Virus record (IMG/VR): IMGVR_UViG_3300006754_000007 | Length of the DNA stretch: 64,000 nt | Reading direction: 5' to 3' (one strand) | Source of the DNA: an uncultured virus (IMG/VR IMGVR_UViG_3300006754_000007) | Lineage: Duplodnaviria > Heunggongvirae > Uroviricota > Caudoviricetes | Shown: positions 1 through 64,000 of the stretch, one piece after another | How positions within the stretch are numbered: position 1 is the stretch's first letter | How the letters are laid out: each line of letters starts with the position of its first letter | Notes under the pieces: generated by a model | The model's database searches: none | What the model was told of the DNA's origin: nothing | The model's input: the letters and a program-made list of their open reading frames with translations, nothing else | Translations under genes and position numbers: made by a program

Positions 1-2
1 AG

Positions 3-713
3 GGCAAGAAGGACGAGGGCAAGAAGGATAAGCCGAAAGGCAAGGTCAAAAAGGAAGACATCACCCTTGAATCCGATGCGAAAGACCTCGCCGGATCGCT
101 GCTGGGGGAGGACTACGACGTTGTTGGCTTTCTGGGGGAGGACTACGACGAGGAAGATGGATGGATGGGGAAAGAGATACAGAAGTTCCTCAAAGAAAAC
201 GACGCTGAAGGGACGCAGAGGCTCCTTGAAGAAGTCAGCAGAGAAACGAACGAATCCCACCACCCCCTCAAAAACGCCTGGGAAGAGGTGTTTGATGGAC
301 TTTTGAAGGCGGGGGACTTCTGGTTTGAACCCGAGGGCGACGAGGAAGACAAGCAGTTTGGCAAGCGTGACCCTGCAAGCAGAAGAGCAGCCATCGTCAA
401 ACCCGCTGACCGTAAAGCCCTCATTCGTCTTGCCTCATCCCTCCCTGTGGGATCACCCGAACGCAAGGCCATCCTCGCTGGACTGTCGAAGACAGCGGCT
501 TCTTTGAAGTCCGTGGAAGCCGAACTCGCCATACAGTTACGTTTGCATACGGGCTTGGGTCCAAAGGATCAGATGGGCCTGAAGGGTCGCACCGTGTGGC
601 TTGCCGATGGAAAGGGTGAGATCCTGATCTACGAGACCAATGATCGTGGGGTTGTGCTCAACTACAAGGGCAAGGAATACAAGTCGGTCAAAGACCTCAT
701 GAGGTCTTTGTAA
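3..713 (+). CDS. 5'-truncated protein carrying a LIRLA-type tag (DRKALIRLASSLPVGSPERKAILAGLSKTAA)
   Basis: Frame is open from base 3 to the stop at 713 and extends ORF 165..713; tag at about 408-500. Confidence 0.75.
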   Translation, partial: GKKDEGKKDKPKGKVKKEDITLESDAKDLAGSLLGEDYDVVGFLGEDYDEEDGWMGKEIQKFLKENDAEGTQRLLEEVSRETNESHHPLKNAWEEVFDGLLKAGDFWFEPEGDEEDKQFGKRDPASRRAAIVKPADRKALIRLASSLPVGSPERKAILAGLSKTAASLKSVEAELAIQLRLHTGLGPKDQMGLKGRTVWLADGKGEILIYETNDRGVVLNYKGKEYKSVKDLMRSL

Positions 714-1062
714 CCCTCGGGTCTTTCGGCCCCAGCCCACGGCACCACTTAGAGTCTGTTGTCGCCCACTTTGTACGGGCCGTGCCACGCTTGCTGTGCT
801 TGAGGGCATACTCGGCCTTCATGGCATTGGAGCGTCCCGTGTACGGGCCGTAGACAGCCCGTAAGACCCACGGACGGTGCTTGGAGGTGTACTTCCCTCC
901 CCCTTTGATCTCTCCGTTGTGCTGACGCAACCTGCGTGCCAAGTCAGTCGTGCATCCAACATAGTGGAAACCGGCAAGGGGGTTCCCGCGCTTTCCTACC
1001 CTGCGTTCAAGGGACTGGATGACGTAGACCCAGTAGGTCGAATCAGAACTCTTGGTTGGCAT
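697..1062 (-). CDS. GIY-YIG nuclease, SLX1-like
   Basis: YWVYVI...HYVGCTTDLARRLRQHNGEIKGGGKYT..RPW...AMKAEY; start MPTKSS overlaps the sigma gene end. Confidence 0.85.
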   Translation of the reverse strand: MPTKSSDSTYWVYVIQSLERRVGKRGNPLAGFHYVGCTTDLARRLRQHNGEIKGGGKYTSKHRPWVLRAVYGPYTGRSNAMKAEYALKHSKRGTARTKWATTDSKWCRGLGPKDPRVTKTS

Positions 1063-1975
1063 CCCATTCTCGCGCAGCCTTGCGAACAATCCGAAGGGTC
1101 TTGCCAACAGTGGAAGGGGCCTCTCCGATACGAGCCGCAATCTCGGACTTCTGAAACCCTTGCATCGCCAACTCGGCACACTGCATGGTCATGTCCGGGT
1201 CGTACCCGGACTGGGTGGCCCGTTGAGAGACAGCCGACAGGATGGACTCACGGGCAATCTGCCCTGCTGTGTACTCATCGGTCTGGTCTGTGGCGATAGC
1301 GAGGTCTGCTTCAGAGACGTCCAGGAGTTCCCCGTTCACCCCAGTCACGCCAAACAACTCGTAGTGGTTACGGCGCGATTGCTTCCGGTGGTAGTTCGAG
1401 ATGATGCACCCAGCAACCATGTGAACATAGTGCCCGAAGCTGCTCTTCGAGACATCGAAGGGACACTTGCCGTTGTTCCTGATGAGGAGACCTTTGTAGA
1501 TTTCCTGAAGCATCTCTTCAGGCTCGTAGCCCAGTCGAAGCACCCTCCGAAGAAAGCCTGCATAGAAGAGCTTGCGGACCTCATGGCCTCTGGCATCAAG
1601 GTCAATCCCCAGCTTTGCGATGGAGATGGGCGGGGCGGCAACCTTCGGGGCGGGGCGGTCCACCGAAAGCGGGACCTCATCCACGAGCCGGAACATGTCC
1701 AGCGCATCCACCGACAGGTAAGACCTGGATGTGGAAAACCGACCACGCTTGAAGTAGCGGTCAAAAGTCAGGTGTGGGTCGTGTGCTTCCGGGGTCGGAG
1801 CGGGTGTGCCGTTGACCAAGGCAATAATGGTTTGCCTCGCAGAAGGATATGTCACCGATCCAGAAGGCCAAAAGACTTGAAAGCCCTTCTGGGTTCCAAG
1901 GACTCTGTGGTTACCGTGCTCTCTCCTGGCAAAATAAGTTTCTGGGGTCATCGGCGGCGTGTTCCTCGGCTGCAT
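1043..1975 (-). CDS. Sigma-70/ECF-like RNA polymerase sigma factor with N-terminal extension
   Basis: Region-2-like EEMLQEIY...FDVSKSSFGHYVHMVAGCIISNYHRK; region-4 HTH GFQKSEIAARIGEAPSTVGKTL. Confidence 0.75.
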   Translation of the reverse strand: MQPRNTPPMTPETYFARREHGNHRVLGTQKGFQVFWPSGSVTYPSARQTIIALVNGTPAPTPEAHDPHLTFDRYFKRGRFSTSRSYLSVDALDMFRLVDEVPLSVDRPAPKVAAPPISIAKLGIDLDARGHEVRKLFYAGFLRRVLRLGYEPEEMLQEIYKGLLIRNNGKCPFDVSKSSFGHYVHMVAGCIISNYHRKQSRRNHYELFGVTGVNGELLDVSEADLAIATDQTDEYTAGQIARESILSAVSQRATQSGYDPDMTMQCAELAMQGFQKSEIAARIGEAPSTVGKTLRIVRKAAREWDANQEF

Positions 1976-2150
1976 CGGCGGCGGTTTAGATCAAAAAAGG
2001 CACGGTACTTTTCGTATAAGGTCCCCCCCTCAGGGGGAGTCTCATCTTATAGCTCCCGCAAGTTCATCTACAACGCTCAGCAAAGAAAAGCACCCCCTTC
2101 TTTTTGATTCCTGCGGCAGGTCTATGATTCCTGCCGTTTGCAGCCGATTC

Positions 2151-2164
2151 GGTGGAATGTCTAT
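2151..2164 (+). promoter_or_regulatory. Class II motif GGTR-N6-CTAT
   Basis: GGTGGAATGTCTAT just upstream of tagged gene 2174. Confidence 0.5.
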
Positions 2165-2173
2165 TCGGGGCGA

Positions 2174-3049
2174 ATGTCGATGACGCTAAAGACCGCCAGC
2201 GCAAAACGGGTCGCTGCTCGTTACCAGATCGCGGAAATGGAACGGGAAGCTGCCCTCAAGGAATGGCTGAAGTGGATGGCTGTCCCTTTCGACACCTTGC
2301 TGAAGCATCACCGTGAGTTCATCCTTGGCCCTGTTGAAGACGCCATAGATGACATCATCCACAAACTTGCCCCTGAACTGATCCGTATTGTGGGCGAGCG
2401 AGAGGTGGATGAGGACGTGGATGAGTTCCTTCAGGGCGCTCAACGAGGGAAGCACGAGGCTGATGGGGGTTCCTACGCGGATGTCCCCAGGAATGAGACT
2501 GAGGATTTCCAGGAAGGCTACGAGTGGGGCTTTGCCAACCACGAGGACTTCAACGGTCGGGCGCTGCCCTCCTCTGTGAAACGGCAGGTAGTCGATGCTG
2601 CTGTGAAGGACTTCAGGCAACGGGTCACCTCAGAGGTGGTCGAAGAGATCCTTTCCAAGGCATGGCACGCGGTCAGCCCGAGCCACACCATCAAGGCCAT
2701 CATCCGTGCCGTGAAGAAGCACGGGTGGAAGCTGGGCGTAGGGTTTGCCCTCTTCGAGGTGTTTGAACACGCAGTTCTCCCAGCGGCCTTGATTGCGATG
2801 ACTGGTGACCCGAAGTGGGCGGTTCTCGGCACCCTCCCCGTCGGGGAAGTCATCTACGCCATCATCTTCCGCATCTTGGGGCGTGCCCCCAAGCAGCTAC
2901 AAGACGGTGACCCTGACGGTCATCTTGATTGGTACGAAGCAAAGTTCGGTCCTGTGCGGCTTGCCTCCGCGAGTAGGGTTATGACCGCCTACCAAATAAG
3001 AGCTACTTGCCATGATCGTCTTACGACAACTCGCCTCTCACCTGCTTGA
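2174..3049 (+). CDS. Tagged protein with hydrophobic segments
   Basis: N-terminal KTASAKRVAARY, C-terminal RLASASRVMTAY; hydrophobic LGVGFALF..AVLPAALIA..VIYAIIF. Confidence 0.75.
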   Translation: MSMTLKTASAKRVAARYQIAEMEREAALKEWLKWMAVPFDTLLKHHREFILGPVEDAIDDIIHKLAPELIRIVGEREVDEDVDEFLQGAQRGKHEADGGSYADVPRNETEDFQEGYEWGFANHEDFNGRALPSSVKRQVVDAAVKDFRQRVTSEVVEEILSKAWHAVSPSHTIKAIIRAVKKHGWKLGVGFALFEVFEHAVLPAALIAMTGDPKWAVLGTLPVGEVIYAIIFRILGRAPKQLQDGDPDGHLDWYEAKFGPVRLASASRVMTAYQIRATCHDRLTTTRLSPA

Positions 3050-3212
3050 TCCCAACAACTTCAGTGCTTGGCTCTTCGCTACCACAGCGACAGCGACAGC
3101 CACGGTCGTTCTTGCAGTGCTGAGCCAGTAGCCCCATGACTTCGTCCCGCGACCCTTCCCTGGTTTCTGATGTGCAGGAACTATTCCCTTCGGTGTCGTG
3201 GGACGATTTCCT

Positions 3213-3288
3213 TGGGGTGTAGGGTCAACTGGCAACCCACCGGGTTGTTACCCCGGAGATACTGGTTCGAGTCCAGTCGCCCCAGCCA
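3213..3288 (+). tRNA. tRNA-Asn(GTT)
   Basis: Full cloverleaf: acceptor TGGGGTG/CGCCCCA, D stem GGGT/ACCC, anticodon stem CCGGG/CCCGG with loop TT-GTT-AC, T arm ACTGG-TTCGAGT-CCAGT, G73, encoded CCA; 76 nt. Confidence 0.95.
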
Positions 3289-3298
3289 CATTTCCCCG

Positions 3299-3356
3299 GC
3301 TCCCGCTTACTACCATTCCTCTTCTGGACCCTGCCCGGTAGTAGGCGGGAGCTTTT
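3299..3356 (+). terminator. Stem-loop after the tRNA
   Basis: GCTCCCGCTTACTACC...GGTAGTAGGCGGGAGC followed by TTTT. Confidence 0.55.
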
Positions 3357-3562
3357 CACCACTTAGTGATGGGGCAGTGGCTATCCTTGGCGAGGTCCTC
3401 GACCAGACAGTCGCACTTCTCACACCACAGTTGTGAACGGCTCCCACGCTTCTTGACCTTTGAGAGGTGCGGGCATTTCCCACAGATCGTCAGACGTGCT
3501 TCCGCAAGGCCGTCTGGGAGTGCTGGTCTTCCCCATGCTCTACTTCGGCAGCAACTCATCAA
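3356..3562 (-). CDS. Small Cys-rich (Zn-binding) protein
   Basis: RLTICGKCPH...CEKCDC...HCPITKW. Confidence 0.6.
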   Translation of the reverse strand: MMSCCRSRAWGRPALPDGLAEARLTICGKCPHLSKVKKRGSRSQLWCEKCDCLVEDLAKDSHCPITKW

Positions 3563-3728
3563 GATTCCTTAGGTCGGGCTTGTCTGTCTTGAAGATGCCG
3601 CGCTGAGTCCTCTTCTTGTGGTTCTGTCGGAAGTGGAACGTGGCATCCTCAGGTACAGCTATACCTTTGGCTGCCAGGGCTGATCTCAAAAGGGCTTCCA
3701 TTTCTCGCTGTTCGAGGACCAGTTCCAT
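3540..3728 (-). CDS. Hypothetical protein
   Basis: MELVLEQREMEALLR; abuts neighbouring genes. Confidence 0.5.
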   Translation of the reverse strand: MELVLEQREMEALLRSALAAKGIAVPEDATFHFRQNHKKRTQRGIFKTDKPDLRNLDELLPK

Positions 3729-3729
3729 C

Positions 3730-3927
3730 CTATCGCCAGCGGGGATCGCAAAGGATCGCAAACACCAGGACGCCAACGATGACCCCACCCATGACGAGCA
3801 GGCTGCGTAGGATTGCGTCAATCATGGGGCGTGCTTCCAGCCCCTCAACCGAGAAGCCGTTTAGAGCGAACCGGACAAGGAAGAAGGCAGACGTAAACCA
3901 AACGATGAATCCAAGCATCTTTTTCAA
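3730..3927 (-). CDS. Small two-TM membrane protein
   Basis: Two hydrophobic helices; AGGAG RBS and class I motif upstream. Confidence 0.6.
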   Translation of the reverse strand: MKKMLGFIVWFTSAFFLVRFALNGFSVEGLEARPMIDAILRSLLVMGGVIVGVLVFAILCDPRWR

Positions 3928-3941
3928 CTCCTTGCCTCCTT

Positions 3942-3967
3942 TACGGTTCTGCATGAGACAGGGAACC
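3942..3967 (-). promoter_or_regulatory. Class I motif GGTTCC-N16-CGTA
   Basis: Exact match upstream of 3927. Confidence 0.7.
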
Positions 3968-4279
3968 CTACAGCAACTTGTGGGCTATGCGGCGGCTGAC
4001 GAAGAATCTCGTGAACCACCCCACAAGGGGGACATGGTCCAAGAAGTTGAGCCAGGGGTTTTCCAGGATGTGGAAGCAGGTCACGGTGAACAGGGTGATT
4101 TCCCACGGCGAGTAAGGAGACACCAACACCTTCGTGATCTGTGTATCTGGATCTTCTTCTTCCAGGCCAACGCACACGAACTCGCGGGGGTCGAGGGAGC
4201 CGTCAAGCTCGTACTCCACCCCGGTCAGCTTTCGCGCATTGATAAGCAAGGATGTGACTTGGTAGGGCATCAGGTCCAT
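3968..4279 (-). CDS. Hypothetical protein
   Basis: RBS; class I variant GGTTCT-N16-CGTA at 4289-4314. Confidence 0.6.
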   Translation of the reverse strand: MDLMPYQVTSLLINARKLTGVEYELDGSLDPREFVCVGLEEEDPDTQITKVLVSPYSPWEITLFTVTCFHILENPWLNFLDHVPLVGWFTRFFVSRRIAHKLL

Positions 4280-4399
4280 ACTCCCTTATACGCAAAGCCG
4301 GGGTATCGAGAACCCCCCTGGTTTTCTCGGTGGGTAGCCTTTAGCCGCTGGGTATTGTTTACAAATCCCGTGTGGATGAGCCTGAAAGGGAGATTTTCG

Positions 4400-4849
4400 A
4401 TGCGTTTGGTATGGCCTCTTTTTATGGTCCTTTTGATGGGTTGCCCCAAGGCGACGACGCTTAGGAGCGTCGAGGTCTACAAGGCTGAACTCCAACAGTA
4501 CAACCAATGGGCAACTGTTCAGGCAGGGCTGCTCCGGGACTTCGTCTCCAACCAGTGCGAGTGCAACGACATTGCGGAGTTCACAGACCCGCAGTGTACG
4601 AAGTCTGCTGATTGGCTGCTGACTGTGGAGTACCGTGCTGAGTGGCACCAGCAGATGTCCCTCTACAACGGGAGCTTGCTTGATGAGCGCCCAAGTGGAA
4701 CACCTCCTGCCATCCCTGATTCAAGCTGTCCGCTGCCTCCCCCTCCTGATGAAGCACCAGAACCGGACGAAACACCGCCCGAAGAGATTGCACCAGAGGT
4801 GGCTCCCGCCGAAATCGAAGCTGCTCCTGAAGCAGAGGTCACACCATGA
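4400..4849 (+). CDS. Predicted lipoprotein with Pro/Glu-rich tail
   Basis: MRLVWPLFMVLLMG-C lipobox-like signal. Confidence 0.65.
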   Translation: MRLVWPLFMVLLMGCPKATTLRSVEVYKAELQQYNQWATVQAGLLRDFVSNQCECNDIAEFTDPQCTKSADWLLTVEYRAEWHQQMSLYNGSLLDERPSGTPPAIPDSSCPLPPPPDEAPEPDETPPEEIAPEVAPAEIEAAPEAEVTP

Positions 4850-5229
4850 ACTGGCAAGACGCACTTTCCTCTCTCGTTCCCATTGCAGGCCAGATGGCTA
4901 TCGACAAGCTGGCAGGTGAACTTGACGGCCTGTCCGACAAGGCTGGGGACGCCACCAACAAGATTGTTCTCTCGCTCATCGCTGATGCAGTGGAGGAACA
5001 CGGGCCTGCCGGGATGGCATTGGCCCAGGACGCTATCGAAGACCTCTTGGAAGGGAAGGCCCCGGATATTGACTGGGCTAATCCCCGCACGGCCTCCGAT
5101 GCGGTGGCTCTTCTCCAGAATGCTGAAGCAGATCGAAAGAACGCTGCACGCGAGATGGCCGAGCGTGCCGGACACGTCCTGGCCCAACTCGGATCAGTGG
5201 TGGTCAAGGCGTTGATCGCCGCTGCCTGA
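4846..5229 (+). CDS. Helical hypothetical protein
   Basis: ATGA overlap with the upstream gene. Confidence 0.7.
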   Translation: MNWQDALSSLVPIAGQMAIDKLAGELDGLSDKAGDATNKIVLSLIADAVEEHGPAGMALAQDAIEDLLEGKAPDIDWANPRTASDAVALLQNAEADRKNAAREMAERAGHVLAQLGSVVVKALIAAA

Positions 5230-5239
5230 TTCGGGAGAG

Positions 5240-5265
5240 GGTTCCCGACACCTACCTGCATCGTA
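5240..5265 (+). promoter_or_regulatory. Class I motif GGTTCC-N16-CGTA
   Basis: Exact match upstream of 5288. Confidence 0.7.
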
Positions 5266-5287
5266 TAGTGAGGCAGGAGGTGTTGAC

Positions 5288-5494
5288 ATGAAAACGCTGA
5301 AGCTGAAGAAGAGCCTCAAGGTAGACCTCGCACTCACCACAGGCGTGGCGCTGCTGGCTGCGATGTTGTGGTACGTCTACTGGGTACAACCTCGTGATGA
5401 GTTCCTGCACGCGGTCATGGACTGCATGGAGGACGACACGGACGAGGCTGCGTACCAAGAGTGTGCGCGGCTCGTCGCAAACTCAACCCGGTGA
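5288..5494 (+). CDS. Small single-TM protein
   Basis: AGGAGG RBS; hydrophobic helix. Confidence 0.65.
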   Translation: MKTLKLKKSLKVDLALTTGVALLAAMLWYVYWVQPRDEFLHAVMDCMEDDTDEAAYQECARLVANSTR

Positions 5495-6127
5495 GTAGAC
5501 ACCCGTCTGACGGGCCACTCCCAGAAGCTCCTGCTCGAACATCTTGAACTTCGGCCCATGGTTCATGTGCCGGATGTGAGCAAGCTCGTGGATCATGGTC
5601 CGCATGATCGCGCTGTACTTGCGGAGCTTCATGGGGTTTCGCTTTTGCCGGACATTGAGGGCGATGATGCGGCCTGCTCCACGGTTGAAGCCCAGTGACC
5701 CCTCAGCTACAGACTCCTTGATGGTCTGGAAACGGAGGCCAAACTCCCGAAGCAATGGTTTTACGTCGCGTTGGATCTTCGCCATCATGGCTGCGACCTG
5801 TTCCTTGCCTTCCAGGTCGTACACGGAGTAGCCGTCCACCTTCGTGCGAGTCCATTCCTTCTTCTGCTGGACTCGTTCCTTCTTCTGACCCAGCTTGCGG
5901 TTGGCCCAACGGACCCATTTCGTAAGCTGCGTAGCCTTGTTGAACATCCGGCTGTCCTGCCCCCACTTCACCAGGAGGCGGTTCCCCCGAATCGAGGCAT
6001 TTGAACGGCGGTTGTCTGTCTCCACCTGAGTGACCTTGAGGCCATCAATGATGGAGTCCTCATAGGGACCGATGGCCTTGGCCTTCAGGCTGTGGCGTAG
6101 GGCAACTCTGGCGGGGTCATGCTTCAC
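5483..6127 (-). CDS. Tagged WLM/Wss1-like zinc metallopeptidase
   Basis: N-terminal DPARVALRHSLKAKA; LGFN..IALNVR..TMIHELAHIRHMNHGPKF. Confidence 0.75.
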   Translation of the reverse strand: MKHDPARVALRHSLKAKAIGPYEDSIIDGLKVTQVETDNRRSNASIRGNRLLVKWGQDSRMFNKATQLTKWVRWANRKLGQKKERVQQKKEWTRTKVDGYSVYDLEGKEQVAAMMAKIQRDVKPLLREFGLRFQTIKESVAEGSLGFNRGAGRIIALNVRQKRNPMKLRKYSAIMRTMIHELAHIRHMNHGPKFKMFEQELLGVARQTGVYSPG

Positions 6128-6150
6128 GGCTACCGTTTGGTATCGGCAAG

Positions 6151-6423
6151 CTACCGGCAGGGGATGGTGTGGTCATCCTCACCTTCCGCAGACCGGAGGT
6201 CAGGGATGATGACGACCACGACGTTGGCGTCAATCTGGTCCACCACTGAACCATCAGGGAAGTCCATTCCTTCCTTGAAGAGGTTGCAGTTAGGGGCCAC
6301 CCCCCTCACATGGTATTCCCGCACCGCTTCCATGGCCTTCATGCCTGGAGTGGGAGGGGTGGGGGTGCGGTGAAGAAAGCACCCGGAAAGCAGGAGAATG
6401 AGACAAAGGGCGGCGTAGTGCAT
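6151..6423 (-). CDS. Predicted lipoprotein
   Basis: MHYAALCLILLLSG-C. Confidence 0.6.
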   Translation of the reverse strand: MHYAALCLILLLSGCFLHRTPTPPTPGMKAMEAVREYHVRGVAPNCNLFKEGMDFPDGSVVDQIDANVVVVIIPDLRSAEGEDDHTIPCR

Positions 6424-6824
6424 CAGTCGAACAGGTCTGCGAGCCATCCTTCTCGGTTAGCCTCAATGTCTTCCATGTTCTTCTCCACTCGGGAACGGAT
6501 GCGTTCCAGGTCGAACTCGGTCAAGAACCACACCTGGGGCACGTTGCCCGTCTTGACCTTGACTGAAACATACCAGTCATTGGCCGCAGTCTTCGGAGTG
6601 GCGTTGGTGACTCGCGTGAAAATCCCCAGGTGGGCATCCGCGATGTCTTCCGGGTTCTCGGTAGCGCGATGAGTGAACTTCTCGGCCTCTTCTTCCGTGA
6701 CGAGCCAGTACTCTTCGCCGGGTTCCCCCCTTCCGTGAGCTTGCACTTTCAGGAACAGGTATTCGGCGTCAGCACCAAACTTGCGGTCAGTGTTGGCAAC
6801 TCTCTTTACGCGACCTTGAGCCAT
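6423..6824 (-). CDS. Hypothetical protein with an internal repeat
   Basis: Two similar halves (RVANTDRKF..YL..WLVT / RVTNATPKT..YV..WFLT). Confidence 0.7.
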   Translation of the reverse strand: MAQGRVKRVANTDRKFGADAEYLFLKVQAHGRGEPGEEYWLVTEEEAEKFTHRATENPEDIADAHLGIFTRVTNATPKTAANDWYVSVKVKTGNVPQVWFLTEFDLERIRSRVEKNMEDIEANREGWLADLFD

Positions 6825-6845
6825 AGGGCACCTCCTGGGGGCACC

Positions 6846-8507
6846 CTACCCATTGGAAGGCTTGGTGATGCGAACCTGAAAACCAGCCTCGATCAGGTCA
6901 TCCATGGTCAAGTCCAGGGTCACACCCTTGCCGAAGGGGAGGCCCGTCTGCTTAGGGGCAGCTTCCATCACCTCCACCCGATGGCTGAGAAGAGCGAGGT
7001 TCTCCTTCAACGCTTCAACCTCAGCCTTCAACCTGTCCACTTCAAAGTAGACGCTCTCCAGTTCTTGCGCGGAAACCCGACCATCCTTGTCCACGGCCAC
7101 AGGGCTGAAGCTGACACTGGTAGGAGTACTGGCCGAGAAGTCCTCTTCGAGGTTGCGCTCTTCTTCGAGGAAGTCGTCCAAGGCTTGGTAACCGCTGGTA
7201 ACCGTGGGAGGCTCCTCAACAGCCCTTTCCTTGACGCCGCGAGAGGCACTCCAACCAGCCTGTCCAAGAGTGCGGCCCAAAGCCCAAGCACCTGCATGGA
7301 TGAAGCGGTAGTCGGTGCCCTTGCCAGTCAACTCTTTGTAGGCGTGAGTGAAGGCTCTCGGTGAAGGCTCTGCGTCCTCATCAAGGCAGAAGAAAACCAA
7401 GCATACGAACGCCAAAGGCTTGCCCTTGACTCCAGCGAAGGTGCCGTCCTTGCGACGAAGATCACGAGGAATCCAGGCACCCGACTTCTTGGGCTTCGCG
7501 TCGTGAGCCAGGAACGCCCGTGCAACTCGTTCGATGTCCTTGCCGGAAAGCTCCTCGAAGAGGTCTTCTGCCAAAGCAACATGCTTACGGACTCGATCAA
7601 GCGAGACAACCTTCAGCCATTTCGCATCTGAGGGAGTGGGAGGAAGGGTAACCATAGATTCTCCAGTAAGGTCCATTTCCGCAGGAACCTCTGCCACCTC
7701 AACCTCTTCCGGTTCTTCCGTGACCGGAGGAGGCTCAGCAACAGCGGGGGGATCGTTCTTCTCGGCCAGGACACCTGACAAGTCGTTGTCAGGTGAAACG
7801 GGATTGCTCGCCGGATCAGCGTCCGACAAAGCTCGTTGCAACCGAGTGGGATCTACCTCCACATCCATCAGCCCTTGCATTACTTCAAGGCGCTGGGCGA
7901 CAGAGTCGTGGGGACGAGTTTCAATCACCAACACAGCCCAGGTCTCGATGAGTTCTTGAAGCTCCGTGTCCGTCAACGGGGAGCTTTCTTCGATCTCGTC
8001 CTGTTCCTTTTCAGGAGCCGTCGGTGAGAGTGTGGGAGCAGGCCATCCACCAGCCTTCACCAAAGCACCTGTAAGGGTGCTTCGAGCTACCCCAAGCTCC
8101 TTGGCAATCGCTGTGAGGGTACGCCCCTCTGCAAGATAAATGGTCGCCTTGGCAACCAGCTTTTCAGTCATCTTCTTTATGTTGGATGGCACCGGAGTCT
8201 CCTTTGACTTGGTGGCCTGTGAGGCGGCGGCAACGGGTGCCTTCGGCTCGATGATTTGACGGATCTTCCTCAAGGCACCCGATAGACCGTTTTCCATTAC
8301 CAAGTAGCCACCTCCTCTACGCTTCCATTCCAGGGCGACATTACTGGCTTCATGGCTGCAAGAGGCCGTTCGACACACAACCAACTCGATAGAGGAGGGT
8401 ATCTTGGTCGGGTTCCCGTCCAACAAAACCACCTCGTGACCCTCCCTTTGGAGAGCTTGGGCGTGGTTCTTAGCGTGCGGCTTCTTGCTGATGATGCCGA
8501 TCTTCAT
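6846..8507 (-). CDS. Multidomain protein: DUF2325-like N-terminus, HTH, acidic linker, coiled coil
   Basis: VVCRTASCSH; GRTLTAIAKELGVARSTL. Confidence 0.7.
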   Translation of the reverse strand: MKIGIISKKPHAKNHAQALQREGHEVVLLDGNPTKIPSSIELVVCRTASCSHEASNVALEWKRRGGGYLVMENGLSGALRKIRQIIEPKAPVAAASQATKSKETPVPSNIKKMTEKLVAKATIYLAEGRTLTAIAKELGVARSTLTGALVKAGGWPAPTLSPTAPEKEQDEIEESSPLTDTELQELIETWAVLVIETRPHDSVAQRLEVMQGLMDVEVDPTRLQRALSDADPASNPVSPDNDLSGVLAEKNDPPAVAEPPPVTEEPEEVEVAEVPAEMDLTGESMVTLPPTPSDAKWLKVVSLDRVRKHVALAEDLFEELSGKDIERVARAFLAHDAKPKKSGAWIPRDLRRKDGTFAGVKGKPLAFVCLVFFCLDEDAEPSPRAFTHAYKELTGKGTDYRFIHAGAWALGRTLGQAGWSASRGVKERAVEEPPTVTSGYQALDDFLEEERNLEEDFSASTPTSVSFSPVAVDKDGRVSAQELESVYFEVDRLKAEVEALKENLALLSHRVEVMEAAPKQTGLPFGKGVTLDLTMDDLIEAGFQVRITKPSNG

Positions 8508-8876
8508 AGGCTCGCCGGGTGGAAGTGTATGGCTAAATACCGGGTTGATCACGGCGATAGACCCCCTTCTCGGTAAGGTGGACGCGGAGGTATCCCTTGT
8601 TCGACAATAGAAAGGCCCAGGAGAAAGTCACTCGATGGGCAAAGGCACAGCCGTCACTCCCCTCACGCAAGGAAACGCAAAAGCAGTTTCCTGACCTGCC
8701 ACACAAGATCATTCGCTCTGCGCTCCAATCCCTGCGAGACCGTCATGTTCCAGACCAGAGACACGCTGATTCGGCCTGATTGGCGAGTCGTGGGACTGAT
8801 AGCAGCCATCGTGCTGGTCATCGGGGCCGTCCTGGTTGCGACATTCCACAAGGACTCTCCTCAAATGAATAGGGAG

Positions 8877-8902
8877 GGTTCCGCTCTGCCGGATGCGCCG
8901 TA
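8877..8902 (+). promoter_or_regulatory. Class I motif GGTTCC-N16-CGTA
   Basis: Exact match upstream of 8926. Confidence 0.7.
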
Positions 8903-8925
8903 AAGAGTCCAAGAAGGAGGATAGA

Positions 8926-9135
8926 ATGTCCTGGCGTAAAGGTAGACACACCGGAGCTAAGTTCTGCGTTGCACGTCATCGTCGTATGACCCCGCGAGAA
9001 GCAGATTCACTCGAACGCACCATCGAGCGCCGCACCCGCCGCGAGGGTCAAGAGGCTTGTCGTGAGGGCGCAGAAGACGCTCTTCGGGGGTTGGTTTATC
9101 TTCCCGCCGACAGCGACGGAGCGCATCAGTCGTAG
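8926..9135 (+). CDS. Small basic protein
   Basis: AAGGAGG RBS; Arg-rich; overlaps the tyrS start. Confidence 0.55.
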   Translation: MSWRKGRHTGAKFCVARHRRMTPREADSLERTIERRTRREGQEACREGAEDALRGLVYLPADSDGAHQS

Positions 9136-10186
9136 CTCACACCCCTTGCGAGTGAAGTTCGGCATCGACCCCACAAGGGATCGGCTGCACCTGGGCCATT
9201 TCGTCCCTCTCCGTGTTGCCCGCAAGATGCAGGAGCAAGGCCACGACCTGCACCTCATCCTTGGCACCATCACGGCTGCACTCGGTGACCCGTCCGGTCA
9301 GGACAAGACCCGTCCCATTCTCTCGGAAGAGGAAGTTCGGTCGAACGCCGACTCTCTGCTGAAGCAGGTGGAGCGAGTGCTGCTTCCCGGATTCCAGGTT
9401 CACCGGAACCACGAGTTTGTAGAGGCCCTGAGCGTTCCGTTCTTCCTGACACGGCTCGCCAGCAAGGTGACCGTAACGAACATGCTGTCCCGTGATGGCT
9501 TCCGTCGCCGTAACGAAGCGGGCCAAGCCATCGCGCTCCACGAGTTGCTGGTGCCCCTGCTTCAAGGCTGGGATTCAGTTCAGGTCCAGGCTGAGGTGGA
9601 GATTGGCGGTACGGACCAGTTGTTCAACTTCCAGGTAGCCCGTCAGCTTCAAGAGTCCGAGGGTCAGGCTCCTCAGGATTGCGTGATGACCCCTGTGATT
9701 CGGGGCACTGACGGACGCAAAATGAGCAAGAGCTTCGACAACGCCATCTGGCTGGACGAGGCTCCCGAGCAGATGTTCGGCAAGATCATGTCCATCTCTG
9801 ATGAAGTGTCCGAGGAATGGGCCGGACTGCTGACCTCCATCACGGAGTTCCCGGCCCACCCCATGGAGCACAAAAAGATGCTGGCGTGGGACATTGTGCG
9901 CCAGCTTCGCGGTGCTGCCGCAGCCGACAAGGCCCAGGCCCACTTTGAAGCCTCCGTACAGCGCCAGGAGCGGCCCTCAGACATGCCGCAGGTAGCCCAG
10001 GCCCCTCTGGTATCGCTGGTCGCAGAAGTACGGGGAGAAAGCCGCTCAAAGGCTCGTAAGCTCATTCAGGGCGGTGGTGTCAGGATTGATGGCGAGAAGC
10101 ATCTTGATGTTGAGGGTGTCCCGGCCCTTGGCTCTGTAGTACGGGTCGGTAAGCGCGTCTTTGTGAGGGTGGGAGAACCCTCGTGA
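9062..10186 (+). CDS. tyrS: Tyrosyl-tRNA synthetase
   Basis: VKFGIDPT, HLGH, GDPSG, GGTDQLFN, KMSKS, C-terminal S4-like ARKLIQGGGVRIDG; start uncertain. Confidence 0.93.
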   Translation: MRAQKTLFGGWFIFPPTATERISRSSHPLRVKFGIDPTRDRLHLGHFVPLRVARKMQEQGHDLHLILGTITAALGDPSGQDKTRPILSEEEVRSNADSLLKQVERVLLPGFQVHRNHEFVEALSVPFFLTRLASKVTVTNMLSRDGFRRRNEAGQAIALHELLVPLLQGWDSVQVQAEVEIGGTDQLFNFQVARQLQESEGQAPQDCVMTPVIRGTDGRKMSKSFDNAIWLDEAPEQMFGKIMSISDEVSEEWAGLLTSITEFPAHPMEHKKMLAWDIVRQLRGAAAADKAQAHFEASVQRQERPSDMPQVAQAPLVSLVAEVRGESRSKARKLIQGGGVRIDGEKHLDVEGVPALGSVVRVGKRVFVRVGEPS

Positions 10187-10196
10187 ACTGTCAGAG

Positions 10197-10222
10197 GGTT
10201 CCCCTTTGTGCGTCTTACCGTA
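10197..10222 (+). promoter_or_regulatory. Class I motif GGTTCC-N16-CGTA
   Basis: Exact match upstream of 10264. Confidence 0.7.
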
Positions 10223-10263
10223 GAGCGTTCTGAACCCGCGCTGCTCGCAGCTAAGGAGTACCC

Positions 10264-10632
10264 ATGCTCAATGTCGTTTACATCATGCGCCGTGGTGAGA
10301 ACCATGAGGGTGGAAGCATCTTAGGCATCTTCGGGGACGAGGGTACAGCCTTGAGTGCGGTCGAAGACCTCATCGCGCTGAACGCCGTGGAGGTTTCAGA
10401 ATCCTACCAGGACCGTCTGGTTCGTGAGCAAGAGGTCGCCCAAGAGTTGGGGTTCGCCTTCAACCGCAAGGAGTTCGATAAGGACATTCGAGGTCTACTG
10501 TGGAGTCCGGTTGAGAACCACTCGATCCGCAGGGATTGGGAAGGCAAGCCCAAGGGACTCACCTACAGGGGCTGGCTTCGGGATGCCGAGTGGCTCGTTA
10601 TCGAGGCTCACGAGGTACAGAGTGGCGATTAG
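10264..10632 (+). CDS. Hypothetical protein
   Basis: TAAGGAG RBS. Confidence 0.7.
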   Translation: MLNVVYIMRRGENHEGGSILGIFGDEGTALSAVEDLIALNAVEVSESYQDRLVREQEVAQELGFAFNRKEFDKDIRGLLWSPVENHSIRRDWEGKPKGLTYRGWLRDAEWLVIEAHEVQSGD

Positions 10633-10635
10633 GGG

Positions 10636-10661
10636 GGTTCCCTGTCTGGGGGTAGCCCGTA
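10636..10661 (+). promoter_or_regulatory. Class I motif GGTTCC-N16-CGTA
   Basis: Exact match upstream of 10680. Confidence 0.7.
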
Positions 10662-10679
10662 TGGAGTGTGGAGGTGCCC

Positions 10680-10859
10680 ATGGCACAACGAGGAAAAGCA
10701 AAGCTCTTCGGCAAAGCCCGGAAAGACGTTGATGGTGACGGGGGAACCTTTCACCGAGGTCATGGCGGTGCGCGGAAGAGAAAGGTCAAGAGAGCGAAGA
10801 GAGCAATCGAAACGAGAGTTCGCCAAGCCAGCCGAAAACTGTGCATTGAAGGAGAGTGA
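10680..10859 (+). CDS. Small basic protein
   Basis: GGAGG RBS; K/R-rich. Confidence 0.6.
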   Translation: MAQRGKAKLFGKARKDVDGDGGTFHRGHGGARKRKVKRAKRAIETRVRQASRKLCIEGE

Positions 10860-12346
10860 TGTCCAAGTCGTCTGAAAGCACCTACGCAGGGGATTCGCCA
10901 GGGAAGCGGGTGATGCGGGCACGAATGTGGCTTGCCATCAGCAACTGGATGAATGCTATCGGGTCCCCCTACTTGGGGTCGGTGGTCCTTGCGGGCCACG
11001 GTGGAGACCTTTGCACGATGCAAGGGTTGGGCTTTGACTTGAGCCGTGTGACTGGCGTGGACTACGACACAAACCTTGTGGGTGGTCCTGACATCGTTGA
11101 CCCCTACTGCCCCGGCCTCTACCCCGAGGCCCAATGGGTACGGGGCGATCTGGCTCAAGCCGTCTCAGCAGCAATGGCCCGTCGAGGGTCTGGCACCCCC
11201 CGTGGGTACAAGCTCGTCGCTCCTGGCTCCAACGTACAGGTTCAAACTGGTGTTTCGGCCTACGAAAACTTCAAGAAACGGACGCGGCAACACAGCACCA
11301 TCTTTCAGATCAAGCGGCCCATGAAGTTCCTCTATAACTCGGGCCACATCGACTTCTGCAACGGCATCGACGCTGTGTCCCCCATGCCCATCCTGGACAG
11401 CAACGGAGACAAGTTCCGGGTCCCCAACATAATGACCATCGGCCAAACCATTTTAGGAGCAGCTTCCTACCCCGCTATATTCGGCATTACCTGCTTGAAG
11501 GGGCGGGAGTTCAATCCCCGTTGGCCCAAGGACCTCATCGTTCCGAAGGTAGATCGCTGGAAGCGAAAGAAGCAGCAGGAGCTTTACCGCCAATGCGACA
11601 TGCAGATCGCTGCGGAGTGCCTCGTAAACGGCCCGGACCTGGACTTCCGACAACTCAATGAGTTGGCTGCACAGCGGATCAAGCGCCACTGGAAGCACCA
11701 AAAGGGGATGCTCAACTGCTTCCAACCCCTCAACCGAAACGGGAACCTTACCGCTCTTGGGAAAGCAATGGCCCGAGCCGAGGTCACTCGCCAGATTCTG
11801 GACGTGTACCTCTTCGGCACCAACCTTGAATGTACGGTGTTGAATGTCTGGGGTTACCAAAGCGGAACGAAAGAGAAGAGCGGCGTTCCCCTTTGCACCT
11901 TCCTGTTGGCAGTTGGCCCCACAGCCATCCCCCATAAGAACCAGATCGGCACACGGGACCTGTGCGTTAGGGCAGCTATTCACCAGCCTATGCTGTGGGG
12001 CCACCACAACATGACGCTGGAGTGGGGCGTGGATGCGTTGAAGTTCTACGCCCTGGACCTGTGCCGCCACTTCCCTGTGGACCGCGTGGCTGAGATCCTG
12101 GAAATGGGCCACGCCAAGATGCAGATCGCCGCTTGGAAGGCCCACGACACTATGGGCACCTACCTCTCTGACCGTCGGGAAGCGCAGCGGAACGGCTTCG
12201 GCTTCGTTCTTGCTCACACTTCCCAGCACGAGCGACATCGCTACGGTTGGGGTGACACCTACATCGCAGAGCGCACTAACAGCGATGGAGACCGGGAACT
12301 GGTGCAGATCCCACTCCTTGACCGGGGCAGGGGAGGCATCGAATGA
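10856..12346 (+). CDS. Large hypothetical protein, possibly SAM-dependent methyltransferase-like fold
   Basis: VVLAGHGGD..VTGVDYD..WVRGDL..YNSGHIDFC; fold call is weak. Confidence 0.6.
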   Translation: MMSKSSESTYAGDSPGKRVMRARMWLAISNWMNAIGSPYLGSVVLAGHGGDLCTMQGLGFDLSRVTGVDYDTNLVGGPDIVDPYCPGLYPEAQWVRGDLAQAVSAAMARRGSGTPRGYKLVAPGSNVQVQTGVSAYENFKKRTRQHSTIFQIKRPMKFLYNSGHIDFCNGIDAVSPMPILDSNGDKFRVPNIMTIGQTILGAASYPAIFGITCLKGREFNPRWPKDLIVPKVDRWKRKKQQELYRQCDMQIAAECLVNGPDLDFRQLNELAAQRIKRHWKHQKGMLNCFQPLNRNGNLTALGKAMARAEVTRQILDVYLFGTNLECTVLNVWGYQSGTKEKSGVPLCTFLLAVGPTAIPHKNQIGTRDLCVRAAIHQPMLWGHHNMTLEWGVDALKFYALDLCRHFPVDRVAEILEMGHAKMQIAAWKAHDTMGTYLSDRREAQRNGFGFVLAHTSQHERHRYGWGDTYIAERTNSDGDRELVQIPLLDRGRGGIE

Positions 12347-12528
12347 AGCAGCACCTCACCGCACTCTTGCACCGCACCCGGTGCGAGCGCCATGTTCTGC
12401 TCCCTGTGCTGGACAAGCTCACCGACCGGGAACAAGAAGCCCTCTGGCGATTGCTCCAGAACGTCGAGTCGGACGCACGAACGAAAGGCAAACGTGACGG
12501 AGCGTTTGAGTTCGCAAGGAAGTTCTAA
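12343..12528 (+). CDS. Small hypothetical protein
   Basis: Overlapping start/stop coupling on both sides. Confidence 0.6.
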   Translation: MKQHLTALLHRTRCERHVLLPVLDKLTDREQEALWRLLQNVESDARTKGKRDGAFEFARKF

Positions 12529-13301
12529 TGCCCAAAGCCAAGGACATCATCGAGGATTGGGTGGGCAATCTGGCTGGAGCGGTTCGCCAAGGAACTGAGG
12601 ACAGCGGGATGGAAGTGTTCGATTCCATCTTTGACGGGCGGTCCAACGATAAGCCCACAGGCTCCCAGGAAGCCGCACAGGCGGTAGCTGATGCTGTTCG
12701 TGCCCATACAGGCAGGCGTAAGAGTGTAGATGGGTGGAAGCCTGTCGCAGCGGCCTCGCTTGGCTTCAAGCGCCTGTCCAAGAAGCGATGGGAAGCTGTA
12801 CTGGAAGCTGGGGTCGCAGCGGGCATCCTTCAGGTTGACTCAGACTCCCTTTCCTACTCGGTCCTCGTTGCACTTGATCCTGAACCCGAGCCGGATTTCG
12901 AGGTTGAGGCCGTCGAGAAACCCCAACCCCGTAAGCGGGTAGTCAAAGATGATGATGTTCCCCCTTCCAGCGAGCCTCCTGCGGATTGGAATCCTCCGAG
13001 CCACCTGCCGTGCGGCCACCTGAACTGGAGGACCAAGGAGGAAAACGCCGCCGCGCAAGCCGATGGCAAGTGCTGTGCGAACAAGGGGACGGTGGCGTGG
13101 CATGTCCGAGGTCTTACCCATCCGGTGCCCCTCTCTCACCAACGGACAAAGGAAAAGGACCAAAACCACGGATGGCCGGGGTTGTGCTGCGACCCGGAAA
13201 CGGCTCTCTACATTGGGGGGCTGGCGAATAACTGCCTGCACTATCACGACGGCCCTGAAAGGTGCATTGTCCATCGCCGGAACACGGAAGATGATGGGTA
13301 G
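12528..13301 (+). CDS. Hypothetical protein with Cys/His-rich C-terminus
   Basis: LPCGH..KCC..LCC..NCLHYH..CIVH. Confidence 0.7.
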   Translation: MPKAKDIIEDWVGNLAGAVRQGTEDSGMEVFDSIFDGRSNDKPTGSQEAAQAVADAVRAHTGRRKSVDGWKPVAAASLGFKRLSKKRWEAVLEAGVAAGILQVDSDSLSYSVLVALDPEPEPDFEVEAVEKPQPRKRVVKDDDVPPSSEPPADWNPPSHLPCGHLNWRTKEENAAAQADGKCCANKGTVAWHVRGLTHPVPLSHQRTKEKDQNHGWPGLCCDPETALYIGGLANNCLHYHDGPERCIVHRRNTEDDG

Positions 13302-13327
13302 GGTGAGAGGAATCTCGGAAGGAAAAG

Positions 13328-13627
13328 ATGTCTATCCCTACCAGCTTCACGCTCCCCAAGGGGGCCGTACTCACGCTTACAACGGAAGACGGCACCCCCA
13401 TCACCTACCACGCTGGGCAAGAGGTCCAGGTTCAAGTGGCGTTGCCTGAAGAGATCGAGGCTGAGGTGCCGGAAGATCCTGTAGACGACTATGTGCTGGG
13501 GGCCGAAGCCTACGTTCTTCGATCCTTCCCAGAAGTAGTTCCCGATTGGGGCTACTCCGTAAGCACGGTTGGAACTGAAGCCACCTACAGCCCTTCTGGC
13601 GTAATCCTCTGGGACGATGAAAAGTAG
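13328..13627 (+). CDS. Acidic hypothetical protein
   Basis: ORF in operon context. Confidence 0.55.
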   Translation: MSIPTSFTLPKGAVLTLTTEDGTPITYHAGQEVQVQVALPEEIEAEVPEDPVDDYVLGAEAYVLRSFPEVVPDWGYSVSTVGTEATYSPSGVILWDDEK

Positions 13628-14057
13628 GCTGCGACTCAGGGAAATCGACCTGAAAGATCCCGAGCAAGGAGTTCTCCTTCTCCTGGCAGCCTTTCCAAGG
13701 GATGAGGCTGCCTGGGGTGACCTTCAACCCCTCCAAGGGACCTCCTGGCAGTACGGGGTGTCTGAGGTGTCAGCAGAAGCCTTCTCCCATGCCCTACACG
13801 GCTTCGCCACTCCCTTAGTGCGCCAGTTGGGTCGCCCACCCCTCTCATCTGCCAAGAAGGTCAGCCCGGAAGAAGGCTTTTGCGCTCTCCAAGCCGGTTG
13901 CATTGGCTTGGACTCGGTAAGGTGTCGGCCCTGCGACAAGACACCGGAATGTTACGAGGCACCTCTGGAGGGGTTCGTGTTCAGGCGTGTCGCTGAAGCA
14001 TGGAAAGAGCAGAGACACGTCGTTGTAGTTATCGGAAATGAGTTCGCTTTGACATAG
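13617..14057 (+). CDS. Hypothetical Cys-containing protein
   Basis: FCALQAGC..CRPC..PECY. Confidence 0.6.
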   Translation: MKSRLRLREIDLKDPEQGVLLLLAAFPRDEAAWGDLQPLQGTSWQYGVSEVSAEAFSHALHGFATPLVRQLGRPPLSSAKKVSPEEGFCALQAGCIGLDSVRCRPCDKTPECYEAPLEGFVFRRVAEAWKEQRHVVVVIGNEFALT

Positions 14058-14065
14058 GGGCAAGC

Positions 14066-14647
14066 ATGGCTGGAAGTCTGGAAGTGGTGGTGGGGTGCAT
14101 GTACTCCGGGAAGACCGAGGAGTTGGTCCGGCGTCTGACACGAGCGCAGATTGCGGGGCTGCGAGTAGGAGCCTTCAAGCCGAAGATGGACAACCGATAC
14201 TCGGAGGACAACCTGTGTACACATCTCGGGGCGACTTTTCCGGCCACACCCGTAACCAACATCAACGAGGTCAAGCTGGCAGCGAGGCGCTTTGATGTCA
14301 TCGGCATTGATGAGGTTCAGTTTATCGAGGGGGCCAGTCTGTGCGAGATTCTCGATGAACTGGCGAGCGAGGGGCAACGGGTCATCGTAGCGGGGCTTGA
14401 TTTGGACTACCAAGGTGTGCCTTTTGCGGAGGTGCCCGACCTCATGGCCCTCGCTGATTCAGTGACCAAGGTGACGGCGGTGTGCTGCATGTGTGGAAAT
14501 CCCGCTACCAGGACACAGCGTCTTGTGGAATCAGACCAGCGAGTCCTGGTGGGGTCCAAAGGAATGTACGAGGCCCGATGCCGAGAAGACTGGTCTTCCA
14601 CCCCCGGCTTCGCCAAAGAGGGTCTGGAACAAGTCTCGGAGGGGTAG
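14066..14647 (+). CDS. tdk: Thymidine kinase
   Basis: GCMYSGKTEEL, IGIDEVQF, VAGLDLD, CCMCG, YEARCR. Confidence 0.95.
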   Translation: MAGSLEVVVGCMYSGKTEELVRRLTRAQIAGLRVGAFKPKMDNRYSEDNLCTHLGATFPATPVTNINEVKLAARRFDVIGIDEVQFIEGASLCEILDELASEGQRVIVAGLDLDYQGVPFAEVPDLMALADSVTKVTAVCCMCGNPATRTQRLVESDQRVLVGSKGMYEARCREDWSSTPGFAKEGLEQVSEG

Positions 14648-14655
14648 ACTCTCCC

Positions 14656-15306
14656 ATGAGACTTATCCACCTGCTTCGGAAACCTGTATCTGAAGGCACA
14701 GTAGCCTCCAATGTGCTCAAGCATGGCGTAGGCGCGATCAACATCGAAGCCTCCAGGATTTCCACTCAGGACAGTCTCGATGGCGGTGCCTACGCCAAGA
14801 ACCCCACGCCTCGCGCTGACAGCTACGACATGTGGACCTCTGAGCGTAAGGGCGACTCCCAGGCGATGCGCCGAGGCTTCGCTGACTACGAGCAACCTGC
14901 GGGGCGATGGCCCGCCAACCTCATCCTCCAGCACCTCGATGGATGTCGGCGTGAGGGCACGAAGAAGGTTCGCAGCCCGATGAGAAGGCCAACGGGCAAG
15001 CCTATCTATGCCACCGAAGGGTCGGCTGTTGAATGGAACGCCAACAACGTGCGGGACACGACAGTACGGGGCCATGCCGGTGAAGACGGGAACGAAACTG
15101 TAGCTAACTGGGTCTGCAAGGCGGGGTGTCCCGTAAGGGTGCTGGACGAAGACGCGGGCATACGACCTTCCTGGGGGATCACTCATCAGCCCACGAGGAG
15201 TGGGTATGACTACCGCTCTGCTGAGGACGGTGGAACCCATGCTTACAGGGAACCTGACACTGGTGGTGCTTCTCGGTACTTCAAGCAGATTGGAGGGGAA
15301 GAGTGA
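14656..15306 (+). CDS. DNA N4/N6-methyltransferase, central segment only
   Basis: RKPVSEGTVASNVLKHGVGAINIEASRI, GRWPANLIL, CPVRVLDE, GGASRYF; lacks DPPY and FxGxG. Confidence 0.75.
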   Translation: MRLIHLLRKPVSEGTVASNVLKHGVGAINIEASRISTQDSLDGGAYAKNPTPRADSYDMWTSERKGDSQAMRRGFADYEQPAGRWPANLILQHLDGCRREGTKKVRSPMRRPTGKPIYATEGSAVEWNANNVRDTTVRGHAGEDGNETVANWVCKAGCPVRVLDEDAGIRPSWGITHQPTRSGYDYRSAEDGGTHAYREPDTGGASRYFKQIGGEE

Positions 15307-16088
15307 AGTCGCTACCTGCTGAAGCAGTCGCTTATCTACGCGCAATGATCTCTCCAGAGCACCTGGACGAGTGTGTCTCGCTGTACGTTTGTGACCCTGG
15401 TGATTTCCACTGGGCTGCCCATGCCGATGCTTCGGTTCACGCCTTGATCATCGAGGGTGACGGGAACGAAGAAGCATGGATGGCCGAGGCGTACCGCGTC
15501 CTCAAGCCAGGAGCGCACCTCCTGTTGGCCTCGCCTGAAGCAGAGCCAACCGGCCACACCGCAGCGTGCCAAGGGGAAGACATTGGCTTCGAGGTGAGGG
15601 ACTGCATCCTTCTCGCAGAAGCAGGGACTCCCTTGCACTACGTCCCGAAGCCATCCCGAGCAGAACGAGAGGCTGGATGTGGAACCTTGAGCGCGATTCA
15701 ACAGGACGCGAGCCGACACGCGGGCCAACCCTCCATGAATGACGGGGACGGCAATCCCTACAACCGGGGCGTTCAGAAGCGCCACAACTCCCATCCAACA
15801 GTGAAGCCGGTGGAGATCATGCGGAGGCTGCTCCTTGGGTTGCCCATGGGCGCTCCCGTCGTGGACCCGTTTTTGGGATCTGGTACGACCATGATTGCCT
15901 GCACTAAGACCGGGCATGACGGTATCGGAATCGAGCGGGAAGAAGCCTACCTGGAGATTGCAGAGAACCGCGTCAGCTACTGGAACGCAGAGAACCAGGG
16001 CTGGAACCGGGCAGTCGTTGAATCAGACCTCACAAAGGAACCGGACGCGGCCACCCAATCTCTTGAAGACTTCTTTGGGCTGGGGTGA
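15303..16088 (+). CDS. DNA N4/N6-methyltransferase, SAM-binding C-terminal segment with degenerate N-domain
   Basis: YVPKPSRAERE, HPTVKP, VVDPFLGSGTT, IGIERE; AYRVLKPG present but no DPPY. Confidence 0.8.
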   Translation: MKSLPAEAVAYLRAMISPEHLDECVSLYVCDPGDFHWAAHADASVHALIIEGDGNEEAWMAEAYRVLKPGAHLLLASPEAEPTGHTAACQGEDIGFEVRDCILLAEAGTPLHYVPKPSRAEREAGCGTLSAIQQDASRHAGQPSMNDGDGNPYNRGVQKRHNSHPTVKPVEIMRRLLLGLPMGAPVVDPFLGSGTTMIACTKTGHDGIGIEREEAYLEIAENRVSYWNAENQGWNRAVVESDLTKEPDAATQSLEDFFGLG

Positions 16089-16091
16089 GCA

Positions 16092-16835
16092 ATGGCTGAG
16101 CTAACACTGATTCGACACACCTTCACTTGCCGAACTTGCGGGTTCCAATGGCAAAGCAAGAGCCATCGAGCGTGCCGGGAATGCGGAGCACTCTGGGGGG
16201 ACACCCCTGCTCCAGCGGCTCCCGGCCCCTACATCGCCCTTAGGGACTCGCCCGGACGTGGGTTGGGGGTATACGCCACGGAGGACATCCCTTGTGCCAC
16301 CGTTATTGAACGGTGTCCGGCCTTTGTGTCCGTGACCAACATCAACGCCGGACCAAGCACCGAGGAGTTTCTGTCTGTCTTTACAGAGCCGTTTGCGCCT
16401 GGGGGGGACGGGGTGCCCACCGGGGAGTTCGTAGCATTTAGGCATTTAGTGGTGCCCTGGAGGCGGGATAACTTCAAGGCCGTCCTCTTAGGCTTTGGGA
16501 TGCTTTACAACCATTCAAGGGAAAACTGGAACACCGTTGCGTTGCCTTACGTCGATCCAAACACTCAGCGTCGGTACATGGACTTCGTTACTTGGCACCC
16601 GGTCCCCAAAGGGGAAGAGTTCTTAGTCAACTATGGGGAACAGTTGTGGTTCATCCCCAACAAGGAAGAGAAAAAGGAAAGGGAGCCGATGACTCCTGAA
16701 GAAGGAGTGGCGTTGCAGAAGGTTTTCGGGGAGCACGAGAAAGCCTGCATTGATGCAGGAGAGCTTGGCAACAAGGACCCAAACTTCTCAAAGCAAATGC
16801 TGGGGTGGGCAGCGGATGCGGAGAAGTCACCGTGA
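16092..16835 (+). CDS. SET-domain lysine methyltransferase with N-terminal Zn ribbon
   Basis: CRTC..CREC; SPGRGLGVYATEDI, GMLYNHS, KGEEFLVNYG. Confidence 0.85.
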   Translation: MAELTLIRHTFTCRTCGFQWQSKSHRACRECGALWGDTPAPAAPGPYIALRDSPGRGLGVYATEDIPCATVIERCPAFVSVTNINAGPSTEEFLSVFTEPFAPGGDGVPTGEFVAFRHLVVPWRRDNFKAVLLGFGMLYNHSRENWNTVALPYVDPNTQRRYMDFVTWHPVPKGEEFLVNYGEQLWFIPNKEEKKEREPMTPEEGVALQKVFGEHEKACIDAGELGNKDPNFSKQMLGWAADAEKSP

Positions 16836-17718
16836 GTCAAACCATCACTTTGAAGCACGGGGACTGCGTTGAAGTCCTTGGTGCGATGGAGGAATCGAGC
16901 GTAGGGAGTGTCATCTGTGACCCTCCCTACGGTTGAATGGCCTGGAGTTCATGGGAAAAGAGTGGGACAAGATCGGCAGCGGAAAGTCTTACGAGCACGG
17001 CGGCACCTTCACCAAGCCTGGAATCGGGGAACGCGAAATCGCGTGGCCCAGTTTCTCCAGCACCTCCAAGCACGGGACCACCAACCCGACTTGTGCAGAG
17101 TGCGGAGGACGCTTGCGTGGTGCAAAGAAGTGCGATTGCCCTAAGCCGCATGACCATTGGAAGCCGATGGGCAAACGGCGCAAGAGGCCCGAGGAGGACA
17201 CTCCCGAGCACATCACAGGCGGGGGAATGGGGGGCCATTTGGAGGCCATGCAGGCATGGCACGTTCGATGGCTGGAGGAGAGCTACCGCGTGCTTCAGCC
17301 CGGTGGCGTCGTCAAAGCCTTCTCCGGGACGCGGACCTTTCATCGCCTCGCGGCGGCTATGGAGACAGCAGGCTTCACTGACATCAGGCTTGAAGTCTGG
17401 ACTTACGGAAGCGGCTTTCCAAAGAGCTTGAACATCGGTCGTGCCATCGACAAAGCCGCGAGGGGATTCCCACAAGGTGGCTCAGACCCAGACAAGCGTG
17501 GGACCGGAGACCTTCCTGACCGTCTTGCTTTAGGGATGGGCGGGAAAGACGGCAGTGCTGTTACCGGGTTGACCTCTAAGTACGAGGAATACACCCTGAC
17601 GACCCCTGAAGCAGAGCAGTGGGAGGGATGGGGCACGGCACTCAAGCCGTCATGGGAACCTGTTTTGGTTGGCACGAAGCCCCCTGTGGATAACTCTGGG
17701 GATAATGGGGGGTCTTGA
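16832..17718 (+). CDS. DNA N4/N6-methyltransferase, catalytic N-terminal segment, interrupted after DPPYG (bypass candidate or pseudogene)
   Basis: GTG 16832: MSQTITLKHGDCVEVL..VICDPPYG, TGA 16934; resumes 8 nt on as GLEFMGKEWD..RVLQPGG..WTYGSGFPKS..WEGWGTALKPSWEP. Confidence 0.8.
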
Positions 17719-17745
17719 ATCCTTTGCTTATGCGTAGTTTCTCGT

Positions 17746-18294
17746 ATGGAGGCACAGATGAACGTCTTTGCGACCGATACTGACCCGATGGTGGCAGCTA
17801 CCCACCTGTCAGACCAACATGTCCGCTCTCAACTGGGCGAAACAGCACGCATTCTTTCCACGGCCCTGCACATGCAAGGACTTGGGGGCGGCCCGTTGCT
17901 GGAACAGCCCTACAAGCAAGAAGGTTGTGTGCCCCAGGACGGCTGCTGCAAGTTCCCGGCATGGGCTGCATCTTCTTGGGACAACTTCTTCTGGCTCGTG
18001 TTCTACGGCATGGCCCTGGTGGAAGAACACGAGTTCCGGTTCAGGGAGATCCATCCTGCGACCGCGTCGATTCTTGCCTGCGGAGGGATGGCTCGACTGA
18101 TCGTCCTTCAACGGCATCAAGAGATCCACGAGCCTTCGGTGTGGCCTCGCTGCGAAGCAGCGATGGGGTTCGAGGACCTGGATACACACAAGGCGTACCG
18201 AAATGTGCTTCGAGCGCAGTACGACGCCGGGGCAAAGAATGGTTCGCGTCCTACCTGGACTCGCTGTGACCCGCCATTCTGGCTGGCTGCCTGA
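17746..18294 (+). CDS. Pyrimidine-dimer DNA glycosylase/endonuclease V-like family protein
   Basis: MNVF..DP..AA..L.D.HV..Q..E..ILST..NFFWL..YG.AL.EE..FRF..H..WT..PFWL. Confidence 0.7.
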   Translation: MEAQMNVFATDTDPMVAATHLSDQHVRSQLGETARILSTALHMQGLGGGPLLEQPYKQEGCVPQDGCCKFPAWAASSWDNFFWLVFYGMALVEEHEFRFREIHPATASILACGGMARLIVLQRHQEIHEPSVWPRCEAAMGFEDLDTHKAYRNVLRAQYDAGAKNGSRPTWTRCDPPFWLAA

Positions 18295-18299
18295 TATGC

Positions 18300-18313
18300 G
18301 GTAGCGAGACTAT
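18300..18313 (+). promoter_or_regulatory. Class II motif GGTR-N6-CTAT
   Basis: GGTAGCGAGACTAT at the head of the 18370-21779 operon. Confidence 0.5.
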
Positions 18314-18369
18314 CCTCCACGCTCGTCGGAGGACTTTGTGTTGACCCGTCCTGTGCCCCCGGCTGCCTG

Positions 18370-18702
18370 ATGATTCCGTTCTACCAACAGAGCGTGATTA
18401 TTCGCACGACTATCCGCATGATGGATGTCCGTCCTCGCGTTTCGCTTATGGAGGATGAACCCCTGGTATTCGCCAAGGGGAAGATAGACATGCGACAACG
18501 TGCCACAAGCACGGCCAAGCCAGTCCGATTTCGGGTGCAGGTGCAGGTGTACGAAGACGGGACCTTCGACATCCTCGACTTCAACACCGTCAAGATGGTG
18601 AGCGGGTCCGGGACAGATGAGGTGTTGGAGGTCTACGAGTTGGCTTTTTCGGATGCCTTGATCGACACAGACCTGAAGCTGCTGGGGGTGAGGCGTGCAT
18701 AA
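18370..18702 (+). CDS. Hypothetical protein
   Basis: ORF overlapping the next gene; start uncertain. Confidence 0.5.
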   Translation: MIPFYQQSVIIRTTIRMMDVRPRVSLMEDEPLVFAKGKIDMRQRATSTAKPVRFRVQVQVYEDGTFDILDFNTVKMVSGSGTDEVLEVYELAFSDALIDTDLKLLGVRRA

Positions 18703-19753
18703 AGACGCCCATAGCTACTCCATTGGCGACAGGATTCTTCCCTTGGAAGCAGCCCTGGAAGACGTGGATCGAAACCACACTCTTGTAGGCGAAAGGGCTG
18801 AGGTTTCCCAAGCAGCCGGGGGTGACCTTCTTGATAAGAAGGGGCGTGCCGGTCTCATCACAGGGGTCATCCTCCGCTTAGGCGTGGTGATTGGGTACGA
18901 GGTAGAGCTTCAAGGGAAGCCGTACATCGGCTCCAAGAAGGACTACTACGTCGGGCATCAACTCCTGGAGGACATCCAGCCGCCTACCCCGACATCAGCC
19001 GCAGTTCGAGAGGGGCTATCCCACTGGGCTGAGCAACGAGATTACTGGGGACCCTCGTTGGGGGGTGTTGAGGCCCTTTGCTTTGCGCTGGCAACCGCCA
19101 CACCCCAAGCAGCCCTGGAAATCCTTGATGGGGGGTGGCGGTTCAAGGTGCCAGAGCCTCAAGGGATGGGCAGGTACACGAGTGTTGATTGTCGAACGGT
19201 GTTGCAGTCCCCGAACGTCTGGGCCATGAGCCGAACGGTTTATCCCACGGCGGGTGCGGAGTTCGAGGCTCCCCGGATTCCAGACCACTGGGCACGAGTG
19301 TTTGACTGGTCCTTCGTCATTGGGAGCGGCTTGCTTCAGCAGGGTTATCCTTGGGGTGGTGCCCTCCGGGGTCTCGCACTTCGAGCTAAAGCCTCTGCGG
19401 AAGTCTTGAGGCCCCTCTTCATCCTGACATTGGAGAAGGCCCTCGAAGCACGAGAGGAACTTTTCCCCGGTGAGTTCGCCCTCATTGGTGGCCCAAACAG
19501 CATGAGTGTGGGCTTCTCAAAGATTCGGTTGCCCCCAGGAACTGTGGGGCTGACTGAACAACCGACTGACCGCAGGCCCTACACGGTGGTGTCTGTTTCG
19601 CCTGCTGCGAGCAAGAGCTTGGAGTACCTGAAGCAGGTCGTGCTTCACGAGTGCCTGCACATAGTGGTCGCTTCCGCTGGGGGAGACCCTCACAACGAGA
19701 TGTTCGATGCTTTGGCAGCCAAGTTGGGCTTGAAGCCCGAGTACCGGGACTGA
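18695..19753 (+). CDS. Protein with C-terminal SprT-like zincin domain
   Basis: VVLHECLHIVV..PHNEMF. Confidence 0.7.
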   Translation: MHKDAHSYSIGDRILPLEAALEDVDRNHTLVGERAEVSQAAGGDLLDKKGRAGLITGVILRLGVVIGYEVELQGKPYIGSKKDYYVGHQLLEDIQPPTPTSAAVREGLSHWAEQRDYWGPSLGGVEALCFALATATPQAALEILDGGWRFKVPEPQGMGRYTSVDCRTVLQSPNVWAMSRTVYPTAGAEFEAPRIPDHWARVFDWSFVIGSGLLQQGYPWGGALRGLALRAKASAEVLRPLFILTLEKALEAREELFPGEFALIGGPNSMSVGFSKIRLPPGTVGLTEQPTDRRPYTVVSVSPAASKSLEYLKQVVLHECLHIVVASAGGDPHNEMFDALAAKLGLKPEYRD

Positions 19754-19754
19754 C

Positions 19755-21779
19755 ATGAAGGCGGCATCTGCAAGGAGGGTGGCTCTGCGCCACACCAAGA
19801 CTGCGTGCGTGGTAGCGATTGCAGACATTGAGGGAGAAACCATTCTTCTCAAGGTGCGGGACCGCAACTATGTCCCTCGCATCAAGGTGGTGCGAGAGTT
19901 GGCCGCTGGCACCGAGATTGCCCATGTTTACGACACCTGGACTGGTTGGTCTGAGGGCATCAATGAACACGGCATCAGTTTGGTCAGTTCCGCGCTTTTG
20001 GTCGAGGTAGACGAGGGGGAGAAGAAAACGACTGATGGGAATAGCGGGACGGGCCAGAAGATCCGAGAGATTCTCGGTGCCAAGACCATGGACGCAGCCA
20101 TCGAAATCATCATGGGAAACGTGGTGAAGGGATGCACCATCATCTCCGATGGCAACTCTTCGGTTCTTGTTGAGTTCGACGGCAACAAGGACAAGGGAGG
20201 GGCAGACCCCATCCTGAAGCACCTCAAGAAGAAAGTGGTGCTGAGTCGAACCAACCACGGGGTTTTCCTTGAAGGTTCTGGCTACACAAAAGACTACAAG
20301 GGCGGTGACGACCTCAAGTCCTCGAAGGAGCGTAAAGAGACCTCCGAGAAGGTGTTGGAAGAGGTGGAAGAGGTATCTGACGTTGCTGCCGCAATGGCCC
20401 GCGCCAGAAAGAAGGACCGCGAGCACCCCAACAATGCAATCCGGGCGACGGACAACATGTTCACCTCGACCCAGATTCTCATGCGCCCTGAAGCCAAGAC
20501 GATGGCGGTTTACCTGATTCCACGGGAAGTGGATTTCCTGGGAGTGGAGAACAGGCTCCCCAAGAAGAGGAAGCCTCAAATCAACATCGAGGTTTTTGAC
20601 TTCGAGGACTGGGATTCCGAGGACCCTGTTCCGGTCGCCTTAGAGGGAGACCTCGAAGTATTCAGGCTGTTCACCTACGGGTCAATGATGGGGAAGCCTT
20701 CCCACCCAAAGGATGTGGTTCGTTCTTACAAGGCAACCTTGAAGGGCCATCACAGAGCCTACAACCGCGCCAGCCAATCGCGTGGGGACACCCTTGTGAT
20801 GGGCACCGAGAAGGGTGGCGACATCGAGGGTGTGGTCCACGAATACCCTGTGGAGATAGCTCACAGGATGTTGGGGCAGGTGGATCGGCGGGAAGGATTC
20901 CGTACCGAGCGGGACCGCAGCTTGAACGCCTACACACGAGGCCACTTCGCGGTCGAGGTGAAGGGGGAAGACCCCGTGTGGGCGGTTGCATACCTGAGCA
21001 ACTCGAAGGGACCCAGCTACCTGAAGCCGCTCACCGTTGACCAAGCAGTGAAGCGCATCGAGAGCGAAGGCTCGCCGTCCCAAAAGTATCTCCGTCACAT
21101 CGAGGAAGCCCTCAAAGAGTACAAGTGCAAGGACTCTTACGTTTCCGACATCGCCAAGAAGGTGGGGAAGGCCCAGGCCAAGAAGGTGGCTCGACGGTAC
21201 GCCACAAGGGAGTTGGAGCTTCACCTGTACGACTTCGACGGCACCCTGTTCAAGTCGCCCCTCAAGCCCGACTGGTGGGGAAAGAAGTCCTGGTGGATTG
21301 AGCCAGAGTCACTGGGGCCACCGTGCGTGCCCTTGAAGCCAGGGTCAAGTTGGTGGATCGGTAAAACGGTTGCGGATGCCAAGAGGAGTATCTCTGACTC
21401 AAGCGTGTGGGCGATCCTATGTACGGGTCGCGCTGACACAGGCTCTCTCCGGTATCGGGTTGCAGAACTGCTGAAGCAGCAAGGTTTGAGTTTCGATGAG
21501 GTCTACTTGTCTAAGGGGGGCCAGGACGCGCCCTCCATGTACAAGGTCAATGTGATGTCGAAGATACTGGACAGGTTTCCCAACATCGCCACCGTTCAGA
21601 TTTGGGAGGACACCAACCTCTCGAAGTACGTCCGTTACATCGAGTCCACAGGACGGACTTGCATCCCCCATCCCGTCAAGGTGCCGCCCCATGAAGTGGA
21701 ATGCACCAAGGAAGACATGGAAAGAATGGTCGAAGAGGGTTGGTCGAGATGGCAGAAGGTGGGGGCTGAAAAACCTTGA
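19755..21779 (+). CDS. Tagged three-domain protein: Ntn hydrolase (C45/CBAH-like), gamma-glutamylcyclotransferase (ChaC-like), HAD phosphatase (RNA-repair Swiss-army-knife-like)
   Basis: RRVALRHTKTA-CVVAI..KVRDR..EGINEHG..RTNHG; LFTYGSMM..DRREG; KKVARRY..LYDFDGTLFKSP..LCTGR..IWED. Confidence 0.8.
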   Translation: MKAASARRVALRHTKTACVVAIADIEGETILLKVRDRNYVPRIKVVRELAAGTEIAHVYDTWTGWSEGINEHGISLVSSALLVEVDEGEKKTTDGNSGTGQKIREILGAKTMDAAIEIIMGNVVKGCTIISDGNSSVLVEFDGNKDKGGADPILKHLKKKVVLSRTNHGVFLEGSGYTKDYKGGDDLKSSKERKETSEKVLEEVEEVSDVAAAMARARKKDREHPNNAIRATDNMFTSTQILMRPEAKTMAVYLIPREVDFLGVENRLPKKRKPQINIEVFDFEDWDSEDPVPVALEGDLEVFRLFTYGSMMGKPSHPKDVVRSYKATLKGHHRAYNRASQSRGDTLVMGTEKGGDIEGVVHEYPVEIAHRMLGQVDRREGFRTERDRSLNAYTRGHFAVEVKGEDPVWAVAYLSNSKGPSYLKPLTVDQAVKRIESEGSPSQKYLRHIEEALKEYKCKDSYVSDIAKKVGKAQAKKVARRYATRELELHLYDFDGTLFKSPLKPDWWGKKSWWIEPESLGPPCVPLKPGSSWWIGKTVADAKRSISDSSVWAILCTGRADTGSLRYRVAELLKQQGLSFDEVYLSKGGQDAPSMYKVNVMSKILDRFPNIATVQIWEDTNLSKYVRYIESTGRTCIPHPVKVPPHEVECTKEDMERMVEEGWSRWQKVGAEKP

Positions 21780-22043
21780 TTTGCGGATCCGGGTTAGCTG
21801 ATTCGGGCTTGCTTTGAGGAAGTTGCTGTAGTCTTCCCGTGTGCTTCAAAAAGCTAAGTGCTTGATATTACTGGATAAATAAGCCTTATTGCTTCCAGCA
21901 ACATCTCTGGGTGGGTCCTACAAATGCCGAGATAGACATGCGATGATTTCTGACAGCCGGGGTCCAAAAAAAATCAAGAAACCTTTAGGGGGGCCTCCGA
22001 ATCAAGCCGCCAACGTAGAAGAAGGGGTGCAAAGGAGGCACCC

Positions 22044-22385
22044 ATGATTCTCAAACCGGACGGCACCATTGAGTCTGCCCCGTCAGACGCTGAGATCACA
22101 TTGAGGGCGGCGAAGACTGCCCTGAACGGCGGCTACTTGGAAGCCGTTACGACAGTCATTCCTGGCGTTCAAGTCTATGTAGATGAAGATGGACTCGCCA
22201 AAGACTTGCCCTTCAACTTGCTCGCCTCGTGCTTGTGCAAGCGGAACATTGTCGGCGCTGCCGTGGTGTTTCGTATTGGGGCAGAGGGAGAGTCCTTCCC
22301 CCTCACGGCTGAAGAACAACGGTCACTTCGGGTGGCGCTGGAAGAAGCGGCCAAAGAGTACATGGACGGCTTTGCCCAAGCCTGA
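22044..22385 (+). CDS. DUF3846-like protein
   Basis: GGYLEAV..YVDEDGL.K.LP.N.LAS..IVGAAV. Confidence 0.7.
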   Translation: MILKPDGTIESAPSDAEITLRAAKTALNGGYLEAVTTVIPGVQVYVDEDGLAKDLPFNLLASCLCKRNIVGAAVVFRIGAEGESFPLTAEEQRSLRVALEEAAKEYMDGFAQA

Positions 22386-22472
22386 GAGGTCCTGAATAGC
22401 GATAGTTCGCCTATCTACCGCTGGAGTCAGAAGCAGATTTATGCTTACTATGGAACAGGGATTCCTTCAGCC

Positions 22473-22853
22473 ATGAGGTCACTGATGGGCGAAGATCGAT
22501 GGGGTAGGAGCATCAACCAACAGACTTTCCATCGCCATAACGGCAAGGACCTTCCCGAGGGCACCCTGGTTCTGGAGCCTCGCACTACCTACGACCGAGC
22601 CATTGTGGGAAGCGTTGAGGCCAACGGTGAGCGCGTCACGGTTTACCGCCGACCGCTGCTGGTGAAAGCCCTCATGGACCACGAAGAGATGCGGTGGACC
22701 GAAGCCGAAGAGTGGGTGTCCCACAACACAGAGGGCGCATACGTTGGCCCTGGCACCCCCTACGTCACGGAACTCGATGTCGCCACGCTCAGCGGGGAAC
22801 TCGAAACAGTACCTGCTGATTGTTCCTCATGTTTCCTGTTATTCAAGTCTTGA
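22473..22853 (+). CDS. Hypothetical phage protein
   Basis: DRAIVG..EAEEWVSHNTEGAYVGPGTP. Confidence 0.6.
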   Translation: MRSLMGEDRWGRSINQQTFHRHNGKDLPEGTLVLEPRTTYDRAIVGSVEANGERVTVYRRPLLVKALMDHEEMRWTEAEEWVSHNTEGAYVGPGTPYVTELDVATLSGELETVPADCSSCFLLFKS

Positions 22854-22869
22854 TGCCCAGAGGCCGACA

Positions 22870-23286
22870 CTAAAGCCTGTAGGTGTGGGGCACGTTGTCC
22901 ATCCCCGTCGCATGTCGGAAGTACATCATGAAGCCAATGAGGCCCTCGATGCCGCCGAAGCGGGTCATCACGTCGTCCCGATGACAAGCTCCATAGCCGT
23001 AGCGTAGACCTACCCTGGCCCACCCATCCGGGCGCTGGAGGGGCTTCTCGCCCCGGTAGACACGGCACTCGTCAATAAGGTCAGCCAGCTTCCTGCGAGC
23101 CTTCCAGCGGCGATTACCGCCCCAGGAACCAGCCTCTACGGCCTTTGTGCAGACCGCAAGCCAGTTGTACTGCTCACGCAGCTTGGCTGTGAGACGCTTC
23201 TCCAGAAGAGCCTGCACCTGTTGAACCTTGTTGGGGTCAGTGCCAGCAGGAATGCCTCTGCCTTGGTAAAGCCTTTCGATAATCAT
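22870..23286 (-). CDS. Hypothetical protein
   Basis: Last gene of a minus-strand cluster. Confidence 0.6.
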   Translation of the reverse strand: MIIERLYQGRGIPAGTDPNKVQQVQALLEKRLTAKLREQYNWLAVCTKAVEAGSWGGNRRWKARRKLADLIDECRVYRGEKPLQRPDGWARVGLRYGYGACHRDDVMTRFGGIEGLIGFMMYFRHATGMDNVPHTYRL

Positions 23287-23295
23287 GGTGAACCT

Positions 23296-23646
23296 CTATC
23301 CAAAGGTGGGAACGCCGTTGTCCCATCTGGGGTACATACCGAGTGTCGGACAGCCGCACAGTTCCCAGCCAACATAGGCCCCCTTCCAGGTGAGATACGA
23401 GTGAGCGTACTCTTCGCGGCCAGTGCGAAGTGTCCGGTTCCGGTTCTCCACGAGTCCGTGCGTCCCAAGCGCCCTGGCGACCCGAGGGTCAAGGTAGTGT
23501 TCAGTATTTCCGGGACCGGAGCCTCCCCTGAAGTGTTGGCAGTGTGCGAACATCACCTTGATGGCAAGCGTCTGTGCCGGGGTGAGGTCTGGGAAGGACC
23601 GTAGCGAGGACGGTCCAACACCGTCGATGATAGGGATGGCTGACAT
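23296..23646 (-). CDS. Hypothetical protein
   Basis: Start MSAIPII abuts the upstream stop. Confidence 0.55.
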   Translation of the reverse strand: MSAIPIIDGVGPSSLRSFPDLTPAQTLAIKVMFAHCQHFRGGSGPGNTEHYLDPRVARALGTHGLVENRNRTLRTGREEYAHSYLTWKGAYVGWELCGCPTLGMYPRWDNGVPTFG

Positions 23647-23648
23647 GC

Positions 23649-23915
23649 CTAACTCCGAGTTTCGGGGTTGGTGGGTTCGTCGTACTGTAGGAAGCCGTCG
23701 GAAGCGGCACACTCTGAGGTGCCTGTGATTCCGCAGAGGCGGCACTTGAAGGGGAAGACCACTTCCCAATCGCCATCCTCTTCCGGGCCGTCCTTGATGG
23801 TCGGACGCCCCATCCAAATGTCGTGGCTCCCCTCTTCATCCTTGGGGCAGATGGCATCATCGTCCCACATCGTGAATAGGGTGCCTTCGTCAGTCTCGGT
23901 GATCTCGATTCCCAT
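23649..23915 (-). CDS. Small acidic Cys-containing protein
   Basis: GGAGG RBS; ICP..H..CRLCG. Confidence 0.6.
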   Translation of the reverse strand: MGIEITETDEGTLFTMWDDDAICPKDEEGSHDIWMGRPTIKDGPEEDGDWEVVFPFKCRLCGITGTSECAASDGFLQYDEPTNPETRS

Positions 23916-23917
23916 GG

Positions 23918-24370
23918 TTACCTCCCAAGCCTTTTGCAGTACTTGTACGCCTCGTCTTCGGTGACTTCGCGCCCAAGCTCTCTAAAGAGGGTCTTCAACT
24001 GCCGCATCAACCCACGGTAACGACGGTTAGACTCCGTGCGGCTCAGTTCGCCATCACAGGTCAGGTTCTCGGGGCTGAGGTTGCAGAAGCAAATGTCGAT
24101 GGCCCGCATCAGTTCTTCTTCCGACCTTTGGACATTGCCAGGAATGGTCAGCGCAGGCTCCGACCGCACAGGTTCCCCGCCAGCCGTGACGGGCGTACAC
24201 AGCGAGGGGTGACAGCGCCAGATGCCGCCAACCTTATGGGCCTTGTACATGCCCCGAGGTTCAAGCAGCTTGATCTTCAGGCTCTTGCGGTTGACCTTGA
24301 CTACCTCGCCAAGGCTTTGCTGACCGTTTTTCCGGCCAAAATGGACTTTATCTCCGACGATGAACGACAT
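23918..24370 (-). CDS. Hypothetical protein (SH3-like N-terminus; LSPENLTCDGE motif)
   Basis: AAGGAGG RBS; VGDKVHF..GEVVKVNRK. Confidence 0.7.
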   Translation of the reverse strand: MSFIVGDKVHFGRKNGQQSLGEVVKVNRKSLKIKLLEPRGMYKAHKVGGIWRCHPSLCTPVTAGGEPVRSEPALTIPGNVQRSEEELMRAIDICFCNLSPENLTCDGELSRTESNRRYRGLMRQLKTLFRELGREVTEDEAYKYCKRLGR

Positions 24371-24392
24371 GTTTCGCCCTCCTTAGGCTCTC

Positions 24393-24418
24393 TACGGGGC
24401 AGCGGGAGAGCCGGAACC
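24393..24418 (-). promoter_or_regulatory. Class I motif GGTTCC-N16-CGTA
   Basis: Exact match; back-to-back with a plus-strand variant at 24433-24458. Confidence 0.7.
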
Positions 24419-24467
24419 CCCTGCTCAACGGGGGTTGGTACACACAGCCCGGAACGTAAGAGAGAGT

Positions 24468-24830
24468 ATGAAGTTCAGGAAAGGCGATTGGGTTGAGTTG
24501 AGGCGGGACATCATGGGGGATGAGACCAGCCTGATGGGCTTTCGCCCAGTCTCAGAAGAGGAATGGGTGCTCTGGAAGTCAGCCCATGGCCGCAAGAAGG
24601 GGGCGCACTCGATCCGTGCCGGGGAGGAGCAGCCTCCCCGAACCAAGAAGCTCCCTGTCCATATCGGGGTCCAATACAAGGTCTCAAAGGCCAGATGCAC
24701 GATGAAGAGCTATGACGGCTTCGCCTTGATGGACCAGATGTGCGCCATCCTGGACCCCTTTTCGGGACACACGATCTTCATCAAGAGGGACTACATGATC
24801 GTGTGTCCAGTGCAGGCACTCTTGCAGTAG
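24468..24830 (+). CDS. Hypothetical protein
   Basis: MKFRKGDWV; variant class I motif upstream. Confidence 0.6.
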   Translation: MKFRKGDWVELRRDIMGDETSLMGFRPVSEEEWVLWKSAHGRKKGAHSIRAGEEQPPRTKKLPVHIGVQYKVSKARCTMKSYDGFALMDQMCAILDPFSGHTIFIKRDYMIVCPVQALLQ

Positions 24831-24939
24831 CCACGCGGTAGGGAGCCGATACTGGGGGTAAGGGGAATGGAGGTTCCCCATGCCCACCAATGATGGACCC
24901 ACCCCGAGTCGTTTCCTCGCTTGGCTGGGGAGATAGGGC

Positions 24940-25929
24940 ATGAAACTCGGAGTCTGGCACGAAGCCATCGTCGGCAAACCCGGCACGGACGAGAACACTT
25001 TCAGGGACTACGCAGGGCAGTACGTCCAGTTCATCAAGGACAACAACATCGAGCGGGCGTTCTTCATCATGATGGACCCCGGAATCCCTGCTGGAACCTA
25101 CGTCAAAGAAGGCTGGCTCCAGAAGTACTGGTTGGAAGCACTGCCTTCGACCTGTCAGGCAGGTCTGGTTCTGGACACTGAGGCCCAGTATCCGTGGCCC
25201 GGAGCGGCCAAGACCTTTGAGCCGGGTGACACGATGGACATGGCGTTCAGGATCGTGGACGACATGAACAGGTCGAGCATCGGCCAAAAGGTCACTTGCC
25301 TCGCCTACGACTACGAGAACGTGAACGTCTACTACGGCAAGGAAGGGGAAGCCTGGATTGAGAAGCTCTGGAAGCAGTACTGGCCCAGCGTGCCTCTCGA
25401 CTATGGCTATGCCCCCAAAGGACCGCCCCCCAACGACCAGGGGAACCACAGCTACCCGGAAATCTACTGGGTCGGAGAGATGGCTGCCTGCGGGTGCAAG
25501 GGCGATGAAGGCCCTGAGTGCCAGTGCCCCAACACCCCCTACTGCAAGAACAACGGTGACCCTGCTGGGTTGCTGGCTGGGGTTTACGGGGACTACATCG
25601 AGAACCACAAGGACTGGCTCTCCCAGCCTAACGTCTGGCCGATGTTCTCCCTGGAGTGTCTCTCGAAGCCCGCTTGCGTGGCCGCCCCGTACACCAGCCA
25701 CAACGCCTGCGGAATCATGGACGCCTTCGGGACATGGTCCAAAGCAGACTTCCTGAGTTTCCTGGATGCCCTGGAATCCAAGTACGGCATCAAGCAAGCC
25801 ATGATGTACGAGTGGCAGTACGTCCCTGAAGCATGGCTCAACGAAGCGGTGGTGGAAGAAGTCCAGGAACCCTGGTGGAGCAGGTGGCTGTGCAAGCTGC
25901 TTTCCTGGATGGGAGCAGAAATCAAGTGA
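24940..25929 (+). CDS. Cys/aromatic-rich hypothetical protein, possibly TIM-barrel hydrolase-like
   Basis: 329-aa ORF; LAYDYE, YPEIY; function speculative. Confidence 0.7.
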   Translation: MKLGVWHEAIVGKPGTDENTFRDYAGQYVQFIKDNNIERAFFIMMDPGIPAGTYVKEGWLQKYWLEALPSTCQAGLVLDTEAQYPWPGAAKTFEPGDTMDMAFRIVDDMNRSSIGQKVTCLAYDYENVNVYYGKEGEAWIEKLWKQYWPSVPLDYGYAPKGPPPNDQGNHSYPEIYWVGEMAACGCKGDEGPECQCPNTPYCKNNGDPAGLLAGVYGDYIENHKDWLSQPNVWPMFSLECLSKPACVAAPYTSHNACGIMDAFGTWSKADFLSFLDALESKYGIKQAMMYEWQYVPEAWLNEAVVEEVQEPWWSRWLCKLLSWMGAEIK

Positions 25930-26303
25930 GCTTCAAGTTCCCGGTCTTCGTGGACAACAGCAAGCTCCCAGCGTTCCTGAGTAAGCTCTCCCCCATCAAC
26001 ATCTACGCCATCAGCCTTGGGCTGTTCGTGTTCTGCCGCGAGGTCCTTTCAGACCGGGGAAGGCAGCACGAGACCATCCATTACAGGCAGTGGATGGAGC
26101 TTTTGCTTGTGGGATTCATGCTCCTGTACCCGCTGTTCTGGCTCATCCTGCTGATTCGGCACAAGGACGGAGCCAAGGCGTACAAGCTCATCCCCTTTGA
26201 GGTTGAGGCGTACACGCACGAGCACGACGAGGGCTACCTGGACAACCGGCCCTGGTTTGGCTGGTGGAAGTACCGGGGAACCCTGGCGGGCAAAGATGTA
26301 TGA
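25926..26303 (+). CDS. Membrane protein with HExxH motif
   Basis: QHETIHYRQW..hydrophobic..AY..IPFEVEAY. Confidence 0.7.
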   Translation: MSFKFPVFVDNSKLPAFLSKLSPINIYAISLGLFVFCREVLSDRGRQHETIHYRQWMELLLVGFMLLYPLFWLILLIRHKDGAKAYKLIPFEVEAYTHEHDEGYLDNRPWFGWWKYRGTLAGKDV

Positions 26304-26306
26304 GCG

Positions 26307-26897
26307 GTGATGGGGACCCCCGTAGAGGTCCCCGCCTGTGCTCTAAAGCTCTTCCTTCGGCTCACCGAACCACTCCCCTGTGGGAGTCTTTCGGGTGAAG
26401 CCGATGTCATCGAGCGCATCTCGCCAGACCTGTCTCCAGACTTGCCGCATGGCGGTGACTGGAGGGTACTTGTCCGTCGCAAAGAGTTCATTCAAGCGCG
26501 GTACGAGCGCCTCCATGATTCTCTGGTCGCAAGCCAACCCGTTAGGGAAGTACTTGCGAGGGGACATGGGCCTGATCCAAGAAACGTAGTCACGAGCAGT
26601 AACGGCCTCGTAAGAGCCGTCCTGCCGCAGAATCCCGAGACAGCGCATTTCCGGCGAAATGCCGGGTCGATGACTATTCCTCGCCCCGGTACGGGGGTTG
26701 ATGTAGTCAATGACGCTGAACAGGGGCCTCTCTGCATCTATCATCTCGTAGTATGGGTCCACAATCAATCCTATGATTGGGGTTGGCGTGGGCATCCCCT
26801 CACGCTGGGTTGGCACTGGGCCGGGTTGTATATCGGAGCCAGGGAGCGGGTCTCACTCCCTACCGCATTTTGCGGCGACGATGACGCTTGGCCATAA
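26307..26897 (+). CDS. Hypothetical protein
   Basis: ORF; a competing antisense ORF 26343..26816 exists. Confidence 0.4.
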   Translation: MMGTPVEVPACALKLFLRLTEPLPCGSLSGEADVIERISPDLSPDLPHGGDWRVLVRRKEFIQARYERLHDSLVASQPVREVLARGHGPDPRNVVTSSNGLVRAVLPQNPETAHFRRNAGSMTIPRPGTGVDVVNDAEQGPLCIYHLVVWVHNQSYDWGWRGHPLTLGWHWAGLYIGARERVSLPTAFCGDDDAWP

Positions 26898-27167
26898 AGG
26901 CGACCTCCTTGGTTTTGTGTGCTGTGTGCTGTGTGATTTGAGGTTCTTGCCCTCACCCGACAGAACCGGGGGATTTGGCGATGTGGACATGGCTCCCTGA
27001 TTCAGGGGCTTCGCCAAACAGAACGATACGATGGGACCCTCGTGGACAAAATGCTGCTTCAGGCTCCTCGTCCTGGAAAACGAAGCGTGCTTCAGTTGCG
27101 GAGATGGGTTGCTTCACCCGACAGAACGCATCCCCCATCTGGGCCGGACATGGGTCGGGACCGTGCT

Positions 27168-27935
27168 TCAGGGAGAGGCAGCCTGTTGCTGCGCCATGTG
27201 CTTTTCGAGTGCCTTGGCAGCCGCTTGGCGGCGGCTCCTGCGTTCCTGCTCGCACTCCTCGCAACCACGGGGGAAGGCACTGTGCCCAGAAGGAGCGACC
27301 TCTACGCCCGCAGTCACGGGCCTGTCAGCGTGATGAGGGCACCAATCAAACTGCCACCCGACATCGGACCACTGGTCCTCACGCCATTCCATGTCACTGG
27401 GCACATGAAAGATGATGAGGCCGTGCTCCGCTGACTCCTCTTCCCAGGACATCCCGTCGAACGCGGACAAGCAGAACAAGCCGTAGAACGCTTCTTCATC
27501 TCTGCCTTCGAGGAGGTGTTCCCGGATAGCCCGGAGCATGGGAACCATCAGTTCCTTGATGCGGATGTGCTCATCCGCATAGGTGCCATTCTCCAGGTCT
27601 GTGTACGCTTTGATGTAGTACTGGACCTCTCTCAGGAGACGCAGAGGAGGAGACTTGCTGAAGAAGTAGTTGAGGTTCTGGCGCTTGCTCTCTGCCCGCC
27701 TCTCTTGGCGGCGGTTCCAAGCATCTTCAGGAGTCTCACAGTCCTTGAGCTTCTCCTTCCTTGCCCTGGTGGCGTGCATCAGGAAGTCCTTCATGTCCGC
27801 GAAGCGGGCCACCTCGTGAGCCGCACACTCCTCGATGTACATCTCGTAGTTGAACTCGGGACGAGTAGGCACGGTGATGTCGATGAAGTTTGAGAGGGGT
27901 GCGGTGTAAGCGCCACAGGGTACGGGGAATCGCAT
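27168..27935 (-). CDS. Hypothetical protein
   Basis: GGAGG RBS; 255 aa; C-terminal WCPHH..CEEC. Confidence 0.6.
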   Translation of the reverse strand: MRFPVPCGAYTAPLSNFIDITVPTRPEFNYEMYIEECAAHEVARFADMKDFLMHATRARKEKLKDCETPEDAWNRRQERRAESKRQNLNYFFSKSPPLRLLREVQYYIKAYTDLENGTYADEHIRIKELMVPMLRAIREHLLEGRDEEAFYGLFCLSAFDGMSWEEESAEHGLIIFHVPSDMEWREDQWSDVGWQFDWCPHHADRPVTAGVEVAPSGHSAFPRGCEECEQERRSRRQAAAKALEKHMAQQQAASP

Positions 27936-28427
27936 GAGGAACCTCCGTTGGAAGAGGGGTTTAGAAGTGGGTTCAAGAAGTGGGTTGAAGTGAGTGTTTC
28001 TGGGAAGTTAGGTTCTCCCTGGTGGGGGTTATGAACCCCCCTGATTCGAGGACTTTCGTGGTGGTCCTCGGCACTGAAGTGGTCTGAACATGGTCATCTC
28101 CTGACAGTAGGAACGAGTTGAGTTCGAGGAAACGGACACGAAAGGTGAAGTTTTTTGGAAGTTTCTGAAGAACTGGCTCAGGGAGAGCCAGTGGTGGTCC
28201 TCGGCACTTGAGTTGAAGCGGAATCAGCATGTGGGCCTCCCCCCTACAGAACGGTGTGGAGTAGTGTTCGCGGACATGGGTCACTGAGGTAGAGAGTTGA
28301 GGGTTGAGTTTTTGGACGTTGGCTTTCACAAGTAGGACGCACGGGGCGAACACTCCTGACTGCTCTCACAACTAAAGACGCCGTGAAGTGACGTTGCCGG
28401 ACAGTCTTTTTCAGATTCTTTTGAGGG

Positions 28428-28453
28428 GGTTCCCTGGAGAGGCTGGGGCCGTA
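28428..28453 (+). promoter_or_regulatory. Class I motif GGTTCC-N16-CGTA
   Basis: Exact match upstream of 28474. Confidence 0.7.
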
Positions 28454-28473
28454 GAGAGTCCAAGGAGGCCGTC

Positions 28474-28677
28474 ATGGCTCGTAAGATCAAACATCAGCGT
28501 CAAAAGGGTGAGCGGGCCATTCGCGTCCGCAAGGACATCAAGGCTCAGCGTGGCCTTGACCGTGCAGCCCACTTCGCCGCTGGTGGCACCCTGGCCGCAT
28601 GGCGAGGCATCCACACCGTTGAGCGGAACGCGAAGCGGTATCGTCGCCCTCAAGGTCGCCAAGACCACCAGGAGTAG
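28474..28677 (+). CDS. Small basic protein
   Basis: AAGGAGG RBS; K/R-rich. Confidence 0.65.
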   Translation: MARKIKHQRQKGERAIRVRKDIKAQRGLDRAAHFAAGGTLAAWRGIHTVERNAKRYRRPQGRQDHQE

Positions 28678-28679
28678 CC

Positions 28680-28880
28680 GTGGACAACGCCACAGTCTCG
28701 ATTCAGAGAGCCACCCTGTCAGGCACCCTCTACATCACCGTGGCCTTCGCCTTGCGTGGAGGCCGATGGTTCTTCACGCACATCCTGGATGAGAACGGCA
28801 ACGAGATCATCCTGACGGAGACTGAAGAACTGCTTGCACGTTCATTGGTAGAAGCTGGGGTGGATGAAACCGGAAGGTGA
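28680..28880 (+). CDS. Small hypothetical protein
   Basis: RBS; operon context. Confidence 0.55.
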   Translation: MDNATVSIQRATLSGTLYITVAFALRGGRWFFTHILDENGNEIILTETEELLARSLVEAGVDETGR

Positions 28881-28895
28881 ACCCAGGAGGGCACC

Positions 28896-29543
28896 ATGGC
28901 TGAAAACAGGCAACAACGCCGCCGTAGGCTGCGTGAGCACCGAAAAGAGAAGAAGGGAAGGTCCACCCAGCAGGTGGCTATCACTGAGGACGCACAAGCC
29001 AGCCTCGCCACGGTTAGCGTGGGCGGTGACGGCACACAGATGCGGATGCAAGAGATTCCGTGGACAAGCTGGGTAGACGGCACCTACGAGAACGCTGACT
29101 GCCCGGTGGTTCGCAACAGCCGCTACATCGTCCACATCTACCCGCCCAAGCAGCAGTATCCGGGCGTTCCGGGCCATCCGCGTACCCTCCACCTGTCCAT
29201 CCGGCATGTCCTCAACATCGCCATCACGGACTTCCGGGATTTCCAACGCATCAAGAACGAGTTGGTTCACCCTGAGGCAGAGGCCGTACAGGTGTTCCCC
29301 GCAGAGTCCAGGCTTGTGGACACCTGCAACCAGTACCACCTGTTCGTGACCGTGCCTGACAGTTTCGGGAAGGTTCCGGTGGAGCAGGTTGACTGGACGG
29401 AGGGCATCCTTCCCATTGGCTACTTTTATGGCAGGGATGTTGCAGAAGCTACCTCGGGAGGCTTGAGGCAACGAACCTGGACTGATGGTGTTCCTGAGGA
29501 GGTGTTTCAAGAGAGGGGTAACGAAAAAGGGGGTACATCTTAG
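28896..29543 (+). CDS. Conserved phage hypothetical protein
   Basis: HLSIR..DFQRIKNELV.PEAEAVQVFPAESRLVDTCNQYHL. Confidence 0.7.
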   Translation: MAENRQQRRRRLREHRKEKKGRSTQQVAITEDAQASLATVSVGGDGTQMRMQEIPWTSWVDGTYENADCPVVRNSRYIVHIYPPKQQYPGVPGHPRTLHLSIRHVLNIAITDFRDFQRIKNELVHPEAEAVQVFPAESRLVDTCNQYHLFVTVPDSFGKVPVEQVDWTEGILPIGYFYGRDVAEATSGGLRQRTWTDGVPEEVFQERGNEKGGTS

Positions 29544-29608
29544 GGGTGGTGCGGGTAAGCAGGGGGTGACCTGAAGAGGTGTGAAAACTAAAGGAAAAGG
29601 AGGTCGAG

Positions 29609-30490
29609 GTGGCAGTTACCAAAATCGAGTGGGCAACTCATACTATGAACGATCAAGCGGGATGCACGAAGTGCTCTGCGGCTTGTCTGAACTGTTATGC
29701 GTTGTTGCTCTCCATCCGCATCTCAGCGATGGGAAAACACAAGCGATACCAGGGGGTTACGAACGATAAGATGCGGAACCCGAAGTGGACCGGAGAGGTC
29801 AACTGTGACCTCGATGTTCGTCGTAGAAACTTCGCTGAGATTCGCAATGCAATCAAGCCTCGTCGGACCTTCTATGGGTCGATGACTGACCTCTTTCATG
29901 AGGCTTTGGAGATCAAGGGCGAGGAACTGGAACTGCTCGCAGCGGAGGTTGAGAGCCTTCGTGGTGGGTGCAAGACCTCTCAGGTCGTCATGTTCTTGAC
30001 GAAGCGTCCTGAAAGGCTCCTGGCGTGGCAGAAGCACTACTTTCCGAAGGGGTTGCCTCCGCAGATTTGGGTGGGGATCACTGTGGAAGATCAGAAGCAG
30101 GCAGACGACAAGGTTCCGACCTTGGTGAAGGTGAAGGCTCCTGTCCGGTATCTGAGTTGTGAGCCTCTCTTGGGAGACATCCAGATTGACAAGAAGTGGG
30201 CCAAGAAGCTGGAGTGGGTCATCGTGGGCGGCGAGAGCGGTCACAAGGCTCGTATCAGTGATGGTGGCTGGATTCGGAGTCTGCGCGATCAGAGCGTGCA
30301 GGAAGCTATTCCTTTCCACTTCAAGCAGTGGGGGGAGTACGGCGATCAGGGAACCCGTGTAGGGAAGAAGGCAGCAGGACGGACGTTGGACGGACGCACC
30401 TGGGATGAGCTTCCCCCTGTCAAGACTCCTTCGGTCTTGGGTGGGTTCATCATCAACAAGCAGAGGCAAGAAGTGAGGGCGGCAAGCTAA
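29609..30490 (+). CDS. Phage Gp37/Gp68 (DUF5131) family protein
   Basis: KIEW..GCTKCSAACLNCYA, SMTDLFH, LTKRPER, SCEPLL, WVIVGGESG, FHFKQWG, GRTWDELP. Confidence 0.88.
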   Translation: MAVTKIEWATHTMNDQAGCTKCSAACLNCYALLLSIRISAMGKHKRYQGVTNDKMRNPKWTGEVNCDLDVRRRNFAEIRNAIKPRRTFYGSMTDLFHEALEIKGEELELLAAEVESLRGGCKTSQVVMFLTKRPERLLAWQKHYFPKGLPPQIWVGITVEDQKQADDKVPTLVKVKAPVRYLSCEPLLGDIQIDKKWAKKLEWVIVGGESGHKARISDGGWIRSLRDQSVQEAIPFHFKQWGEYGDQGTRVGKKAAGRTLDGRTWDELPPVKTPSVLGGFIINKQRQEVRAAS

Positions 30491-30750
30491 TGGCGGTACT
30501 TGGACCTGACGGTAGATTCGCAGACGGCACTTCCCCTTACGAGGGGGAGACTGACGAAGAGATCCGCGAATCCATGAAGAAAGGCATCTTCAAGGGTGGG
30601 CACAAGGCTGTCCGCATTGGAGGGCCTGCCTACTTCACAGGCTCCAAGCGCGGCGACGAGAACCTCCAGGACTTCCTGGGAAGCATCGGCGCACTCGGAG
30701 GGCTGGCTAAGGAAGAGTACGAGGCCAAGAAGACCCAGGAGAAGCCTTGA
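30490..30750 (+). CDS. Hypothetical protein
   Basis: TAATG coupling. Confidence 0.55.
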   Translation: MAVLGPDGRFADGTSPYEGETDEEIRESMKKGIFKGGHKAVRIGGPAYFTGSKRGDENLQDFLGSIGALGGLAKEEYEAKKTQEKP

Positions 30751-30786
30751 AGGGGGCGGTGCGAAAGGTTCGTGAGAGGTGGGGTC

Positions 30787-31212
30787 ATGCCTGACCTGCC
30801 ACTCGACATACTCGCCTTGTTTGGCTGTGATGATGGCCTCGGGGTCGAAGTCCAACCCGTCATCCCTGTGCGAACAAAAGGCGACACGGAACAAAGGTTT
30901 GAGGCGTTCCACAGGATGAACCCGCATGTCTACAAGTCCATCGTCAGGATCGCCCTCGACCTCAAAAGCCGGGGCTTCGGTCGCTGTAGCATCTGGCTCA
31001 TCTTCAACCGCCTGCGGTGGCTCTACGCCCTCCAGACGCAAGGGGACGAGTTCAAGCTCAACAACAACTACACGGCGTACTACTCCCGTTTGGTGATGGA
31101 AACGGTGCCCGACCTCGACGGGTTCTTTGAGACGCGGTTGCACAAAGGGCAAGACCCTTACGTTCCCGATCTTGTGGCGTTGGGCTTCGGCGCGAGATTG
31201 ACCCATGAATGA
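30787..31212 (+). CDS. Conserved phage hypothetical protein
   Basis: FEAFHRMNPHVY..RLRW..FKLNNNYTAYYSRL. Confidence 0.7.
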   Translation: MPDLPLDILALFGCDDGLGVEVQPVIPVRTKGDTEQRFEAFHRMNPHVYKSIVRIALDLKSRGFGRCSIWLIFNRLRWLYALQTQGDEFKLNNNYTAYYSRLVMETVPDLDGFFETRLHKGQDPYVPDLVALGFGARLTHE

Positions 31213-31233
31213 CGCTGTGGATTTACTGTTCGA

Positions 31234-31764
31234 TTGGAGACTGCCTTGAGCGACCTCATTACGGTCTACGTCCAAGAAGAATACGGCTATCGGCATTGGG
31301 TCTGGGAAACAGGCTTCACCGCCGAAGAACTGACGACATGGTGGCAGAACCTTGACTCCGTGATGAGGTTCTTCTTCCACACCATGGAAACCCTCCCTGG
31401 AACCCTGCATGAGAGCGTGGCAGCACCCCGCGAGTTCTACCTGGAGCACTTCAACGAGGAAGGCGTCGAGGAGTGGTACGAGGGGTTGAGGAAGCCCACC
31501 TACTTCGAGGCTACGAGAAGTACTGAGGAAGGGGATGACTCGACCATCTGGTACGCACACTTTCACTGTGACGATGACAGCCACCTCGTGAACTCTGAGG
31601 GCGAGAGGTTCGTCCATGCAGGGTTCGTGACAGAAGACATGGAGGAGGACCACCCCACCGTAGTTGCTAACGCAGCCATCTCGGACCAAGCGATGATGGA
31701 GCACACGAAAAAGATGGCTTTGGAGCACGCAGAGGGGGGTTCCTCGGAGGACTCATCTGCGTAG
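31234..31764 (+). CDS. Acidic hypothetical protein
   Basis: ORF; start uncertain. Confidence 0.6.
   Translation: METALSDLITVYVQEEYGYRHWVWETGFTAEELTTWWQNLDSVMRFFFHTMETLPGTLHESVAAPREFYLEHFNEEGVEEWYEGLRKPTYFEATRSTEEGDDSTIWYAHFHCDDDSHLVNSEGERFVHAGFVTEDMEEDHPTVVANAAISDQAMMEHTKKMALEHAEGGSSEDSSA
31738..31763 (+). promoter_or_regulatory. Class I motif GGTTCC-N16-CGTA
   Basis: Exact match upstream of 31786. Confidence 0.7.
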
Positions 31765-31785
31765 TGAGAGGGGAGAGGAGACACC

Positions 31786-32187
31786 ATGAGCGGAACCATC
31801 ACCAAGAGCGCAGCCGAGTCCCTTTTGTGGGCCATCGCGCAGGTTGAGGATCGCGGGCGCAGCCTGAGAACCCTCATCCAGATGTCCGAGACTGGTCGAG
31901 TTCACCGTGCCTCCAACGTCGTGGTTGTGTGGGCACGAGAGAACCACAACGGACTCCGGGCACTCTGTAGAGGTCGTGACGACTACCTCGTCACCATCAC
32001 CATTGACAGGGACAAGGTGCGTCGGCACAGTTGCTCCTGCCTCGACCACGGGCGCGTTGGGGCGTGCAAGCATGTCCTCTCTGTGGCGAACCGTTGGATC
32101 GAGCAGAAGGGTCGTCCGGCATGGCTGGCGCTCAAAGATGCGGAAAAGGTTCTCAAGGGGGGTTCCCTTGGTGGCGTGACCGCGTAG
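31786..32187 (+). CDS. SWIM zinc-finger protein
   Basis: YLVTI..HSCSCLD..ACKHVL. Confidence 0.8.
   Translation: MSGTITKSAAESLLWAIAQVEDRGRSLRTLIQMSETGRVHRASNVVVVWARENHNGLRALCRGRDDYLVTITIDRDKVRRHSCSCLDHGRVGACKHVLSVANRWIEQKGRPAWLALKDAEKVLKGGSLGGVTA
32161..32186 (+). promoter_or_regulatory. Class I motif GGTTCC-N16-CGTA
   Basis: Exact match; followed by an ORF-free structured region. Confidence 0.7.
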
Positions 32188-32194
32188 AGGTTAC

Positions 32195-32969
32195 AAGTCA
32201 TTGATGACTGGCAGAGCGCCAAAAAACAGGTAGCCGTCACCATAGAGCGGCATAGTTCTTTTACAGTTTCAACGAATCTCAAAGCTCCTGCTTGCAGGGG
32301 TGGCGAGTGGACCCTGCTGACGGGTCCTAAAACCTTCGTACCCTTGCCGGGTCGTCGGCTCCTTCGGGAGGTAGCCAGAACCCTGTTCAGGAAAGGGGTG
32401 TTCACACACTCTGCCGCCTGACTATGAAGGGGGGTGAGTTATGGGGCGTGGTTGCTCCGAGAATCACCCAGTGGCCCAGAGCATGAGCCGACATTCCACT
32501 GTCGGAGTGCTGCGAAGGGCATCCTCGGACTTGCTGGTTCACTGAGGAAACGGTTGTAGGGCAATAACCAAGAACAAAGTCTTGGGAAGGGGGTTGTTCC
32601 CCAGAATCGGACTGCTGAATGCAGAAGCCTCTCTGGTCATTGGAGCAATCCAGTGGCCGTCCCGAAAGGGGGCAAGTGGCGATCTTCCCAAGAGATCAAA
32701 GGTTGTCGTGTGGAGGAAGGGAGAAGTGTACAGCTTACCCTCCGATACACAGAATGTAGGCAGCAGTAGCGCGTGCTGTTCCGTCGTAGGAGACTGCGAA
32801 GAACAGGGAGGAACGCCGTGAACCGCTTTACTGGCGGGTGTTCACACTCCTAACCCGAACGGGGACAGGCTCAAAAGGCTTGGAGGTCACGGCATGGGAG
32901 CAAGTGCATGTGTGCTTGTTTGTTCCCTTATGAGGGGGTCATCCGAAAGGGTGGCCCCCTCTCTTATTT
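32195..32969 (+). ncRNA. Candidate large structured ncRNA (about 780 nt)
   Basis: Promoter motif upstream, terminator-like hairpin 32932-32969, UUCG/GNRA hairpins, long-range helix, no credible ORF. Confidence 0.6.
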
Positions 32970-32976
32970 GGGGCAC

Positions 32977-32990
32977 GGTAAGGTTCCTAT
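32977..32990 (+). promoter_or_regulatory. Class II motif GGTR-N6-CTAT
   Basis: GGTAAGGTTCCTAT upstream of tagged gene 33014. Confidence 0.5.
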
Positions 32991-33013
32991 CCTTTCGGAC
33001 GAGAGAGGATTTA

Positions 33014-34012
33014 GTGGACCACCCTTCCCCCAGCCGCGTAGCCCTGTGTAAGCAGAGTGCCGACCTATGGACCCAGAGAAACGTGGAGTCCATAGCGAGG
33101 CGGCTCGCCAAGGTTAGGACGCGCCTCGGCCAATCTGAGCACCCAACAGCCAACTGGGTGGGGAACCTTGCTCGTACCCTTGGCGGGGTCGCAAACATGG
33201 CTCCTGGAGCACCCCACCACGACCCGGAAGCGTGGGCTGACTACGTTGACTTCTGGGTTAGTGCGAAGCAGGGGGCAAAGATCCTTGGGCCAAGCTGGCA
33301 GAAGCCTGGGGCCGACATCGCACTGGCAGAGATTGGGGAAGTCGATTCAAGACTGGTCCGCGATGTCACGGCCCTCCTGAAGACCAACCCGCGTAGCCGC
33401 GTAGCCAAGAAGTGGAAGAAGCTCCCTCCAGGGTGGACGGATAAGTCCGTCAAGAAGTTCTGGGGCACGCTCACAGGCACCACGCCGGAACACAAGGTCT
33501 GGGACTGCATCGAGAAGATGACCAAGCCCTTCGGGGACGGTGCAGGAGGGTTCTGCGGTGGCCTTGCCGACTGGCAGATGCCCGGTTGGCGGCAGAAGAA
33601 CAAGAAGGAATCCCCTGACGCACGCTCCGATGCCAAGTCCTACTGGAAGAAGAAGATCAAGAAGAAGAAGGCAGACATGACACCCGATCCAACACGAGTG
33701 GCGATGAGGTTCGCGGGACCCAAGGTGGCATCTGCGGGGTCCGAGATAGTTTGGCGCATCCTTGATCAACGGGCCTTTATGAAGGTCTGGCGTGATTTGG
33801 GGAAGGAGGACGAGCAGGCAGCCGAACTCTTGTATGAGGTGCTCACCACCCTACAAGACAAACTGGACATCGCTGACCGCGAGTACAACGCCCTCAACCG
33901 CATCACACAGTTGATCAAGGCGGGTTCCAGTTGGAACCCCGCCCTCCAACGAAACAACATCTTCAAGGCGGCTGACCTTTTGGGCCTCAAGCTCCCGTCG
34001 GGGAGCTTCTGA
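33014..34012 (+). CDS. Tagged multi-segment protein
   Basis: PSPSRVAL.KQSA at the start; internal PDPTRVAMRFAGPKVA. Confidence 0.7.
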   Translation: MDHPSPSRVALCKQSADLWTQRNVESIARRLAKVRTRLGQSEHPTANWVGNLARTLGGVANMAPGAPHHDPEAWADYVDFWVSAKQGAKILGPSWQKPGADIALAEIGEVDSRLVRDVTALLKTNPRSRVAKKWKKLPPGWTDKSVKKFWGTLTGTTPEHKVWDCIEKMTKPFGDGAGGFCGGLADWQMPGWRQKNKKESPDARSDAKSYWKKKIKKKKADMTPDPTRVAMRFAGPKVASAGSEIVWRILDQRAFMKVWRDLGKEDEQAAELLYEVLTTLQDKLDIADREYNALNRITQLIKAGSSWNPALQRNNIFKAADLLGLKLPSGSF

Positions 34013-34629
34013 TGGGGCGGGTACTAATCACGGATGCCATCGGCATCGACGTAGACCACCTGGACATTCCAGGCAGCGTGACCATCGGAAACGACTCTGC
34101 TACCGACACCCTTGAGGTCCTCGCGGGAATCACCTCCGACCTCGTTCCAGACGGGAACCTCACCAGGAACCTGGGGTCCGAGGGAACCGGAACCCCTGGA
34201 ACAGAGCGGCGTTGGCAGAATGTTCACCAGAACGCTACGGTTTTTTCTTGCGGCAGGATGTTCTGCGAGGAGTTCACCCATACGACCACCCTAACGCTGG
34301 TGAACAACATCCAGGTGCTCGTCTACACTGCTTCAGACTTCGTAGGCGGTCGAATAACGGTCCACATGAAGGAGCAAGGCACCTCCAACAGTGAAATCGC
34401 AGAGTACGTCTTCGCCACCGATGAAACCCTCATGTCTGGGACCATCAGCAAGATCGGTGCTTCAGCCCGCACGGGGATCGGCCCTATCGACGTAGGTTGC
34501 AACGTGGCCTACGTCGCGGGCGGGACCCCCCAGTTCCAGTTCACTATCCAGAACGTGAGCGATGCAGTCAACTTCCCCATCGGAACCGTCTTTGAGGGAA
34601 GGTGCATAGTCACGCTCATGGAGCCGTGA
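34012..34629 (+). CDS. Beta-rich hypothetical protein, possibly structural
   Basis: G/T/V-rich; SDLVPDG..RNLGS..RWQN. Confidence 0.65.
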   Translation: MGRVLITDAIGIDVDHLDIPGSVTIGNDSATDTLEVLAGITSDLVPDGNLTRNLGSEGTGTPGTERRWQNVHQNATVFSCGRMFCEEFTHTTTLTLVNNIQVLVYTASDFVGGRITVHMKEQGTSNSEIAEYVFATDETLMSGTISKIGASARTGIGPIDVGCNVAYVAGGTPQFQFTIQNVSDAVNFPIGTVFEGRCIVTLMEP

Positions 34630-35780
34630 TGAAAGCTGCTTCAGCCAGAGTAGCTCTGCGCTTCTCCTTGAAGCAGGCAGCGGGCACTGCTGAGGACATC
34701 ACTCGACACCTCCCGGACTTCGAGCGGGCAAAGCAGGACTACGTCACTGCCCTACGGGACTGGGACGAGAAGATGAAGCGTCTGGAGCGCCTTGGCGAGA
34801 CTCCCCTTCCCAAAGACCCCTACCTTCGCCGTTTGGCAAACCGCCCTTGGATCAAGCTGCTCCAGAACGGGTTTCGCATAGCAGAGGGCATCCTTTCAAC
34901 CCGGAGCATCCCCCGCAAGGATGCAAAGGGCTTGGAGATGGCGTACCGCCTGATGGGGAACAGTCGGAGGATGCCCAAAGACCCCCTCAAGTGGTGGAAG
35001 ATCAACGAGAAGCGCATCGACCTCCTGATTCGAGCGGCTCGGACATGGCCCGAGAAGGAAGAAGGCACGGATGAGTTGTTCACGTTGGGGTCATTCCGGG
35101 TCCACAACACCGTCGGCGCAGAAGGCGCGGAGCTTGATTCACTGAAGAAGGCCATCGAGCGGGTCGAGAAGGCATCACGAAAGAACCCGGTTCCGGGCTT
35201 TGCCAAGACCGTCTACGGAGACATCCAGGTGGTGTCCCGGATTCGGAAGGGACACCACGCCGCTTGGTACAACATCGGGGATGACAGCCTCTACATCCGG
35301 CGTACCAAGAGCACTGGAATGGATGAGGTCAATGCCATCATCCATGAACTCGGACACCGGTACTGGTCCAAGTTCGCCCCAAAGGACAAGAAGAGGGAGT
35401 GGCAAAGGCACCACTGGGCGATTGACGGGAAGATTCCGGGCTTCCGGGATGGCATGACCACGGGGTTCGTGGACATGCCAGAGGTGGGGGACCCCGCACC
35501 CGTGAAAATCAAGGGTGTGAGAGGGCAGCCCATCGTGAAGGAGATGGCAGGGGGCCTGTACTTCTTCGAGATCCCGGTAGGGGACAAGATGCACACCCTC
35601 ACCGTCGGCGTCCGGGAAATCTACCAAGTGCTGGCGAAGAGGAAGCACCGGAACACGAGCTATCCCACGGCCTATGCTTCCACGGATGCGGAGGAGCACT
35701 TCGCAGAGGCACTCGCCCTGAAAGCACTGGGTTCTTTGGGTGCAGAACACGAGGTCCCCTTCGACAACATCTGGGAATGA
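34629..35780 (+). CDS. Tagged zincin metallopeptidase
   Basis: MKAASARVALRFSLKQAA; IIHELGH; YASTDAEEHFAEA. Confidence 0.78.
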   Translation: MKAASARVALRFSLKQAAGTAEDITRHLPDFERAKQDYVTALRDWDEKMKRLERLGETPLPKDPYLRRLANRPWIKLLQNGFRIAEGILSTRSIPRKDAKGLEMAYRLMGNSRRMPKDPLKWWKINEKRIDLLIRAARTWPEKEEGTDELFTLGSFRVHNTVGAEGAELDSLKKAIERVEKASRKNPVPGFAKTVYGDIQVVSRIRKGHHAAWYNIGDDSLYIRRTKSTGMDEVNAIIHELGHRYWSKFAPKDKKREWQRHHWAIDGKIPGFRDGMTTGFVDMPEVGDPAPVKIKGVRGQPIVKEMAGGLYFFEIPVGDKMHTLTVGVREIYQVLAKRKHRNTSYPTAYASTDAEEHFAEALALKALGSLGAEHEVPFDNIWE

Positions 35781-35815
35781 AACGCAGAACCCCGTGAACT
35801 GTAGAACGGGACCCA

Positions 35816-35860
35816 ACATTGCTGGGGGCATTTACCACATTGCTGGGGGCCATTTACCAC
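35816..35860. repeat. Tandem duplication of about 22 bp
   Basis: ACATTGCTGGGGGC(C)ATTTACC twice. Confidence 0.8.
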
Positions 35861-35924
35861 CCGGAGGGTACCCCTCCTCCGCGAGCTTGCTTCAGGCAGT
35901 CATGTTGCCCTGAGTTGGGCACGG

Positions 35925-35950
35925 GGTTCCCAAGACGGATCATGACCGTA
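35925..35950 (+). promoter_or_regulatory. Class I motif GGTTCC-N16-CGTA
   Basis: Exact match upstream of 35990. Confidence 0.7.
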
Positions 35951-35989
35951 AGGTAGGTACAACCTGCGTTATGGAGGACGCCATGCCTA

Positions 35990-36430
35990 ATGACATCACA
36001 CTGGAGTGTCTTCGCTGAAGAAGTTGAAGCACTCAAAGCAGAACTCAAGAACTCCCAAGAGGAGCTTGCTGACTACAAGCATCTCTTCAAAGTCCAGGCC
36101 GTCGTGAAGGGGTCACTCCCCAACTGGCAACAGCATATGCTCAACAAGGCGGGTCATGCCGTCTACTACAAGCAAGCTGCCTCGACCTACCATGCAGATG
36201 TAGACCCGGACATCAAAGCGGTGCTCGCGCCTCACCTGACCTGGGCCAAGCAGTTCGCATGGATGGCCCAGTACACGGCGTACAAGGTTGCCGCAGCCGT
36301 ATCGAAGGCCCTGTGGAAGCTCAACCAATCCAAGCTCAAGACTCCGAAGGCGTGGGCGGTAGCCACCAAGGCCCAAAAGAAGGCATGGGCGTTGCTCAAC
36401 AGCCTGGGCTTCACGCTCAAGTGGGAGTAG
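35990..36430 (+). CDS. Hypothetical protein
   Basis: 146-aa ORF. Confidence 0.65.
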   Translation: MTSHWSVFAEEVEALKAELKNSQEELADYKHLFKVQAVVKGSLPNWQQHMLNKAGHAVYYKQAASTYHADVDPDIKAVLAPHLTWAKQFAWMAQYTAYKVAAAVSKALWKLNQSKLKTPKAWAVATKAQKKAWALLNSLGFTLKWE

Positions 36431-36509
36431 CCGGGGAAAATCGCCACGAGCGAGACTGCTTCAGGACTACTTGTCGGACAACAGCCTGGGCTTCAGCCCT
36501 GAACTACGC

Positions 36510-37241
36510 TCAGAAGGCGTTTCCGTCGAAGCCGATGGCCTTAGCAAGATCCTCAAACTTTCTTCCAGCGACATTGTCGATGACGAGGTCGCTGTCCGCA
36601 TACATCGAGAAGTTGAACATATCAAAGACAGCCAAGTTGCTACCGTCCGCCGTGACGCGCACGCCTCTTGGCCTCGGACCCTTGCTGACTTTCCATCCTT
36701 CGTCCTGGGCCAGCTTCTCGATACCTTTCTTCAAGCGGTCCATCACCCCGGAAACCTTGCTTGCTGCTTTTGCTATGGCAGCCGTCACCTCCGACCATTC
36801 GGGAGCGGATAGCCCTGACTCAATGGGGATGACGATCTCGAAGAAAGCCTCGACATCCAGCCGCCCCTGCTTTTCGTCGCCCCAGTAAAGACGAGCATCG
36901 CCCCTCGCAACATTGGCAGCGGTCTTTGACCCAGCGCCAGCCTTCAGTCCAGACAGGATAGCTCGACGCTTCCGGTCACCTGCGGGGAGGTCAGCCGCCA
37001 TGCGAATCAACTCCTTCCTGTCGGTAGGAAGCGAGGGGATCTGCTGGGAGGCCCGACGTCCGTCAATGCGGTCCAGGTCGTACTTGCGTCCGTAGTCGAG
37101 GAGGGCGTCCTCGATCTCCCCCTTGTTCCGCGACCTCTGGATGCGAGCGTCAACGTACTCCCCAGCGCCGTCGTTAGGCTCAAGGCCGTACATGTCCTTG
37201 AGCATCTTCTTGAACAAGGCATCACTGGCTACGGTCTTCAT
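36510..37241 (-). CDS. Tagged two-segment protein
   Basis: Internal DRKELIRMAADLPAGDRKRRAILSGL..SKTAA; class II variant GTTA-N6-CTAT at 37270-37283. Confidence 0.72.
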   Translation of the reverse strand: MKTVASDALFKKMLKDMYGLEPNDGAGEYVDARIQRSRNKGEIEDALLDYGRKYDLDRIDGRRASQQIPSLPTDRKELIRMAADLPAGDRKRRAILSGLKAGAGSKTAANVARGDARLYWGDEKQGRLDVEAFFEIVIPIESGLSAPEWSEVTAAIAKAASKVSGVMDRLKKGIEKLAQDEGWKVSKGPRPRGVRVTADGSNLAVFDMFNFSMYADSDLVIDNVAGRKFEDLAKAIGFDGNAF

Positions 37242-37278
37242 GAGAGTTCTCCTACACCCGTAGGTGCGGATAGGAACC

Positions 37279-37455
37279 CTAACGAGGAAGGGCGTGGCGT
37301 CGGAAGGTTTTGCGGTCGTCGGTTTTGAGGCGACGACGGGCAAGACGGGCAGCCTTGCGTTTGCTTGAGGATTCACGGTCGCAGGGGTAGCCGGGGCCAA
37401 AGCAGAAGCATCTGCGGCCAGGGCATTTGATGATGCGGGATTTGTAAGTGTCCAT
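37279..37455 (-). CDS. Small basic Cys-containing protein
   Basis: CPGRRCFCF..KRKAARLARRRLK; class I motif at 37464-37489. Confidence 0.55.
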   Translation of the reverse strand: MDTYKSRIIKCPGRRCFCFGPGYPCDRESSSKRKAARLARRRLKTDDRKTFRRHALPR

Positions 37456-37463
37456 GAGTTCCC

Positions 37464-37527
37464 TACGGCTCGAAAAGCCAGGGGGAACCCCCACTCTCGT
37501 AGGTTCCACGATTCGGATTCCCCCGTA
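37464..37527. promoter_or_regulatory. Divergent pair of class I motifs
   Basis: Exact matches at 37464-37489 (minus) and 37502-37527 (plus). Confidence 0.7.
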
Positions 37528-37551
37528 AGGAGGGTAGAAGGAAGGAGCACC

Positions 37552-38013
37552 ATGCGCCTACACAGTGACGATGGCTACAACTCGCTAAGCTGCGAAGAAG
37601 CCCAAACCGTAAACCCCCACCCGTCAGGCTACTCCATCGGCGTCATCCAGCTTGAGGAAGGCTTCGAGGGGTGCATCAGCAGGTGGGAAGGCCCGGAAAG
37701 GTTCCTGACATGGCACCGGGTGAGCAATGTTTCCAGCAACGCACACGTCCGAGAGCAGTACGAGTTGGGCCGGGGACGTGGGTGGGAGCCAAGCGTAGGG
37801 CACGAGATGCCCGGAATCGACTGCCTTCATACCTTCCAGTACCACACAGACGAAGAGTTCCCTCCCCCGGCTGAGAACATGCTCTTTCGGGGCAGGCGTA
37901 CAGCGGACAACGCCACGGTGTGGTTCAGGCTGACGGACTCAGGCTTTGAGTATGTCTGGGAGTGCGATGCGGTCCTGGACATGGGGCCAGGGCCTTTGCA
38001 GATCCTGGAGTAA
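37552..38013 (+). CDS. Hypothetical protein
   Basis: AAGGAG RBS. Confidence 0.65.
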   Translation: MRLHSDDGYNSLSCEEAQTVNPHPSGYSIGVIQLEEGFEGCISRWEGPERFLTWHRVSNVSSNAHVREQYELGRGRGWEPSVGHEMPGIDCLHTFQYHTDEEFPPPAENMLFRGRRTADNATVWFRLTDSGFEYVWECDAVLDMGPGPLQILE

Positions 38014-38273
38014 GGGGTCCCTAAAGCCCTACTCGACCTTCTTCATGACCTTGAGGATGAGGTGTTCCTCCGGGACTTCTTCAGGAGGGAAGTCCCCGTG
38101 CGCTTCAGAGTAGCAGAGCAAAATCATGCCCCGGTTATCCACGAGCAAGGAGTCACCCTCCTTGAAGTCGTAGAGGGTAGAACCCATCTCATCGACCATA
38201 CAGAGCCACTCGGCGTCATCGCCGTAGACAAGGATAGTCGGCTCAAAGGGCTTTCCTACAACATCGGTGTCAT

Positions 38274-38762
38274 CTACCACCATGCCCCCAGCTTTGCTTG
38301 AGTACTGCCAAGGTCCCAATCCTCGATGGCTTCAAGAACCTTCGAGCATTGTTCGACCGACATCTTGCCGACCTTCCCCTTGAGCTTGGTGCGGGCCTTG
38401 TTGAGTTCAGAGACTTCCTTGAGGTTCTGGGAGTTACCAGCGCGTACAGCAACCCAGAGGGTAGCCCTACGTCCAGAACGGGTTGTACCCTTGTGCCCAG
38501 AGTCAGCAACGAGGCCCTGCTTGACCAGTTCACCCCTACGAGCGGTGTAGGTGGTGTGCTTCATGTCGAGAGCTACCTCTGCCCCATCATCCGTGGTGCC
38601 TGAAGCCCCACAGGACACGATGTACTGGTACACCCGCCTACGCAGCCTACCAGCAACGTCAGCGATGGCTTCAGCGGCCTCCAGGGAGGTCACGGACCCC
38701 TTGGTGTAAGGGGCACCCACTCCTCCTACCTTGGTTCCGAAGAGGTCAAAGAGATCAGACAT
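38274..38762 (-). CDS. Winged-helix DNA-binding protein
   Basis: TSLEAA..RVYQYI..GTTDD..TARRGELVKQGLV..TRSGR.A.LW. Confidence 0.7.
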   Translation of the reverse strand: MSDLFDLFGTKVGGVGAPYTKGSVTSLEAAEAIADVAGRLRRRVYQYIVSCGASGTTDDGAEVALDMKHTTYTARRGELVKQGLVADSGHKGTTRSGRRATLWVAVRAGNSQNLKEVSELNKARTKLKGKVGKMSVEQCSKVLEAIEDWDLGSTQAKLGAWW

Positions 38763-38946
38763 TTGTGCTCCGGGACAAAATCCATGCACGACCACGATCT
38801 GTGAGAACCCAACCGTGCTTCTTGTCCCCGGTAACGAAGTTCTTCTTAGCGAGCCTCTCCAGAGTGGCGCGAGGCCGAAAGACAGGCTCAGAGCTTCGTT
38901 GAAGGATGTCCAACACACGTTCCTGGACGTCAGTGATCTTGACCAT
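38755..38946 (-). CDS. Small winged-helix-like protein
   Basis: TLERLAKKNFV..WVLTDRG; class I variant at 38967-38992. Confidence 0.6.
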   Translation of the reverse strand: MVKITDVQERVLDILQRSSEPVFRPRATLERLAKKNFVTGDKKHGWVLTDRGRAWILSRSTNV

Positions 38947-39022
38947 GTAGTAAGTCTCTCCCTCTCTACGCTGTGCGGCCCGTAGGAGAACCCCCCTACC
39001 TCTACCTACCTCTTACCTCTAC

Positions 39023-39664
39023 TTACCTATCTCTTAGGAAGGAAGCCATACCCGTAGGTGAGAGAGATGGCGGGCGTTTAGCGACCCCTTGGGGAAGGTC
39101 CATTGAGGTCTCTACCGAGAGGGAGCGGGCAATACGTTGAATCCCAGAGAGCGGGATTCCGATTCTCTTGAGGGTACGCCACAGTGCTTCACGACTGGAG
39201 AGCTTCCCACCAGGGTGACGAGAGAGGTCCGTGTACTTGCGAGAGATGAAGAGAAGGCACTGCTCAGAGAACCCATCCTTTGGGCTGCATACCAGCTTGC
39301 CAGCTTCTTCCCAGAGCTTCAGGGCACTCCAGCAGTCATCCCATAGGGCATCAGGCATGAGGCTTGAAGCAAGAGGGGAGTCTTCGATGGCTCCTTTGGC
39401 GTCAGCGATAGAAGCCCTGAGCACCTCGGAGGATTTCCACCCTGTCCACAAGCAGGTGTGGATAAGCGCACGGTCCCGGTAGGGCAGCCACCAAGTAGGG
39501 GTTGCTTCGAGAACCTTCTGGGTCTTGGGGCGTGACTCGTACTGGAGAGCCTCGAAGTTGAGCACCCCTACGCACTGGGACACCTCGGCCAATAGGTGCG
39601 GATAGCTGTATAGGTCCAGGTCCGGTTTCTCGGACTCTACGATGTTACCTAAGAGTAGTTTCAT
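39023..39664 (-). CDS. Degenerate/truncated tyrosine recombinase-like protein
   Basis: RDRALIHTCLWTGWKSSEVL..D..LFISRK; no HxxR or catalytic Tyr box visible. Confidence 0.55.
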   Translation of the reverse strand: MKLLLGNIVESEKPDLDLYSYPHLLAEVSQCVGVLNFEALQYESRPKTQKVLEATPTWWLPYRDRALIHTCLWTGWKSSEVLRASIADAKGAIEDSPLASSLMPDALWDDCWSALKLWEEAGKLVCSPKDGFSEQCLLFISRKYTDLSRHPGGKLSSREALWRTLKRIGIPLSGIQRIARSLSVETSMDLPQGVAKRPPSLSPTGMASFLRDR

Positions 39665-39676
39665 GGGGGTTGGGCA

Positions 39677-40153
39677 TGTTACCTGACGTATGCTTCGACA
39701 ATAGCAACCCCTGATAGCAGCCCGCAATCAACGATTCATAACGTCAGGTAACAAGCTGAGACGGAAATCGTAAAGCAACGGGGTTGAATCAAATCGCGCT
39801 GGGCCTGGGCTGTGTAGATTCCGACACAGCCCGTGTAGAAATCTACACAGGTCATGACCCTGGCACGCATCGTCCAGGACGATGCGTGCGGTCTGCTTCA
39901 GGGGCTTTAGCTAATAGCCTTATTTATCTGTAGGACACCAGTGTCCTCCCCTGGGGACAAAAGCGGATCCCTCCCCAAAGCAGAAGCCCTTGTTGAAACC
40001 ACTGCCGGTGGTGGCGCTGACCATGGGCCGCTGGCCTTTCGTGTCACCTACTGTCACCTGCTGTCGTCTCGTGTCGTCTCCAGACAGGTGGGTATGACTC
40101 CTGCGCTGCTTCAGATCACCACTGCCGGTGGTGTTGGGCCACTGCCGGTGGTG
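39677..40153. repeat. Cluster of inverted and direct repeats
   Basis: TGTTACCTGACGT (39677)/ACGTCAGGTAACA (39741); palindromes 39833-39848 and 39863-39889; CCACTGCCGGTGGTG three times. Confidence 0.8.
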
Positions 40154-40969
40154 AGCCTCTTGCTTTCGTAGGGCAAGAGGTGAAGCCTATGCCTGACTAC
40201 CCTCAACGAATCTGCCCAGCCTGCGGACAAGACGCCGTCAAGGTTGCCCGTGCTTTCGGTTCCTGCGCCAAGCTCTCAGTGTGGTGGGACCAAGCCAAGC
40301 CCGTCATCCAGAGCGGAGAGGCGGCACACGAGTTGGCTGGAATCGTCATGGTGGCTCGTGCAGCCCTCGGGCTGCTCACCAAGAAACCGGACTCCAGCGG
40401 CTCTGAGTAAGGGTTGTACCCTATAGAGGTACGGCGTCTTCGAGTCGGGAACCCATCTCTACGAGAAGTTCTTCGAGGGCTGCGACACGCCTCTCAAGTT
40501 GGAGGATGCGAACGTCCTGGACCTTGTGGGCAACGAGGTGCTCCTCGCGTGTGGACTCACAGAGCGGCTCGATGTCCATCCTGCGCCAACAGACGAAGCC
40601 GTACTTCCCTCGCTTGCCTTCCCCTACCCTCTCGACCAGCCCCTTCTTCTCCAGGTACGTCAAGGCTGAGGCTGCTCGGTTCACCCCCCAGGATGTCTTC
40701 CCGTTCTTGTTGACATACCTCGCCTCAAAGCCAAGGAAGTCGGCAATCTCAGCGGTGGTCGGCGTGAAGGTCGGCCCTTGTTCGTAGAGCCAGTCCAGGA
40801 GAGCCGATTGCTGTGTCCCCGGTTTGACGTTGGGCCATGCAGGAATGACGCACCTCCAGGCCCGCTTCCTCACTGCTACTACGCAGCCTGGGCCTGGGTT
40901 CGACCCCCCAGACGTGGTGGACCCCACCCCAGAACATGCTGAGGTGGGGTCCTGCCTGACCTTGGAGGC

Positions 40970-41776
40970 TCAGGCTACCAGGGCGTCGAGGGCTTCCTGT
41001 ACGCGGTCGGCGTTGAAGCTGACTGCACCGTTGGTAGCGGCAGCAGCGGCTGCTCCACCAGCGTTCAGAATCCAGGAACCACCCTGCTCCAGGCGGTAGC
41101 TGACGTAGCGGCTGATGGGCAGGCGGCTACGCAGGGCGTTCTTGGCGATGGTCGCCACGACACTCTTGGCAGCAGGCTTGGGGCCGTTGGCAGCAGCGGT
41201 GATGACCTTGGAGCCGATGAGCAGACCAGACAGGTTGACCTGACCGTTCTTGGGGGCGCGGTTGTCACCGGAGCAGTCGCGGCACTTGCACTCGTGTGCA
41301 GGGTCGTTGGCTACGCAGCGGTAGACCCGTGCGCCACGGACGGTCTGAAGGTTGCCGTCGTCGTGCAGGACCTGGAGGGCCTCGTACACATGGTCGGTCG
41401 TGGCACTGTTGGTGCCCGCCAGAGTCTTCTGGAAGGAGTCAACGAGGGCGTCACGAGCGGCAACGTAGTCAGCCTGCGTGAGGGCCACGAGGTTCGCGGT
41501 CTTCTTGCGGCTGTCGTAGCCTTCCCGACCGTCGGCCACGAGGGCAGCGAGGTCAGCAGCAGACAGGGCCTGGAGCTTGGCGAGTGAACGCTCGACCAGA
41601 CTCATGTAGCTGAAGCCAGTGATGATGACGGCGTGAACGGTGTCGTCGCCGTAGAGGGTTCCACCGACAACCTTGCCACGCTTGGTGGTGATCAGGCCGG
41701 TGAACGTGCCGTTCCGAGAATCCGCGAGTGCGGCTGCGGTGGCGAAAGAGGATGCGTTGGTGGCGTCGATTGCCAT
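40970..41776 (-). CDS. Ala-rich hypothetical protein with Cys cluster
   Basis: AGGAG RBS; class I motif 41841-41866; terminator-like hairpin at about 40918-40952. Confidence 0.75.
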   Translation of the reverse strand: MAIDATNASSFATAAALADSRNGTFTGLITTKRGKVVGGTLYGDDTVHAVIITGFSYMSLVERSLAKLQALSAADLAALVADGREGYDSRKKTANLVALTQADYVAARDALVDSFQKTLAGTNSATTDHVYEALQVLHDDGNLQTVRGARVYRCVANDPAHECKCRDCSGDNRAPKNGQVNLSGLLIGSKVITAAANGPKPAAKSVVATIAKNALRSRLPISRYVSYRLEQGGSWILNAGGAAAAAATNGAVSFNADRVQEALDALVA

Positions 41777-42135
41777 GTTGGACTCCTGTGGCCTACACCC
41801 GAGTGGGTTGAGGCGCTGGGTTTATGTTCTCTAAGCTCTCTACGGGGAGGGCACCTTGGGGGAACCCCCCTCTACAAAGAATCTCAGAATCGGGCCTGCC
41901 AAGGGCTGGAAGCGCGATTTCTTTCATGCCTCTGCCATGATGGCGTGGAAGTAAACGCTGATTACGTCGTTCGGGATTGCGGGCATCACGCTCGTGGTCA
42001 CGACCCACTGGTGCAACTCGGAGTCGTACCGCATCGCGGTTGTCTGCGGCATCCTCTGTCCGTGGTGGACACGCCGGAACTGGCGGTCGAGGCCAATGCT
42101 CATCGCCAGGAGCCAGCCAATGTCAGGGCAGCGGA

Positions 42136-42438
42136 TCACTTGGCGCTCCCGAGGCTGAGTACGAGGCGGGCGAGGTGAATCAGGTCAACCTCGATGGCGT
42201 TGTTGCCCTGCCAGATCCCGTTGAGGGCGTAGGAGGCAATCAACTGGGCTTCCGCGAGGGTGCCCTTCTTGGGTGATTGGTCCAGGCTGAGCATGGTTTC
42301 CCGGTTTTCGATGATGGCGTCCAGGACGCGGGAGATGTCGCAACCCTCTCGCAGGAGGGACTGCGCCCTGCGCTCGATGTCCTCTTCCGAGAAGTGAGCC
42401 GGGGCGGTCAGGCGAGCCAGTTCGAGAGCGTCGGTCAT
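42136..42438 (-). CDS. Hypothetical protein
   Basis: AAGGAG RBS; class I motif 42459-42484. Confidence 0.65.
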   Translation of the reverse strand: MTDALELARLTAPAHFSEEDIERRAQSLLREGCDISRVLDAIIENRETMLSLDQSPKKGTLAEAQLIASYALNGIWQGNNAIEVDLIHLARLVLSLGSAK

Positions 42439-42528
42439 GATGTTCTCCTTAGGCTCCCTACGGAAGGACTTGTGTGTGGGAACCCTCTGCTGCACTGAAC
42501 GGTTGGGGTGCCGGGAAGCGGACATGGG

Positions 42529-42803
42529 TCTTTGGCATTCAGGTAAGTGCGCTGTGAGAACCAAGCTGCTCGGCTTCATCCTGGATAGGAACTCCACAGA
42601 GTGAGCAAGGCTTCTGTCCCTCCGTAGACTCCCGCCTACGAATGCTGCTGCGACGTTTGCAACCGCCGCAGGGACCTTCACCCAATCCCAGCCCACTCTC
42701 TTTGTAGGGGTCTGACAGGTCTTGCCTGGGTCACGACTGGCTCCGTATTGAGGAGGGCCGTGCCTATTGGGCGCTCAAAACGCACTTACCTGAATGTCAA
42801 AGA
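42529..42803. repeat. 275-bp element bounded by 23-bp inverted repeats (one mismatch); candidate ncRNA
   Basis: TCTTTGGCATTCAGGTAAGTGCG ... CGCACTTACCTGAATGTCAAAGA; minus-strand class I motif at 42915-42940. Confidence 0.7.
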
Positions 42804-42948
42804 GAGAAAGGGGTGGCTGGCCTCCTCCTCCGCTCAAGAACCTACTGGCAGGATGCGGGGAGGCCGAAAGACACCGTAGCAACTTCTCGGACTGTCTTTC
42901 TTGCCTGCTCTCCATACGGAGGCGGCTCCAGGCCGGAACCCCCCAAGC

Positions 42949-43374
42949 TCAGTATCGTTGTCGGTTGGCGTAGGAACGCTGTTCGATAGGGTAGGCGACA
43001 TAGGGGCGGGCCATCAGTTCTGCGACCCAAGACGGACGAGCCAACCGTAGACGATGCCGAAGTGCAAACGAGTTGGTTGGTTGGAACTCGTGGAGAGCGT
43101 GGGACAGCGTTCCACGGGCATATGCACCGCCTGTGCGCCCTCGCTCAACGCAGTTAGGACCATGCGTATCGAACAACTCAAGTTGTGCTCGATGCTGGCA
43201 TGGGAGGTGTGTGTAGTAGGAGCAGGTACATGAGGTGCCCCCCCACATCCAACTCTCGCTACGTCGCAACGTCATTTCCTCATGGAAGGCGCGGTCATAC
43301 GCCGAGAGGACTCTCTCCGGTACGTCTTGCACCGGGTTGGTTGCCATGAAGCTGAATGTCTGTTGAAGGGTCAT
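42949..43374 (-). CDS. SWIM-like zinc-finger protein
   Basis: SCTCSYYTHLPCQH; class I motif 43383-43408. Confidence 0.55.
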   Translation of the reverse strand: MTLQQTFSFMATNPVQDVPERVLSAYDRAFHEEMTLRRSESWMWGGTSCTCSYYTHLPCQHRAQLELFDTHGPNCVERGRTGGAYARGTLSHALHEFQPTNSFALRHRLRLARPSWVAELMARPYVAYPIEQRSYANRQRY

Positions 43375-43411
43375 ACACCGACTACGAGTGGGCCTCGATT
43401 CGGGAACCCCC

Positions 43412-44845
43412 TCAGGCAGTCTTCCTGCGTCCCTTCAGTTGCTTCATCTTGCCGTCGAAGGTTGCGGCCTTGCTCTGGGACGGGAACACGATCTCTTCCA
43501 GCACATCCAGCAGCTTCTTGGGAAGCTCGCTGAGGGTGTGGCACTGAACCGAGAGGTCGAAGTGGCTGCCGACTGCCTCACAGCCTCCGTCAATGCCGAT
43601 GCCCACGATGGCGATGCCCGCTTCTCGGGCGATTCGGATCTGACGACGCATGACCTCTGCGTGTCCACCGTTCGGGTAGCCGTCAGTGATGACCAGCATG
43701 ACCCTGTGGCGCTCTGTGCGGTCACTGAGGCTCTGGAGAGCGTACTGGATGCCGTCTGACATGGGCGTGCCGCCAGTGGCCCGTGTACGGGCGATACGGG
43801 GCATTACCTTGCGCCACTTCTCGTCCCACTGCTTGAACACGTCGATGCGGATGCCGCTGTAGCGGTGGAAGATCATCTGCCCGTTGCTGTCGTACATCTC
43901 CTGGTGCGAGGGATGGTTGCGACCACCACCGTCACGGAAGCCGAGAGCCATGACCGGAGCGCCTACGGCATCCAGCGGCTCGGCAATCGCTGCCATAGCG
44001 CGAGAGGCATCGCCCAGGTGAGAGGACATGGAGCCAGACTCATCAAGCACGATGGCAACTGCCAAGGAGCAGTCCGGCTTCCTGACCTTGGTGTAGTCGG
44101 GGCGTGTGGGGCGTGAGCCTGCCCGGACCTCAACCATGGACTGAACCAGACGGCGCTCAGAGAGGCCACGTCCGTTCTGCACACCGTGGATGGTCCTGGG
44201 GGCACGGTTCTGGAGGAACTTGGAGCGGAGGCGCGAGCGGATGGCTGCGACTTCCTTCTTCACCGAGTTGGAGATGCGTCGAGCAACGTCCTTGTCACCT
44301 GAGCGAGTCTGGACAAGCTCCACGGTGTCGAACTCACGGTCATAGGGTCGCCAGGGACGCTCACCTGCTTCGCAGTCTTGGTCCTTGTCCCGAAGCTCTT
44401 CCAGGGCATTCCCAAGAGCGCCGTTGTTGTCTGCGAGGCCACTGTCCTCGTTGTTCTCGATGGCCTGGAGCAGAGCTTGGGCAATCGCACGGTCATCACG
44501 GGCAGAGCCAGAGTCACAGTGACCGCCAGCGCCAGTGGAGTGTTCGGTAGAAGAGGTCTGGTCGGACTCGCCAATCTCACCGGAGAACTCGTTCCCAGGC
44601 TTGCCCTTACCCTTGCCGTCCTTGCCGTCCTTGCCGTCTTCGGGGCAGTCAGGCTGGTCAGCGTCGTTGTCGCCTCCACCCTTGCCGTCCTTGCCTTCAC
44701 CTTCTTCGCCGTCCTTGCCCTTACCGGACTCGTCCCCGTCCTTGCCTTCACCATCCGTACCTTCGCCACCCTCACCATCGTTGATGAGCATGAGGTCTTC
44801 ATTGGTGCCAAAGATGGCTTCTCCGAGTCTGAGCAGAATCGACAT
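43412..44845 (-). CDS. VWA-domain protein (CobT C-terminal-like) with acidic Gly-rich linker
   Basis: AIVLDESGSM MIDAS, GGTPM, VITDGYP; class I motif 44866-44891. Confidence 0.85.
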   Translation of the reverse strand: MSILLRLGEAIFGTNEDLMLINDGEGGEGTDGEGKDGDESGKGKDGEEGEGKDGKGGGDNDADQPDCPEDGKDGKDGKGKGKPGNEFSGEIGESDQTSSTEHSTGAGGHCDSGSARDDRAIAQALLQAIENNEDSGLADNNGALGNALEELRDKDQDCEAGERPWRPYDREFDTVELVQTRSGDKDVARRISNSVKKEVAAIRSRLRSKFLQNRAPRTIHGVQNGRGLSERRLVQSMVEVRAGSRPTRPDYTKVRKPDCSLAVAIVLDESGSMSSHLGDASRAMAAIAEPLDAVGAPVMALGFRDGGGRNHPSHQEMYDSNGQMIFHRYSGIRIDVFKQWDEKWRKVMPRIARTRATGGTPMSDGIQYALQSLSDRTERHRVMLVITDGYPNGGHAEVMRRQIRIAREAGIAIVGIGIDGGCEAVGSHFDLSVQCHTLSELPKKLLDVLEEIVFPSQSKAATFDGKMKQLKGRRKTA

Positions 44846-44894
44846 GATGTTCTCCTTGTTCTCCTTACGGGCACAGCGAGAAGGGGGAACCCCC

Positions 44895-46250
44895 TCAGGC
44901 TGCATCCTCCACTACGGCAAACTGGAGGTCTTGGCGTCCCTCGCTGTCGGGCTGAGAGGCAGAAGTCACCTCAACCATCTTGCCAGCGTAGGGGCCGCTC
45001 TTGGCCTTAGCGCGATCACCGACCTTGAAGATGGGGAGCTTCTTGTCCTGGTCCTTACCGGAGCCTCCCTGACCGCTCTCACCGTCACCGGACTCTCCGT
45101 CTCCAGGCTGGCCTTCACCGTCACCGGATTCACCGGACTCGCCTTCCTGGCCTTGGGCACCGGGATCGTTGGGGTCCACCTTGATCTTGATGGACTCGCC
45201 ACCACCGCCACCGCCGCCACCCTCTTGCAACTCTTGCTCGAAGCCGCAGGCGTTGCAGTGGATGACCTTCTTGGAGGGCTGGAGCACCACATCCTTGCTT
45301 CCGCAGGAGGGGCACGTTGCTTCCTTGGGTTCACCGGGACCATCACCGTCGTCACCCTCGTCGTCACCGGGCTGGTCAGCCGGACCACCCAGAGCCACCA
45401 GCACAGCCACCACTTCCATGGCGAGCCACAGGTGCTCCATGTCATCGTTCGGTCCAAGGGCGATTGCGCGGTCCAGGAGGGCCTTCAGAGGGCCTTCAGT
45501 GACGAGGGCATACCCTTGGGGGCTGCGACGTTCGTACTGCGTGTAGGCGGCGTTCTGGAGCGTTGTATCGTAGCCCAAGCCCAGGTCCCGGAACGTCCCG
45601 ATGACCGCAGCCATATCGTCGTTCGTGGGGAGTCCACGGTGGGAAGCAGCCTCACGACCCTTCTCTTCCTGCATGAGGATGAGGTCTTGGAGAGCCTCCA
45701 TCTTGCGAGGGGCACCAGGGTACTTGCGGCAACCGCAGCGTTCGATGCGAATGTCCTCGATGATGTTGCCCCAGGTGAGCAGTGCCTTGACGTAGGGTGC
45801 CCAGTTCGGCACGAGGTCCCAGATGGTCTGGATGCGAGGCCACACGCTGGTGATGATGAGGTTCTTCCGTCGGCTGTACTCAGTGTGCCATGCCTCGTGG
45901 TAGCCACCACCGACCAGCGCATCCCGCATGAAGACAGAGAGGTTGTCAGGCGTGGAGGCGATGACGATCTCAGGGTGTTCCCAATGAGAGAGGTCTTCGT
46001 TGCCAACAAGGATCAGGGCACGGACTGTATCTTCCGTCAGCGGAGTGCTGGGGTTGTTCTTGGCCCACTTGCAGAAGGCAGCGGTGAACTGACGGGCAGG
46101 CCACTTGTCCTTGTTGTAGAAGTTCGCGCCCATCGAGCGCACGGAGCGCATACCTGCACCCAGCACAGCGTCCACAGTGGACTGGTGGGTGGCACGGTAC
46201 TTGGCTCCTGAGAGCCAGCGTTCGTCAGCTTTGTTGGGGCGAGGTGCCAT
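44895..46250 (-). CDS. CobT N-terminal-like HExxH protein with Zn ribbon and acidic linker
   Basis: GYHEAWHTEYS, NIIEDIRIE, CPSCG..CNACG; class I motif 46273-46298. Confidence 0.72.
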   Translation of the reverse strand: MAPRPNKADERWLSGAKYRATHQSTVDAVLGAGMRSVRSMGANFYNKDKWPARQFTAAFCKWAKNNPSTPLTEDTVRALILVGNEDLSHWEHPEIVIASTPDNLSVFMRDALVGGGYHEAWHTEYSRRKNLIITSVWPRIQTIWDLVPNWAPYVKALLTWGNIIEDIRIERCGCRKYPGAPRKMEALQDLILMQEEKGREAASHRGLPTNDDMAAVIGTFRDLGLGYDTTLQNAAYTQYERRSPQGYALVTEGPLKALLDRAIALGPNDDMEHLWLAMEVVAVLVALGGPADQPGDDEGDDGDGPGEPKEATCPSCGSKDVVLQPSKKVIHCNACGFEQELQEGGGGGGGGESIKIKVDPNDPGAQGQEGESGESGDGEGQPGDGESGDGESGQGGSGKDQDKKLPIFKVGDRAKAKSGPYAGKMVEVTSASQPDSEGRQDLQFAVVEDAA

Positions 46251-46271
46251 GTTGAGTTCTCCTTGGACTCT

Positions 46272-46763
46272 CTACGGGGTGCGACCAGTTGTGGAACCCC
46301 CTACCTTGACGTACTGCCATCCACCTTCTGACAGGCAGGCGCGTTCGCCAACGAAGACACGGTTCTTTTCTACTGCGCCTCTGAAAGTGTCGCAGAGGTC
46401 TCGCTCTCGTCCGTTGACGATGATTGCAGCCAGGGCAGCGTCACGACGGGTACGCCATCCCTTCTCCAGGTACACGCGAGGCATTGAGCAGGAGATGCTG
46501 ATGGAGCAATCAGGGTTCCTGACCCAACCGTTGTGGATGTCAGGTTGTCCGCTGTAGGAAGCGTACCAGAGGCCGTCGTCAGCCTTCTTCACTCTGACGC
46601 CGAAGCCGCCCCAGAAGAGGTTGGCGTGGTAGCCGTCTTCCTTGTTGCCGTAGAAGCACAGGCGGTTCGGCTGGCGTTTGCCGTTGTAGCTCTCAGCGAA
46701 CCGGACCTCAGGGATCACGAGTTCGTCGCGGGTGACAACAGCCTTGGGTCCGATGCGGGTCAT
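46272..46763 (-). CDS. Hypothetical protein
   Basis: GAGG RBS; class I motif 46783-46808. Confidence 0.65.
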   Translation of the reverse strand: MTRIGPKAVVTRDELVIPEVRFAESYNGKRQPNRLCFYGNKEDGYHANLFWGGFGVRVKKADDGLWYASYSGQPDIHNGWVRNPDCSISISCSMPRVYLEKGWRTRRDAALAAIIVNGRERDLCDTFRGAVEKNRVFVGERACLSEGGWQYVKVGGSTTGRTP

Positions 46764-46782
46764 GGTTACCTCTTGGACTCTC

Positions 46783-46846
46783 TACGACCGTTACGGGATT
46801 ACGGAACCCCGTTCTTGGGGGGTTCCCATATAGGAGACGTCCCGTA
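46783..46846. promoter_or_regulatory. Divergent pair of class I motifs
   Basis: Exact matches at 46783-46808 (minus) and 46821-46846 (plus). Confidence 0.72.
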
Positions 46847-46866
46847 GAGGGTTCAAGGAGGTCACC

Positions 46867-47004
46867 ATGACCAAGCTCACCATGCTCAGCATCAATGGCC
46901 GCACCATCTTCGTTCGCCTGCCCGTTGGCAAGGACGGCAAGGTTCGCGCTGACATCTACCGCCTGTTCGGCCTGCGCCGAGGAGACTGCGTCTACGGTCG
47001 CTGA
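46867..47004 (+). CDS. 45-aa peptide (not in ORF track)
   Basis: AAGGAGG RBS; MTKLTMLSINGRTIFVRLPVGKDGKV.. Confidence 0.6.
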   Translation: MTKLTMLSINGRTIFVRLPVGKDGKVRADIYRLFGLRRGDCVYGR

Positions 47005-47051
47005 GGGGGTTCCGACTCCTTCAGAGATCCGTAGAGTGCGTAGGAGATACA

Positions 47052-47225
47052 ATGCTACGGCCCTGGCAAATCGAGAAGTTGGAAGAAGCCCGACGCGAGC
47101 GCGAGCAGCAGGAACGCCCTGTCTTGCGCCTCCCGCTTCCTCCCCCTCCTCGCCGGGAGCGTCCCTCCAGCCACGAGCCTCAGAAAGAGCAGCGTGGCAT
47201 GACCATCATCGACTTCAGCCTTTAG
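47052..47225 (+). CDS. 57-aa peptide (not in ORF track)
   Basis: Class I motif 47008-47033, AGGAG RBS; MLRPWQIEKLEEARRERE..RPVLRLPLPPP..RGMTIIDFSL. Confidence 0.65.
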   Translation: MLRPWQIEKLEEARREREQQERPVLRLPLPPPPRRERPSSHEPQKEQRGMTIIDFSL

Positions 47226-47234
47226 GAGGCACCC

Positions 47235-47375
47235 ATGTGGGAAATCACTTTCATTGATAGCGGCACAACCGTCCACTGGAGCACTCGCAAGTGCCACAGC
47301 CACTTCGGTAAGGCCGAGTTCCAAGAGATCGCCCAAGGCTACGCTCCGCACATCGTTGCGGTGAAAGTTAGCTGA
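47235..47375 (+). CDS. 46-aa peptide (not in ORF track)
   Basis: AGGAGG RBS; MWEITFIDSG.. Confidence 0.6.
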   Translation: MWEITFIDSGTTVHWSTRKCHSHFGKAEFQEIAQGYAPHIVAVKVS

Positions 47376-47470
47376 GGGGGGTTCCCCAAATCTGCACCCT
47401 GCGTATGGAGTGTAGAGACAGACCGAAACCCTGGTAGCCCACCCTCTGGGCGGCTCATAGGAGATAAGAC

Positions 47471-48664
47471 ATGACTGCCAAGCTCATCGACCCCCGACCT
47501 GAGTGTGCCCTTTGCGGCCACAAGTCCCACTTCATGGGACCGCACCTCGCTCAGGAACACGGCATGACTCTTCACGAGTACGTCCTTGCCAATCCCAAGG
47601 CTCCGACCGTCAGCCAGCAGTACCTGGACCACGTTGAGTCCGAGTACAAGGGTATGCGTCGGAACGGTGCCCCGGCCATCACCGACCTGACCGTAGATAT
47701 GTGCGGCTTCTCGGTTCCGGTGGACGCTGGCTCCGACCCTGACACCTGCGCCATCATCCCGCAAGCGTACCGCTTCCCCACCAAGGGCAAGGCGCGGGAC
47801 ATGATGAAGGATGCCGTCATGGACATCCTCGATGGCCTCAACGTCTACATCTGGGGCTTCCCCGGAACAGGTAAGGACGGCTTCCTGCTGGCCCTCTCTG
47901 GCATGGCTCGCAAGCCTCTGGTGATGAACAACATCGTTCCTGACCGTGACATTGGCCCCTGGTTCTACCAGCGGTCGATGGACAAGGACGGCACTGGCTG
48001 GGACTTCGGCCACCTCTGGAACGTCGTCACCAAGGGCATCATGGGCCGTGACGGTGTGGCTCGCCCCGCCATCGTAGTCCTGACTGACCTTGACCGGGCT
48101 GACCCGGCACAGGTCGAGTGGCTCCGTCTGCTCATGGACAGCACTCAGGGTCGCATCGTCGGTCCCGAAGGCGAGGTCGTCAACGTGTTCCCCGGAACGC
48201 AGTTCGTCGCCACTGCCAACACCAATGGCTCCGGTGATGACCGAGGCCGCATGGTCAGCGCAGGCTGCTTGGACGCCTCCATCCTGGACCGCTTCGACAG
48301 CGCCGTTCAGTTCTCGTACCTGCACTGGGATGACGAGGTGGTTGTGGTCCGTGAGAAGTTCCCCGAGTTGGCCGAGAAGGCTCCCCAGTTCATCGAGCAG
48401 GTGGGCAACGCCACTCGCGCTCTCCGCGAAGCCATCGACAAGGATGAGCTTTACGCAGAGTTCAGCCACAGGGCAGTCTGCTCCGTCCTCTCCCGTGCCG
48501 AGCGTATGCTCCGTCGGGACGACTCGATGCCTGCCAAGTTTGGTGCCCGAGCCTTCCGTGCCTGGACGCACAAGCTGGACGCTGACAACCGCCTCATCGC
48601 CCGTCGCCTCATCGACCCCCACTTGAGTGGTGGTGCCTTGGACGATAGCTCTGACACCTACTAA
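47471..48664 (+). CDS. CobS/MoxR-like AAA+ ATPase with N-terminal C2H2-like finger
   Basis: CALCG..HLAQEH; GFPGTGKD; VATANT.G.GD; LDASILDRF; class I motif 47380-47405. Confidence 0.85.
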   Translation: MTAKLIDPRPECALCGHKSHFMGPHLAQEHGMTLHEYVLANPKAPTVSQQYLDHVESEYKGMRRNGAPAITDLTVDMCGFSVPVDAGSDPDTCAIIPQAYRFPTKGKARDMMKDAVMDILDGLNVYIWGFPGTGKDGFLLALSGMARKPLVMNNIVPDRDIGPWFYQRSMDKDGTGWDFGHLWNVVTKGIMGRDGVARPAIVVLTDLDRADPAQVEWLRLLMDSTQGRIVGPEGEVVNVFPGTQFVATANTNGSGDDRGRMVSAGCLDASILDRFDSAVQFSYLHWDDEVVVVREKFPELAEKAPQFIEQVGNATRALREAIDKDELYAEFSHRAVCSVLSRAERMLRRDDSMPAKFGARAFRAWTHKLDADNRLIARRLIDPHLSGGALDDSSDTY

Positions 48665-48763
48665 CCCCAAGGGGGTTCCTGCCCCCTTACCACCCCGTAT
48701 AGAGAACAGTACCCCCAACCACCTCGCGCCTCAGCTTCGGCACAGGCCACAGGAGACCCAGCC

Positions 48764-49654
48764 ATGACAACCGCTCCCTACACAGTTCCCACAGCCCACT
48801 ACCCCAAGCAGTGGCGGCTCATCGTCCTTCACGCCATCGTGGAAGCCTCCCGCTTCGTTCCTGGCCGAGAGGTTGGCTGGGACTCGCTCATCCACAACAT
48901 CGAGGCTCTGGTTCCCGGTGTGGATTGGGATGCCTACGGAACGACTCGCAGCGGCAAGAACGCTGCGTACAGCAAGGGACTCCGGGCCATCACGCTGACT
49001 GCCGGTGTCCTCAAGCAAGAGGGACTCATCGAGTGTCCTCGTCGCCGCTACTACGCCGCTACGCAGGCTGGCATCGACCTCATCAAGAGCAACATGCCCT
49101 ACCAGGACGAGAACACTCCGCATGAGACGGACACGGTGCCTGAGCCTGAGGTGGTGGTGCCTGAGCTTCCGGCCATCGAGGCTCTGACCATCGAAGCCGT
49201 GAATGAGGGCCTCTGCTGGCTCCCTCCGGTGGAGCGGTCAGCGCAGGTGGTGGAAGACACCTACCTCCATCGCCTTCAGGTTGATAGCACCCGGTGCTAC
49301 GGCCACTTCTCTCCCCGCTCCAAGTCCTGTGAGGGTTGCCCCTTGCTGGAAGCCTGCAAGGCTGCTGTCATCACTACGATGGCTTCCCTGCTGGAAGAGG
49401 CTGATGCGGCCTTCGAGCGTGGCCTGCAAGAGCAGGCCAGGGGCGACATGCCCACTCCCACTCTCCCTGTGGTTGACCAGCAGGAAGCTGCTGCTGAGGC
49501 TCCCGCTGAGACGCCTCTCCCTGACGGGTCCACCGCGATTCCCGCCTACTTCGATTCGCCCTGCTCCGGTTGTGGCGCGATCATCAACAAGGGGCAGGAT
49601 GCAATCCACATCCCCGGTAAGGGGCTGTTCCACAAGGGCTGCGCGAGCAACTAA
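48764..49654 (+). CDS. Mrr-N-like winged helix plus Cys clusters
   Basis: LKQEGLIECPRRRYYAATQAG; CYG..CEGCP..C; CSGC..H..C; class I motif 48674-48699. Confidence 0.65.
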   Translation: MTTAPYTVPTAHYPKQWRLIVLHAIVEASRFVPGREVGWDSLIHNIEALVPGVDWDAYGTTRSGKNAAYSKGLRAITLTAGVLKQEGLIECPRRRYYAATQAGIDLIKSNMPYQDENTPHETDTVPEPEVVVPELPAIEALTIEAVNEGLCWLPPVERSAQVVEDTYLHRLQVDSTRCYGHFSPRSKSCEGCPLLEACKAAVITTMASLLEEADAAFERGLQEQARGDMPTPTLPVVDQQEAAAEAPAETPLPDGSTAIPAYFDSPCSGCGAIINKGQDAIHIPGKGLFHKGCASN

Positions 49655-49681
49655 GCCAGCCTATTCACTACAGAGGTAACC

Positions 49682-50152
49682 ATGAACTCAGTCCGCGAAC
49701 TGATCCAGGACGCAGAACAGATGGTAGCTACAGGCTCTCCCAAAGAGATTGCGGCTACAGCCCTGGCTCTTGCAGCCCTGAGCGACTCTATCCAGAAGGC
49801 TCTTGACCCGCTCAAGACTCGCTTGCGAGAGGAGGCTACTCGAAGCCTGGGAAGCCACCTCGGTGCTGACCTTCCCTACTCCTACGACTTCGAGCTTCCT
49901 GAGGGCAAGGTCGTTGTCACCATTCCCAAGAGGACCGTGAAGCTCTCCAAGAGCACTGACATCGACGGCCTCCAGGCCATGCTGGGTGACCAGTTCGCTG
50001 TCTACTTCGAGACTGTGGTGAACCACAAGCCTCGTAGGAACTTCCCTGACCTCATCCAGGCCAGGGTAGCCAGTGACGGCGTGAGGGACCTGCTGCTCAA
50101 GTCCATTGACCAGAAGGACTCCACACCTCGTGTGTCCTTCAAGCCCACCTGA
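49682..50152 (+). CDS. Hypothetical protein
   Basis: GAGG RBS; coiled N-terminus; TPRVSFK end. Confidence 0.7.
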   Translation: MNSVRELIQDAEQMVATGSPKEIAATALALAALSDSIQKALDPLKTRLREEATRSLGSHLGADLPYSYDFELPEGKVVVTIPKRTVKLSKSTDIDGLQAMLGDQFAVYFETVVNHKPRRNFPDLIQARVASDGVRDLLLKSIDQKDSTPRVSFKPT

Positions 50153-50224
50153 GGAAGAGGCAGCTATGCCCACCCCCACCCACACCGAACGGGCTGCTGC
50201 ACAGGCGGCGATGATGATCGCCTG

Positions 50225-50548
50225 TGTTCGTTCGTTCGTGTGGGGGAGGGGTATTTATGTAGTGCAGAGGTTCGTTCGTGTAGGCACGAACGAACCGAAG
50301 CGAACGAATGAGGCACGAACACACAATGTCTGATGATGATGGCCACAAGCCGAAGCGAACGAACGAGCCTGGGGAGGCGGTCCCCCGTGTCCTCATCTGT
50401 GGGGCCAGCGGCCATGCCCAGGAGTTGGAGTTGGTGATGGCATGGCTCCACGCCTGTGTGTCCTCTGTTCGTACCCGTGCCCATGCGGACTACGTTGTGA
50501 AGCATGTCCCGGCAGTCGTGGCTTTGATGGCGTGGCGTTCGTTCGTGC
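50225..50548. repeat. GTTC/GAAC micro-repeat cluster in both orientations
   Basis: GTTCGTTCGT several times; perfect hairpin GGTTCGTTCGTG-TAGG-CACGAACGAACC at 50269-50296. Confidence 0.75.
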
Positions 50549-50728
50549 GGGGTGAGGCGTAGCCAAGGATGGACGAACCGACATGAGGTTCGTGTCGGAG
50601 GCCCCCCACCCCCCAACCTGTCAGAACCGGGCAGAAAACTTTTCACATCGATCTGAGGTACAGAATCCAGCACATTGAAACCGCACTGAAAATCTCAAAC
50701 TGCTCCCCAACTCCTTTTTAGGACCTAC

Positions 50729-51178
50729 ATGAAAGACGACCCCAGAAGCAAGAAGGCTGCTCAGCAGGCCCAGGAGCAAGAGCAAGAGCAGCAAGGTGCT
50801 GATGCAGTTGTAGAAGAGGTGGGGGAATCAAACGGATTCCGGGACCGCAGAAAGGGCGAGGTGCTCAAAGAGGGGCAGTTCGCGGTCTTTCGGTGGTCCG
50901 ATGCAGGGCAGTACGACCCGGAAGGGAAGCAGTGGTTCGTCGGGATAATCCTGGAGGTCTGCTACCCGGACCACGAAGAGCTTGAGGACGTAGAGCAGGA
51001 CAAGGACGGCTGCTGCCCCAACTGTGGGACTCGGATCGAGTACCCGTCGTACCGCGTTCTGTGTGAAGACGGCATCGAGCGCAGCTTCATGGACCACGAG
51101 GAGTACTTCCCCAACTCCGAATGGTCGGAGGAAGTGGGGGAGTGGGTTCCTGGTGAAGATGCGTGGATGGTTCACTGA
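50729..51178 (+). CDS. Acidic protein with Zn ribbon
   Basis: CYPDH..CCPNCG. Confidence 0.65.
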   Translation: MKDDPRSKKAAQQAQEQEQEQQGADAVVEEVGESNGFRDRRKGEVLKEGQFAVFRWSDAGQYDPEGKQWFVGIILEVCYPDHEELEDVEQDKDGCCPNCGTRIEYPSYRVLCEDGIERSFMDHEEYFPNSEWSEEVGEWVPGEDAWMVH

Positions 51179-51179
51179 G

Positions 51180-51464
51180 ATGGCGAAGTCGAACTGGGTG
51201 GAGACCTCCTACATCATCGGAGACACCGAAATCATCATCCCCCTTCGGTGTTGTATCGAGGCTCGCAAGAACCGCCTGCGTACCCTGATTCAAAAGTACA
51301 ACGAGGACCAGGACCAATGGGTGCTGGTCCACAAGAGCGCGTGGGTCAAAAGCTCTCGTGCCCACTACTTGCCGGAAAGCAGACTCGATGAAGCAGCGTG
51401 CCACATTGCTGACACCATCGAGGACGTCGTAGCCAAGGGTGTCTTGGAAGGGCTGGGCCGCTAA
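51180..51464 (+). CDS. Hypothetical protein
   Basis: MAKSNWVE start abuts the upstream stop. Confidence 0.6.
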   Translation: MAKSNWVETSYIIGDTEIIIPLRCCIEARKNRLRTLIQKYNEDQDQWVLVHKSAWVKSSRAHYLPESRLDEAACHIADTIEDVVAKGVLEGLGR

Positions 51465-51514
51465 GGGGGGTAGAAAGCAGACGGGGGGCCGTATGAAGAA
51501 GAACGGAGGTCGCC

Positions 51515-51913
51515 ATGTCAGATTCGCCATTCCCCAAAGTAGAGAAAGCTCTCGACAACAAAGCCCTGGAACTCTTGGACGGCTTGGAGAACATCCTCCT
51601 CCCCAACTCCTTTGGCAACGAGCAGTCCCTGGACGAGAAGATGCTTACAGCCATGCTGGGTGCGATCAAAGAACACATCCAAGGGAAGCCGATCCAGTGG
51701 CAGTTCAACATGCCGCACCCCAAGATCGCCCTCATCGGCGCGGGGAAGGTTAGCCAAGAGGATCTCTGCGCTTGCCACGACCAGTTCGACACCCTTATTG
51801 AGCTTGGGGAACCGGGTATGCGTGGAAAGGCGTGGGTCGCAGTGGCTAAGACCCCGGTGGAGGGTATCGAAGTTCAGTTCTTGGAGACCTTCGTCCCTTG
51901 TACTTGGCACTGA
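51515..51913 (+). CDS. Hypothetical protein
   Basis: GGAGG RBS. Confidence 0.65.
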   Translation: MSDSPFPKVEKALDNKALELLDGLENILLPNSFGNEQSLDEKMLTAMLGAIKEHIQGKPIQWQFNMPHPKIALIGAGKVSQEDLCACHDQFDTLIELGEPGMRGKAWVAVAKTPVEGIEVQFLETFVPCTWH

Positions 51914-51923
51914 GGTAGGTCCG

Positions 51924-52157
51924 ATGAGCTTGCGAGACTACGGGCTTCCCGATCCCACACCCATAGGGACACCTACATGGGAAAGAGCACCAGCAGACAC
52001 GCCGCCGTGTCCTAACTGCGGGGGCCATCTGTGTGTGGTGAAAGTAGAAGCGGAAGTTCCCCAGCTTCGTGGAGGCAAAGGCACCTGTACTTACCTGGGA
52101 TGCCCTGCCTGTCCCTACGCTTCTCCCTCGGTGACTTCAGCCGTTCCGAAGAAGTAG
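51924..52157 (+). CDS. Small Zn-ribbon protein
   Basis: CPNCGG..CPACP. Confidence 0.6.
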   Translation: MSLRDYGLPDPTPIGTPTWERAPADTPPCPNCGGHLCVVKVEAEVPQLRGGKGTCTYLGCPACPYASPSVTSAVPKK

Positions 52158-52169
52158 GCGCTGAACGGG

Positions 52170-52195
52170 GGTTCCGCTCCAGTCGTGGGTCCGTA
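52170..52195 (+). promoter_or_regulatory. Class I motif GGTTCC-N16-CGTA
   Basis: Exact match with no downstream ORF. Confidence 0.65.
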
Positions 52196-52340
52196 GGGAC
52201 TACAAGGAAGGAGTCAGCCAAGGAATGAATCGGATTTAGGGCTTGGTCGAATGCCCGGACTCAACGACCACCTGTGACGGCGAGGTAGTCTGACCGTCCC
52301 TCCCGCCCCGTGATGCGTTCCGGGGTGGCAGGTAGCTCTC

Positions 52341-53378
52341 TCACTTCAACTGGACCCAGGCGGTCCACCAGCCCTTCTCATCGTAGTTGACCTGTACAGA
52401 CTTGATGGCCTGCTGGTACGGCTTCAGGTACGGCTCCAATGACTTGCGGAGTTCTTTCCCCTCAAAGTCTACGCCGTCGTCGTATTCCCAGTCGGAGTAA
52501 CTCTCCCAACGGGTGTCCATGCGGGTGCTGGAACTGACGGAAAGACCGCCTTTTCCGATCTCGGCGTCATAACCGCCTTCGCCAACCCTGCTTCCCCAAG
52601 ACTTCAGGGCCGAAGCGATGCCGTATGCGGCATCCATGCGGGTGGTGGTGCGATCTGCTTCCCCAGCAAGACCTGCGTAGCCTTGTAGTTGGGCCAGGAA
52701 GTGCGCCACGGCTTCTTTGGCAGACGTTGCTTTGGCAGAACCCCTACTGGCAAGCTCAACACCTCTGGGAGTCACCGTGTTGACTTCGAGAATCGTCTCG
52801 GCCTTGTTGCCGTGGAGGCTCTCGTCCACGATGCGGAACACAACCTGGAAGGCGGCACCTGTTTGGTTGGTTTTATAGCTGCGTTTTTCGATGGTCCATG
52901 GGAGGACTTGTAGAACCTTCGGGTCTTCGAGCTTTCGCCTGATGCTTCGCTGCACTGAAGCAGCCATCTTCTTGAGGTCTTCAGGCATCGCTTTCTTCGA
53001 GAGGGTGCGGATCATCTTGGCCGCGTCCTTCTCGTGCTTTGAGAATCGCTTCACCATCACGGCGGCGTCCTTCACCGCTCGTTGGGCTGTCTTGTCCTCC
53101 GGGTAGATTTCAAGGAGGGCCGCGATTCGGGATGTGATCTCCTGGGCCTTAGCCAACCCCTTCCTTGCCTTGTGCAACGCATCAAGCTGGGATTGCACTT
53201 CAGTGGAGATGGGAACCGCCGCCATCCGGTAGTGCATCGAAAAAGCATCCGTGACTTCCTCGATGGATTGAGAAAGCTCATCAAGGGCGTCCAGTTCCTG
53301 GAGTGCCTCCGAAAGAGCACGGGGAACCGCCTGCTTCAGGAAGAAGGCCACCGCCACCCGGTGGGAAGAGGGGTTCAT
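52341..53378 (-). CDS. Tagged hypothetical protein
   Basis: MNPSSHRVAVAFFLKQA. Confidence 0.75.
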   Translation of the reverse strand: MNPSSHRVAVAFFLKQAVPRALSEALQELDALDELSQSIEEVTDAFSMHYRMAAVPISTEVQSQLDALHKARKGLAKAQEITSRIAALLEIYPEDKTAQRAVKDAAVMVKRFSKHEKDAAKMIRTLSKKAMPEDLKKMAASVQRSIRRKLEDPKVLQVLPWTIEKRSYKTNQTGAAFQVVFRIVDESLHGNKAETILEVNTVTPRGVELASRGSAKATSAKEAVAHFLAQLQGYAGLAGEADRTTTRMDAAYGIASALKSWGSRVGEGGYDAEIGKGGLSVSSSTRMDTRWESYSDWEYDDGVDFEGKELRKSLEPYLKPYQQAIKSVQVNYDEKGWWTAWVQLK

Positions 53379-53382
53379 GGTT

Positions 53383-54312
53383 CTATTCCTCAAGGCTCAG
53401 GGACCACTTGCCGTAGCCCAGGTTCTGTAGGCCGTAGGAAAGGCCGATGTTCGCCTCCAGCCAGTCTTCGGTCTCGCTTTTGCCTCGTGGGATGTTGTCG
53501 GTGAGGTCCTCGAACACCAACTGCCCGTCCATGCGAGCACCGTCAGAGCCGTGGTTGCGATGGGACACGAAGGACTGGCGTGGGTCCAGTTCCCAGCCAC
53601 CACTCTTGAAGACCCGGCCAGTTTTCTTCAGCAGGTCACCATAGATTTTTTGTAGGCTCGCCATCCCTTGTCGGTACGCAGAATCCCACTCTTTGTGGAG
53701 TGGGATCGCGCTTTGCTTCAGGAAAGCGGCAGCGACTCTCTCAGCACTGGCTTTGGAAGAAGCCTTTCGGGTGCGCTTCATGCCGCCGTCAGCCCAGACC
53801 TCCAGCACCTTCTTGACGAACCTCCTGACGTTGCCGCCGTCCATCTCGATCTCACCGTGCTTGAGATGCTTGAAGTCCCACCAGTCGGCACCCTTTATGA
53901 TCGCCGTGTAAAGGCCCCAGCCTCTCTTGAGTTGTCCGTTGGGGTCGATGTTCCCGGCGATGACGATCTCGGCTTTCCCGAGTGGCCCCTGGATGAAAAT
54001 CTCCATCCCGAGTTCACCGTCCTCGTGCCAATCCTTGCCTTCGCGCACCTTGAACCCCAGCCTTTTCAAGCCTGCCATGACGTCTTTGCCAGCTTCCGTC
54101 CAATCATCGACCGCATCGGAGGCACACTCGTACACTTCGCTCAAGGACATATCGGCGTACTCGGGATTGCTCTCGCAGGGGTCCAGCCGTCTTTCCTCCT
54201 CTCGCCGTCTTTCCTCCTCTCGGCCTGCGTCGTAGCCTGGGTCCTCGGTTGCGTCCCCGTACTGACCAGGGCCACCCCAGTAGGCGAATCGTTTTTCTTT
54301 GCGGTCGCTCAT
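53383..54312 (-). CDS. Tagged two-segment protein
   Basis: Internal KASAERVAAAFLKQSA. Confidence 0.75.
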   Translation of the reverse strand: MSDRKEKRFAYWGGPGQYGDATEDPGYDAGREEERRREEERRLDPCESNPEYADMSLSEVYECASDAVDDWTEAGKDVMAGLKRLGFKVREGKDWHEDGELGMEIFIQGPLGKAEIVIAGNIDPNGQLKRGWGLYTAIIKGADWWDFKHLKHGEIEMDGGNVRRFVKKVLEVWADGGMKRTRKASSKASAERVAAAFLKQSAIPLHKEWDSAYRQGMASLQKIYGDLLKKTGRVFKSGGWELDPRQSFVSHRNHGSDGARMDGQLVFEDLTDNIPRGKSETEDWLEANIGLSYGLQNLGYGKWSLSLEE

Positions 54313-56516
54313 CGCCGTCGCCTCCAGTCGTTCTGGGCCTTCTCTGCGATTTTGATGACTTTGTCCATGGCCTTCCAGGCAGCCTCCAAGAAAGAGGCAA
54401 TCTCTGCGGCAGTCTCAGGGCTAAAGCCACCCATGTCGGGGGTCTCGTGGTTGCCTCGGCTAATACCCCTTGCGAGATCCTGGATGTCCTCATGCCAGTT
54501 CTCTGCGTCTTCCAAGACATCCTTTGCAGTGGGTGCAGCGAACTTCTGAAGCCCAGCAAGAATCCCGCGCCGGTCTTCTGACCCTTTGGGGAGCTTGGAA
54601 GCCAACCGGATCAGGGCTTTTCTATCCTGGAGCTTCATCCCGGCTCCCCCTTGCTTCGAGGCCATATGCGGGGAGTAGCCAGGACCATCATCAGGCCAAT
54701 CGTCCTGGAAAACCTTGATCTTGAAATAGATTCCGTCGTCCCTCTCATTGAAGGAGACCTTGGTGAAGTACGCTTCAAGGTCTGGGTTGAGGCTGTGGGC
54801 AAAGCCACCCTTGTACCCTCTCAGTTGATCACGGAACCTCACCGGGTCCTTGAACCCAAGTTTCTTGAGTTCATCGAGAGCAAGCCGTGCGTGCTTCCCT
54901 TTGTCGCTCTCACCCTCAAAAAACCACACAACCTGATCGGTGTGCTTCCCTTCTTTCCATGCGGAGACCTTGCCACCTTTGCGGGCCAGAGCCTGCTTCA
55001 GCGCCTTTACGGACTCGTGCTTACTCGCTTTCGCCGCTTGTTTCCTGAACTCGGGCCTCGGGTACTTCTTGCCCGTGATGCCTGAAAGCTGTTCCTGGAG
55101 CCGGATGATTTGAACGCCCATCTGGTAGGCTTCAGACCGGGCCTCCTCTGCTTCAGACTCCGCATAAGGGTCACTATCGACGCGCTCCATGAGTTCGTCG
55201 GCTTTTTCCCACAGCCCTTCTCGAAGGGCCTGGGTAACTTGAACATCGCCTTCCAAGTCGCCAATGCGTTCTTCACGCGAAGTCTCGTACTCCTGCTGGT
55301 ACGCCACCAAGACACGATTGACGGCTTTCCCGATGTGATGCCCGAGCGCCTGGATGGTTGCGGATGCGACGTCCGCGAGCGGTGAACCTGTCCCTGCCAA
55401 GGACAGGTTGGGGTCCAGGCTTACGGAGGCCGACCAATACTTCCCCCGTGAGGCACGAACCTTGACCCTCCCAAGCCGACCCAACTCCTTCTTGGCGACG
55501 TTGCTCACAACCTCTACGACGTCTTGCTCCATCTTGGAGATGGGCAATCCAGGCCAGTCCCTCATACGACCACTGGAACTGAGGTCCACGATAACGGTGA
55601 ACTCAGGGGGGTAGTCAGGATTGGGGGCCGTAGAGCCTCCTCCTCGGATACCCATGCTGATGTAACGGACACCAAAGACGGGGCCGTAGTTGAGGGTGAT
55701 GGTTCCCTCGTCGCGGTAGCTGACTTTGGCAGGACCGCTGGCGATAGCTCCCGCCAAGCCTTTCCCGAAGCCGTCGTTGACTTGGCCCCACCACTTGTAC
55801 CAGTTCTTCATGTCTTGGGGGTCGCGTGTACCTGAACCCCCTTGAACGGGTATGGCAGCCAAGATCGTCTTTCGCTCTTCGCTTCCCTTAGGAAGCGAAG
55901 AAGCGAGGCGAATGAGAAGAGAGCGGGAGGTCTTCTTTTTGGGTGGCTTCAGCACACTTTCGGCCTCCTCCAACTCCTCAACGCTCCAGTTCATATTTTC
56001 TTCTGCTCCATCGAGAGCGGAGTCAATGTCACGAAGGACCTCTGGAAGCCCTTCAACTTTCAACTCCCCTTTGAGTTCTCTAATGGCTCCGCGCACATTT
56101 TCTGCGGTGGTCCCAAACTCTTCGGGGTCATCAAACTCGGCACTGCCCATCGCGGAGATGGTGGACATCAGCGACTTTATGCCTGGGGATGCGTTCTCCG
56201 GGATCAGCTTCTTCAGTTTGTTTAGCGAAGGCGTGTAGGGGAACGTCCCGAAAGGGTCTCCCAGCAAGTCTTTCACGCGATCCACGGCGGCGTTCACATC
56301 CTCTTGTGCTTCGGATTGCCCCCCGCTCTCTCCACCTTTGTCCGCTACCGTGTGGTTGTTTGGGTCAGCACCAGGGTGTTCCTTGAGGTGCTTCTTGCGA
56401 GCTTCCTCGGTGGCGTGTTCCTTCGCCAATACAAGCAAGCCCCTTCGCTCTTCGCTTCCCTTCGGAAGCGAAGCAGCAAGGCGAATCAGAGCTTTGCGGT
56501 CTGTGGCTTCAGCCAT
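54309..56516 (-). CDS. Polyprotein-like protein with three LIRLA tags
   Basis: DRKALIRLAASLPKGSEERR; SRSLLIRLASSLPKGSEERK; DRKALIRLASKLPKGSEDRR. Confidence 0.8.
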   Translation of the reverse strand: MAEATDRKALIRLAASLPKGSEERRGLLVLAKEHATEEARKKHLKEHPGADPNNHTVADKGGESGGQSEAQEDVNAAVDRVKDLLGDPFGTFPYTPSLNKLKKLIPENASPGIKSLMSTISAMGSAEFDDPEEFGTTAENVRGAIRELKGELKVEGLPEVLRDIDSALDGAEENMNWSVEELEEAESVLKPPKKKTSRSLLIRLASSLPKGSEERKTILAAIPVQGGSGTRDPQDMKNWYKWWGQVNDGFGKGLAGAIASGPAKVSYRDEGTITLNYGPVFGVRYISMGIRGGGSTAPNPDYPPEFTVIVDLSSSGRMRDWPGLPISKMEQDVVEVVSNVAKKELGRLGRVKVRASRGKYWSASVSLDPNLSLAGTGSPLADVASATIQALGHHIGKAVNRVLVAYQQEYETSREERIGDLEGDVQVTQALREGLWEKADELMERVDSDPYAESEAEEARSEAYQMGVQIIRLQEQLSGITGKKYPRPEFRKQAAKASKHESVKALKQALARKGGKVSAWKEGKHTDQVVWFFEGESDKGKHARLALDELKKLGFKDPVRFRDQLRGYKGGFAHSLNPDLEAYFTKVSFNERDDGIYFKIKVFQDDWPDDGPGYSPHMASKQGGAGMKLQDRKALIRLASKLPKGSEDRRGILAGLQKFAAPTAKDVLEDAENWHEDIQDLARGISRGNHETPDMGGFSPETAAEIASFLEAAWKAMDKVIKIAEKAQNDWRRRR

Positions 56517-56549
56517 GGCAGGGTCTCCCGTTCTTTACCTGCGTGAGCC

Positions 56550-56563
56550 ATAGAAGGTTTACC
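56550..56563 (-). promoter_or_regulatory. Class II motif GGTR-N6-CTAT
   Basis: GGTAAACCTTCTAT upstream of 56516. Confidence 0.5.
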
Positions 56564-56581
56564 GCCCACAGGGAGGAGGGG

Positions 56582-56830
56582 TCAAACACCCTCTCCCTCC
56601 TCGAAAGCGTGGGTGAGTGCTCGCTGTGCCCGGTCAACCTCAGCCTGGGCACTGGTCAGCCGCCTTGTCATGAGCACCTTGCCCAATGCCTTCGCGTCTG
56701 GGATGTCGTCATAGCCCAAGCGTTCGTGCGGTTTAGGGTTGAGGGTGCCTACCAACGCCTTGGTTATGAGGCTGAAGTCTCGGGGTGTTAGCGTGAGGTA
56801 GATGTCATTGGTCTTTGCTGTAACGTCCAT
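56582..56830 (-). CDS. Small hypothetical protein
   Basis: AGGAG RBS before MDVTAK. Confidence 0.55.
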   Translation of the reverse strand: MDVTAKTNDIYLTLTPRDFSLITKALVGTLNPKPHERLGYDDIPDAKALGKVLMTRRLTSAQAEVDRAQRALTHAFEEGEGV

Positions 56831-57016
56831 AGTTTGTTCTCCTGTTGGAACCAAAGGTGAGGCATCCACCAACTGGACCCCTGCAACTACTAATCCGGTG
56901 CCCAGGCAGGAAAATGCAACCTCACCCAGTGAAGAAAGTGAAGAAAACGTCCTGACGGGAGGGGGTCGTATAGAAGGCCCCCTTTTTCTCCCGCTGTGGA
57001 GACCCCTCCCCGATTC

Positions 57017-57030
57017 GGTGGGGTGTCTAT
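57017..57030 (+). promoter_or_regulatory. Class II motif GGTR-N6-CTAT
   Basis: GGTGGGGTGTCTAT upstream of 57063. Confidence 0.5.
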
Positions 57031-57062
57031 TCCGGTAGGGTTCCGAGAAGGAGCACCCTGCT

Positions 57063-57479
57063 ATGTCAGATCCCCTACGCGAAAAGCTCATCCGGTTGGC
57101 TCATGCCCAACCGGAACTCCGTGATGACCTACTCCCCTTGCTGAAGCAAGCTGAAACCGCCAGGACTGCGGGGGTTCACTACTGGGCCAGAATCGAGGAT
57201 GTTCAAAAAGAGTACCTTCAACAAACTACGGACACTCTCATTCGTTTGTTGGGTCCAGGGTGGGATGGGCAACAACTGCGACGTGGGGCGTTGGTGAGAC
57301 GCACCACGGGCGAACCTGTTTACTTCAATCTTGACTTTTATCACCCCGACGGTCGTGTGAAGCCAGAGATTCGAGTGCAAGGACCGAGGACCTCCGGTGT
57401 CCCAGACTTCGGCGCTGTGGTTGACAGTTCAGACCAGTCAGCGAAGGAGATCGCCAAGCAGTTGAAGAAGGCTCTGTGA
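57063..57479 (+). CDS. Tagged small protein
   Basis: LREKLIRLAHAQPELRDDLLPLLKQA. Confidence 0.78.
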   Translation: MSDPLREKLIRLAHAQPELRDDLLPLLKQAETARTAGVHYWARIEDVQKEYLQQTTDTLIRLLGPGWDGQQLRRGALVRRTTGEPVYFNLDFYHPDGRVKPEIRVQGPRTSGVPDFGAVVDSSDQSAKEIAKQLKKAL

Positions 57480-58138
57480 TGACCCTCCGCACTCAACTCA
57501 TCAAGCTGGCCCACGAGAACCCAGACCTTAGGGAGGACCTGCTTCCGATCCTGAAGCAGGCTGGAACCCCCAAAACCGCTGACGAGAGAACTGCGGGTCT
57601 TCCCAAGGGGAACATCTATTGGAAGCAGGTAACCAAAGACGACGATGTGGAGGTAGGTAAGGGAGTGTTCATCGTGACCCAGAAAGGTAAAAAGTACGTC
57701 GCAAACTGGGGCAGCAACGACGCTCAAAAGGCGCAACAGTTCCTATTGCAACAGAGCAAAAAGAAAGCGGCGTCGATTCAGAAGACCGCCATCAACCAAG
57801 ACACGCAGGCACATGCCCGCCCTGAACTCAGGGAGGACCTGCTTCCGATCCTGAAGCAAGGGGCCTCTTGGTTCGACATGTTCTTCAAGGAGAAGCGCAT
57901 CCCGTCGAAGGTGTTTGATGTCACCGACCGGCAAGGGGTCACGCACAGCATCCCCAACGAGGTGGTGATCGAAGCCATCAAACAGACCCGTGGCAGCGAG
58001 AAGAAGAAGATCGAAGAAACCCTTCGCATGATCGACTTCAAGAACGGAGATGTGAACCACTACCTCGCCCATCTCGCAAAGGGCTTGGCCGAGTCGTACA
58101 GCGGTGCCCTCCGGTTCGCCAAGAGCACGCAGTTCTGA
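57476..58138 (+). CDS. Doubly tagged protein
   Basis: LRTQLIKLAHENPDLREDLLPILKQA; AHARPELREDLLPILKQG. Confidence 0.78.
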   Translation: MMTLRTQLIKLAHENPDLREDLLPILKQAGTPKTADERTAGLPKGNIYWKQVTKDDDVEVGKGVFIVTQKGKKYVANWGSNDAQKAQQFLLQQSKKKAASIQKTAINQDTQAHARPELREDLLPILKQGASWFDMFFKEKRIPSKVFDVTDRQGVTHSIPNEVVIEAIKQTRGSEKKKIEETLRMIDFKNGDVNHYLAHLAKGLAESYSGALRFAKSTQF

Positions 58139-58187
58139 ATCAAGAGCCTATACCCAAAGAGCAACAGACATTTCTGGGGAAATCATC

Positions 58188-59324
58188 ATGGACCACAACC
58201 TTCGCATCGCCGCTTGGCAGCCGCCCAAGTTGAACAAGGCTCTTGCGCGTCAGGTGGCTAAGAGGTTGGACAAGCACTGGGCGCAGACCGGTGTAAAGAA
58301 ACTACAGGACATTCGTGACGCTCTCGGGAGTGGGGTCGTATCCGACATGCCGATGGCAGATCGCATCGACAACCAAGCCGCTGTCAAGAAGTGGAAGCAG
58401 AACCTTTCCAAGACTGACCTCCATAAGATGTTCCGCATGATCGAGGAGATCAAGAACGGCAAGAGCCGGGAACAATACCGAAAAACAGACGAGGCCCTTT
58501 CCGGCCTTCGTGCCGCCTTTGCTCAAGGAGCCAATACCATGGACCACAATCTTCGCATCGCTTGCATCAAACTGGCTTACGAGAAGCCTGAGCTTCGCGC
58601 CCACCTGCTCCCACTCCTGAAGGAAGCGCGTCGAGGTGCCATCACTCCCGGCGTGGACAAGCGTTCCGTCCGTAGTGGGATGGCTACGATGGTGTGGTTC
58701 CTGGACGCTGCAAAGAACAGTTCCAAGTTCTACGAGCAGTTGATCACCCCTGAAGCAAACGGCGAGTACAAGCTGTTCCGTCAGTGGGGTCGGCTTACGG
58801 ATCGCGGTTCTGTGAATCGGAGTGCAACCAAGGAACTCTACTTCGATGATTTGGGGCAGGCACAAAAGGCGATGCAGGCGCGGTACAAGAAGTCGCTTCG
58901 CTCTGGTTACATCGACACTTTCGGTCGCCTGCACCAGACGCCTTCGGGCCACAAGCTCCCGATGGGCGAGTACCCGGTGGGTCTCGGTGACACCGCTCTC
59001 TGGAGAGGTGAGGAAGCTGCGATGTGTGTGCCGGAACTTCGGTACATCATGGACGCCCTCGGTGAGGGCATGTCTGCCTCCTCTCGTGACGATGCTGAGG
59101 GCCTCCTCTACTCGTTGGAGAACGCCAACCGCACTCTTCAGAGCATGGAGATGTCCGACTTGTCCAAGGCCCTTCAGAAGATGATGGGGAAGCCCCTTGG
59201 GCGTATGCAGGGCGCACGTTCGGACCTCGCTCTTGGCATCATCCCTGAGAAGTCGAAGACCGTCCGTGAGATCGGAACCCTGCTCCGCTACCTCAACAAG
59301 AGACTGTCCCTCTGCGGAAGGTAG
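58188..59324 (+). CDS. Tagged protein with WGR domain
   Basis: MDHNLRIA twice; IKLAYEKPELRAHLLPLLKEA; NSSKFY..LFRQWGR..GY. Confidence 0.78.
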   Translation: MDHNLRIAAWQPPKLNKALARQVAKRLDKHWAQTGVKKLQDIRDALGSGVVSDMPMADRIDNQAAVKKWKQNLSKTDLHKMFRMIEEIKNGKSREQYRKTDEALSGLRAAFAQGANTMDHNLRIACIKLAYEKPELRAHLLPLLKEARRGAITPGVDKRSVRSGMATMVWFLDAAKNSSKFYEQLITPEANGEYKLFRQWGRLTDRGSVNRSATKELYFDDLGQAQKAMQARYKKSLRSGYIDTFGRLHQTPSGHKLPMGEYPVGLGDTALWRGEEAAMCVPELRYIMDALGEGMSASSRDDAEGLLYSLENANRTLQSMEMSDLSKALQKMMGKPLGRMQGARSDLALGIIPEKSKTVREIGTLLRYLNKRLSLCGR

Positions 59325-59951
59325 ATGTCTGATTCAGTCCAAGCGGCAGCGAAGCCTAATGTAAGGAACTACCTCCGCACAAAAGGGAGGGAGTGCCCTT
59401 TCTGCGGAAACACCTACATCTGGTCAAGCGGCTCTGAAGAGTGTGACGGGCCTTCTTGCGAATGGCCCGTTCAGTGCGAGCGGTGTGGTGCGGAGTGGGA
59501 CAAACTCTACCAACTGAACAACATCAAGGTAACGAAACAGCCGCTGCCTTCCGCACAATGGCGAACCGCGAAGAGAGCCGCCATCCGGCGTGTCATGCGA
59601 AAGCAGGCCGGGGTCAAGAACGTATACGAAGCAGTCACCATGCAGTTGCTGTCGATTGCCAACAAGGCTGCTGTGAACCCCCTTCGTCCTGCACAGGTAG
59701 ATACCTCTTATGGGTGGGCTGGGGCGCATATCGAAGGCGAGGCTTACAATAGCGAACCCTTCAACGCGATGCTTCCCTACGCCTTGGACGTGTACTGGAC
59801 TGGAAAGAAGGGTGTTGTAGCCATTGTGGTCAGCCGACCAGACGGAACCACAGTGGATGACGACATTGAGTTCTCTGGCCGCCGTTCCGACTCGAAGGAC
59901 GTGGCGAAGAAAGCCCAGGATTTGCTGTTCAGGCTACGAGGCCGACCCTGA
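59325..59951 (+). CDS. Zn-ribbon protein with internal tag-like segment
   Basis: CPFCG..CERCG; RTAKRAAIRRVMRKQA. Confidence 0.7.
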   Translation: MSDSVQAAAKPNVRNYLRTKGRECPFCGNTYIWSSGSEECDGPSCEWPVQCERCGAEWDKLYQLNNIKVTKQPLPSAQWRTAKRAAIRRVMRKQAGVKNVYEAVTMQLLSIANKAAVNPLRPAQVDTSYGWAGAHIEGEAYNSEPFNAMLPYALDVYWTGKKGVVAIVVSRPDGTTVDDDIEFSGRRSDSKDVAKKAQDLLFRLRGRP

Positions 59952-60154
59952 TGTTGCCTCCAGCGAGGAAGGCCCCCCGCCAGAAAACGACCACGGTGGA
60001 CGTGTCCGACATGGACATGGCCGACATCACCGAAGAGTTGGAGCGCACGCTGCTTGAGTGCTCTGGACCCAGGATGTCTTCAGAGCCTGAAGCAGAACCC
60101 CAGGAAGCTGAAAAGCCTTCTTCCTGGAAGCGGTTCCTGGGGCTGTCCCGCTGA
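59951..60154 (+). CDS. Small hypothetical protein
   Basis: TGATG coupling. Confidence 0.5.
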   Translation: MLPPARKAPRQKTTTVDVSDMDMADITEELERTLLECSGPRMSSEPEAEPQEAEKPSSWKRFLGLSR

Positions 60155-60155
60155 A

Positions 60156-60389
60156 TCAGCCCTTGTTGGTGTACTGGCTTTGTTCCGCAAAGTCGAAGAT
60201 GTCATCTACGAGCTTCTTGCCCTTCTCCTTGGTTTCCTTGAACTTCTCGACCACCTCCTTGACAGAGTGGTTCGCTGGATCAGCCCCTTTATGCTCATCC
60301 AGGTACTTGTCCTTGGCGTCCTGGGTGGCGTGCTCCATTGCCGTCCGTAGGGCAGCACGCACAGCGAGTCGTTTTGGGTCAGCTTTCAC
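60156..60389 (-). CDS. Small tagged protein with EHAT..HxGADPxNH module
   Basis: DPKRLAVRAALRTA-MEHATQDAKDKYLDEHKGADPANHSV. Confidence 0.7.
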   Translation of the reverse strand: MKADPKRLAVRAALRTAMEHATQDAKDKYLDEHKGADPANHSVKEVVEKFKETKEKGKKLVDDIFDFAEQSQYTNKG

Positions 60390-60652
60390 TTTCTCGCCTC
60401 AGCCAGTTCCGTTTGGCAGGTAGTGAGGGCTGTCTCAGCGCGGACGGCACGGTCCTGCATCTCGGCCAAAGCTGCTTCCAGTCCTCTTTCACGGCTTGTC
60501 GGATGCCTTGGCTGCTCGCCTTCTTGGGCATCGTCAATGCGTTGCTGGAGCGTGTCCAGTTCCGTTTCGTAGTCCCCATCGTCCTTGGGGTCCCCGGCAA
60601 ACGCCAAGGAAGCAACCCCAACCAACACCATCCCTTGCAGAAGTCGTTTCAC
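60386..60652 (-). CDS. Signal-peptide plus coiled-coil protein
   Basis: VKRLLQGMVLVGVASLAFA; coiled coil. Confidence 0.55.
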   Translation of the reverse strand: MKRLLQGMVLVGVASLAFAGDPKDDGDYETELDTLQQRIDDAQEGEQPRHPTSRERGLEAALAEMQDRAVRAETALTTCQTELAEARK

Positions 60653-60939
60653 CTTTCTTCCTCCAGCCTCTCTCGGGAGACGGCAATAAGTCGTCGGCAA
60701 TCGTCAACGATGCTTTCCAATAACGCCACGCGGCCATCGGAGTTGATCTTCTGCGTTTCGAGCTTTTCCTGAAGGCTTGTCACTTTGGCTTCAAGCTGAG
60801 CCTTGGCTACTCGTAGTTCAGTCGTCTCTGCGGGTTCGATGGTGATGCCCAACATAGACCCAGCAGAGCCAGCAGCGACCAAGGCTAACGCTCCAATGAT
60901 GATGTTCTTAGGGTTTGCGAAGTCCACGTCTTTACCCAC
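60649..60939 (-). CDS. TM plus coiled-coil protein
   Basis: IIIGALALVAAG; LEAKVTSLQEKLE. Confidence 0.6.
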   Translation of the reverse strand: MGKDVDFANPKNIIIGALALVAAGSAGSMLGITIEPAETTELRVAKAQLEAKVTSLQEKLETQKINSDGRVALLESIVDDCRRLIAVSRERLEEER

Positions 60940-60942
60940 CGG

Positions 60943-62523
60943 TCAATCCTTACCTGTGTAGCGAGCCTTGATCCCGGCGTCTACGCGGCCTTGCAGAAAT
61001 CGTTCGCCCGCGTTCGCCCTCTTACGGAGGATCTTCAATCCCGCTCCATTTGGATACCCGGCTTCCAAGCCTTTTAGGATCTTGGTCAGGATCTTCAATC
61101 CCACCGTCTGTGCTTTAGGGTTTGCTTCCGGCTGGTGGTGTTTGAGGACCATAGAGAAGTTGTAGACAAGCCCACTGACTGGCCCAAACTTGCCTTCAAG
61201 TCCGTGAAAGTGCCTCTCCATACCCTGCAAAGTCCTCTCGGCTACTTGCCATTGGCCGTTCTTAGCTTCAGAGAGAGCCTTCTTGGCGATGGCGATGTTT
61301 TTGGTGTCCACGGTCCCACGAGGGAGTGCTTTTATAATCTCCCGTGGTCCGATGGTGAGAAGCTCCGTGCCGTCGTTGAGGTGGTCGGCGGCTTTATTAT
61401 CCAGAAATCGTGAAGACACACGGGCGCTGGCGGTTCGGGACATGTGTCGGTCAACCACGCGAGCCGCGAGCCGCCGTGCTTGGTGTCTGCGAGCTACGTC
61501 AGAAGCACTGGCAAGCCGAGTTTTGTCGGCGTGCCTTAGGAAGTCTCCGATCTCACCCCAGACCTTTTTGAGGTGGTCGATGCGGTCTTCGACATCCAAG
61601 GAGGAGAGGTTGCCCAGTCGCTGCCTAAGATCAATGGCTCCCCCTGAGTTGATGGTCGTAGCCAGGGTCCCCAGACGAAGCCGCTCTGCTTCAGCGTAGG
61701 CCCCGCCGCCTCCTGCCCAGAGGGCACCCCACAAACGCTCATTGCTCTTCGCAATCTTGGAAACCTTCTCGGCTGCATCATCCATCTGCTCCAAGAGGGT
61801 GACCATATCCAGTAGGCTCTTTTGCAGGCGAGCCATGTCCTGGAGTGGTGCCGCCCACTTCTTCACCTTGGAGCGGATTCGCAGTTCCTTTGGGAAAGCC
61901 TTCCCAAAGAGTTCGAGCATCTTCGGAACTTGGCTTGGGGAGAACCACTTTTTCTGGAAGGGCTGCCCTTCATCCTCGAAGGAGAAAGCAACCGCACGGA
62001 TCTTCTCACCTGGGCACTCGATGTTGGCGTACCCTTCGATTTCTTCACGGGGTTCGTTCCACCCGTCCCCGTCGTACCTGCCTGTGCCGAAGGTGATCTC
62101 TTGTTCTTCGGTGTCCAGGGCGGCCCAGAGCCAGAACTCGAACTTGACGTTGCGGTCCAGGACAATCGCGTTGTTCTTGGAAACCCGGATCTTTTGCCCT
62201 GCTTTCCCCGCCAGGGTGATGTAAGCGAGTGCCCCCTCCCAGCCTTCACGACCTTCTTCGATGTATTCATCGCAAACGTCGTCACAGCCCTCGACCCCTA
62301 TGACCTTCCATCCCATCTGCTTCAAGGGGCCAATGACCTTCTTGGAAAACTTCAGGGCTGCCTTTCCCGCCTGGGTGGTGAAGTGGCTGTAGTCATCTGT
62401 CTCGGCGCACTCGGGAAGATCGGGGCCATCCGGCTCGTAGTCATCACGAGGGTCGTAGTCATCTTCGTAGTAGCCCCCATCAGGGCCATACGCGCCAGCA
62501 GTCTTTGGGTCGTTAGAGGGCAT
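60943..62523 (-). CDS. Multi-segment protein with stacked RVA-type tags
   Basis: N-terminal DPKTAG; internal RLASASDVARRH..AARVVDRH..RTASARVSSRF..KAA. Confidence 0.78.
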   Translation of the reverse strand: MPSNDPKTAGAYGPDGGYYEDDYDPRDDYEPDGPDLPECAETDDYSHFTTQAGKAALKFSKKVIGPLKQMGWKVIGVEGCDDVCDEYIEEGREGWEGALAYITLAGKAGQKIRVSKNNAIVLDRNVKFEFWLWAALDTEEQEITFGTGRYDGDGWNEPREEIEGYANIECPGEKIRAVAFSFEDEGQPFQKKWFSPSQVPKMLELFGKAFPKELRIRSKVKKWAAPLQDMARLQKSLLDMVTLLEQMDDAAEKVSKIAKSNERLWGALWAGGGGAYAEAERLRLGTLATTINSGGAIDLRQRLGNLSSLDVEDRIDHLKKVWGEIGDFLRHADKTRLASASDVARRHQARRLAARVVDRHMSRTASARVSSRFLDNKAADHLNDGTELLTIGPREIIKALPRGTVDTKNIAIAKKALSEAKNGQWQVAERTLQGMERHFHGLEGKFGPVSGLVYNFSMVLKHHQPEANPKAQTVGLKILTKILKGLEAGYPNGAGLKILRKRANAGERFLQGRVDAGIKARYTGKD

Positions 62524-62547
62524 CAGTTCTCCTAAGGGTCAGCCCCT

Positions 62548-62561
62548 ATAGAGAAACCACC
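62548..62561 (-). promoter_or_regulatory. Class II motif GGTR-N6-CTAT
   Basis: GGTGGTTTCTCTAT upstream of 62523. Confidence 0.5.
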
Positions 62562-62854
62562 CTACTTGTCGGAAGGCTTCCAACCGCACTTGTGGCAGCC
62601 TTTGCCAAGGGTCTTGATAATGCAGTCGCCAGGGGTGAAGATGACCTCGTTCTTGATGGCCTTCTTCTTTCCACAGTTTTGGCAGTCGGTCTTGATAATC
62701 ATCACATTTCCCGCTAAGAGGCGGCTCCTCCTTCCCTTTACGAGTGAAATCGAGCTTCAGAACCCCTGGAATCGCGTTTTTTCTCCATCTTTTGGAAGAC
62801 AATCCTCAAGAGGGGGGCTTATCTTGTCGATAGGGGGGTATAGATAGACCACAG

Positions 62855-63310
62855 GTGAAAACCACCAATCAGAGGTGTATGATGAGGTACTCAAAACTTG
62901 GACTGACGCACGCGAAGGACATCCTCGCTTGCATCGGTCACTCCGAAAATGGCTGTTGGGAGTGGGAAGGTAAGCTCAGCCCGGAAGGCTACGGAGAGTA
63001 TTCCGTGGAGGGCGAAGAGACGCTCGCGGTACACAAGGCGATGTTTGTCATCACTCGTGGAACGGTCCCGGAAGATAGTGCCCTGGTTCATACCTGCGAC
63101 GAGAAGAAGTGCTGCAACCCTTCTCATATGAAGGTGGTGGAGACTCGTGCTTGCCACATTACTCCTGACCAGATCAATCAGATGAAGACCTGGATGGGTT
63201 CCGACTGTGAGGTGTCTCCCAATGTCGCTTCCAGGAAGTTGAACTTCCAGTGGGACACCGGAGTCGTTGCTCATCGCATGACGAAGCTGGGTATTCCCAA
63301 GAAGGCTTAG
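62855..63310 (+). CDS. HNH endonuclease-like protein
   Basis: GCWEWEG..GYG..AVHK..LVHTCDEKKCCNPSHM. Confidence 0.78.
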   Translation: MKTTNQRCMMRYSKLGLTHAKDILACIGHSENGCWEWEGKLSPEGYGEYSVEGEETLAVHKAMFVITRGTVPEDSALVHTCDEKKCCNPSHMKVVETRACHITPDQINQMKTWMGSDCEVSPNVASRKLNFQWDTGVVAHRMTKLGIPKKA

Positions 63311-63909
63311 TCAGAAGCCCAGTCTCGGACCCTCTCTTCACGCATGTAGGTCGCTTCGTCCCAGCGTTTAGAGTCTACAAAGCGTGGCTGATCCATCAGC
63401 AGTGCGATTGTCACCTGTCCCGGAGTTGCGCGAGGCGTGCTTGACCCGGTGAACACCACTCGTCCTTGCTTATCGGTGATGGCAGCATCCCAGGTGGGGG
63501 TGCCTTTAGAGGTTGGGTCCTTTGTGAACTCTATCTTGAGGACCTCTCGTCCTTCCCAGGAAATCCACGGCGCTTGCGTCGATCCGGCGCTGACCTCGTC
63601 CTTTACAGTCGCCAGACCCGAGAACTGCGTAAGCATCCCGTAGTCAAAGTTATGCGTGAAGTCTGTGACTTTGACGTTGGCGTGGGGCACTTCTCCGTTG
63701 GCGTGGGCAAACCACCGCTTCAGCACCTGCTCTACCTTACGGAAGTCGAGCTTCCAGACTGTGTAGGCTTTCATGCCGGTGTAGCTCTGTTCCTCCACGG
63801 AGTACGGGGCCACCTTGTTGATGGTGTCCTGGAGGAGTTTCATGGTAGGCGCTGCTGCCCATTTGTAGGCAGTCGCTACACGAACAGGGGATGGTGTTGG
63901 TTGGGACAT
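63307..63909 (-). CDS. Tagged hypothetical protein
   Basis: MSQPTPSPVRVATAYKWAA. Confidence 0.72.
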   Translation of the reverse strand: MSQPTPSPVRVATAYKWAAAPTMKLLQDTINKVAPYSVEEQSYTGMKAYTVWKLDFRKVEQVLKRWFAHANGEVPHANVKVTDFTHNFDYGMLTQFSGLATVKDEVSAGSTQAPWISWEGREVLKIEFTKDPTSKGTPTWDAAITDKQGRVVFTGSSTPRATPGQVTIALLMDQPRFVDSKRWDEATYMREERVRDWASD

Positions 63910-63939
63910 GCGTGCGTGTTCCTTTCCCTTTCAAATCCA

Positions 63940-63953
63940 ATAGCCCCAGTACC
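63940..63953 (-). promoter_or_regulatory. Class II motif GGTR-N6-CTAT
   Basis: GGTACTGGGGCTAT upstream of 63909. Confidence 0.5.
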
Positions 63954-64000
63954 GGCAAGTAAGGCTCCTATAAGAAAGAGGATTCTCGACTGGAGGGCAC

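Follow-up and report, generated by a model that had tools for sequence, protein, structure and literature searches.

In a marine phage, a DNA-methylase gene is interrupted immediately behind the catalytic motif, where the reading frame runs into a stop codon and an 8-nt gap, and we propose, with a probability of roughly 70%, that ribosomes would cross this interruption by a programmed Gly-to-Gly "stop-hop", a form of translational bypass, during synthesis of the catalytic half of the enzyme. The gene lies in a stretch of 64,000 nucleotides from an uncultured virus of the Caudoviricetes (IMG/VR record IMGVR_UViG_3300006754_000007), called the window below; the features under discussion are collected in Table 1. 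Among known phage genomes there is no close DNA relative, the sole match being 64 nt of a Rhizobium phage methylase.

Table 1. Features of the interrupted methylase gene and its neighborhood (window coordinates)
Feature	Position	Strand	Remarks
Two coupled genes	14656-15306 and 15303-16088	+	recognition-like module; cofactor-binding half with DPFLGSGTT
SET-domain gene	16092..16835	+	PF00856, 28.1 bits; TGA 16833-16835
ORF1	16832..16936	+	GTG start, 34 codons to ...VICDPPYG, then TGA
13-bp RNA hairpin	16900..16931	+	predicted MFE -21.1 kcal/mol
Putative take-off codon GGT (Gly)	16931..16933	+	would occupy the P site once the stop enters the A site
Stop TGA	16934..16936	+	directly 3' of the take-off codon
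Gap interior AT	16937..16938	+	read from the sequence
Putative landing codon GGC	16939..16941	+	first GG past take-off; adjoins the resume codon on its 5' side
ORF2	16942..17718	+	resume codon CTG; LEFMGKEWD ... ALKPSWEPVLVGTKP...; TGA 17716-17718; rest of the catalytic half

Gene layout, methylase identity and conservation

ORF1 is translationally coupled to the SET-domain gene, its GTG at 16832-16834 overlapping the TGA of the latter (GTGA overlap), and in frame 0 the junction between the two halves reads TGT GAC CCT CCC TAC GGT TGA AT GGC CTG GAG TTC ATG GGA AAA GAG TGG GAC. The initial annotation had described this arrangement correctly: the coupling, GGT at 16931 with TGA at 16934, AT, GGC at 16939 and CTG GAG TTC ATG, the synonymous Gly codons on both sides of the gap with a stop directly after the first, and the integrity of both halves, the second frame being open to its terminal TGA, could all be confirmed. 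Its further claim that skipping 8 nt restores the family consensus also stands, given that the spacing of DPPYG-LEFMGKEWD is fixed in 128 uninterrupted junctions; from DPPY, the Met of FMGK is 32 nt away in the window, versus 24 nt in uninterrupted homologues.

ORF1 comprises the N-terminal strand and motif IV of the catalytic half, the latter (DPPY, encoded at 16919-16930) having the N-terminal position of the Beta-class N6/N4 DNA methyltransferases, and CcrM residues 17-48 align with the N terminus of ORF1. Against PF01555, ORF2 scores 21.4 bits, which is below the Pfam gathering cut-off of 26.7 and covers profile positions 26-89 only; its homology is clear from tblastn matches to annotated phage DNA methylases (E 3e-34), and it also matches phrog_67. 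The AdoMet-binding motif I (FxGxG) is not encoded within 16832-17718 and sits, as DPFLGSGTT, in the upstream gene at 15303-16088, in a region corresponding to PF01555 positions 159-220 (68.1 bits). Since motif I is found in the upstream gene and motif IV in ORF1, the enzyme is split, and the interrupted gene, as judged by its motifs, encodes the catalytic half of a phage DNA methyltransferase of the beta class. The modules encoded at 14656..16088 are presumably the partners of this catalytic half. In the nearest relative, L001, their counterpart is a single 479-aa ORF. The split at 15303 was also considered as a second recoding site and rejected, being an ordinary GTGA-coupled split within a variable linker.

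Of the two alternatives that the initial annotation had raised for the 8-nt interruption, an assembly error and a recent lesion, neither holds. The first is excluded by Logan contigs of the runs X7, X9, X10 and X11, from four studies, which span 16924-16950 with no indel and keep the 8 nt, this support coming from contigs, in which rare variants are not visible. X10 and X11 are variants of about 98% identity, with 14 and 17 differences in 800 nt and, as their sole indel, a 3-nt in-frame deletion at 17191; 10 of the 17 methylase SNPs in these variants are synonymous, and the single replacement in the N part (16913 A>G) makes an A-U pair of the hairpin G.U. None of the 21 runs listed for the phage is an RNA run. 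The second alternative is excluded by L001 (74% amino acid identity in a global alignment, 81% in the best tblastn segment), whose junction, TAC GGC TGA AT GGC CTT GAG TTC, has the same gap and synonymous changes in each flanking frame, at saturated dS (pS 0.62-0.75 against the window).

Both halves of the gene are, by their substitution pattern, under purifying selection. In the comparison with L001, dN/dS is 0.09 in the N part and 0.16 in the C part (ORF2), and the pN of ORF1 is far below its pS against L001, L079 and L160. Altogether, pN is lower than pS in 19 of 20 pair-by-part comparisons, the exception being the N part (32 codons) of the pair L001-L078a, with a dN/dS of 1.16.

Homologous junctions and the upstream hairpin

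A census of 160 distinct DPPY..FMG junctions was compiled, two of the scans being designed to find interrupted genes and the counts being inflated by relatedness. The uninterrupted junctions (128 of 160) have the fixed 24 nt and no stop; they mostly read DPPYGLEFMGKEWD, with DPPYGYGFMGK in an AT-rich subfamily. Another 22 of the 160 are interrupted, all at one site: the stop and gap that the initial annotation had suggested looking for in homologues recur in L001, and 20 further genes are broken at the same place, their gaps differing in length from that of the window. In all 22, a Gly codon is followed directly by a stop (TGA in 16, TAG in 5, TAA in 1), and we found no frame-breaking insert without a stop directly after the Gly codon. 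The gap lengths are 5, 6, 8, 10, 12, 13, 14, 15 and 24 nt, covering every residue modulo 3; the 15-nt gap of L196 contains two in-frame stops (TAG and TAA), and the gap of L180 a TAA of the downstream frame. A single mechanism that ignores frame would fit all residues modulo 3 and the two-stop gap of L196, which frameshifting or readthrough alone does not.

A GGN codon directly 5' of the resume codon, which was not a scan requirement, occurs in 19 of the 22 interrupted genes, while in the remaining lineage (L168, L170 and L204) AGC precedes the consensus resume site. The pair of putative take-off and landing codons is GGY/GGY or GGG/GGG in 13 of the 22; in another 6, GGY is paired with GGA or the reverse, and these would need different tRNAs for take-off and landing. 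G is nearly absent from the gap interiors (0-18 nt), in which it occurs just once, in the L168 type, whereas in-frame coding inserts found at this site are rich in G. The codons that link the landing site to the conserved Met encode LEF, YGF, YSF, LAF or IEF, with only synonymous or subfamily-specific variation; being kept at the amino acid level, they would be translated, even though no start codon precedes them. With the exception of L163, the downstream ORFs are intact, either reaching a stop after 182-482 aa or running open to the end of the locus; L163 keeps the gap and has only 25 downstream codons, and because its ORF2 is so short, some interrupted copies may be decaying. Two junctions were set aside. 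The lone insert match of the contig scan, L167 (a Nitrospira MAG), has a 9-nt, in-frame, stopless insert and is probably unrelated, and L173 was left out of the counts, having an in-frame TGA without a GGN landing codon on a contig of 27% GC, possibly with a different genetic code.

The strongest cis-element, which the initial annotation had missed, is a predicted RNA hairpin upstream of the gap. Its 5' arm (16900-16913) corresponds to the codons for S-V-G-S-V, its loop to 16914-16917 and its 3' arm (16918-16931) to the codons for D-P-P-Y and the first G of the take-off codon, with 16909 and 16922 unpaired. When its pairs were examined in 10 interrupted genes, 118 of 130 cells were Watson-Crick, 10 G.U and 1 A.C, while in controls with a slid register 41-56% of the cells pair. 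Three pairs have changed on both sides, giving a covariation score reached by none of 500 shuffles, and some of the compensating changes alter the protein (e.g., S to W in L126). The predicted MFE is -19.4 or lower in all 10 GC-rich short-gap genes, versus a median of -9.6 in 112 uninterrupted genes. In addition, the AT-rich interrupted lineage has a hairpin of its own (-19.8), built by N-S to H-T replacements, with about 20 uninterrupted AT-rich relatives lacking one (-0.3 to -8.4).

Overall, the hairpin is present in 15 of 22 interrupted and 7 of 128 uninterrupted genes (Fisher p 1e-10, not corrected for relatedness). The interrupted genes that lack it are L172 (gap of 10 nt) and each of the six whose gap measures 12, 14, 15 or 24 nt. 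Conversely, the uninterrupted clade relatives L087 and L085 and, more weakly, L100 carry a similar hairpin in the same register, and the L095 gene at 6422 has one in a different register. Thus, the hairpin is neither necessary nor sufficient. An extended lower stem, pairing the take-off codon, stop and landing site with upstream GAGG/CAGC, could be drawn in L159, L001, L163 and L079; since the registers differ and covariation is absent, we make no claim for it. Some anecdotal pairings were seen in the long-gap genes as well, namely a CTGA/TCAG mini-hairpin in L080, pairing of the gap with an upstream GTGGTCA in L162, and an ACC in the gap opposite GGT in L161 and L162.

The proposed hop and competing explanations

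According to the mechanism that we propose, ribosomes would initiate at GTG 16832 and decode 34 codons, until GGT 16931 occupies the P site and TGA the A site. A fraction of them would terminate, releasing a 34-residue peptide, whereas in the others the peptidyl-tRNA-Gly would leave GGT, the mRNA would slide by 8 nt, and the anticodon would re-pair at GGC 16939, the first GG that it meets. GGT and GGC are, by the general rule of wobble and with no reference to a particular host, both read by one tRNA-Gly(GCC). Decoding would restart at CTG 16942 and give a single chain, ...DPPYG-LEFMGKEWD.... At take-off, the 3' arm of the hairpin (16918-16931) would be within the ribosome and the 5' arm would have already exited, so that refolding of the arms could pull the mRNA from the exit side and move the ribosome forward, a putative driving force, while the lack of G in the gap would prevent premature re-pairing. 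The efficiency of the hop could be very low. It might set a low methylase yield, in line with the suggestion of the initial annotation that it may limit or regulate synthesis of the enzyme, or sense release-factor activity, or the gap might be a tolerated insert.

A possible but improbable alternative is that the gene yields two polypeptides, with termination at TGA 16934 and synthesis of the rest from ATG 16951 (MGKEWD...) by re-initiation or independent initiation, the 34-residue DPPYG peptide joining non-covalently. In the methylase family, modules are often encoded by separate genes; however, the natural splits known so far separate one module from the next and do not interrupt the catalytic loop. 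An ATG 15 nt after the stop could permit termination-reinitiation, and in the window a GGAG lies 3 nt upstream of it, but this element is not conserved (TGAG in L001, CGAA in L078), whereas the three codons before the ATG and the preceding GGN are kept at the amino acid level despite saturated dS, which is not spacer-like. Moreover, G-free gaps and a hairpin ending at the take-off codon would be left unexplained.

We consider it very unlikely that several kinds of recoding are mixed, with -1 (or +2) frameshifting at gaps of 3n+2 and readthrough at gaps of 3n, the gap being translated as a short insert. The -1 frame is indeed open across the gap in the window (TTG AAT GGC), and gap lengths of 6, 12 and 24 nt preserve the frame. 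However, a TGA of the target frame at 16918-20 confines any frame change to 16921-16936, which reads CCCTCCCTACGGTTGA and contains no slippery heptamer X_XXY_YYZ; the tRNA-Gly is unable to re-pair on CGG at -1, and the +1 frame differs from the methylase frame. Gaps of 3n+1 (10 and 13 nt) exist as well, the gap of L180 has a TAA in the downstream frame and that of L196 two in-frame stops, so that three mechanisms would be invoked where one would do, with G avoidance unexplained.

There is equally little likelihood that the gene is inactive or decaying, or that a gap-less minority genome supplies the enzyme by phase variation. L163 has lost most of ORF2, and a minority genome could go unseen in contigs; against this, no simple-sequence repeat exists at the site, the four assemblies, including the variants of about 98% identity, have no indel there, the ORFs are intact in all genes but one with purifying selection on both halves at saturated dS, and random lesions are unlikely to recur as Gly-stop...Gly at one codon. 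Excision of the gap from the RNA by hairpin-guided processing or editing before translation, to which the adjoining conserved sense-strand hairpin might lend itself, is hardly credible, as no known bacterial or phage system cuts 5-24 nt from an mRNA and rejoins it, 7 interrupted genes have no hairpin, and the Gly-stop-Gly pattern would serve nothing.

A separate idea, an overlapping zero-frame gene starting at the ATG after the TGA (TGAATGG), was rejected because the open stretch of this frame ranges from 23 to 177 codons among nine genes and is thus not conserved.

Beyond the stop-hop itself, it is possible to hypothesize a natural minimal bypass module powered by a hairpin, in which two Gly codons flank a stop and a G-free gap of 5-24 nt, with the hairpin in the DPPYG codons as a spring. 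Since the 5' arms of the GC-rich and AT-rich lineages are unrelated and were made by amino-acid-changing substitutions, this module apparently arose at least twice, and its repeated assembly would point to selection for hopping itself and not to mere tolerance of an accident; we regard the odds for this broader interpretation as about even. If hopping is selected, it might couple the amount of methylase to release-factor activity or serve to disrupt a DNA target that is highly conserved.

Relation to known recoding systems

To our knowledge, natural cases of bypassing in actual use are few (T4 gene 60 with its homologues, inserts in yeast mitochondria, and a phiHau3 candidate). The methylase junction resembles T4 gene 60 and the homologous myovirus topoisomerase genes in its putative Gly take-off codon, immediate stop, matching Gly landing codon adjoining the resume codon and presumably non-coding gap, as described in the sections of the sources that deal with these genes (10.1101/2022.08.31.505936, PMC5009743). 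In gene 60 the take-off and landing sites are GGA-UAG...GGA, and pairing of the mRNA as it exits is proposed to drive the forward movement, according to the portion of the report concerned (10.1101/2024.12.09.627546). Different from gene 60, which encodes a topoisomerase subunit and has a 50-nt gap, the methylase gap has 8 nt (5-24 nt in relatives), too short for a take-off stem-loop, and the hairpin is located 5' of it, ending on the take-off codon; the gene concerned is another one, with no sequence similarity and no linked mobile cassette (homing endonuclease). No homing-endonuclease domain was found among 40 (PHROGs) and 56+7 (Pfam) window ORFs, and Pfam, at E 0.001 or better, gave no homing endonuclease or intein in five long downstream ORFs (L159, L161, L162, L168 and L196). 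Likewise, no nascent-peptide signal of the gene 60 type was identified in the methylase: 34 residues precede take-off, and no feature separates interrupted from uninterrupted N termini except the residues imposed by the hairpin.

The large terminase gene of the Streptomyces phage phiHau3 has two 10-nt coding gaps, and a junction peptide in E. coli supports bypass; as presented in the relevant part of that study, the trigger is a rare UUA codon, tied to the bldA tRNA of the host, and only three such genes are known (PMC10732093). As in the methylase gene, the inserts are short and break the frame of a phage gene, and the sequences on either side agree with homologues that have no interruption. 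In contrast, the methylase combines a stop as trigger, tRNA-Gly, a conserved 5' hairpin, many diverged genes and varied gap lengths. The byps of Magnusiomyces capitatus are 27-55 nt long. These many short inserts, bypassed in translation according to the passages devoted to them (PMC5009743, PMC10732093), are unlike the methylase gaps in being mitochondrial and having different insert sequences.

A role for the hairpin would agree with excerpted accounts of forward slippage, in which an RNA duplex (a hairpin or an internal SD) just 5' of the shift site favors slippage as the mRNA exits (PMC3639245, PMC6321510) and the refolding of an upstream hairpin beside the shift site stimulates +1 frameshifting (PMC6321510). 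Those +1 systems, however, shift on overlapping codons, whereas the hop in the methylase would reach a non-overlapping one. We found no published methyltransferase bypass or such gap in the openly accessible literature. Gene callers will split or truncate such methylase genes and label them as pseudogenes.

In its portions on this subject, the review of Atkins et al. (2016; PMC5009743) states that shorter natural counterparts of bypassing have long been presumed and that no natural in-frame stop-hop occurrences are known; the "stop-hops" that Weiss et al. (1987, as cited there) described in E. coli were synthetic, engineered constructs, whereas the methylase cases are natural and conserved. 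With at least 22 diverged natural examples, which differ in their gaps, use all three stops and several Gly codons, and have hairpins present, absent and covarying, the methylase family would represent a ready mutational series for peptidyl-tRNA release, slide distance and landing choice, and the element, being only about 50 nt long, could easily be tested in reporters.

An interrupted gene within a split methylase operon

The gene considered here codes for the catalytic half (about 290 aa if the gap is hopped) of a split, modular beta-class methylase encoded out of order, with the recognition-like and cofactor-binding genes preceding it. Two motifs mark the cofactor-binding half: DPFLGSGTT and DPGDFHW, the latter a degenerate, dead version of the catalytic motif. 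In L001, the nearest relative of the window among the homologous loci retrieved from viral and metagenome collections (L-numbers), the two genes corresponding to 14656-16088 are fused into one ORF of 479 aa. The SET-domain gene, protein lysine methyltransferase-like, lies within this DNA-methylase operon, coupled to its neighbours on both sides, and L001 has kept it. Also conserved there is the ORF adjoining the methylase on its 3' side, which matches phrog_624 ("DNA binding protein") and whose N terminus may resemble pyrimidine-dimer glycosylases. Most other ORFs of the window have no family match, and the matches include DUF5131 and a WLM peptidase; its one tRNA gene is for Asn, and no tRNA-Gly gene was found in the window.

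Genes of the methylase operon and other features of the window
Feature	Coordinates	Strand
tRNA-Asn	3213-3288	+
Bacterial-type tyrosyl-tRNA synthetase (TyrRS) with S4 domain	9062-10183	+
Thymidine kinase	14066-14647	+
Recognition-like module	14656-15306	+
Cofactor-binding half	15303-16088	+
SET-domain protein	16092-16835	+
Catalytic half	16832-17718	+
ORF matching phrog_624	17746-18294	+
674-aa ORF, ChaC/GGACT-like domain and HAD domain of the "Swiss Army Knife" RNA-repair type	19755-21779	+

The window sequence agrees with the initial annotation in every element of the site. The GTG at 16832 shares bases with the TGA that closes the SET-domain ORF and opens 34 codons in frame 0 (ORF1), the last of which are TGT GAC CCT CCC TAC GGT (16931-33), followed by TGA (16934-36), AT (16937-38), GGC (16939-41) and CTG GAG TTC ATG GGA AAA GAG TGG GAC, in a frame that stays open until the TGA at 17716-18. 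Since this second frame is closed by a TGA at 16918-20, the switch of frame is confined to 16921-16936, where no slippery heptamer occurs; the +1 frame at the site is not the methylase frame. The sole sequence match in the PDB, CcrM (E 4.3e-05), aligns with ORF1 over its residues 17-48, and thus the 34-residue product is part of the catalytic fold and not a domain of its own.

The window comes from a marine viral or metagenomic record. The stretch is present in 20 runs from 14 studies, and contigs from four runs, each of a different study, cover the site without an indel, which gives the 8 nt independent support and excludes the assembly error that had been considered as an alternative. Two of these four contig sets represent variants of about 98% identity, whose sole indel removes 3 nt at 17191, in frame; when each half is read in its proposed frame, 10 of their 17 methylase SNPs are synonymous, and the single replacement in ORF1 (16913 A>G, I to V) converts an A-U pair of the hairpin described below to G.U.

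Compared with L001, the window has pS 0.75 and pN 0.27 in the N-terminal part, and 0.62 and 0.18 in the C-terminal part, with dN/dS of 0.09 and 0.16, respectively. For most other pairs dS is past saturation. Of the 20 pair-by-part comparisons, 19 have pN lower than pS; only the 32-codon N-terminal part of L001 against L078a departs from this (dN/dS 1.16). Two intact, constrained ORFs with the gap kept over such distances indicate that the gene was not silenced in a common ancestor, and the recent inactivating insertion proposed as another alternative is ruled out on the same grounds.

Interrupted homologues and their common features

Homologue searches of viral and metagenome collections, three pattern scans of viral contigs, one of genomes and a second homologue search yielded 160 distinct DPPY..FMG junctions. 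A fixed 24-nt spacing without a stop was found in 128, the majority reading DPPYGLEFMGKEWD; 10 hold other stop-less inserts, either in-frame G-rich coding inserts or other families caught by the pattern; and 22, the window included, are interrupted at the equivalent position, so that the check proposed in the initial annotation, a stop and gap at this position in homologues, came out positive. These proportions are not frequencies, since the three viral-contig scans were built to find inserts; the unbiased sets gave one interrupted gene among 77 viral loci and seven, on 6 of 80 loci, in the metagenomes.

A FastTree phylogeny was built from 119 distinct catalytic-half sequences (181 columns), leaving out rows that lacked the KPxxEP end motif or had fewer than 100 aa (L079, L159, L161, L162, L163 and L078b). 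All nine interrupted rows fall inside one clade of 23 (support 99) and none among the other 96; the gap state requires a minimum of five changes, at least two of them forced by well-supported branches. The interrupted genes of AT-rich type that were recovered subsequently (L208, L168, L180 and L172) are from other subfamilies, and the uninterrupted relatives there have DPPYGYGFMGK.

The stop directly follows the Gly codon of DPPYG in all 22 interrupted genes (TGA in 16, TAG in 5, TAA in 1). Relative to the consensus, gaps measure 5, 6, 8, 10, 12, 13, 14, 15 or 24 nt, with all residues modulo 3 present and 8 nt in 11 genes, the window counted; the 15-nt gap of L196 holds two in-frame stops, TAG and TAA. 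In 19 of the 22 genes the codon immediately 5' of the resume codon is GGN; the others form a single lineage (L168/L170/L204, DPPY at oriented position 1501) with a 10-nt gap and then AGC. In this lineage the insert is flanked by a TATGG direct repeat and the first GGN lies 6 nt beyond the AGC position, so that landing on this GGA would shorten the product by two residues. Gap interiors (0 to 18 nt) contain no G apart from a single one in the L168 type, compared with about 25-30% G in the genomes and G-rich coding inserts at the equivalent site. The codons from the landing site to the Met encode LEF or the subfamily's own YGF, YSF, LAF or IEF and, within each type, vary only synonymously although no start codon precedes them; this pattern of substitution indicates that they are translated. 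Taken together, these features are those expected from a stop-triggered hop from Gly to GGN.

Downstream ORFs are intact (182-482 aa to the stop, or open to the end of the locus) except in L163 (minus strand, DPPY at oriented position 1501), which retains gap and hairpin and has a downstream ORF of 25 codons, MGKKWD being fused directly to GWGTALKPSWEP... by an internal deletion; its product is either a mini-protein of about 60 residues or a remnant. The 2.1-kb contig L078 bears paralogous catalytic-half genes at 494 and 1991, both interrupted, one by 8 nt and the other by 5 nt (GGT TA GGT). L173 (DPPY at 1501) comes from another methylase family (DPPYGTTACSWD), and its contig has 27% GC. Its Gly codon is also followed by an in-frame TGA, with no GGN to land on, which may reflect a genetic code with TGA reassigned instead of a hop.

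A hairpin that extends to the proposed take-off codon

The two arms of the hairpin in the window, 16900-16913 and 16918-16931, form 13 bp around the loop TCTG (MFE -21.1 kcal/mol), the 3' arm comprising the D-P-P-Y codons and the first G of the take-off codon. The GC-rich genes with short gaps (5, 6 or 8 nt) have the hairpin in 10 of 10 cases (MFE -19.4 to -27.7), whereas it is absent from the five long-gap genes of the same comparison (median -9.3), and the median for 112 uninterrupted genes is -9.6, with eight reaching -18. Overall, it occurs in 15 of 22 interrupted and 7 of 128 uninterrupted genes (Fisher p 1e-10, relatedness ignored).

In an alignment of 13 sequences, 95.3% of the cells pair, against 41-56% with a slid partner; three pairs show two-sided changes (A-U/G-C/U-A, G-C/A-U and A-U/G-C), none of 500 shuffles reached the covariation score, and RNAalifold recovers the same core. 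Third-position changes in DPPY are offset by amino-acid-changing substitutions in the 5' arm, as with CCA opposite TGG (Trp) in L126. Non-Watson-Crick cells of the interrupted genes are G.U in 10 cases and A.C in one, an excess that points to a sense-strand RNA hairpin rather than a DNA palindrome. A second hairpin, of matching architecture and different sequence (-19.8), is found in the interrupted lineage of the AT-rich subfamily (31-35% GC). It arose through N-S to H-T replacements, and about 20 uninterrupted relatives reach only -0.3 to -8.4; judged from these comparisons, it is an independent replication of the association.

The hairpin is not exclusive to interrupted genes: the uninterrupted clade relatives L087 (at 4195) and L085 have it, L100 has a weaker one, and that of uninterrupted L095 (at 6422) is in a different register. 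L087 encodes three tandem catalytic-half paralogues (3329-5495, about 235-260 aa), none interrupted, the middle one having the strongest version (-30 kcal/mol) and no gap.

Proposed bypass, alternatives and known systems

The most likely reading is that, with the stop in the A site, the peptidyl-tRNA-Gly quits its codon, slides across a stretch offering nothing to pair with and re-pairs at the first GGN. At take-off the 3' arm of the hairpin would lie within the ribosome and the 5' arm already outside, so that refolding might pull mRNA out on the exit side and move the ribosome forward, the 8-nt slide leaving room for roughly the upper 8-9 bp; we infer this geometry as the forward driver. Genes without the hairpin must rely on something else, for which the candidates are anecdotal only. 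From sequence comparison, we put at roughly two in three the probability that ribosomes bypass the 8 nt, as the initial annotation had proposed, and the window holds a genuine, conserved member of a class of putative short programmed stop-hops.

The main rival is the separate translation of two pieces, the second from the conserved ATG. It would leave unexplained the conservation, at the amino acid level, of the codons before this ATG, and gives no account of the GGN before the resume codon, of the G-free gaps or of a hairpin ending on the take-off codon. Frameshifting combined with readthrough needs several mechanisms and is contradicted by the 3n+1 gaps and by the two stops in L196. A pseudogene is excluded by purifying selection, intact ORFs and the gap kept in independent contigs, and a conserved overlapping ORF starting after the stop was rejected.

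Compared with gene 60 of T4 (GGA-UAG...GGA), the class represented by the window has a like architecture at a much smaller scale. The refolding proposed for the hop agrees with ideas from work on gene 60, where pairing of the exiting mRNA is proposed to drive forward bypassing (10.1101/2024.12.09.627546; Manning and Atkins preprint, 10.1101/2022.08.31.505936), and on +1 frameshifting stimulated by refolding of an upstream hairpin (PMC3639245, PMC6321510). According to a 2016 review, smaller analogues of the gene 60 case were long presumed to exist, and natural in-frame stop-hops were then unknown (PMC5009743). A tool paper names methyltransferases, without detail, as one of the kinds of phage gene "known to contain a frameshift" (PMC10885494). 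Literature searches found no published methyltransferase bypass, and the short programmed stop-hop class of the window is apparently unpublished. The closest published case is the phiHau3 terminase, with two 10-nt UUA-led gaps and a junction peptide detected in E. coli (PMC10732093).

Follow-up and report, generated by a model that had tools for sequence, protein, structure and literature searches.

A large structured non-coding RNA gene of uncultured marine jumbo phages, apparently from an undescribed family

In the 64,000-nt stretch of an uncultured Caudoviricetes virus that we analyzed (IMG/VR record IMGVR_UViG_3300006754_000007, referred to as a whole as the window), positions 32190-32969 of the plus strand are very probably a free-standing gene for a large structured non-coding RNA, with a conserved core of ~640 nt and belonging to an apparently undescribed family. 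The RNA is real and is expressed, and it apparently represents an undescribed class of large ornate phage RNA. The marks of an independent structured non-coding RNA gene are all found at this locus, i.e., covariation, the lack of a conserved open reading frame (ORF), transcription signals, and contigs from RNA libraries. An earlier note made from the sequence had proposed a large structured non-coding RNA here; covariation, an asymmetry between G·U and A·C pairs, and metatranscriptome contigs that are confined to the RNA bear this out, and every sequence feature named in that note is present at the place it was given.

The locus and its homologs

The window looks like a piece of a very large phage. 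Its ORFs include genes for a tyrosyl-tRNA synthetase, a thymidine kinase, DNA methylases, a DUF5131 protein, and CobT-like VWA and CobS-like proteins, with the majority of ORFs having no family match, and it also encodes one tRNA-Asn. The RNA is located in a non-coding stretch (32188-33067) that is bounded on the 5′ side by an ORF (31786-32187) encoding a small SWIM zinc-finger protein (Pfam SWIM, E 3.8e-4), and on the 3′ side by a 314-aa ORF on the same strand (33068-34012). Both flanking ORFs are complete, no split host gene is present at the locus, and no homing endonuclease was found near it. A search with the SWIM ORF among viral contigs gave no match, and a search with the downstream ORF against genome contigs gave only one weak and uninformative match (36% identity over 57 residues), in Flavimaricola. 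The observation that this region holds no credible ORF was confirmed: the longest plus-strand ORF in 32188-33067 is 79 aa, no ORF is conserved, and all frames are broken across the 21 members of the family described below, where the longest stop-free stretches are 61 aa (L035) and 63 aa (L037).

The closest public contig, G001 (180,576 bp, rated 40% complete), contains a copy of the locus (L002) that is 90.6% identical to the window over 31236-32999. In 100-nt steps, the SWIM gene is 60-85% identical between the two and the non-coding stretch 91-100%, with homology extending as far as about 33000. Between 32188 and 32975 the two sequences differ at 20 positions, 10 of which form five fully compensatory pairs; of the remainder, five are one-sided, wobble-compatible changes and five are unpaired, with none breaking a pair. 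Using a 22-base pattern from the core, we identified two metagenome contigs, one of which is nearly identical to the window and lacks 33044-33394 (L006), and one of which is 96% identical and diverges straight after the terminator, at 32963 (L007). The sequence downstream of the RNA is different in L007 and partly deleted in L002 and L006. Exact 38-mer and 24-mer patterns from the core, searched in viral contigs, returned only the L002 contig, and the viral contigs gave no match to a 26-base loose-end consensus derived from a divergent contig of a metatranscriptome.

Homologs of an upstream 176-aa ORF led to eight more viral records. Using nhmmer, we found no RNA adjoining the homologs of this ORF (L009-L016), and a DNA search of the eight whole records located two copies of the RNA, one in G003 (83% identity over 647 nt) and one in G004 (67%). 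Two motifs that are invariant in the first five sequences, GTCCCGAAAGGGG and AAGAACAGGGAG, located 127 nt apart, were then used as a gapped pattern to search IMG/VR. All 17 loci that this pattern matched are full-length homologs (nhmmer scores 300-646, E <= 1.7e-91), with 16 of the 17 being new and the other (L035) being the G004 copy already known as L018. Two candidates were set aside as chance matches, i.e., L026, from a scan with a 20-base motif, where the match spans only 40 nt inside coding sequence, and a match in G009 with an E-value of 0.9.

The alignment of this family (A5) has 21 rows (19 distinct sequences), drawn from viral and metagenome contigs of marine origin with a GC content of 38-60%. 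Identity between the window RNA and the AT-rich members is 61-67%, and 199 of the 592 well-occupied core columns are invariant and spread along the whole core. The family nhmmer profile matches the window once (32252-32935), and the RNA is present in a single copy in each of the five whole records searched. Two of the source contigs are complete jumbo phage genomes with terminal repeats, G017 (293,409 bp) and G025 (203,859 bp), and both encode the T4-type major capsid protein Gp23; the phages that carry the RNA are marine, uncultured, and of jumbo size, and include T4-like members. Among cultured phages, a blastn search in ‘distant’ mode of 50,697 records gave no match for the window RNA or for either of two AT-rich members, and the two-motif pattern is absent from 401 sampled genomes of the phylum to which Flavimaricola belongs, and from the Flavimaricola genome itself. 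We found no published description of this RNA family; the lists of Fremin et al. 2023 (PMC10690425), which in the part of that article available to us consist of short candidate RNAs from IMG/VR with an average length of 67 bases, may include fragments of it.

Covariation and the fold of the RNA

As a single sequence, the RNA has a minimum free energy of -334.8 kcal/mol (z = -6.2 against 20 shuffles). RNAalifold on A5 predicted 154 pairs, 95 of them with compensatory changes. One of its helices (columns 352-356/391-395) is invariant and is broken in L035, and was dropped; the final structure consists of the RNAalifold structure minus this helix, together with helices from a covariation scan of the remaining columns. 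This structure contains 167 pairs in 33 helices, including four pseudoknot or kissing contacts (Table 1). Standard pairs fill 97.2% of 3152 cells, compared with 38.8-46.8% after sliding the 3′ partners along by 1-3 columns, a count of cells that overstates the number of independent events, since several alignment rows are close relatives. The covariation score is 0.528, compared with 0.08-0.11 in the slid structures, and none of 500 column shuffles reached any of the observed measures. The earlier note had named covariation among homologs as a check of its proposal: on the 21 homologs (19 distinct), 106 of the 167 pairs show compensatory changes, compared with 24-33 after sliding. A version restricted to nested helices gave similar values (96.9% paired, with compensatory changes in 95 of 149 pairs). 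In addition, G·U occupies 390 cells and A·C only 20, an excess which shows that the fold belongs to the plus strand as RNA. Helices 1 and 22 and the outer part of helix 28 do not vary in the family, and the pairings CCTCTCTG/CAGGGAGG and GTTCTT/AAGAAC are alternatives that compete with helices 1 and 28.

Table 1. Features of the RNA gene, with positions in the window
Feature	Position	Strand	Remarks
Promoter-like motif GGGGTTCC-N15-GCGTAGAG	32159-32189	+	Phage-specific; overlaps the stop codon of the SWIM ORF
5′ leader, with small hairpin at 32196-32209	32190-32252	+	Clade-specific
Conserved core, ~640 nt	32253-32894	+	(A)GTTCTTT (5′ end) to GGTCACGGC (3′ end)
Insertion hairpin	32270-32308	+	Gap columns in 16 of 21 A5 rows
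Long-range pseudoknot, helix 8	32412-32415 (TGCC) / 32560-32563 (GGCA)	+	
Loop-loop kiss of neighboring hairpins, helix 11	32448-32451 (GTGG) / 32496-32499 (CCAC)	+	
Pseudoknot PK1, helix 16	32534-32540 (CTGGTTC) / 32604-32610 (GAATCGG)	+	Hairpin-loop bases
Long-range helix, helix 17	32581-32587 (CTTGGGA) / 32686-32692 (TCCCAAG)	+	
Closing helices of the central domain, helices 19 and 20	32611-32617 / 32761-32767; 32620-32623 / 32755-32758	+	Covariation
GCAA-capped hairpin GGTCATTGGA-GCAA-TCCAGTGGCC, helix 21	32634-32659	+	7 of 9 pairs compensatory
CCC-GAAA-GGG hairpin, helix 22	32661-32670	+	Invariant in 19 of 19 distinct sequences
GTACA-loop hairpin, helix 27	32725-32735	+	G, T, A, C, A invariant in 21 of 21 rows
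3′ domain, helices 29-33	32815-32893	+	Closing helix GCCGTGA/TCACGGC
3′ tail hairpin GGGAGCAAG/TTTGTTCCC	32895-32931	+	Predicted; clade-specific
Intrinsic terminator	32932-32969	+	13-bp stem (32932-32961), GAAA loop, then TCTTATTT

The best-supported tertiary contact is PK1, which was found by the covariation scan and is strongly supported, with all seven of its pairs 100% paired and four of them compensatory. The loop-loop kiss is also 100% paired over its four pairs, two of them with compensatory changes in one sequence each, and the long-range pseudoknot of helix 8 is 96.1% paired over four pairs, with two compensatory. Helix 17, a long-range helix that had already been noticed (at 32580/32684), is present as seven pairs that are 99.2% paired, with two compensatory changes, both of which come from L035 only. 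Its 3′ strand TCCCAAG is the loop of the hairpin at 32681-32697, and its 5′ side has a rival partner in a local hairpin, CCAAG (32568-32572)/CTTGG, with tip insertions of variable length in nine members; this three-way complementarity of CCAAG, CTTGGG, and CCCAAG may reflect alternative folds. Helices 19 and 20 are 100% paired, with compensatory changes in four of seven and three of four pairs, respectively.

Several of the local hairpins listed in the earlier note proved to be features of the whole family. For example, the GCAA-capped hairpin covaries, with four double changes already present between the window and L002, and the GAAA-capped hairpin is unchanged throughout (Table 1). CTCC-TTCG-GGAG is also real, and is the tip of a hairpin whose length varies in the family. 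The 11-mer GGTGTTCACAC does occur twice, as that note said, but a pairing or a family-wide role of the repeat did not hold: at least two matches with at most one mismatch arise in 38 of 100 shuffles, i.e., not beyond chance, and the two copies are not paired with each other. Predictions from one or two sequences had paired them, and this was rejected as L017 alters the 5′ copy and not the 3′ copy; the 5′ copy forms a covarying local hairpin. The insertion hairpin is found only in the high-GC clade (the window, L002, L017, and partly L032). The 3′ domain contains a hairpin (32823-32837), a CTCC/GGAG helix (32847-50/32882-85), and two small hairpins. The loop of helix 27 includes a six-base palindrome, TGTACA (32727-32732), and in the part of PMC12286853 available to us OLE and GOLLD are described as self-associating through palindromic loops; by analogy, and as speculation, TGTACA might mediate a symmetric self-association of this RNA.

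Transcription signals, RNA libraries, and tRNA genes

The promoter motif that the earlier note placed ahead of the region is a member of a recurrent set. The fixed-gap pattern GGGGTTCC-N16-CGTA has 18 copies in the window, compared with 0.01 expected from 100 shuffles, and all copies are oriented with the direction of the genes that follow. Most of these copies are followed within ~20 nt by a Shine-Dalgarno sequence and an ATG; the copy at 32159-32186 leads into the non-coding stretch instead. A related motif precedes the homologous RNA in L017. The leader is 100% identical in L002 and is missing in the AT-rich relatives. At the other end, an A-U to G-U change in L007 preserves pairing in the tail hairpin, for which the AT-rich members show no conservation. 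The GAAA-capped terminator proposed previously was also confirmed (Table 1), with the L007 stem showing a compensatory change from A-U to G-C and its T-run being retained, and L017 containing the same hairpin and a second one with seven T. Several AT-rich relatives have a TATAAT-like box or a tRNA immediately before AGTTCTTT, and several have a GC-rich hairpin and a T-run ~60 nt past the core.

Sequence words from 31200-33600 are present in many marine metagenome runs, with at least half of the words found in 14 runs, and with 13 studies represented among all runs. Six metatranscriptome runs contain a small share of these words (0.10-0.16). For example, in sample S10 a share of 0.62 was found in the DNA run (X10) and 0.11 in the RNA run (X19). 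Examination of the contigs from RNA runs demonstrated that in four of four runs, from four studies, they cover only 32253-32900 and leave the flanking genes bare: depth in the RNA runs is zero in 13 of 13 bins of 31200-32252 and in 9 of 9 bins of 32901-33600, with the contig gaps at 32172-32252 and 32901-32981 counting neither for nor against transcription. Since cover of the flanks is missing in all four studies, this argues for the RNA being far more abundant than the neighboring mRNAs, with the cover being that of contigs and not of raw reads, and having no bearing on transcript ends, strand, or level. Carry-over of DNA from several related phages with the conserved core in common may also give rise to contigs in RNA libraries; against this stands the lack of any flank cover whatever in the four studies. 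Many of the contigs from RNA runs are diverged relatives (<90% identity) that repeat the compensatory patterns of the family, for example in the change from CCGC/GCGG to CAGC/GCTG and in a G..C pair at 32824/32836, with the 3′ domain occurring among metatranscriptome contigs as CCGC/GCGG, CAGC/GCTG, and other variants. One contig from X15 enters Illumina adapter sequence past 32885, weakly suggesting that a fragment ended close to the 3′ end of the core.

No conserved neighboring protein was found at this locus, the largest cluster being shared by 4 of the 19 loci compared. Using ARAGORN, we identified a tRNA within the 1.1-1.5 kb flanks at 9 of 20 loci. At five of these (L036, L037, L038, L041, and L043) a tRNA on the same strand is located directly upstream: in L043 a tRNA-Lys ends one base ahead of the aligned RNA, in L037, L038, and L041 a tRNA-Ser lies ~40 nt from the RNA, and L036 contains an array of four tRNAs. 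Of the 19 whole records, 14 contain tRNAs, and in 9 of these 14 the RNA is located no more than 1.2 kb from one. The complete genomes G017 and G025 both carry the RNA within a tRNA island. This link is not universal, since the high-GC clade to which the window belongs does not have the RNA near tRNAs: the distance to the nearest tRNA is 29 kb in the window and ~27 kb in G001, and the incomplete G003 record yielded no tRNA. ARAGORN found no tRNA inside the RNA.

We propose that in this phage the RNA would be transcribed from its own phage-type promoter and stopped at the terminator, with 32190-32969 probably being the primary transcript and the core probably being the mature RNA. Since the leader (32190-32252) and the terminator lie outside the cover of the RNA contigs, we infer this promoter-to-terminator unit; it fits the extent of ~780 nt given in the earlier note, with the conserved core being shorter (32253-32894). 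In the AT-rich relatives, the RNA would be co-transcribed with tRNAs and probably freed by tRNA-processing nucleases.

Known RNA families and the possible role of the RNA

A search of the whole window against Rfam 15 at gathering score gave no match for the RNA. Relaxing the threshold to E <= 10 for window positions 31900-33300 and for L043 positions 1000-2150, and to E <= 0.1 with permissive filters for 10 family loci, gave no match to GOLLD or ROOL, and these scans were also without a match to OLE, HEARO, RNase P, tmRNA, group I/II introns, or small ribozymes. Rfam returned tRNAs and sub-threshold noise, the best of which was BjrC68 (27.3 bits, cut-off 39), on the terminator; in the L043 scan a permuted-tmRNA row (15 bits, E 1.5) is located on the tRNA, and ARAGORN, run for tmRNA, reported tRNAs only. 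By covariance model, the RNA is not a member of GOLLD or of ROOL. The earlier note had left a choice between membership of such a class and a new one; the first branch does not hold against the Rfam models at permissive thresholds, and the second does.

To our knowledge, very few natural RNA classes reach this size and complexity. The GOLLD family reportedly goes back to Weinberg et al. in 2009. The known hosts of ROOL are rumen and Firmicutes-type bacteria, and OLE is chromosomal, is found in extremophilic Firmicutes, and works with OLE-associated proteins. Unprecedented RNA-only assemblies have recently been demonstrated for GOLLD, ROOL, and OLE. In phage T4, the tRNA-region species 1 and 2 (rnaC/rnaD) are stable non-coding RNAs of ~120-140 nt that are encoded within the tRNA gene cluster and matured alongside the tRNAs. 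The RNA described here resembles these T4 species in being a putatively stable non-coding RNA that in relatives lies among tRNA genes, with two of its carrier genomes being T4-like (Gp23), and differs in being about five times larger and far more elaborate. It resembles OLE, a large (~600 nt) ornate bacterial RNA with many conserved junction nucleotides, and differs from it in being phage-borne, without an Rfam match, and without a conserved partner gene.

The closest parallels are found in GOLLD and ROOL. In the part of Kretsch et al. 2025 (PMC12286853) available to us, both are presented as large, ornate, and abundant RNAs that phages and prophages encode, often near tRNA islands, and both form RNA-only nanocages. 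According to the same part of that study, conservation in GOLLD is universal in the 3′ half while the 5′ half varies, and a disordered internal linker can harbor tRNAs; ROOL contains multiple pseudoknots and is very abundant, with no protein partner identified there (PMC12286853). Our RNA is like GOLLD in being large, elaborately folded, and phage-encoded, with a tRNA-island setting in its relatives and with marine members; GOLLD is often >800 nt, compared with the core of ~640 nt here, and is conserved in its 3′ half only, whereas here the whole core is conserved. With ROOL it shares a similar size, multiple pseudoknots, being encoded by phages, and, in relatives, a location near tRNA islands, and it differs in that members of the new family turned up in uncultured marine viral contigs alone.

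By analogy with these RNAs, we tentatively favor a reading, still short of an even chance, where the RNA is a stable and abundant architectural RNA of the GOLLD/ROOL kind, linked to tRNAs and translation, that is RNA-only and possibly self-associating, or else is the scaffold of an RNP. It would act in trans during infection as a stable folded particle, either as RNA alone or with host or phage proteins, and its task would be tied to the take-over of tRNAs and translation by the phage and not to the regulation of a neighboring gene.

The main alternative to this architectural reading is a catalytic role, i.e., a ribozyme that processes or modifies tRNAs or other RNAs, which we consider unlikely. 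One third of the core columns are invariant although the RNAs are only 61-67% identical, and many of these columns lie in junctions and loops, a pattern of conservation that is typical of catalytic or ribosome-like RNAs; several pseudoknots and the adjoining tRNA genes would also suit an enzyme of this kind. No RNase P, group I/II intron, or small ribozyme model matched, however, and GOLLD and ROOL, which are not known to be catalytic, show an equal degree of conservation.

A divergent member of GOLLD or ROOL lying beyond the reach of the Rfam models is improbable. Such a member would also be phage-encoded, 640-780 nt long, located in tRNA islands in its relatives, and present in RNA libraries, and marine GOLLD members are located downstream of tRNA-Met in the part of PMC12286853 available to us; yet neither the window RNA, L043, nor the 10 family loci gave a covariance-model match, and the conserved 3′ and variable 5′ halves that this source describes for GOLLD are at odds with conservation along the whole core.

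We regard it as highly improbable that the RNA is a cis-acting leader, a riboswitch, or another part of the mRNA for the ORF at 33068-34012, or that the region encodes a small protein. The RNA is upstream of this 314-aa ORF on the same strand and contains short internal ORFs, but a strong terminator separates the two, the downstream sequence is not the same in L007 and lacks a part in L002 and L006, the neighbors are not conserved, tRNAs flank the RNA in relatives, and no ORF is conserved. Nor do we give any real weight to a DNA-level element such as an origin or a packaging site, or to a mobile, intron-like element, as suggested by a conserved non-coding island in mosaic genomes with homology that breaks sharply at its 3′ end, when an excess of G·U (390 cells) over A·C (20 cells) fits a one-strand RNA and not signals in duplex DNA, the RNA-library contigs are confined to the RNA, and there is no intron model match, split host gene, or nearby homing endonuclease.

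A bolder reading, to which we attach slightly less confidence than to the architectural one, is that this RNA represents a new class of giant ornate phage RNA that ranks with GOLLD and ROOL, that it is among the most abundant transcripts of marine T4-like and other jumbo phages, and that it forms a self-assembling particle or a ribozyme, without a dedicated protein, that acts on the tRNA and translation machinery during infection. If this were true, the RNA might, for example, shelter, mature, or replace tRNAs attacked by host defenses, and a role of this kind would account for the independent arrival of three unrelated large RNAs in phage tRNA islands. A further unrelated family with the same phage and tRNA-island habit provides an independent handle on the role of such RNAs, and the compact 640-nt core, with a covariation-supported structure and pseudoknots, is a target for cryo-EM. 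The RNA is also a marker of a group of uncultured marine jumbo phages, and is present in metatranscriptomes from several studies.

Protein-coding genes and short repeats of the phage

Among the genes of the phage is an auxiliary set that is unusual in a phage: it comprises a tyrosyl-tRNA synthetase, a thymidine kinase and a SET-domain protein, together with a fusion protein of 674 aa in which a ChaC/GGACT-like domain is joined to a HAD domain of the RNA-repair type. A 9-mer, CTGCTTCAG / CTGAAGCAG, which contains CTGAAG, occurs at 22 sites in the 64-kb window, against approximately 0.5 expected by a simple arithmetic estimate. Tandem 9-base units (GCCGTCCTT / GGCAAGGAC) are present at 44611-44746, within the gene of a CobT-like VWA protein (minus-strand ORF 43412-44905), where they encode a short repetitive peptide segment.

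Features in the window
Feature	Position	Strand
Tyrosyl-tRNA synthetase	9062-10186	
Thymidine kinase	14066-14647	
SET-domain protein	16092-16835	
ChaC/GGACT-like + HAD fusion	19755-21779	
Bipartite motif, example sites	10634, 28426, 46819	
Bipartite motif, example sites	24420, 46300, 44893	minus
9-mer, example sites	1306, 4827, 15535, 27054, 60087	

Flanks of the RNA gene in the window and in related loci

Upstream of the RNA lies a 176-aa ORF (31234-31764), with a DNA identity of 96-100% over 31300-31599 to the relative locus L002. Relatives of this ORF form only 6 protein clusters among 5.8 billion, none of the 6 containing a Pfam domain, and other jumbo-phage contigs carry homologs of it, yet not beside the RNA. 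Shortly 3′ of the RNA, a stretch of 351 nt (33044-33394) is present in the window and missing both in L002 and in the near-identical metagenome contig L006, which apart from this stretch shows 99.7-99.9% identity to the window. A direct repeat, GCCGCGTAGCC, flanks the stretch on both sides (33033-33043 and 33394-33404), with an additional overlapping copy at 33387-33397. The 5′ part of a 314-aa ORF (33068-34012), from its start through the first ~110 codons, lies within the stretch.

Among the IMG/VR loci carrying homologs, the RNA gene of L032 (1109-1830, plus strand) is convergent with a tRNA-Asn gene (1823-1898, minus strand), which abuts or overlaps its 3′ end. Two pairs of separate IMG/VR records, L030/L042 and L028/L040, each share an identical RNA gene and identical flanks over ~3 kb, which means that a single phage had been assembled repeatedly. 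Each pair was counted once in the covariation statistics.

A bipartite, promoter-like motif

The bipartite motif GGGGTTCC-N16-CGTA(G/T/A)(A/G)G occurs at 18 sites in the window, against 0.01 expected, usually with AGGAG and then ATG on its 3′ side. A related box, GGGGG(T)TCAAC...GTA(A/T)AAG, is present in another homolog-bearing locus, L017. Given its excess over expectation in the window, the bipartite motif probably serves as promoter for a phage-specific transcription class.
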